This document shows, piece by piece, positions 1 to 24,000 of a DNA stretch of 24,000 nt (the first letter of the stretch is position 1; every line of letters begins with the position of its first letter). The position numbers and the translations under genes were made by a program. The stretch covers positions 1,123,487 to 1,147,486 of the forward strand of contig NZ_PYWK01000001.1 in the NCBI RefSeq assembly GCF_003049645.1. The letters run 5' to 3'. Source of the stretch: Metasolibacillus fluoroglycofenilyticus (GTDB taxonomy: Bacteria; Bacillota; Bacilli; Bacillales_A; Planococcaceae). Below the pieces are notes generated by a model that saw nothing but the letters and a program-made list of their open reading frames with translations, was not told where the DNA came from and did no database searches.

Positions 1-510
1 AAAATTAAAAATTTGCCAGATGTAATTGAATCGTTTATGAAAGTGCGGATGCAAATGGAGGCAAAGCTCATCCTAGTAGGAGATGGTCCTGAAAAGCATC
101 GCGTAATGGAGCAAGTAAAAAACACGCCGTATAGTGGAGACGTGTTGTTTTTAGGGAAGCAGGAAAATATTGCGGAGCTATATGCGATTAGCGATTTGAA
201 GCTGCTATTATCTGAAAAAGAGTCATTTGGCTTAGTTTTATTAGAAGCGATGGCTTGTGGGGTCCCTGGCATTGGAACAACAATTGGGGGTATCCCAGAA
301 GTAATTGAGCATGGTCGGAATGGTTATCTTGTTGCACTACACGATACGAATGCGGTAGCAGACTATGCAATTTCGTTGCTACAGGATGAAACAAAGCTTC
401 AACAATTTCGTGATGCCGCTACCCGAACAGCACAGGAAAAATTTCAATCGACAAAAATTATTGAGCAATATGAAAGCTTATATGAGCGCCTATTAGGAAT
501 GATGCAATGA
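1..510 (+). CDS. bshA: C-terminal part of a GT4-family glycosyltransferase, probably bacillithiol biosynthesis glycosyltransferase BshA. The 5' end lies outside the window.
   Basis: The frame is open from base 1. A GT-B/GT4-like C-terminal motif is present (EKESFGLVLLEAMACGVPGIGTTIGGIPEVIEHGRNGYL). It sits directly upstream of cca-birA with an ATGA stop/start overlap, as recalled for B. subtilis ypjH(bshA)-cca-birA. Confidence 0.7.
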   Translation, partial: KIKNLPDVIESFMKVRMQMEAKLILVGDGPEKHRVMEQVKNTPYSGDVLFLGKQENIAELYAISDLKLLLSEKESFGLVLLEAMACGVPGIGTTIGGIPEVIEHGRNGYLVALHDTNAVADYAISLLQDETKLQQFRDAATRTAQEKFQSTKIIEQYESLYERLLGMMQ

Positions 511-1661
511 TGTGGAAAGCAGCAAAGCGAGTAATTGAAAAAATTGAGCAGGCGGGCTTTGAAGCGGTTTTTGTCGGAGGAGCAGTTCGAGATTTCATTA
601 TTGGGCAGCCAAATAACGATGTTGATATTGCTACAAGTGCTTTACCAGCAGAAATCAAAGCCATTTTTAATGAAACAATTGATGTTGGTATTGAGCATGG
701 GACCGTATTAGTGTTAGATGAGGGTGAACCAATTGAGGTAACGACTTATCGTACGGATGGGCTTTACACAGACCATCGCAGGCCAGATGCAGTTACATTT
801 GTCCGTAACTTAGAGGATGATTTAGCGCGGCGTGATTTTACGATGAATGCGATGGCGATGACGCGAGATGGAGTAATTATTGATTTGTATAATGGGCAAG
901 AGGATATTCAGCGTAAAGTGATTCGTGCAGTTGGGCAAGCTGAGCAGCGTTTTAAGGAAGATGCTCTACGTATGATGCGGGCGATTCGTTTTAGCGCACA
1001 GCTCGGCTTTACAATTGAATCTACTACATTGTCAGCAATTCAATCATTGGCTGAGCAAATTCAATATGTAGCGAGGGAACGTATTCATGCTGAATTAAAT
1101 AAAATATGGACAAGCCGTTCCCCTGTACAAGGAGTTGCGATGCTCCGACAAACTACATTAAATCAATTTTTGCAAGGCACATTTGTAGTAGCTGATTGGA
1201 AGAGCTTTCAAACAGAAAATCCACTCGTCGGCTGGGCCTATTTTTACGTATTAAATGAACAGGAGGCATTTTTCTCCTACTATAAATGCTCGAATAAGGA
1301 AAAAGAATTTGCCAAGCAAGTAGCAGAGGCCTATGGAAAATTGCAGGCTAGCTGGCAAGTGCTTGATTATTTTTATTATGATATCGAAGTGCTAAACACG
1401 GCTTTCGATATTGCGCTCTGGCGTGAACATGAAATAGCTTTATCCAAGCATGAAATTGCGCTGAAAAAAGCACAACTGCCAATTGCGACAGCGCAGCAGC
1501 TCGCAATTAGTGGACGTGATGTAATTGAATGGGCGCAAAAAAAGGGCGGTCCATGGCTAAAAACAGCGTTAGATGCAGCACTATACGCTGTATTAACAAG
1601 GCAAGTAGAAAATAACAAAGAGCAATTAAAGGAATGGTTTTATGACATCTATAAAGGATAA
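507..1661 (+). CDS. cca: CCA-adding tRNA nucleotidyltransferase
   Basis: 384 aa. The N-terminus carries the class II nucleotidyltransferase signature GGAVRD...DVDIAT and an RRDFTMNA motif. Synteny with birA supports the call. Confidence 0.9.
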   Translation: MMWKAAKRVIEKIEQAGFEAVFVGGAVRDFIIGQPNNDVDIATSALPAEIKAIFNETIDVGIEHGTVLVLDEGEPIEVTTYRTDGLYTDHRRPDAVTFVRNLEDDLARRDFTMNAMAMTRDGVIIDLYNGQEDIQRKVIRAVGQAEQRFKEDALRMMRAIRFSAQLGFTIESTTLSAIQSLAEQIQYVARERIHAELNKIWTSRSPVQGVAMLRQTTLNQFLQGTFVVADWKSFQTENPLVGWAYFYVLNEQEAFFSYYKCSNKEKEFAKQVAEAYGKLQASWQVLDYFYYDIEVLNTAFDIALWREHEIALSKHEIALKKAQLPIATAQQLAISGRDVIEWAQKKGGPWLKTALDAALYAVLTRQVENNKEQLKEWFYDIYKG

Positions 1662-2622
1662 AATATTGCAGCGCTTTTTAGCAGCGGCTGGTGAACCAAT
1701 AAGCGGCCAGCAGTTAGCCGACGAGCTACTCGTGTCAAGAACGGCTATTTGGAAGCATATGCAAGCGCTCCAACAGGATGGTTATACATTTGAAGTCATT
1801 AAGAAAAAGGGCTATAAATTAATTGCTAAATCAAATAGGCTTGATGAGATGCAAATTGCTGCCCATTTGAAGACGGCTCGCTATGGTCAAAAAATTTATC
1901 ATTTTGATGAGGTAGAGTCAACGCAAATTGTAGCGCACGAATTGATTCGTAATGGCGCGGCAGATGGCACGGTAGTCATTGCAGAAAAGCAAACAGCGGG
2001 ACGTGGTCGAATGCAGCGCCCGTGGGATTCGGCTGAAGGTCAAGGTGTTTGGATGACAACAATCATCCGCCCGAATATTTTACCGCATCAAGCACCGCAG
2101 TTTACACTTGTCGCTGCTGTTGCTCTTACACATGCGATAAGAGAAGTATGCCAAAACTTTAAGCCAGCAATTAAGTGGCCGAATGACATTTTAATTGACG
2201 GCAAAAAATGTGTCGGCATTTTAACGGAAATGGTGGCGGAAGCTGACCGAATACAAGCCCTCTTAATCGGTACAGGTATTAATGTCAATCAACAGCCAGA
2301 GGATTTTTCACAGGAGGTACGTGGCGTTGCAACATCGTTAGCCATTGAAGAAGGCAGAAAAATTGATCGAGCCCTTTTTGTTGCAAAATATCTCGGCCAT
2401 TTGGAACAGTTGAGTGATATCTATGTAAAAGAAGGCTTTGCTCCAATTAAAACACTTTGGGAAGCAGCATCAAACACAATTGGCAAGCATGTGCGTGCAA
2501 CGACATTACGCGAAATTATTGAAGGTCAAGCAATCGGTATTACAGAAGCGGGTGTTCTTGAAATTCGCACAGCAAATGGCGAAATCAAAAGCGTTTACTC
2601 AGCAGATATCGAAATTCAATGA
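1642..2622 (+). CDS. birA: Bifunctional biotin-protein ligase / biotin operon repressor BirA
   Basis: 326 aa. It has an N-terminal HTH region, the biotin-binding loop TAGRGRMQRPW and a KWPNDI motif. It overlaps the cca 3' end by 20 nt. Confidence 0.9.
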   Translation: MTSIKDKILQRFLAAAGEPISGQQLADELLVSRTAIWKHMQALQQDGYTFEVIKKKGYKLIAKSNRLDEMQIAAHLKTARYGQKIYHFDEVESTQIVAHELIRNGAADGTVVIAEKQTAGRGRMQRPWDSAEGQGVWMTTIIRPNILPHQAPQFTLVAAVALTHAIREVCQNFKPAIKWPNDILIDGKKCVGILTEMVAEADRIQALLIGTGINVNQQPEDFSQEVRGVATSLAIEEGRKIDRALFVAKYLGHLEQLSDIYVKEGFAPIKTLWEAASNTIGKHVRATTLREIIEGQAIGITEAGVLEIRTANGEIKSVYSADIEIQ

Positions 2623-2647
2623 AGCGGCAGATGGATGAGCGGAATTG

Positions 2648-2793
2648 GCAAATATATTTGAGAAGCCGCAAATAAACAAAGGCAAGTCGCAAATATATTT
2701 TAGAAAACGCAAATAACTTATAAAAAAGCGCAAATAAATCAATGAAATTTGCAGATATTCCCTAAGAAAAGTGCAAATATCTTCAAAATAATA
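2648..2793. repeat. Array of seven helically phased GCAAATA words
   Basis: Cores start at 2648, 2668, 2689, 2709, 2730, 2751 (variant GCAGATA) and 2773. Spacings are 20, 21, 20, 21, 21 and 22 bp. Only the 7-9 nt core is conserved between units. Confidence 0.8.
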
Positions 2794-2817
2794 ATTAAAA
2801 TTAATAAAACATTGTAC

Positions 2818-2846
2818 TGTACGTTTTCATCAAAACTTGTTATAGT
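2818..2846 (+). promoter_or_regulatory. Candidate sigma-A promoter with extended -10 (TGtTATAGT) and a weak -35
   Basis: TG lies at 2838-2839 and TATAGT at 2841-2846. The -35 position (2818-2823, TGTACG) is a poor match. This is the only promoter-like element between birA and panB. Confidence 0.35.
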
Positions 2847-2849
2847 ATG

Positions 2850-3163
2850 GCTAAGGACAGTATCTGTATAGAACTGTACCGATAGTGCAATTTAACTTGA
2901 TTCAGCAAAAGTCCCTTACTTTTAAAAATAGCGGGATGAATGCTGGAAAAGTAACTAAGCCAGAGGAGTGCTTAAACCCTAGCTGATTCAAGTTAAGCCT
3001 CCGGCGGATGTCACAGATTTTGAAGGGGAGTTTTCGAGTTAACTCGAAAAAATCTGGACACAATTACGTCGAGGCGTAATTGATTGAATAACAGTCTGCC
3101 TTGATCTAATTAGACAGGGACGGAAGAAAACGGAGCGTTCATAATTTTTACAGTACAACGCAA
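2850..3163 (+). promoter_or_regulatory. ORF-free, hairpin-rich RNA region: candidate panBCD leader or riboregulator, or an independent sRNA
   Basis: A long-range helix joins 2891-2906 to 2982-2997 (about 15 bp, 1 mismatch). It encloses a hairpin at 2916-2923/2947-2954. Further hairpins lie at 3031-3050 and 3061-3082 (8 bp each). No SD-led ORF is present. Confidence 0.4.
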
Positions 3164-3197
3164 CCCTTCTGTCCAATTTTGGATAGAAGGGTTTTTT
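3164..3197 (+). terminator. Strong intrinsic terminator immediately upstream of the panB RBS
   Basis: An 11-bp stem (CCCTTCTGTCC / GGATAGAAGGG, one G-U pair) with a 6-nt loop is followed by TTTTTT (3192-3197). It ends 19 nt before the panB SD (3217-3225). Confidence 0.85.
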
Positions 3198-3230
3198 ATG
3201 TTTTCTTCTCACACTAGAAGGAGGATTCAT

Positions 3231-4067
3231 ATGAAAACAACAAGTGAATTTTTGAAAATGAAGCAGCAAGGTGAAAAAATCGTAATGATTACAGCATACG
3301 ATTATCCGAATGCTAAATTTTCAGAGGATGCAGCAGTAGATATGATTTTAGTTGGTGATTCTTTAGGGATGGTTGTGCTTGGCTATGAGTCAACGATGCG
3401 TGTCACAGTCGATGATATGATTCATCATAGTAAAGCTGTGCGACGTGGCGCACCAAACACATTTATCGTCGTTGATATGCCATTCGGTTCTTATCATGGC
3501 GATATGAATGACACATTGAAAACGGCTGTACGCATGATGCAAGAAACAAATGCGAATGCATTGAAGCTTGAAGGAGCAGGCGATGTGATTCCTGTCATTA
3601 AAAAGCTAACAGATGCAGGCATTCCTGTCGTAGCACACCTAGGTTTATTGCCACAATCAGCAGGTGTACTTGGTGGCTACAAAGTGCAAGGAAAAACAGC
3701 AGAGCAAGCACAGCAATTAATTGCAGATGCGAAGGCTTGTGAGGCTGCAGGTGCAGCGGCAGTTGTTTTAGAATGTATCCCACATCAGCTAACAGAGGCG
3801 ATTTCACAAGCTTTAACAATCCCGACAATCGGTATTGGTGCGGGCGTAGAGGCAGATGGGCAAGTGCTTGTTTTCCATGACCTAGTGCAGTATGGCAAAC
3901 ATCATATCCCGAAATTTGTTAAAGCCTTCTCGCATGTAGGGGATGAAGTAGAGCATGGCATTACAAGCTATGTGCGTGAAGTGAAGGCGGGAACATTCCC
4001 AGCAGTGGAGCATCAATTTACAATGAAGGATGAAGAGCTTACCCAGCTTTACGGAGGCGTCAAATAA
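3231..4067 (+). CDS. panB: 3-methyl-2-oxobutanoate hydroxymethyltransferase (ketopantoate hydroxymethyltransferase)
   Basis: The ATG at 3231 is preceded by GAAGGAGGA. The N-terminus reads [26 protein letters not shown]...LVGDSLGMV. The track start at 3198 lies on the terminator U-tract and is rejected. Confidence 0.95.
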
Positions 4068-4919
4068 ATGAAAGTTGTAACAACAATTGCGGAATTAAAG
4101 CAATATGTTCATCAGGCAAAGAAAGAGCAAAAGTCAATTGGCTTAGTTCCGACGATGGGTTATTTACATGATGGACATTTAACGCTAGCTCGCACAGCAA
4201 AGGCAGACAATGATGTAGTCATTATGAGCATATTTGTTAATCCTACCCAGTTTGGACCGAATGAAGACTTTGAATCCTATCCGCGTGATTTACCGCGTGA
4301 TACAGCGTTAGCACAATCAGCAGGTGTCGATTTAGTTTTTGCTCCGAGCGTAGAGGAGATGTACCCAGCGGATGGCGGTATACAGTTACTGGCAGGACGC
4401 CAAGCGACAATTTTATGCGGTGCAAGTCGTCCGGGACATTTTGATGGTGTCATACAAGTCGTTGCAAAGCTATTTCATTTAGCTGAGCCGACGCGTGCTT
4501 ATTTCGGACAAAAAGATGCACAGCAAGTTGCTATTATTGAAACGATGGTACGTGATTTTAATTTTCCGCTAGAAATTCAAACAATTCCCATTGTTCGTGA
4601 GGAGGATGGACTTGCAAAATCGAGCCGCAATGTTTATTTGTCGGAGCAAGAACGAGCGCAAGCACCAGCGATTTTTGCGGCATTAAATTTAGCGCAGCAG
4701 CATTTTTTACAAACGAAAAATGCTGGGGAAGCAATTGGTATTGCAAAGCAGCATATTACAAAAAATACAGCAGGTCGCATTGATTATTTACAGCTTTTAA
4801 GCTATCCTGATTTAGCAATCGTCACACCACAAACGGAAAAATTTTTACTAGCAGTAGCTGTTTATATTGGTAAAACAAGATTAATTGATAATTTAATTTT
4901 TTCACTAAAAGGGGAATAA
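4068..4919 (+). CDS. panC: Pantoate-beta-alanine ligase (pantothenate synthetase)
   Basis: 283 aa with the motif PTMGYLHDGHLTL. The start codon abuts the panB stop. Confidence 0.95.
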   Translation: MKVVTTIAELKQYVHQAKKEQKSIGLVPTMGYLHDGHLTLARTAKADNDVVIMSIFVNPTQFGPNEDFESYPRDLPRDTALAQSAGVDLVFAPSVEEMYPADGGIQLLAGRQATILCGASRPGHFDGVIQVVAKLFHLAEPTRAYFGQKDAQQVAIIETMVRDFNFPLEIQTIPIVREEDGLAKSSRNVYLSEQERAQAPAIFAALNLAQQHFLQTKNAGEAIGIAKQHITKNTAGRIDYLQLLSYPDLAIVTPQTEKFLLAVAVYIGKTRLIDNLIFSLKGE

Positions 4920-4922
4920 ACA

Positions 4923-5306
4923 ATGTTTCGCATGATGATGAATAGTAAAATACATCGCGCACAAGTAACACAGGCAGATTTAAATTATGTTGGCTCTATT
5001 ACGATTGATGAGGATATTTTAGATGCGGTAGGAATGCTACCGAACGAAAAAGTGCATATCGTCAACAACAATAATGGTGCACGCTTTGAAACGTATATTA
5101 TCGCAGGTGAGCGAGGAAGCGGCGTTATTTGTGTGAATGGTGCAGCAGCACGACTTGTGCAAAAAGGCGATATCGTAATTATCATTTCATACGTCTATGT
5201 AGACGCCAACGAGGCTCGTGACCATAAGCCGACTGTGGCAATTATGGGAGAAAACAATACAATTAAACAAATGATTAGCTACGAGCCAGAAGCAACGGTG
5301 ATGTAG
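4923..5306 (+). CDS. panD: Aspartate 1-decarboxylase
   Basis: 127 aa. The N-terminus [25 protein letters not shown] contains the Gly-Ser self-processing site. Confidence 0.95.
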
Positions 5307-5311
5307 GAAAT

Positions 5312-5347
5312 AAAAAAGTGAAATCGCATTATGGTTTCACTTTTTTT
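5312..5347 (+). terminator. Intrinsic terminator of panBCD
   Basis: The stem GTGAAATC / GGTTTCAC is flanked by an A-run and followed by TTTTTTT. Confidence 0.8.
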
Positions 5348-5359
5348 CATCATATTTTC

Positions 5360-5388
5360 TTCCACAATTCATTCATTTATGTTACACT
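5360..5388 (+). promoter_or_regulatory. Candidate sigma-A promoter for the ABC-F leader
   Basis: TTCCAC (5360-5365), a 17-nt spacer and TACACT (5383-5388) preceded by TGt. Confidence 0.4.
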
Positions 5389-5422
5389 ATAAGCAATTCT
5401 ACTAGAACGGGGGTGAAAAAGA

Positions 5423-5563
5423 ATGATTCAAAACGCTATGACTACAGGTGTAAAAGTGGATACTGCAATGTACTTTGCACGTGTAATTACTTTTGATTTT
5501 GCGTCTAACGGGACAAGTGTGTCCTTTTTTAAGCAAATCAAAATACGAAACGTAGCGGATTAA
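5423..5563 (+). CDS. Candidate leader ORF (46 codons) in the ABC-F 5' leader
   Basis: The ATG at 5423 lies 6 nt after GGGGGTGA. Translation is MIQNAMTTGVKVDTAMYFARVITFDFASNGTSVSFFKQIKIRNVAD. The stop is at 5561-5563, just upstream of the antiterminator/terminator segments. It falls below the ORF-track size cutoff. Confidence 0.3.
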   Translation: MIQNAMTTGVKVDTAMYFARVITFDFASNGTSVSFFKQIKIRNVAD

Positions 5564-5587
5564 CCATTCTTTTTCACTATAGTGAGG

Positions 5588-5619
5588 AAAAGACTGCATG
5601 TTAATGTGCAGTCTTTTTT
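5588..5619 (+). terminator. Intrinsic terminator inside the 5' leader of the first ABC-F gene (attenuator)
   Basis: The stem GACTGCA / TGCAGTC (5592-5598 / 5607-5613) is extended by A4/U4 pairing and followed by a 6-U run. It lies about 40 nt upstream of the ABC-F start. Confidence 0.8.
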
Positions 5620-5662
5620 GTTGTTTAAAATGCTTTTTCCGCACGTTCTTGGAGGCATAATG

Positions 5663-7447
5663 ATGCAAATAAAAGCAGAGAAAATCCACAAAACAATTGG
5701 TAGCAATGAAATTTTCGTAGGTTTACAGTTAGAAGTTAATGCGGGAGAACATATTGCCATTGTAGGACCAAATGGCTGTGGTAAAACAACCTTGCTACAT
5801 ATATTAGCAGGCGAAGATACAGCGGATGTAGGTCATATTATTAAAAGTAAAGACGCAACAATTGGCTATTTATATCAAATATCAAATTACCCGAACGATA
5901 CAGTGAGAGGCGTATTAGCGCAAGCCTTTGGGCCAATTTTCGAACTGAAAGAAAAGATGGAGAAGCTAGAGCAGCAAATGCATAATGAGGAAGTTACGCC
6001 AAAGCTTTTACAACAATATGGGCAAGTGCAGGAGCAATTTATCCAGCAGGGTGGCTATGAAATAGATTCACAACTAGCAGCAATTGCGAACGGATTAGGA
6101 ATTGCTACTCTTTTAACACAGCCATTTGAGGCGTTGAGTGGCGGTGAAAAGACGAAGGTGATGCTAGGTCAATTACTATTGCAAAGCCCATCTATTCTGT
6201 TATTAGATGAGCCGACCAATCATTTAGATATGGATGCCATTGAATGGCTTGAAAACTATGTGCAAAACTTTGAAGGCATTGTTATCGCTGTCTCACATGA
6301 CCGCCAATTTATGAATCAATTTGCACATAAAATTATCGAGATTGAGGATGGGCAAGCATTTACTTATCATGGCAATTACGATGCCTTTGTTAAGCAAAAG
6401 CAGGAGAAAATTGAACAACAATTTGCCCAATATGAGGAACAGCAGAAAAAAATCAAAAAAATGCAGGAAACGATTAAGCGTTTAAAGCAATGGGCAAATG
6501 AGGCTAACCCACCGAGTGATAGCTTACATCGTCGAGCGAAAAGCATGGAAAAGGCATTGGCACGTATAGAGCGTGTAAAAAAACCGACAAGCACGAAAAA
6601 AATGAACCTAGCATTAACGATGTCCGAGCGTAGTGGCAAAGAGGTGCTGTCCCTTGAAAATATTACACATAGCTATGGACGTACATTATTTTTAAATAGT
6701 CATTTAGCGGTTTATTTTCAAGATAGGCTAGCGATTGTTGGTCAAAATGGCTGTGGCAAATCAACTTTATTAAAAATGGTAACAGGTCAGGTCGTTCCAC
6801 AGCAAGGACTTTGTAAGCTCGGTAGCAATGTTAAAATAGGCTATCTGTCACAACAATTCGATTACAGTAATATAGAAATACGGGTAGTTGATGCCTTTCG
6901 AGATATAGTAGCTGTATCTGAGGCAGAGGCAAGACATAATTTAGCGCAGTTTTTATTTTACGGCTATGATGTTTTCAAAAAAATAAAGGATTTAAGCGGT
7001 GGCGAGAAAATGCGCTTACGTCTCGCGCAGCTCATGCATCAGCAAATTAATTTATTATTGCTAGATGAGCCAACGAATCACCTTGATATTGAATCACGTG
7101 AGGTGCTAGAGGATACATTAGAAGCCTTTGAAGGTACGATTATCGCTGTCTCACATGACCGCTATTTTTTGCAAAAGCTATTTACGAAAATAGCCTGGAT
7201 TGAGCAGCAACAGCTCACTGTCTATGAAGGAGACTATGAATGGGCAAAGGCAAAACGTGAAACCACTTGCCAAGTTATTGAAAAAGTCCATGTAGAGAAA
7301 GTTCAACGAAAAAAGCAATTCTCTATTTTAGAGCAAATTGAAAAATTAGAAATGAAATTAAAAGAGCCAACACTTCCTACCACTCAGCGCACAAAATTAG
7401 AGCAACAGCTAGAGGCATCGTATGAGAAGTGGTTATTAGAAGAATAG
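5663..7447 (+). CDS. ABC-F family ATPase (two ABC domains, no TMD) with a C-terminal coiled-coil extension
   Basis: Walker A motifs are GPNGCGKTT and GQNGCGKST. Signature motifs are LSGGEKTKV and LSGGEKMRL. GGAGG lies at 5651-5655, and the ATG at 5663 gives 7-nt spacing (alternative ATG at 5660). The track start at 5582 (GTG) lies upstream of the terminator and is rejected. Confidence 0.9.
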   Translation: MQIKAEKIHKTIGSNEIFVGLQLEVNAGEHIAIVGPNGCGKTTLLHILAGEDTADVGHIIKSKDATIGYLYQISNYPNDTVRGVLAQAFGPIFELKEKMEKLEQQMHNEEVTPKLLQQYGQVQEQFIQQGGYEIDSQLAAIANGLGIATLLTQPFEALSGGEKTKVMLGQLLLQSPSILLLDEPTNHLDMDAIEWLENYVQNFEGIVIAVSHDRQFMNQFAHKIIEIEDGQAFTYHGNYDAFVKQKQEKIEQQFAQYEEQQKKIKKMQETIKRLKQWANEANPPSDSLHRRAKSMEKALARIERVKKPTSTKKMNLALTMSERSGKEVLSLENITHSYGRTLFLNSHLAVYFQDRLAIVGQNGCGKSTLLKMVTGQVVPQQGLCKLGSNVKIGYLSQQFDYSNIEIRVVDAFRDIVAVSEAEARHNLAQFLFYGYDVFKKIKDLSGGEKMRLRLAQLMHQQINLLLLDEPTNHLDIESREVLEDTLEAFEGTIIAVSHDRYFLQKLFTKIAWIEQQQLTVYEGDYEWAKAKRETTCQVIEKVHVEKVQRKKQFSILEQIEKLEMKLKEPTLPTTQRTKLEQQLEASYEKWLLEE

Positions 7448-7461
7448 GAGGTGAAAACCAG

Positions 7462-7482
7462 ATGTGGTTATTATATTTATAA
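7462..7482 (+). CDS. Six-codon leader peptide MWLLYL upstream of the second ABC-F gene
   Basis: The SD AGGAGGTG (7446-7453) overlaps the stop codon of the upstream gene. The ATG is at 7462 and the TAA at 7480-7482. The first attenuator hairpin begins 3 nt downstream. Confidence 0.6.
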   Translation: MWLLYL

Positions 7483-7484
7483 GC

Positions 7485-7553
7485 CGATACGAGTTGTAAA
7501 CAGCTCGTATCGATAGTCACTATCGGTACGAAAAAATATTTTTTCGGAGGTAG
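7485..7553 (+). promoter_or_regulatory. Four-segment erm-like translational attenuator that sequesters the ABC-F SD
   Basis: Helix 1:2 pairs 7485-7496 with 7501-7512 (12 bp). The alternative helix 2:3 pairs 7505-7516 with 7520-7531 (12 bp). Helix 3:4 pairs 7529-7535 with 7540-7546, plus 7520-7524 with 7549-7553, and covers the SD GGAGG (7546-7550). Confidence 0.7.
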
Positions 7554-7559
7554 TGCAAA

Positions 7560-15186: not shown

Positions 15187-15351
15187 TTGAAGAGCGGCAG
15201 TACATTGGGCGAGCTTCTACAGCCTATTAGTATTTTGCTATTTATGGCTGTCGTTTTGATGGGCATTGGCATTAATATAATGGCGAAAAAGCAGATACAT
15301 GAAGGGAGGCAGCCTCTTGTATATTTGAAGAGGCTGCCAATTCGCCGATAA
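15187..15351 (+). CDS. Candidate 54-codon small single-TM ORF (TTG start), or the remnant of a membrane protein C-terminus
   Basis: Translation is (M)KSGSTLGELLQPISILLFMAVVLMGIGINIMAKKQIHEGRQPLVYLKRLPIRR. The SD is weak (AAGGT). The ORF is below the track cutoff. Confidence 0.2.
   Translation: MKSGSTLGELLQPISILLFMAVVLMGIGINIMAKKQIHEGRQPLVYLKRLPIRR
15308..15338. other. Perfect 11-bp GC-rich hairpin without a U-tract
   Basis: The arms GGCAGCCTCTT / AAGAGGCTGCC flank a 9-nt loop. It lies between convergent transcription units. Confidence 0.5.
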
Positions 15352-15377
15352 ACTTCAGAAAAGCACTGATATATTTT

Positions 15378-15767
15378 TTACTCCTTCACAGACAGATAAA
15401 TTTTCACTGTGCCGTCTTGTGCATAGTATTCAAAATCTGTTTTATAGGCCCTTGCGATGTCACTTTGCCAAATTTCAGTCCATGCAAGAAAAACACCATT
15501 TTCTTGTGATGCATCGACAACGATTACTACATATTGCCCAGTAGGTATAATGATACCTTCTTCATTTGCCCCATTCACTTCTGTGCCAATATATAAATCA
15601 TAATCGCCAGTAAAGTCACTTTCATAATTATGATAGATGGCAAAAATATCTCCTTGCAAGCCGCTAGCCATTACATTCTCCCAAAGCTGCCCAATCGCTT
15701 TTGGGGTTGCATTATTTGTACGAATGCCTGTACCAACAATGTGTTTCTCTGTGAAAAGTGTTTTCAT
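15378..15767 (-). CDS. GyrI-like small-molecule/effector-binding domain protein
   Basis: The ATG at 15767 is preceded by AAGGAGG. The pattern is ...GIRTNN....I..LW....A....DIFAIY.NYESDFTGDYDLYIG.... The track start at 15818 is rejected. Confidence 0.65.
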   Translation of the reverse strand: MKTLFTEKHIVGTGIRTNNATPKAIGQLWENVMASGLQGDIFAIYHNYESDFTGDYDLYIGTEVNGANEEGIIIPTGQYVVIVVDASQENGVFLAWTEIWQSDIARAYKTDFEYYAQDGTVKIYLSVKE

Positions 15768-15825
15768 ATTAATAACCTCCTTGTTTCTACACTTAGCATA
15801 GCGAACAAAATATGACAACTGTCTG

Positions 15826-16716
15826 TCAGCTTTCCAAAATCTTTTTAATTTCTTCTAAATGCTTTTGCTGAAGCCAAGCGGGTGCAAGGATTTTCACTTT
15901 ACTGCCAAACATGCGAATAAAGGGAAGGATATCATTTGTTATATCATAATGAAATTTTGCAATAATATGCTCTGAATGAATAGCAAGCTCCCCCTCTGTG
16001 AAAAAATCGTAGAGCTTGCCATGTTCACTTAGCCCGAATTGTAAAATGATTTGCTCAAGTTCAACAGGTCGCTCAGTTGTGGACACAAGAAGAGGCTGTT
16101 TGATAGTTGCTTCAATAGTTTCCATTGTACGGATTCTTGTCAGCTTAAAAAATCGATAAGCCTCTCGCAGCTGACAAAAGGCTTCTGCATACCAGCTCCC
16201 GTTTTGTAAATGTAGCTTGATAGGCAAGACGGTGCGTGTAGTAAAATGACCATTTTGCGCTACGTATGAAATTTCAATTGCTTGTTCATTTTCAATAAAG
16301 GCTAAAAGCTGTTGTATTTTATTCTTTGTCTGTTGTTCAATAATATTTCGGTGCAATGTTGCGTTCGACAATGTAAAGCTAATATCATACTCTTCTTGAA
16401 AAAGAGCAAGCTTTTGCTGTAAATTTGCAAGCTGCTGTTCTTCAAAAAGCTCATTTCCAAGTGTAATGCCATCCATTACTAATTTCTTTTCCGTATCACT
16501 AAATGTTAATTTATTAAGCTGATAACGGTCAGCCAATGTAAAGCCGCCGTTTTTACCTAGATGTGACACAATCGGAATACCTGCTGCACATAATGAGTCG
16601 ATATCTCGATAAATTGTTCGTTTGCTTACTTCTAGTCTTTCAGCTAATTCATCAGCAGTTACGATTCGTTTATGCAATAAAAACACAACGATGGCAAACA
16701 TTCTTTCTACTTTCAT
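15826..16716 (-). CDS. HTH plus WYL domain transcriptional regulator (YafY-like)
   Basis: The ATG at 16716 is preceded by AGGAGG. The N-terminus MKVERMFAIVVFLLHKRIVTADELAERLEVSKRTIYRDIDSL is a typical HTH_11/DeoR-like region, and the central region is WYL-like. Confidence 0.8.
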   Translation of the reverse strand: MKVERMFAIVVFLLHKRIVTADELAERLEVSKRTIYRDIDSLCAAGIPIVSHLGKNGGFTLADRYQLNKLTFSDTEKKLVMDGITLGNELFEEQQLANLQQKLALFQEEYDISFTLSNATLHRNIIEQQTKNKIQQLLAFIENEQAIEISYVAQNGHFTTRTVLPIKLHLQNGSWYAEAFCQLREAYRFFKLTRIRTMETIEATIKQPLLVSTTERPVELEQIILQFGLSEHGKLYDFFTEGELAIHSEHIIAKFHYDITNDILPFIRMFGSKVKILAPAWLQQKHLEEIKKILES

Positions 16717-16827
16717 TGTTACAACCTCCTTCAATGCACTTCTTCAATTATACAGCTATGCTTGTTGCTTAATTATCTACAGAATAATACAAAAATTTGC
16801 TATTATAAAGCTAGGAGGGGATTGAAA

Positions 16828-17721
16828 ATGAAGCATTTTATTTCTAAAGAACATGCAATTTATGCCATGAGTGCAGACAATCAACCTGTGTGTATAGTGC
16901 AAAGTGGAGACACGGTTGTGTTTGAGGCGTATGATTGCTTCACAGACCAAATTACAAGCGAAGATCAAGTAGTTGAGGCACTTGATTGGAACAAAATTAA
17001 TCCGGCGACAGGACCTATTTTTGTAGAAGGAGCTAAGCAAGGCGATGTATTAGAAGTGGAAATTCATACAATTGATATTGGTGATACTGTAACCTTAATG
17101 ACTGGTCCTGAATTAGGCGTACTCGGTGATGAGTTAGATACAATGACGATTAAACGTGCGCCTATTGTCGATGACGAGATACTGTTTACGGAGGATATAA
17201 AAATCCCCGTTAACAAAATGATAGGTGTCATTGGCACAGCGCCGGCAAATGGTGCCATAAGCTGCGGTGTACCTGATGCGCATGGGGGCAATATGGATAC
17301 AACAGCTATTACAGAGGGCGCAAAGCTCTATTTACCGGTAAATGTCGAAGGGGCTTTGCTTGCACTAGGGGATTGCCATGCTGCGATGGGCGATGGCGAA
17401 GTATCGGTTTGTGGCGGAGAAGTGCCTGCGCAAGTAACAGTGACAGTGCGCGTTCTGAAAAATCACACTGTGCCAACCCCCTACTTAATTAAGGATGATG
17501 CAATTAGCACAATTGCCTCAGCGAAAACATTGGATGAAGCTGCGGTGATGGCGACGAAAAATATGGTGCGCGTTGTGAGGCAATCGACCGCTTTAACAGA
17601 TGCGGAGGCAATCCATTTATTATCGCTTGCAGGACAGCTGCGCATTAGTCAAATTGTTGACCCGAATAAAACAGCACGGATGGAGTTGCCGCTGCGTTAT
17701 TTGAAAAATTTCCCGCAATAG
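16828..17721 (+). CDS. Acetamidase/formamidase family protein
   Basis: The ATG at 16828 follows AGGAGGGG. FmdA/AmdA-like motifs are present (...NPATGPIFVEGA..GD.L.V.I..., ...HGGNMD..., ...GDCHAAMGDGEV...). Confidence 0.85.
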   Translation: MKHFISKEHAIYAMSADNQPVCIVQSGDTVVFEAYDCFTDQITSEDQVVEALDWNKINPATGPIFVEGAKQGDVLEVEIHTIDIGDTVTLMTGPELGVLGDELDTMTIKRAPIVDDEILFTEDIKIPVNKMIGVIGTAPANGAISCGVPDAHGGNMDTTAITEGAKLYLPVNVEGALLALGDCHAAMGDGEVSVCGGEVPAQVTVTVRVLKNHTVPTPYLIKDDAISTIASAKTLDEAAVMATKNMVRVVRQSTALTDAEAIHLLSLAGQLRISQIVDPNKTARMELPLRYLKNFPQ

Positions 17722-17724
17722 CGA

Positions 17725-17753
17725 TTGAAATGATGTGATTCATTTGCTATGAT
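17725..17753 (+). promoter_or_regulatory. Sigma-A promoter, TTGAAA-17-TATGAT, for the T-box leader
   Basis: TTGAAA lies at 17725-17730 and TATGAT at 17748-17753. Confidence 0.6.
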
Positions 17754-17774
17754 TGAATGCAAATATTTAATTCG

Positions 17775-17992
17775 TTGATGTGCCCAAGTAAATAAAGAAT
17801 TGTGAAACAGAGAGTATAGCAAAAGCTGAGAGCTATATCACCGCTTCTTTATTGAAACCTAGCACGGAGAAGTGCCGACTCGTTGCCGTTATCCAACGTT
17901 AGAGGGCTTTAATTGATTAAAGCTAAAAATAGGTGGTACCACGTTTATTATGCATAAAGACGTCCTAATTCAGGATGGCTTTATGCTTTTTT
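17775..17992 (+). promoter_or_regulatory. T-box riboswitch with a proline (CCU) specifier
   Basis: Stem I has AGTA on its 5' side and GAAA-CCT-A on its 3' side (specifier about 17857-17859). The T-box sequence AATAGGTGGTACCACG lies at 17927-17943. The terminator at 17952-17986 is followed by TTTTTT. Confidence 0.85.
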
Positions 17993-18014
17993 ATTTTTGA
18001 ATTAAAGGAGTGTA

Positions 18015-19442
18015 TTGTTTATGCAACAAGAAAATGAATTTACGAAATGGTATTTGAAAACAATTCAAGATGCGGAGTTAATGGATTATACACCTGTTCG
18101 CGGCTGTATTACGTTTCGACCAGATGGCTATGAAATTTGGGAGCATATTCAAGCTGCTATGGACCAGCGTTTTAAAGAGACAGGGCATCGCAATGCTTAT
18201 TTCCCGATGTTAATTCCTGAATCATTTTTCGAAAAGGAAAAGGACCATATTGAAGGCTTTTCACCTGAGTTGCCATGGGTGACGGAGGCGGCAGGAGAGC
18301 CTTTGGAGGAACGATTAGCTTTGCGACCAACATCTGAAACGATGATTGGGCATCTTTATGCAAAATGGGTGAAAAGCTATCGTGATTTACCACTGCTGTT
18401 AAATCAATGGGCGAATGTTTTCCGATGGGAGAAGAAAACATTGCCGTTTATCCGTACATCGGAGTTTTTGTGGCAGGAGGGACATACTGCACATGAAAAT
18501 GAGAAAGAGGCGCGTCAGGAAACGATGCAAATGCTCGCTATTTATAAGGAGGTCGTAGAAAATATTTTAGCGATTCCTGTATATGAGGGCACAAAAACAG
18601 AGTCAGAGCGATTTGCTGGTGCTGTCGATACATTTTCAATTGAAGCGATGATGAAGGATGGCAAGGCGGTACAGGCAGGTACATCTCACTATTTAGGGAC
18701 AAAGTTTGCAGAGGCCTTTGATATTAAATACCTTAACAAAAATAATGAGCATCAGTATGTGCATACGACTTCTTGGGGTACTTCGACACGACTAATTGGC
18801 TCAGTCATTATGGTGCATGGCGATGAAAAAGGATTGGTTTTACCACCGAAAATTGCCCCAACACAGGTCGTGCTAATGCCAGTCGGTCCATTTAAAAAGC
18901 ATCCAGAAATTTTAGAGAAGCTTGAGGAAATTCAACTAGCTTTAAAGGGTAAAGGCATCCGTGCGAAGCTAGATGATACAGACCAAACAGCAGGCTTTAA
19001 ATTTAACAAATGGGAGCAAAAAGGCGCTGCTTTGCGTGTTGAGCTTGGCCCTCGTGATTATCAAAATGGGCAAGCGATAGTTAAAACTCGTGATGAAGAG
19101 GAGAAACAAACAGTGAGTTTGGCACAATTAATCACAGTCATTGAGGAAGAGCTTGAAGTCATGCAGACACGTCTTTTGACAAAGGCGCGCGCGTTTAGAG
19201 ATGCCCACTCTCATACGGCAATCGACACAATGACACAGCTTGAGCAACATATCGAAGCAAACAAAGTGCCAGGTTGGATTTTAGCAGGCTGGTGTGGCAG
19301 TGTGGAATGTGAGCAAAAGGTAAAGGAACAAACAAAATTCACAACACGTAATATCCCATTCAATTCGCCTATCGAAAAGAAGACATGCATTTGCTGTGAG
19401 CAACCAGCTCAGCATACGGTTTGGTTTGCTAGAGCTTATTGA
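18015..19442 (+). CDS. proS: Prolyl-tRNA synthetase, archaeal/eukaryotic-like type (no INS editing domain)
   Basis: About 475 aa of class II aaRS core plus an anticodon-binding domain. The C-terminal domain is Cys-rich and ends ...WFARAY. The start is either TTG at 18015 or ATG at 18021. Confidence 0.9.
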   Translation: MFMQQENEFTKWYLKTIQDAELMDYTPVRGCITFRPDGYEIWEHIQAAMDQRFKETGHRNAYFPMLIPESFFEKEKDHIEGFSPELPWVTEAAGEPLEERLALRPTSETMIGHLYAKWVKSYRDLPLLLNQWANVFRWEKKTLPFIRTSEFLWQEGHTAHENEKEARQETMQMLAIYKEVVENILAIPVYEGTKTESERFAGAVDTFSIEAMMKDGKAVQAGTSHYLGTKFAEAFDIKYLNKNNEHQYVHTTSWGTSTRLIGSVIMVHGDEKGLVLPPKIAPTQVVLMPVGPFKKHPEILEKLEEIQLALKGKGIRAKLDDTDQTAGFKFNKWEQKGAALRVELGPRDYQNGQAIVKTRDEEEKQTVSLAQLITVIEEELEVMQTRLLTKARAFRDAHSHTAIDTMTQLEQHIEANKVPGWILAGWCGSVECEQKVKEQTKFTTRNIPFNSPIEKKTCICCEQPAQHTVWFARAY

Positions 19443-19558
19443 TGATGGTTGAAATTCCCTTTCATTCTTTTTATACTACTTATAAGTGAAATGGTAGGGA
19501 AAAATATAAAGGCTATCTGTCTAGTAAATATTTGCAGTGAAAGAAACATCTATAGACA

Positions 19559-19610
19559 GAAGGCGCATTGAAATGTTAAGTACATTTCAATGCGCCTTCT
19601 TTGTTTTTTT
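19559..19610 (+). terminator. Very strong intrinsic terminator (17-bp stem)
   Basis: The arms GAAGGCGCATTGAAATG / CATTTCAATGCGCCTTC are followed by TTTGTTTTTTT. Confidence 0.9.
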
Positions 19611-19691
19611 ATTCCAGACTACAAAAATAAAATGAACTTTCTTGAACTCCCGTTTGTATAGTAAGTAAATAAATGAATAGGGCGTGTTCGA

Positions 19692-20411
19692 ATGAAACTT
19701 TCTTTACAAGACATTATGAAAACATATAACGGACAGGTAGTTTTAAATCGATTTTCTGCCACATTTTCAGCAGGAGGCTGCTATTTGTTGCTAGGGGAAA
19801 ATGGCGCAGGGAAATCGACGCTAGCAAAATGCATTGCGGGAGATATTGTTTATGATAGCGGGACAATGCATTATCAACGTAACCGCCTAGTAGCAGAAGA
19901 TGTAGCGTTACAGTACCAAGCATTTGATAGCTATAGCCATTTGAAAATTGCTGAGGTAATTCGTCTTTTTCAAGCGTTGACAGGGAGTTCAAAGGATTTA
20001 ACAGAGCTACATAACTTGCTAGAACTTACTACATATAGCCATGTTTTAGTAAAAAATGCCTCTGGTGGTCAACGCAAGGCATTGTCAATTTATTTAGCGT
20101 TTTTATTAAATAAACCAATTATTTTGCTTGATGAGCCGTTTGCAGATTTGGATTTAATGAAGAAAAAACAGTTTGCTGCCTTTTTACAAAAGGAGATTAA
20201 ACAGTCGCAGTGCATTATCATCGTAATTAGCCATGAAGTAGCAGGCTTTGAATCGCTATTCGATGCGATTTATATTTTACAAAATGGTCAGCTAGCAGAT
20301 TACGGTACATTAAATGTTTTGGAGGAAAAATACCCGAACTCTATGCTTAAGGGTATTGAAGGCATTTATTTTGAAGTAACAGGAAAAGTATTAGGAGGGC
20401 GAGTAGGATGA
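19692..20411 (+). CDS. ABC transporter ATP-binding protein
   Basis: Walker A is GENGAGKST, the signature is ASGGQRKAL and Walker B is ILLDEP. Confidence 0.9.
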   Translation: MKLSLQDIMKTYNGQVVLNRFSATFSAGGCYLLLGENGAGKSTLAKCIAGDIVYDSGTMHYQRNRLVAEDVALQYQAFDSYSHLKIAEVIRLFQALTGSSKDLTELHNLLELTTYSHVLVKNASGGQRKALSIYLAFLLNKPIILLDEPFADLDLMKKKQFAAFLQKEIKQSQCIIIVISHEVAGFESLFDAIYILQNGQLADYGTLNVLEEKYPNSMLKGIEGIYFEVTGKVLGGRVG

Positions 20412-21154
20412 TAAAACAAATTACACACACATTTATGTTAGAAAGCATGCGTAATTATGGAGTAGGCTTTGGCAATGTGTTACCAGCATTTATTTTTTTT
20501 ATCATGTCCTTTATTATAAAGTTTGTTGTTAATGAGGAAACATTTCAATACATGGTGAAGGGACAGTTTTTGCCAGTTTCAATTTTGCTACTGCTATTCT
20601 CTTTTGCTTTTTCGAGTGCTACGATTTATTTAGCAGATATGAAGGCAAATCGCACATTTGATTGGCTAAAGCGTACAAAAGTTGCACCTTCTACTTATTA
20701 TATTGGGATGGGTATCGGTGTATTTGCATTAGTAAATATTGCATTAATATTGTTATTAGGTTGCTATAAACTATTAATTGATATTACTTGGAGTAATTTT
20801 TTACTTATATTATTAATGTGCAATTTCGTTTTGCTTGCATTATATCCATTAAGCTTTATTTTGGCAGGGCTTTTTAAAAATGGCAAAGTGGCACAAAGTA
20901 TGCTTGTGCCAACGATGATTTTATTGATGTTTTCGATAACGATGACAACGATGTTCTTAACGCTTGCGGGCAAGGATCCACAGCAATATTTTATTTTTTT
21001 AGTGTGGAATCCAATGCTTTATTTGAATGATAGCTTACAATATTATTTAGGCTTAACGACAAATACATGGCTTCCCTTGTATCAGTATTGTATTATTTTG
21101 GCAGGTTGGAGCTTAATACTTATGCTGATTGCACGCAAAGTTTATCCCGTATGA
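20408..21154 (+). CDS. ABC-2 type transporter permease
   Basis: 248 aa with about 6 TM segments. An ATGA overlap links it to the ATPase gene. Confidence 0.75.
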   Translation: MIKQITHTFMLESMRNYGVGFGNVLPAFIFFIMSFIIKFVVNEETFQYMVKGQFLPVSILLLLFSFAFSSATIYLADMKANRTFDWLKRTKVAPSTYYIGMGIGVFALVNIALILLLGCYKLLIDITWSNFLLILLMCNFVLLALYPLSFILAGLFKNGKVAQSMLVPTMILLMFSITMTTMFLTLAGKDPQQYFIFLVWNPMLYLNDSLQYYLGLTTNTWLPLYQYCIILAGWSLILMLIARKVYPV

Positions 21155-21300
21155 ACAGGCTGTAAGATCCTCCTTCAAAAACACCAGATAAAATCAGGCC
21201 GTTGAAGTGGGGGATCAAACAGCCTGTAAAAACCCGATTGGTGAAACTACTAATCAGTGGGGGGATGAGGACCCCCACTGATTGAAGATTCACTTTATCA
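21143..21300 (+). repeat. Structured dispersed repeat, copy A (about 158 nt)
   Basis: It aligns with 23667-23820 at roughly two-thirds identity by eye. It contains a 12-bp hairpin at 21252-21263 / 21272-21283 and overlaps the last 12 nt of the permease CDS. Confidence 0.75.
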
Positions 21301-21316
21301 CAGATAGGAGGAAAGA

Positions 21317-21700
21317 ATGATGGGAGCTGGCTGGATTGTTTCGCTAATTGTTGGAGGGCTATGGATAATTATCATTTTAGCAATTATTATACCCTTTGAC
21401 AGAAAGCATATTGTACGAGAAAATCGCAAAATTAATTATCGTAAAACGACGATTTATTTGCGCTGGAATGTTTTTGATACATTAATATTTGTTTTAGGCA
21501 TTTATACAATTGTTTGTGTGCAGGCTTTAAATATGCTGATTTCAAGAGGGGAAGATGTAACGAGCCCTTATGTTCAATTTTTTACAAATCAATCACAAGT
21601 ATGGGTGATTATTATTGTGATTTATTCATTTGTACGTATATCAAGCACTTTAAAATCCATCAAAGCCCACTTGGAGGATGAGCTAGATGATGACAAATGA
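21317..21700 (+). CDS. Small membrane protein (about 3 TM) of unknown function
   Basis: 127 aa. AGGAGG lies at 21306-21311. Its 3' end overlaps the sigma factor start by 14 nt. Confidence 0.6.
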   Translation: MMGAGWIVSLIVGGLWIIIILAIIIPFDRKHIVRENRKINYRKTTIYLRWNVFDTLIFVLGIYTIVCVQALNMLISRGEDVTSPYVQFFTNQSQVWVIIIVIYSFVRISSTLKSIKAHLEDELDDDK

Positions 21701-22214
21701 AGATTTAATGTTTGCTTATCAAAAGGGGGATGCTGAGGCGTTTAATAACCTGTATAATCAATTGTATAAGCCTTTGTACAGCTTTTTATTTCGCTATACG
21801 GGTGAGGAACAGTTAAGTATTGATATTGTACAGGATACATTTGAGCAGCTACAAAAAAAGCGTCAAGATTTTGATGTGCAAAAGGGCACTGTAAAATCAT
21901 ACATATTTCAAATTGGCTATCGTTTATTAATTAATAAGCTTAATCGTAGGAAAAAGTGGCGTAGCTTTTTTCCATTTTTAGTACCTATGCAGATGACTTC
22001 TTTTTCAACGGAGGATAAGCTTGTGGTGCAGCAAGCGATTGCCAAGCTACCAGAAAAGCAGCGCGGTGTTATTTTACTTGCGTACTATCATGATTTGCAG
22101 CAGGATGATATTGCTAAAATTTTAGCGATACCTGTTGGGACGGTTAAGTCGAGATTACATCAAGCATTAAAGCGTTTAAAAGAGGAGTTGGAGGAGGATT
22201 TTCATGCTGAATAA
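21687..22214 (+). CDS. ECF-type RNA polymerase sigma-70 family factor
   Basis: 175 aa. The region 2-like segment is DIVQDTFEQL...YIFQIGYRLLINKLNRRKK. The region 4 HTH is LPEKQRGVILLAYYHDLQQDDIAKILAIPVGTVKSRLHQALKRLK. Confidence 0.85.
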   Translation: MMTNEDLMFAYQKGDAEAFNNLYNQLYKPLYSFLFRYTGEEQLSIDIVQDTFEQLQKKRQDFDVQKGTVKSYIFQIGYRLLINKLNRRKKWRSFFPFLVPMQMTSFSTEDKLVVQQAIAKLPEKQRGVILLAYYHDLQQDDIAKILAIPVGTVKSRLHQALKRLKEELEEDFHAE

Positions 22215-22458
22215 GGAATGGAAAAAGGAGCAAAAGCTACAGCAGCACCTTGACCAATTTGAGGTGCAAATCCCTGAGAAGCTAGCGACCTATAAAAAAA
22301 GTCGCTTAGACCGTTTTATTACATATTTAGGTTCACCTGCGAAAGACCCATTGGAGAAATGGAACAGTACATCAGCAGGCTACACAGCACTGCGTATTAT
22401 GCCGATTGTTTGCGGGTTAGTACTGGCAATTGTGCAGTGGCTAAGCATTGGAATATAA
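22204..22458 (+). CDS. Small C-terminally anchored membrane protein, a possible anti-sigma factor
   Basis: 84 aa. It overlaps the sigma gene end by 11 nt and has one C-terminal TM helix. No zf-HC2 motif is recognisable. Confidence 0.4.
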   Translation: MLNKEWKKEQKLQQHLDQFEVQIPEKLATYKKSRLDRFITYLGSPAKDPLEKWNSTSAGYTALRIMPIVCGLVLAIVQWLSIGI

Positions 22459-22584
22459 GTTGAAAATAATGAGTAGCCTGCGAGCATTTCAATAGGCTGT
22501 ATTTATTTTTAATTCAAAGGAAAAGCTACACACCCTAGTGTTTATCATATTTTTTCAGAGAAACTCTTCTTTATTATCGACAAA

Positions 22585-22623
22585 GGCGTCCAAAAGCAGG
22601 CAATGCACTACTTTTTGGATGCC
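22585..22623 (-). terminator. Terminator hairpin, copy 3 of the repeat family
   Basis: The arms GGCGTCCAAAAG / CTTTTTGGATGCC flank the loop CAGGCAATGCACTA. It lies 10 nt downstream of the GNAT stop on the minus strand. Confidence 0.65.
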
Positions 22624-22632
22624 CTCGCCCCA

Positions 22633-23427
22633 TTAGTTTTTATAACGTAACATATTCCAAAAGCCGATATCCTCAAAGCCTAGACGTTTATAAATAGCAC
22701 CAGCGGCAGGGTTGTCATAAAAAAGGCACAGTGATTTGCCTTCGTCTAGTAGCTCGCTACAAAGCTTTTGCATACATTTTGTGGCGTAGCCTTTTTTCTT
22801 ATAGTTTTCAAGTGTAGCAACAGCAACAACCATGGCGGATAGGCTGTTTTCAGCTGTCGTCGAAGCTGTTGAAACCATTACACCATCTTCTCGCATAAAA
22901 TAAGTGCGTCCTGTTTTGCTTTCTAATACGCGTAGCTTTCCCTCAACTGTAATGGGGGTGCCTTCGAACTCAGGAATGGTCGATAATAATGCAATATTTT
23001 CCTCAATTTCGTCGCGTGTAAGGAGTTCAACATGTTGTAACTCTTGCTCCTCATAAATTTTTTGCAACTCCGTACATTTCGCATAATAAAGCTCTTGTTT
23101 TTTGAACAATTCTTTATGAATATAGGGCTCAAGCAGGTCTGTAAGATGCTTGAGACCAGATAGCTCAGTCATCTCGTCGTCGCTGTTTATAATAGCTGCA
23201 AAGCCTTGTACATCGAAGGCTCCTTGTGCATAAGGGATATAGTTGCTCTCATATTTTAGCAGAACAGCGATTAGCTCCTCTCCTTCAAACTGTCCCCAAA
23301 TTTTTTGAAATGGCTGGTCGTAGCCAAATGCCTCAATATCTCCAATAATGAAAAGATTTTCAGCGGGCTGCTGTTGGACGAGTGCCATGCAAATGTCGTG
23401 GTCTGCTGTAGTCAAAAGTCGTATCAT
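22633..23427 (-). CDS. GNAT family N-acetyltransferase (two-lobed, FR47-like C-terminus)
   Basis: 264 aa. The C-terminal acetyl-CoA-binding region reads ...LENYKKKGYATKCMQKLCSELLDEGKSLCLFYDNPAAGAIYKRLGFE. Confidence 0.8.
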   Translation of the reverse strand: MIRLLTTADHDICMALVQQQPAENLFIIGDIEAFGYDQPFQKIWGQFEGEELIAVLLKYESNYIPYAQGAFDVQGFAAIINSDDEMTELSGLKHLTDLLEPYIHKELFKKQELYYAKCTELQKIYEEQELQHVELLTRDEIEENIALLSTIPEFEGTPITVEGKLRVLESKTGRTYFMREDGVMVSTASTTAENSLSAMVVAVATLENYKKKGYATKCMQKLCSELLDEGKSLCLFYDNPAAGAIYKRLGFEDIGFWNMLRYKN

Positions 23428-23521
23428 GGTATCTCCTCCTTAAAAGGTAAATTAATGCAATGATAGAGAAAAAGTTTCCATATGTCAACCGTATTTTAAC
23501 AGAAATTTTGCAAAACGTAGA

Positions 23522-23549
23522 ATAAAAAAGCGAGGGGCAATGCCCTCAC
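23522..23549 (-). terminator. Candidate minus-strand intrinsic terminator
   Basis: The stem GAGGG / CCCTC has a 6-nt loop. On the minus strand it is followed by GCTTTTTTATT. Confidence 0.4.
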
Positions 23550-23666
23550 TTTCATTCGCAATAAATCGATTCAAGCTCACTCTTATTTAAGGTTAACACC
23601 GCTAAAGTTGATGTTTTCCCTCATTCTCAAAGAAAGCTTATATTTTTTTCATAGGAGCTACCATTG

Positions 23667-23820
23667 TATCCCGCATTAACGGGCAATAAGCCTCCCACTT
23701 CAAGGCTTAAATGAAATCGGTATAAGGCTAAGTGGGAGACCAACTGCTGGTAAAAGCCCGAATGGTTCAACTAACATTCAGTGGGGAGAGCGCCCACTGA
23801 ATGAAGTTTCATTTTATCCA
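23667..23820 (+). repeat. Structured dispersed repeat, copy B (about 154 nt)
   Basis: It aligns with 21143-21300. It contains hairpins at 23692-23700 / 23730-23738 and 23776-23785 / 23793-23802. Confidence 0.75.
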
Positions 23821-23824
23821 AACA

Positions 23825-23864
23825 GCGTCCCAAAAGTGGGCAACTGCACGGCTTTTGAGACGCG
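23825..23864 (-). terminator. Terminator hairpin, copy 4 of the repeat family
   Basis: The arms GCGTCCCAAAAG / CTTTTGAGACGC flank the loop TGGGCAACTGCACGG. It lies directly downstream of the aminotransferase stop. Confidence 0.65.
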
Positions 23865-23867
23865 ACT

Positions 23868-24000
23868 TTACAAAATGCTGCCTAAGCGTTTAATACCTTC
23901 CTCAATAATTTCAGGTGTGGAGTTTGTGTAGTTGAGGCGCATTGTATGAACATCGCCCGGATTTATATAAAACGGATTCCCTGGTACAAATGCAACTTTT
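23868..24000 (-). CDS. C-terminal 44 codons of a PLP-dependent aminotransferase (class I/II-like). The 5' part lies outside the window.
   Basis: The minus-strand frame is open to the window edge. Translation is ...KVAFVPGNPFYINPGDVHTMRLNYTNSTPEIIEEGIKRLGSIL*, which is typical of an aminotransferase C-terminus. The ORF is below the track cutoff. Confidence 0.55.
   Translation of the reverse strand, partial: KVAFVPGNPFYINPGDVHTMRLNYTNSTPEIIEEGIKRLGSIL

Follow-up and report, generated by a model that had tools for sequence, protein, structure and literature searches.

The 5′ leader of the panBCD operon in the window, the whole 24,000-nt stretch of DNA that was analysed, is the known pan motif (Rfam RF01749), split by an inserted 194-nt repeat; we put the probability of this reading at about 0.8. 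RF01749 is an orphan cis-regulatory RNA family of pantothenate biosynthesis operons, and the region upstream of panB does not represent a new class of RNA; its unfamiliar look comes from the repeat that sits between the two hairpins of the motif. As described by Weinberg et al. (2010, Genome Biol 11:R31; PMC2864571), the pan motif consists of two stem-loops with two conserved bulged A residues each, lies in the 5′ UTR of panB-panC-panD, and is known from Firmicutes including B. subtilis. The window has both bulged-A hairpins, in the right order and upstream of panBCD, but they are 215 nt apart, whereas the distance is 23–38 nt in 33 relatives.

A split pan motif upstream of panB

The leader lies 5′ of panB in the operon panB-panC-panD and downstream of a conserved promoter. 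The genes panB (3231–4067), panC (4068–4919) and panD (4923–5306) match NCBIfam equivalogs, all above the cut-offs, and all three are full-length. Between birA (1642–2622) and the panB ATG at 3231 lies a spacer of 608 nt, which the sequence-only reading had described as free of ORFs; we likewise found nothing conserved as an ORF in it. The promoter-like element that this reading had picked out, TGtTATAGT, is present, and almost all relatives have a TGnTATAnT extended −10 located 6–8 nt 5′ of hairpin 1. Transcription would start at approximately 2853–2854, where pan hairpin 1 begins. A generic sigma-70 scan did not flag TGtTATAGT because its −35 region is weak, and the same scan, which thus also misses the conserved extended −10, reported no promoter-like site in 3199–3231.

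An Rfam scan of the whole window at gathering thresholds gave no match, and only a permissive scan showed two halves of the pan motif: (i) 2854–2943 at 32.6 bits (E ~1e-3) and (ii) 3044–3127 at 33.1 bits (E ~1e-3), both below the RF01749 gathering score of 36.2 bits. Hairpin 1 is aligned in the former and hairpin 2 in the latter, each with high posterior probability. The match falls into two sub-threshold halves because the model cannot bridge the insert. In the insert-free orthologous leaders of relatives, RF01749 scores 54.7–68.3 bits (13/13 tested) with identical or near-identical hairpins. A hairpin scan of the window showed 9/10 of the scored pairs formed in hairpin 1 and 10/10 in hairpin 2, with the A bulges where they are expected; the hairpin cores read GUAUC...GAAC or GAUC...GAC, both with two bulged A. 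Hairpin 1 is identical to that of ‘Bacillus ndiopicus’ FF3 (L001; PanB identity 96%), whose pan match exceeds the gathering score, and hairpin 2 differs from its counterpart there by one base adjoining the loop. L001, L002 and L003 all carry the two hairpins in identical or almost identical form.

These data overturn two earlier statements, namely that the pan motif could not be recognised in this region and that the region is an uncharacterised RNA distinct from this motif. Had the region matched an unrelated known RNA family, this would have told against the proposed regulation; a match was found, but the family is the one related to panBCD, and therefore the regulatory reading survives while the claim of novelty falls. 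Other weak Rfam matches (PyrG leader, PyrR, L10 leader, miRNAs and snRNAs) score well short of their cut-offs and centre on the terminator, and were therefore treated as chance. A gathering-threshold scan misses the pan leader of the window entirely, and other two-part motifs could fare alike.

The insert is missing at this site in L001, L002 and L003, where the alignment shows a clean gap of ~190 nt, and its whole length aligns with long-form metagenome copies of the repeat (L187, L118). In Firmicutes, the tandem pan hairpins are usually separated by a short linker. The linker between hairpins 1 and 2 has a median length of 28 nt in the 33 relatives, compared with which the window is the only outlier, and the 194-nt insert (2891–3084) accounts for the full excess. 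All structures that the sequence-only reading had listed downstream of the promoter were confirmed, their positions agreeing to within one base with those given there. The long-range helix P1 appears in the minimum free energy (MFE) structure as 2892–2906/2982–2996. The 8-bp hairpin enclosed by it also exists, one base away at 2917–2924/2948–2955, and is outside the MFE structure. The two 8-bp hairpins at 3031–3050 and 3061–3082 were both found and are contained in the conserved 3′ module of the repeat. The TTTAACTTnnTTCAGC...GCTGAnnnAAGTTAA hairpin of P1 is also present in metagenome copies. We propose that the 194-nt insertion postdates the split of this lineage from its closest sequenced relatives. 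Most likely, the insert is a tolerated passenger that takes no part in the sensor.

Table 1. Positions of leader and repeat elements in the window (position 1 is the first letter of the window)
Feature	Position	Strand	Basis
Extended −10 promoter element TGtTATAGT	2838..2846	+	Sequence; conserved in relatives
Pan hairpin 1, AGGACAGUAUC-UGUAUA-GAACUGUACC, two bulged A	2854..2880	+	Rfam half-match and hairpin scan
Inserted interspersed repeat, 194 nt, left end TTTAACTT to right end GAGGCGTAATTGAT	2891..3084	+	Alignments
Repeat left module: P1 2892–2906/2982–2996 enclosing a ~75-nt domain	2892..2996	+	MFE structures
Repeat conserved 3′ module: GCCUC/GAGGC, CAGAUUUU/AAAAUCUG, UUUUCGAG/CUCGAAAA, subterminal palindrome CAAUUACG/CGUAAUUG	2995..3084	+	Covariance model R1
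Pan hairpin 2, CUGCCUUGAUCU-AAUU-AGACAGGGACGG, two bulged A	3096..3123	+	Rfam half-match and hairpin scan
Putative switching purine strand GGACGGAAGAAAAC: last 6 nt of hairpin 2 and conserved tail	3118..3131	+	Duplex energy, MFE, covariation
Predicted spacer hairpin GCGUU...AACGC in the tail-terminator interval	3135..3161	+	MFE structures
Intrinsic terminator: 3162–3175/3180–3193, loop AUUU, then U tract	3162..3199	+	Terminator scan
Pyrimidine anti-SD segment GUUUUCUUCU, complementary to tail GAAGAAAAC (3123–3131) and to the SD	3200..3209	+	Leaders compared, folds
panB SD AGAAGGAGG (3216–3224) and ATG start codon	3216..3233	+	PanB identity from NCBIfam

Terminator, with predicted antiterminator and SD sequestration

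Promoter, both hairpins, purine tail, terminator, anti-SD segment and SD are common to ~45 Bacillales leaders, a layout that bears out the earlier view of the region as a cis-acting panBCD leader whose terminator is read through. We found no discussion of the platform of antiterminator, terminator and tail:anti-SD pairing in the text of PMC2864571, whose annotated alignment marks only predicted terminators.

The terminator is the only terminator-like site between 2400 and 3500 (shuffled sequences gave a mean of 0.6). Its stem (3162–3193) comprises 14 pairs, six of them G-C, with a 4-nt loop, and a T-run extends from it to 3197/3199. Among the 47 leaders in which hairpin 2 was located, 44 have a terminator whose 5′ arm is CCUUCUGUC-like. 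The leader terminator of the sequence-only reading is hence upheld. The GCGU...ACGC pairing of the predicted spacer hairpin is also seen in the sequences of Planococcaceae relatives.

The mutually exclusive antiterminator proposed earlier holds up in silico: GGACGGAAG (3118–3126) can pair with CUUCUGUCC (3166–3174) over 9 bp at −15.6 kcal/mol, and this pairing is the MFE structure for transcripts ending at 3176–3180. It shares 6 nt with hairpin 2 and 9 nt with the 5′ arm of the terminator. Among relatives, 38/44 can form the duplex at ≤ −10 kcal/mol; compared with shuffled arms, the mean z is only −1.7. Since mononucleotide shuffles are uninformative for purine and pyrimidine strands, they were replaced by permutations of species-matched versus mismatched strands. 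For the antiterminator, matched strands gave −12.23 and mismatched strands −11.82 kcal/mol (p 0.047 in a permutation that ignores phylogenetic relatedness), and by this measure the predicted complementarity is conserved rather than covarying.

For the pairing of the tail with the anti-SD segment, the same comparison gave −13.66 kcal/mol for matched and −10.20 kcal/mol for mismatched strands (p ~5e-5, again ignoring phylogenetic relatedness), with GAAGAAAAC:GUUUUCUUC, GAAGAAUCGAU:AUCGAGUUCUUC, AGAGGGAUGAAAC:GUUUUAUCUCCUCU and AGAGGAUCGAAAC:GUUUCGUUACCCUCU as examples. The anti-SD segment is kept in L002, L011 and L031 despite insertions between the terminator and the segment. In the window, the tail:anti-SD helix is the MFE structure for the transcript ending at 3215. 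UUCUUCU (3203–3209) can also pair with AGAAGGA (3216–3222), and the full-leader MFE structure contains an SD-sequestering hairpin. Folds of the growing transcript run from hairpin 2 to the antiterminator, on to hairpin 2 plus terminator, then to the tail:anti-SD helix and finally to the SD-sequestering hairpin. At equilibrium, the state with hairpin 2 and terminator is favoured over the antiterminator state by ~12 kcal/mol, and read-through therefore has to be kinetic.

A proposed OFF-switch and its rivals

We lean towards an OFF-switch in which a factor clamps hairpin 2, the antiterminator is blocked and panBCD is off; the direction of the switch and the identity of the factor are inferred. 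RNA initiated at ~2853 would fold pan hairpin 1, the self-folding repeat and pan hairpin 2, with the latter acting as anti-antiterminator. A trans factor bound to the bulged-A stem of hairpin 2 would prevent GGACGGAAG from pairing with CUUCUGUCC, so that the terminator could form and panBCD would be switched off; in RNA that is read through, the anti-SD segment GUUUUCUUCU would mask the SD. When the factor is absent, the antiterminator may form while the polymerase is at ~3176–3180, transcription would go on, and the purine tail GAAGAAAAC could then capture the anti-SD segment and leave the SD free. In the B. subtilis pyr operon, PyrR stabilises an anti-antiterminator hairpin, which allows the terminator to form and turns the biosynthetic operon off. 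The logic proposed for pan hairpin 2 is the same. The pan leader differs in having an added layer of SD sequestration, and there is no kinship in sequence or structure (the Rfam PyrR match reaches 19.6 bits versus a gathering score of 54 and is due to chance). Since its description in 2010, the pan motif has been an orphan regulator of vitamin B5 synthesis, and the conserved platform gives a testable OFF-switch model.

The factor may be a protein: Weinberg et al. take the simple dimeric structure of the motif to suggest a dimeric protein, and according to the supplement of PMC2864571, a Geobacter pan RNA showed no modulation on in-line probing with 1 mM pantothenate, CoA or β-alanine. Our search of later literature for a pan ligand or protein found none. 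A metabolite could also occupy hairpin 2, and if the pan hairpins bound a small molecule directly, the leader would be a two-hairpin riboswitch with a layout comparable to guanidine-II. The platform of anti-antiterminator, antiterminator, terminator and SD sequestration is typical of Bacillales riboswitches and few candidate ligands have been tried so far, but the conserved nucleotides are few and sit in a plain bulged stem; together with the probing result and the preference for a dimeric protein stated in PMC2864571, this makes a riboswitch doubtful. It is highly improbable that all of 2838–3230, including the helices at 2891–3082, forms one novel riboswitch or attenuator unrelated to pan, as had been suggested from sequence. 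The region 2850–3200 does fold at −109.1 kcal/mol (z = −6.6, 100 shuffles) and matches no Rfam family at the gathering score. The helices at 2891–3082, however, are most likely no part of a sensor: they belong to a repeat with at least 113 distinct copies in unrelated contexts, they are missing in the closest relatives, which keep the other leader elements, and what remains once they are set aside is a canonical pan motif.

Two further readings accept the pan motif. In one of them, the insertion has damaged the leader, the factor no longer acts cooperatively and panBCD is constitutively terminated or read through. The tightly bounded linker of the 33 relatives suggests that spacing matters, and a 215-nt spacing in the sole outlier could have impaired cooperation between the hairpins. 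We nevertheless consider such damage unlikely, as hairpins, tail, terminator, anti-SD segment and SD have all been preserved and hardly differ from those of L001, and panB, panC and panD have remained full-length. Moreover, the insert folds on itself into adjacent closed helices (P1 and the 3′ module), and its ends should therefore lie close in space; single pan hairpins also occur naturally in deltaproteobacteria (PMC2864571 supplement). In the other reading, the terminated product of ~345 nt (2854–3199) would be an independent sRNA with targets of its own and read-through into panB incidental. A strong terminator placed directly after promoter-proximal structured RNA would fit an sRNA, but the element is always directly 5′ of pan genes, and covariation of the tail with the anti-SD segment of panB ties it in cis to panB translation. 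No alternative panB promoter was seen in the scan that overlooks the conserved extended −10, and overall an independent sRNA is very unlikely.

Should the split pan leader still work as a switch, with its hairpins acting 215 nt apart, this would mean that they need no fixed spacing and would constrain the possible pan factor. The split leader of the window can be set beside the leader of ‘Bacillus ndiopicus’ FF3, which lacks the insert, as a natural experiment on hairpin adjacency.

The inserted repeat

The insert belongs to a structured intergenic repeat family that is widespread and has no Rfam match. Copies were retrieved with a pattern made from the last 29 nt of the repeat as found in the window, in L002 and on plasmids, and 29 metagenome copies, with the window left out, served to build the covariance model R1. 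R1 scores 90.9 bits (E 1.9e-22) against positions 2995–3084, its copies having been fetched with a pattern derived in part from the window itself; it gives 33.5 bits for L002 and 114.1 bits for the plasmid copy L083. Compensatory changes are found in 8/25 predicted pairs of the family. The pattern occurs in at least 120 metagenome stretches, and among the matches listed, 110/113 unique copies are intergenic, in unrelated contexts. Plasmid matches come from two records only, B. pseudomycoides and Bacillus sp. DX3.1, with one copy on the B. pseudomycoides plasmid. Each end of the repeat carries a hairpin; the right end is sharp, and the orientation is strongly biased with respect to neighbouring genes. 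Being abundant, structured and absent from Rfam, the family may merit a description of its own.

Several searches returned nothing: neither terminal inverted repeats nor target-site duplications were found in the copies, a phage collection gave no match, 15–20-mers of the repeat led to no paper in full-text literature, and no TnpA, TnpB or other transposase gene lies beside the copies in the contigs examined. A blastn search of the insert against the window and 80 panB loci found 42 nt in L002 as the only extra similarity. Two pattern matches in viral contigs, each lying where a coding sequence ends, were judged chance. The few long ORFs across copies were dismissed as read-through frames, that of L098 being a chance pattern match in a gene, and a short peptide ORF after the conserved GAAAGGAG was dropped, its start codon being unconserved in the window and in L111-type copies.

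By description, the family resembles bcr1–bcr3, the MITE-like repeats of the Bacillus cereus group (Okstad 2004; Kristoffersen 2011; PMC3446304, PMC6542083), in being short (100–400 bp), structured and intergenic, often in UTRs or operon spacers and co-transcribed with genes. As far as PMC3446304 and PMC6542083 describe it, bcr1 is the most abundant bcr element, with copies on chromosomes and plasmids. The occurrence of our repeat in only two plasmid records argues against identity with bcr1, and no TTTAT flanks were seen. The structure of the insert itself also invites comparison with a further group of elements, and here its end hairpins, lack of terminal inverted repeats and target-site duplication, sharp right end and strand bias are the points of likeness. 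That group is the palindrome-associated transposable elements derived from IS200/IS605, which share these traits. The left flanks of the insert differ in being AT-rich with no constant target tetra- or pentanucleotide. TTGAT was considered as an ISDra2-like target and rejected: the conserved left end TTTAACTT reaches further upstream, and other copies have TTCTT at that place. An Rfam search yielded no IS605-type RNA match for the insert, and among the copies examined none has a TnpB-like ORF overlapping it or next to it. Given that both a constant left target and TnpB are lacking, we do not assign the insert to IS200/IS605 as a non-autonomous element and note a resemblance only.

It is possible, if rather tentative, that an undescribed family of structured, strand-biased Bacillales repeats, matching no named repeat in the sources consulted, lands repeatedly in regulatory leaders and that the pan switch of the window is functional with its hairpins 215 nt apart.

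As a separate observation, another copy of the repeat is present in the pan leader of Metasolibacillus meyeri, at a different site; in the tentative reading just given, the two would be independent insertions into pan leaders of sister species.

The panB leader and the pan motif

The Rfam scan of the window at gathering threshold returned zero matches, and a permissive scan of 2560-3300 matched the pan motif (RF01749) twice, at 3044-3127 (33.1 bits) and 2854-2943 (32.6 bits; gathering score 36.2). Each match aligns only one of the model's two hairpins well, hairpin 2 in the former and hairpin 1 in the latter. A direct search for the hairpin layout, in which a stem, a bulged A, a 2-bp stem and a loop are followed by the mirror-image half, located both hairpins in the window and, in almost every Bacillales relative, 5' of panB; full pan matches were obtained in 13 of 13 relatives tested (54.7-68.3 bits). 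The sequence-only reading had stated that the pan motif could not be matched here. With both hairpins present and full matches in all 13 relatives, this statement is wrong, the motif being split. We therefore regard the leader, with a probability of roughly 80%, as an atypical member of the pan motif family, split by an insertion; the family is known but still an orphan. It is of modest interest that such a split leader escapes annotation pipelines.

The leader lies in the 608-nt birA-panB spacer. PanB shares 96% identity with its counterpart in 'Bacillus ndiopicus' FF3 and 95% with the one in Metasolibacillus meyeri; more distant relatives in the comparison were Solibacillus, Lysinibacillus, Psychrobacillus, Caryophanon and many Bacillaceae. 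The promoter-like element, the 15-bp long-range helix, the two downstream hairpins, the terminator and the antiterminator complementarity described previously were all recovered, and an enclosed 8-bp hairpin exists but lies one base off and is absent from the MFE structure. For 2850-3200 the folding energy is -109.1 kcal/mol (z = -6.6), and the terminator is the sole terminator-like site within 2400-3500. The proposal of a leader terminator with an antiterminator stands, whereas that of a new RNA class gives way to pan motif membership.

Features of the pan locus in the window
Feature	Position	Sequence or detail	Basis
cca	507-1661		NCBIfam match above cut-off
birA	1642-2622		NCBIfam match above cut-off
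Promoter-like element	2838-2846	TGtTATAGT	
Pan hairpin 1	2854-2880	AGGACAGTATCTGTATAGAACTGTACC	architecture scan
Insert	2891-3084		alignment with long-form repeat copies
Long-range helix	2892-2906 with 2982-2996	15 bp	
Enclosed hairpin	2917-2924 with 2948-2955	8 bp	
Hairpin	3031-3050		
Hairpin	3061-3082		
Pan hairpin 2	3096-3123	CTGCCTTGATCTAATTAGACAGGGACGG	architecture scan
Antiterminator strands	3118-3126 and 3166-3174	GGACGGAAG and CUUCUGUCC	complementarity
Terminator	3162-3193	stem, then T-run	
panB	3231-4067		NCBIfam match above cut-off
panC	4068-4919		NCBIfam match above cut-off
panD	4923-5306		NCBIfam match above cut-off
ABC-F protein gene	5582 (listed GTG start)		NCBIfam match above cut-off

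A repeat element between the hairpins

In alignment A1, which compares the window leader with those of 'B. ndiopicus' FF3 (L001), M. meyeri (L002) and a third locus (L003), the promoter, both hairpins, the purine tail 3' of hairpin 2, the terminator, the GTTTTCTTC segment and the SD hardly vary, and the other three lack about 190 nt found in the window. The linker between the hairpins measures 215 nt in the window vs 23-38 nt (median 28) in 33 relatives: the pan motif is split by an insertion in this linker. The helices between 2891 and 3082, previously read as leader structure, all fall within this insert. The insert aligns over its full length with long-form copies of a repeat, which defines its bounds.

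A blastn search of plasmids detected a related element between genes on a B. pseudomycoides plasmid, and copies were retrieved by the shared-3'-end pattern GGAC-N10-CGAGGCRTAATTGAT, which matches at least 120 metagenome stretches. Copies take a short (~115-140 nt) or a long (~195-205 nt) form (plasmid L083:1468-1606, metagenome loci L084-L203); their left hairpin starts TTTAACTT and, among the matches listed, their right end is sharp (...GAGGCRTAATTGAT). A ~92-nt 3' module is conserved among copies, with compensatory changes in 8 of 25 predicted pairs. The covariance model of this module, R1, built from 29 metagenome copies with the window left out, scored 90.9 bits (E 1.9e-22) at 2995-3084 of the window, 33.5 in M. 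meyeri and 114 for the plasmid copy; it detected no further copies, either elsewhere in the window or among 58 panB loci. Among the matches listed, 110 of 113 unique copies are intergenic and co-orientation is strong, both neighbours lying on the element's strand in 41 cases vs both opposite in 4. Neither an attached transposase-like ORF nor a constant target sequence or duplication was found at the copies, and a full-text search did not find the sequence in published papers. In kind, the repeat resembles the bcr1-3 repeats of the B. cereus group, which are MITE-like and often located in UTRs. It has no Rfam match, and its absence from this catalogue is again of modest interest. In some copies, extra modules are nested within the terminal hairpin. 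The family also has a conserved internal loop, GAAAGGAG, and a covarying subterminal palindrome (CAATTAYGCC/GGCRTAATTG), and copies often stop a few nucleotides short of the next gene's SD.

The M. meyeri leader carries a different insertion of ~204 nt, whose 3' half resembles the window insert. This second copy of the family (L002:2763-2969) has the same orientation, was inserted independently and separates the terminator U tract from the anti-SD segment. The pan leaders L005-L007, L011, L021, L022, L029 and L031 have further lineage-specific insertions, 50-300 nt long and always in spacers (tail-terminator or terminator-anti-SD), and tail and anti-SD segment remain complementary despite them. 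Another foreign element is lodged in a pan leader spacer at L039:2912-2977 (minus strand).

The 215-nt spacing may weaken or abolish regulation in the source strain. The insert, however, folds into two closed helical domains side by side, an arrangement in which its ends would be expected to lie close in space. Because it is lineage-specific, self-folding, free of any terminator-like site that we could find and flanked by intact pan elements, and because other relatives' leaders also tolerate spacer insertions with their pairing partners kept, the insert is most likely a tolerated passenger.

Predicted expression platform

Outside the insert, the leader is conserved in ~45 Bacillales pan leaders. 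An extended -10 lies 6-8 nt 5' of hairpin 1, a position from which the transcript probably starts at this hairpin. The tail reads GGAAGAAAAC in Planococcaceae and is of AGAGGGAU type in Bacillaceae. The 3' arm of hairpin 2 together with the tail can pair with the terminator 5' arm (CCUUCUGUC-like); in 38 of 44 leaders this antiterminator duplex is at least as stable as -10 kcal/mol. A pyrimidine segment directly 5' of the SD is complementary to both tail and SD. Tail:anti-SD complementarity covaries between clades (matched -13.66 vs mismatched -10.20 kcal/mol; permutation p ~5e-5, phylogenetic relatedness uncorrected); the antiterminator pairing, in contrast, is conserved and not covarying (-12.23 vs -11.82 kcal/mol, p 0.047). 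The parts of the pan literature covered here contain no description of the tail:anti-SD helix that we could find.

We folded growing transcripts of the window leader and read the MFE state at each transcript end. Up to 3165 this state is hairpin 2; at 3176-3180 it is the antiterminator with hairpin 2 opened; at 3197, hairpin 2 with the terminator; at 3215, the tail:anti-SD helix around the terminator; and at 3232, hairpin 2, the terminator and a hairpin that sequesters the SD by pairing UUCUUCU (3203-3209) with AGAAGGA (3216-3222). The antiterminator takes 6 nt from the basal stem of hairpin 2, the conserved bulged A3120 included, and on account of this overlap we propose that hairpin 2 would act as an anti-antiterminator. 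A factor clamping hairpin 2 would lead to termination and SD sequestration (OFF), and its absence would allow the antiterminator and then tail:anti-SD pairing (ON). We consider such an OFF switch slightly more likely than not. Its logic is that of PyrR-type attenuation, a known precedent for an anti-antiterminator clamped by a factor, with no homology implied. An explicit, testable expression-platform model with a covarying tail:anti-SD helix is of modest interest.

As to the signal, Weinberg et al. suggested a dimeric protein as the factor and reported a Geobacter pan RNA as unresponsive to pantothenate, CoA and beta-alanine by in-line probing (PMC2864571). Our literature search found no later characterisation of the motif; transcriptome papers on B. 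methanolicus and B. amyloliquefaciens only list it 5' of panBCD.

Elements flanking the pan leader

In the -35 region (2816-2827), CTGTACGTTTTC is conserved across Planococcaceae leaders and not in Bacillaceae; it resembles the hairpin 1 3' arm (ACTGTAC) and the anti-SD segment (GTTTTCTTC), and may represent either a DNA operator or mere chance. In the stretch from the birA stop to the pan promoter, 2648-2779 holds six CGCAAATA boxes at alternating 20/21 nt with one 43-nt gap (Tandem Repeats Finder: period 41, 2.2 copies). Since this spacing equals two helical turns, the arrangement suggests a candidate protein-binding array. Similar CGCAGATAA-box arrays occupy the same spacer in 'B. ndiopicus' FF3 (7 boxes) and M. 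meyeri (8 boxes); the Solibacillus and Lysinibacillus loci lack them.

Downstream of panD, a terminator-like hairpin (about 5318-5346) is followed by a 46-codon ORF (5423-5563) and by terminator-like hairpins at 5510-5525 and 5586-5619, just before or overlapping the listed ABC-F GTG. The region 5307-5620 resembles a leader-peptide attenuator, here for an ABC-F gene of the antibiotic-resistance type, whose true start probably lies further downstream than this GTG.
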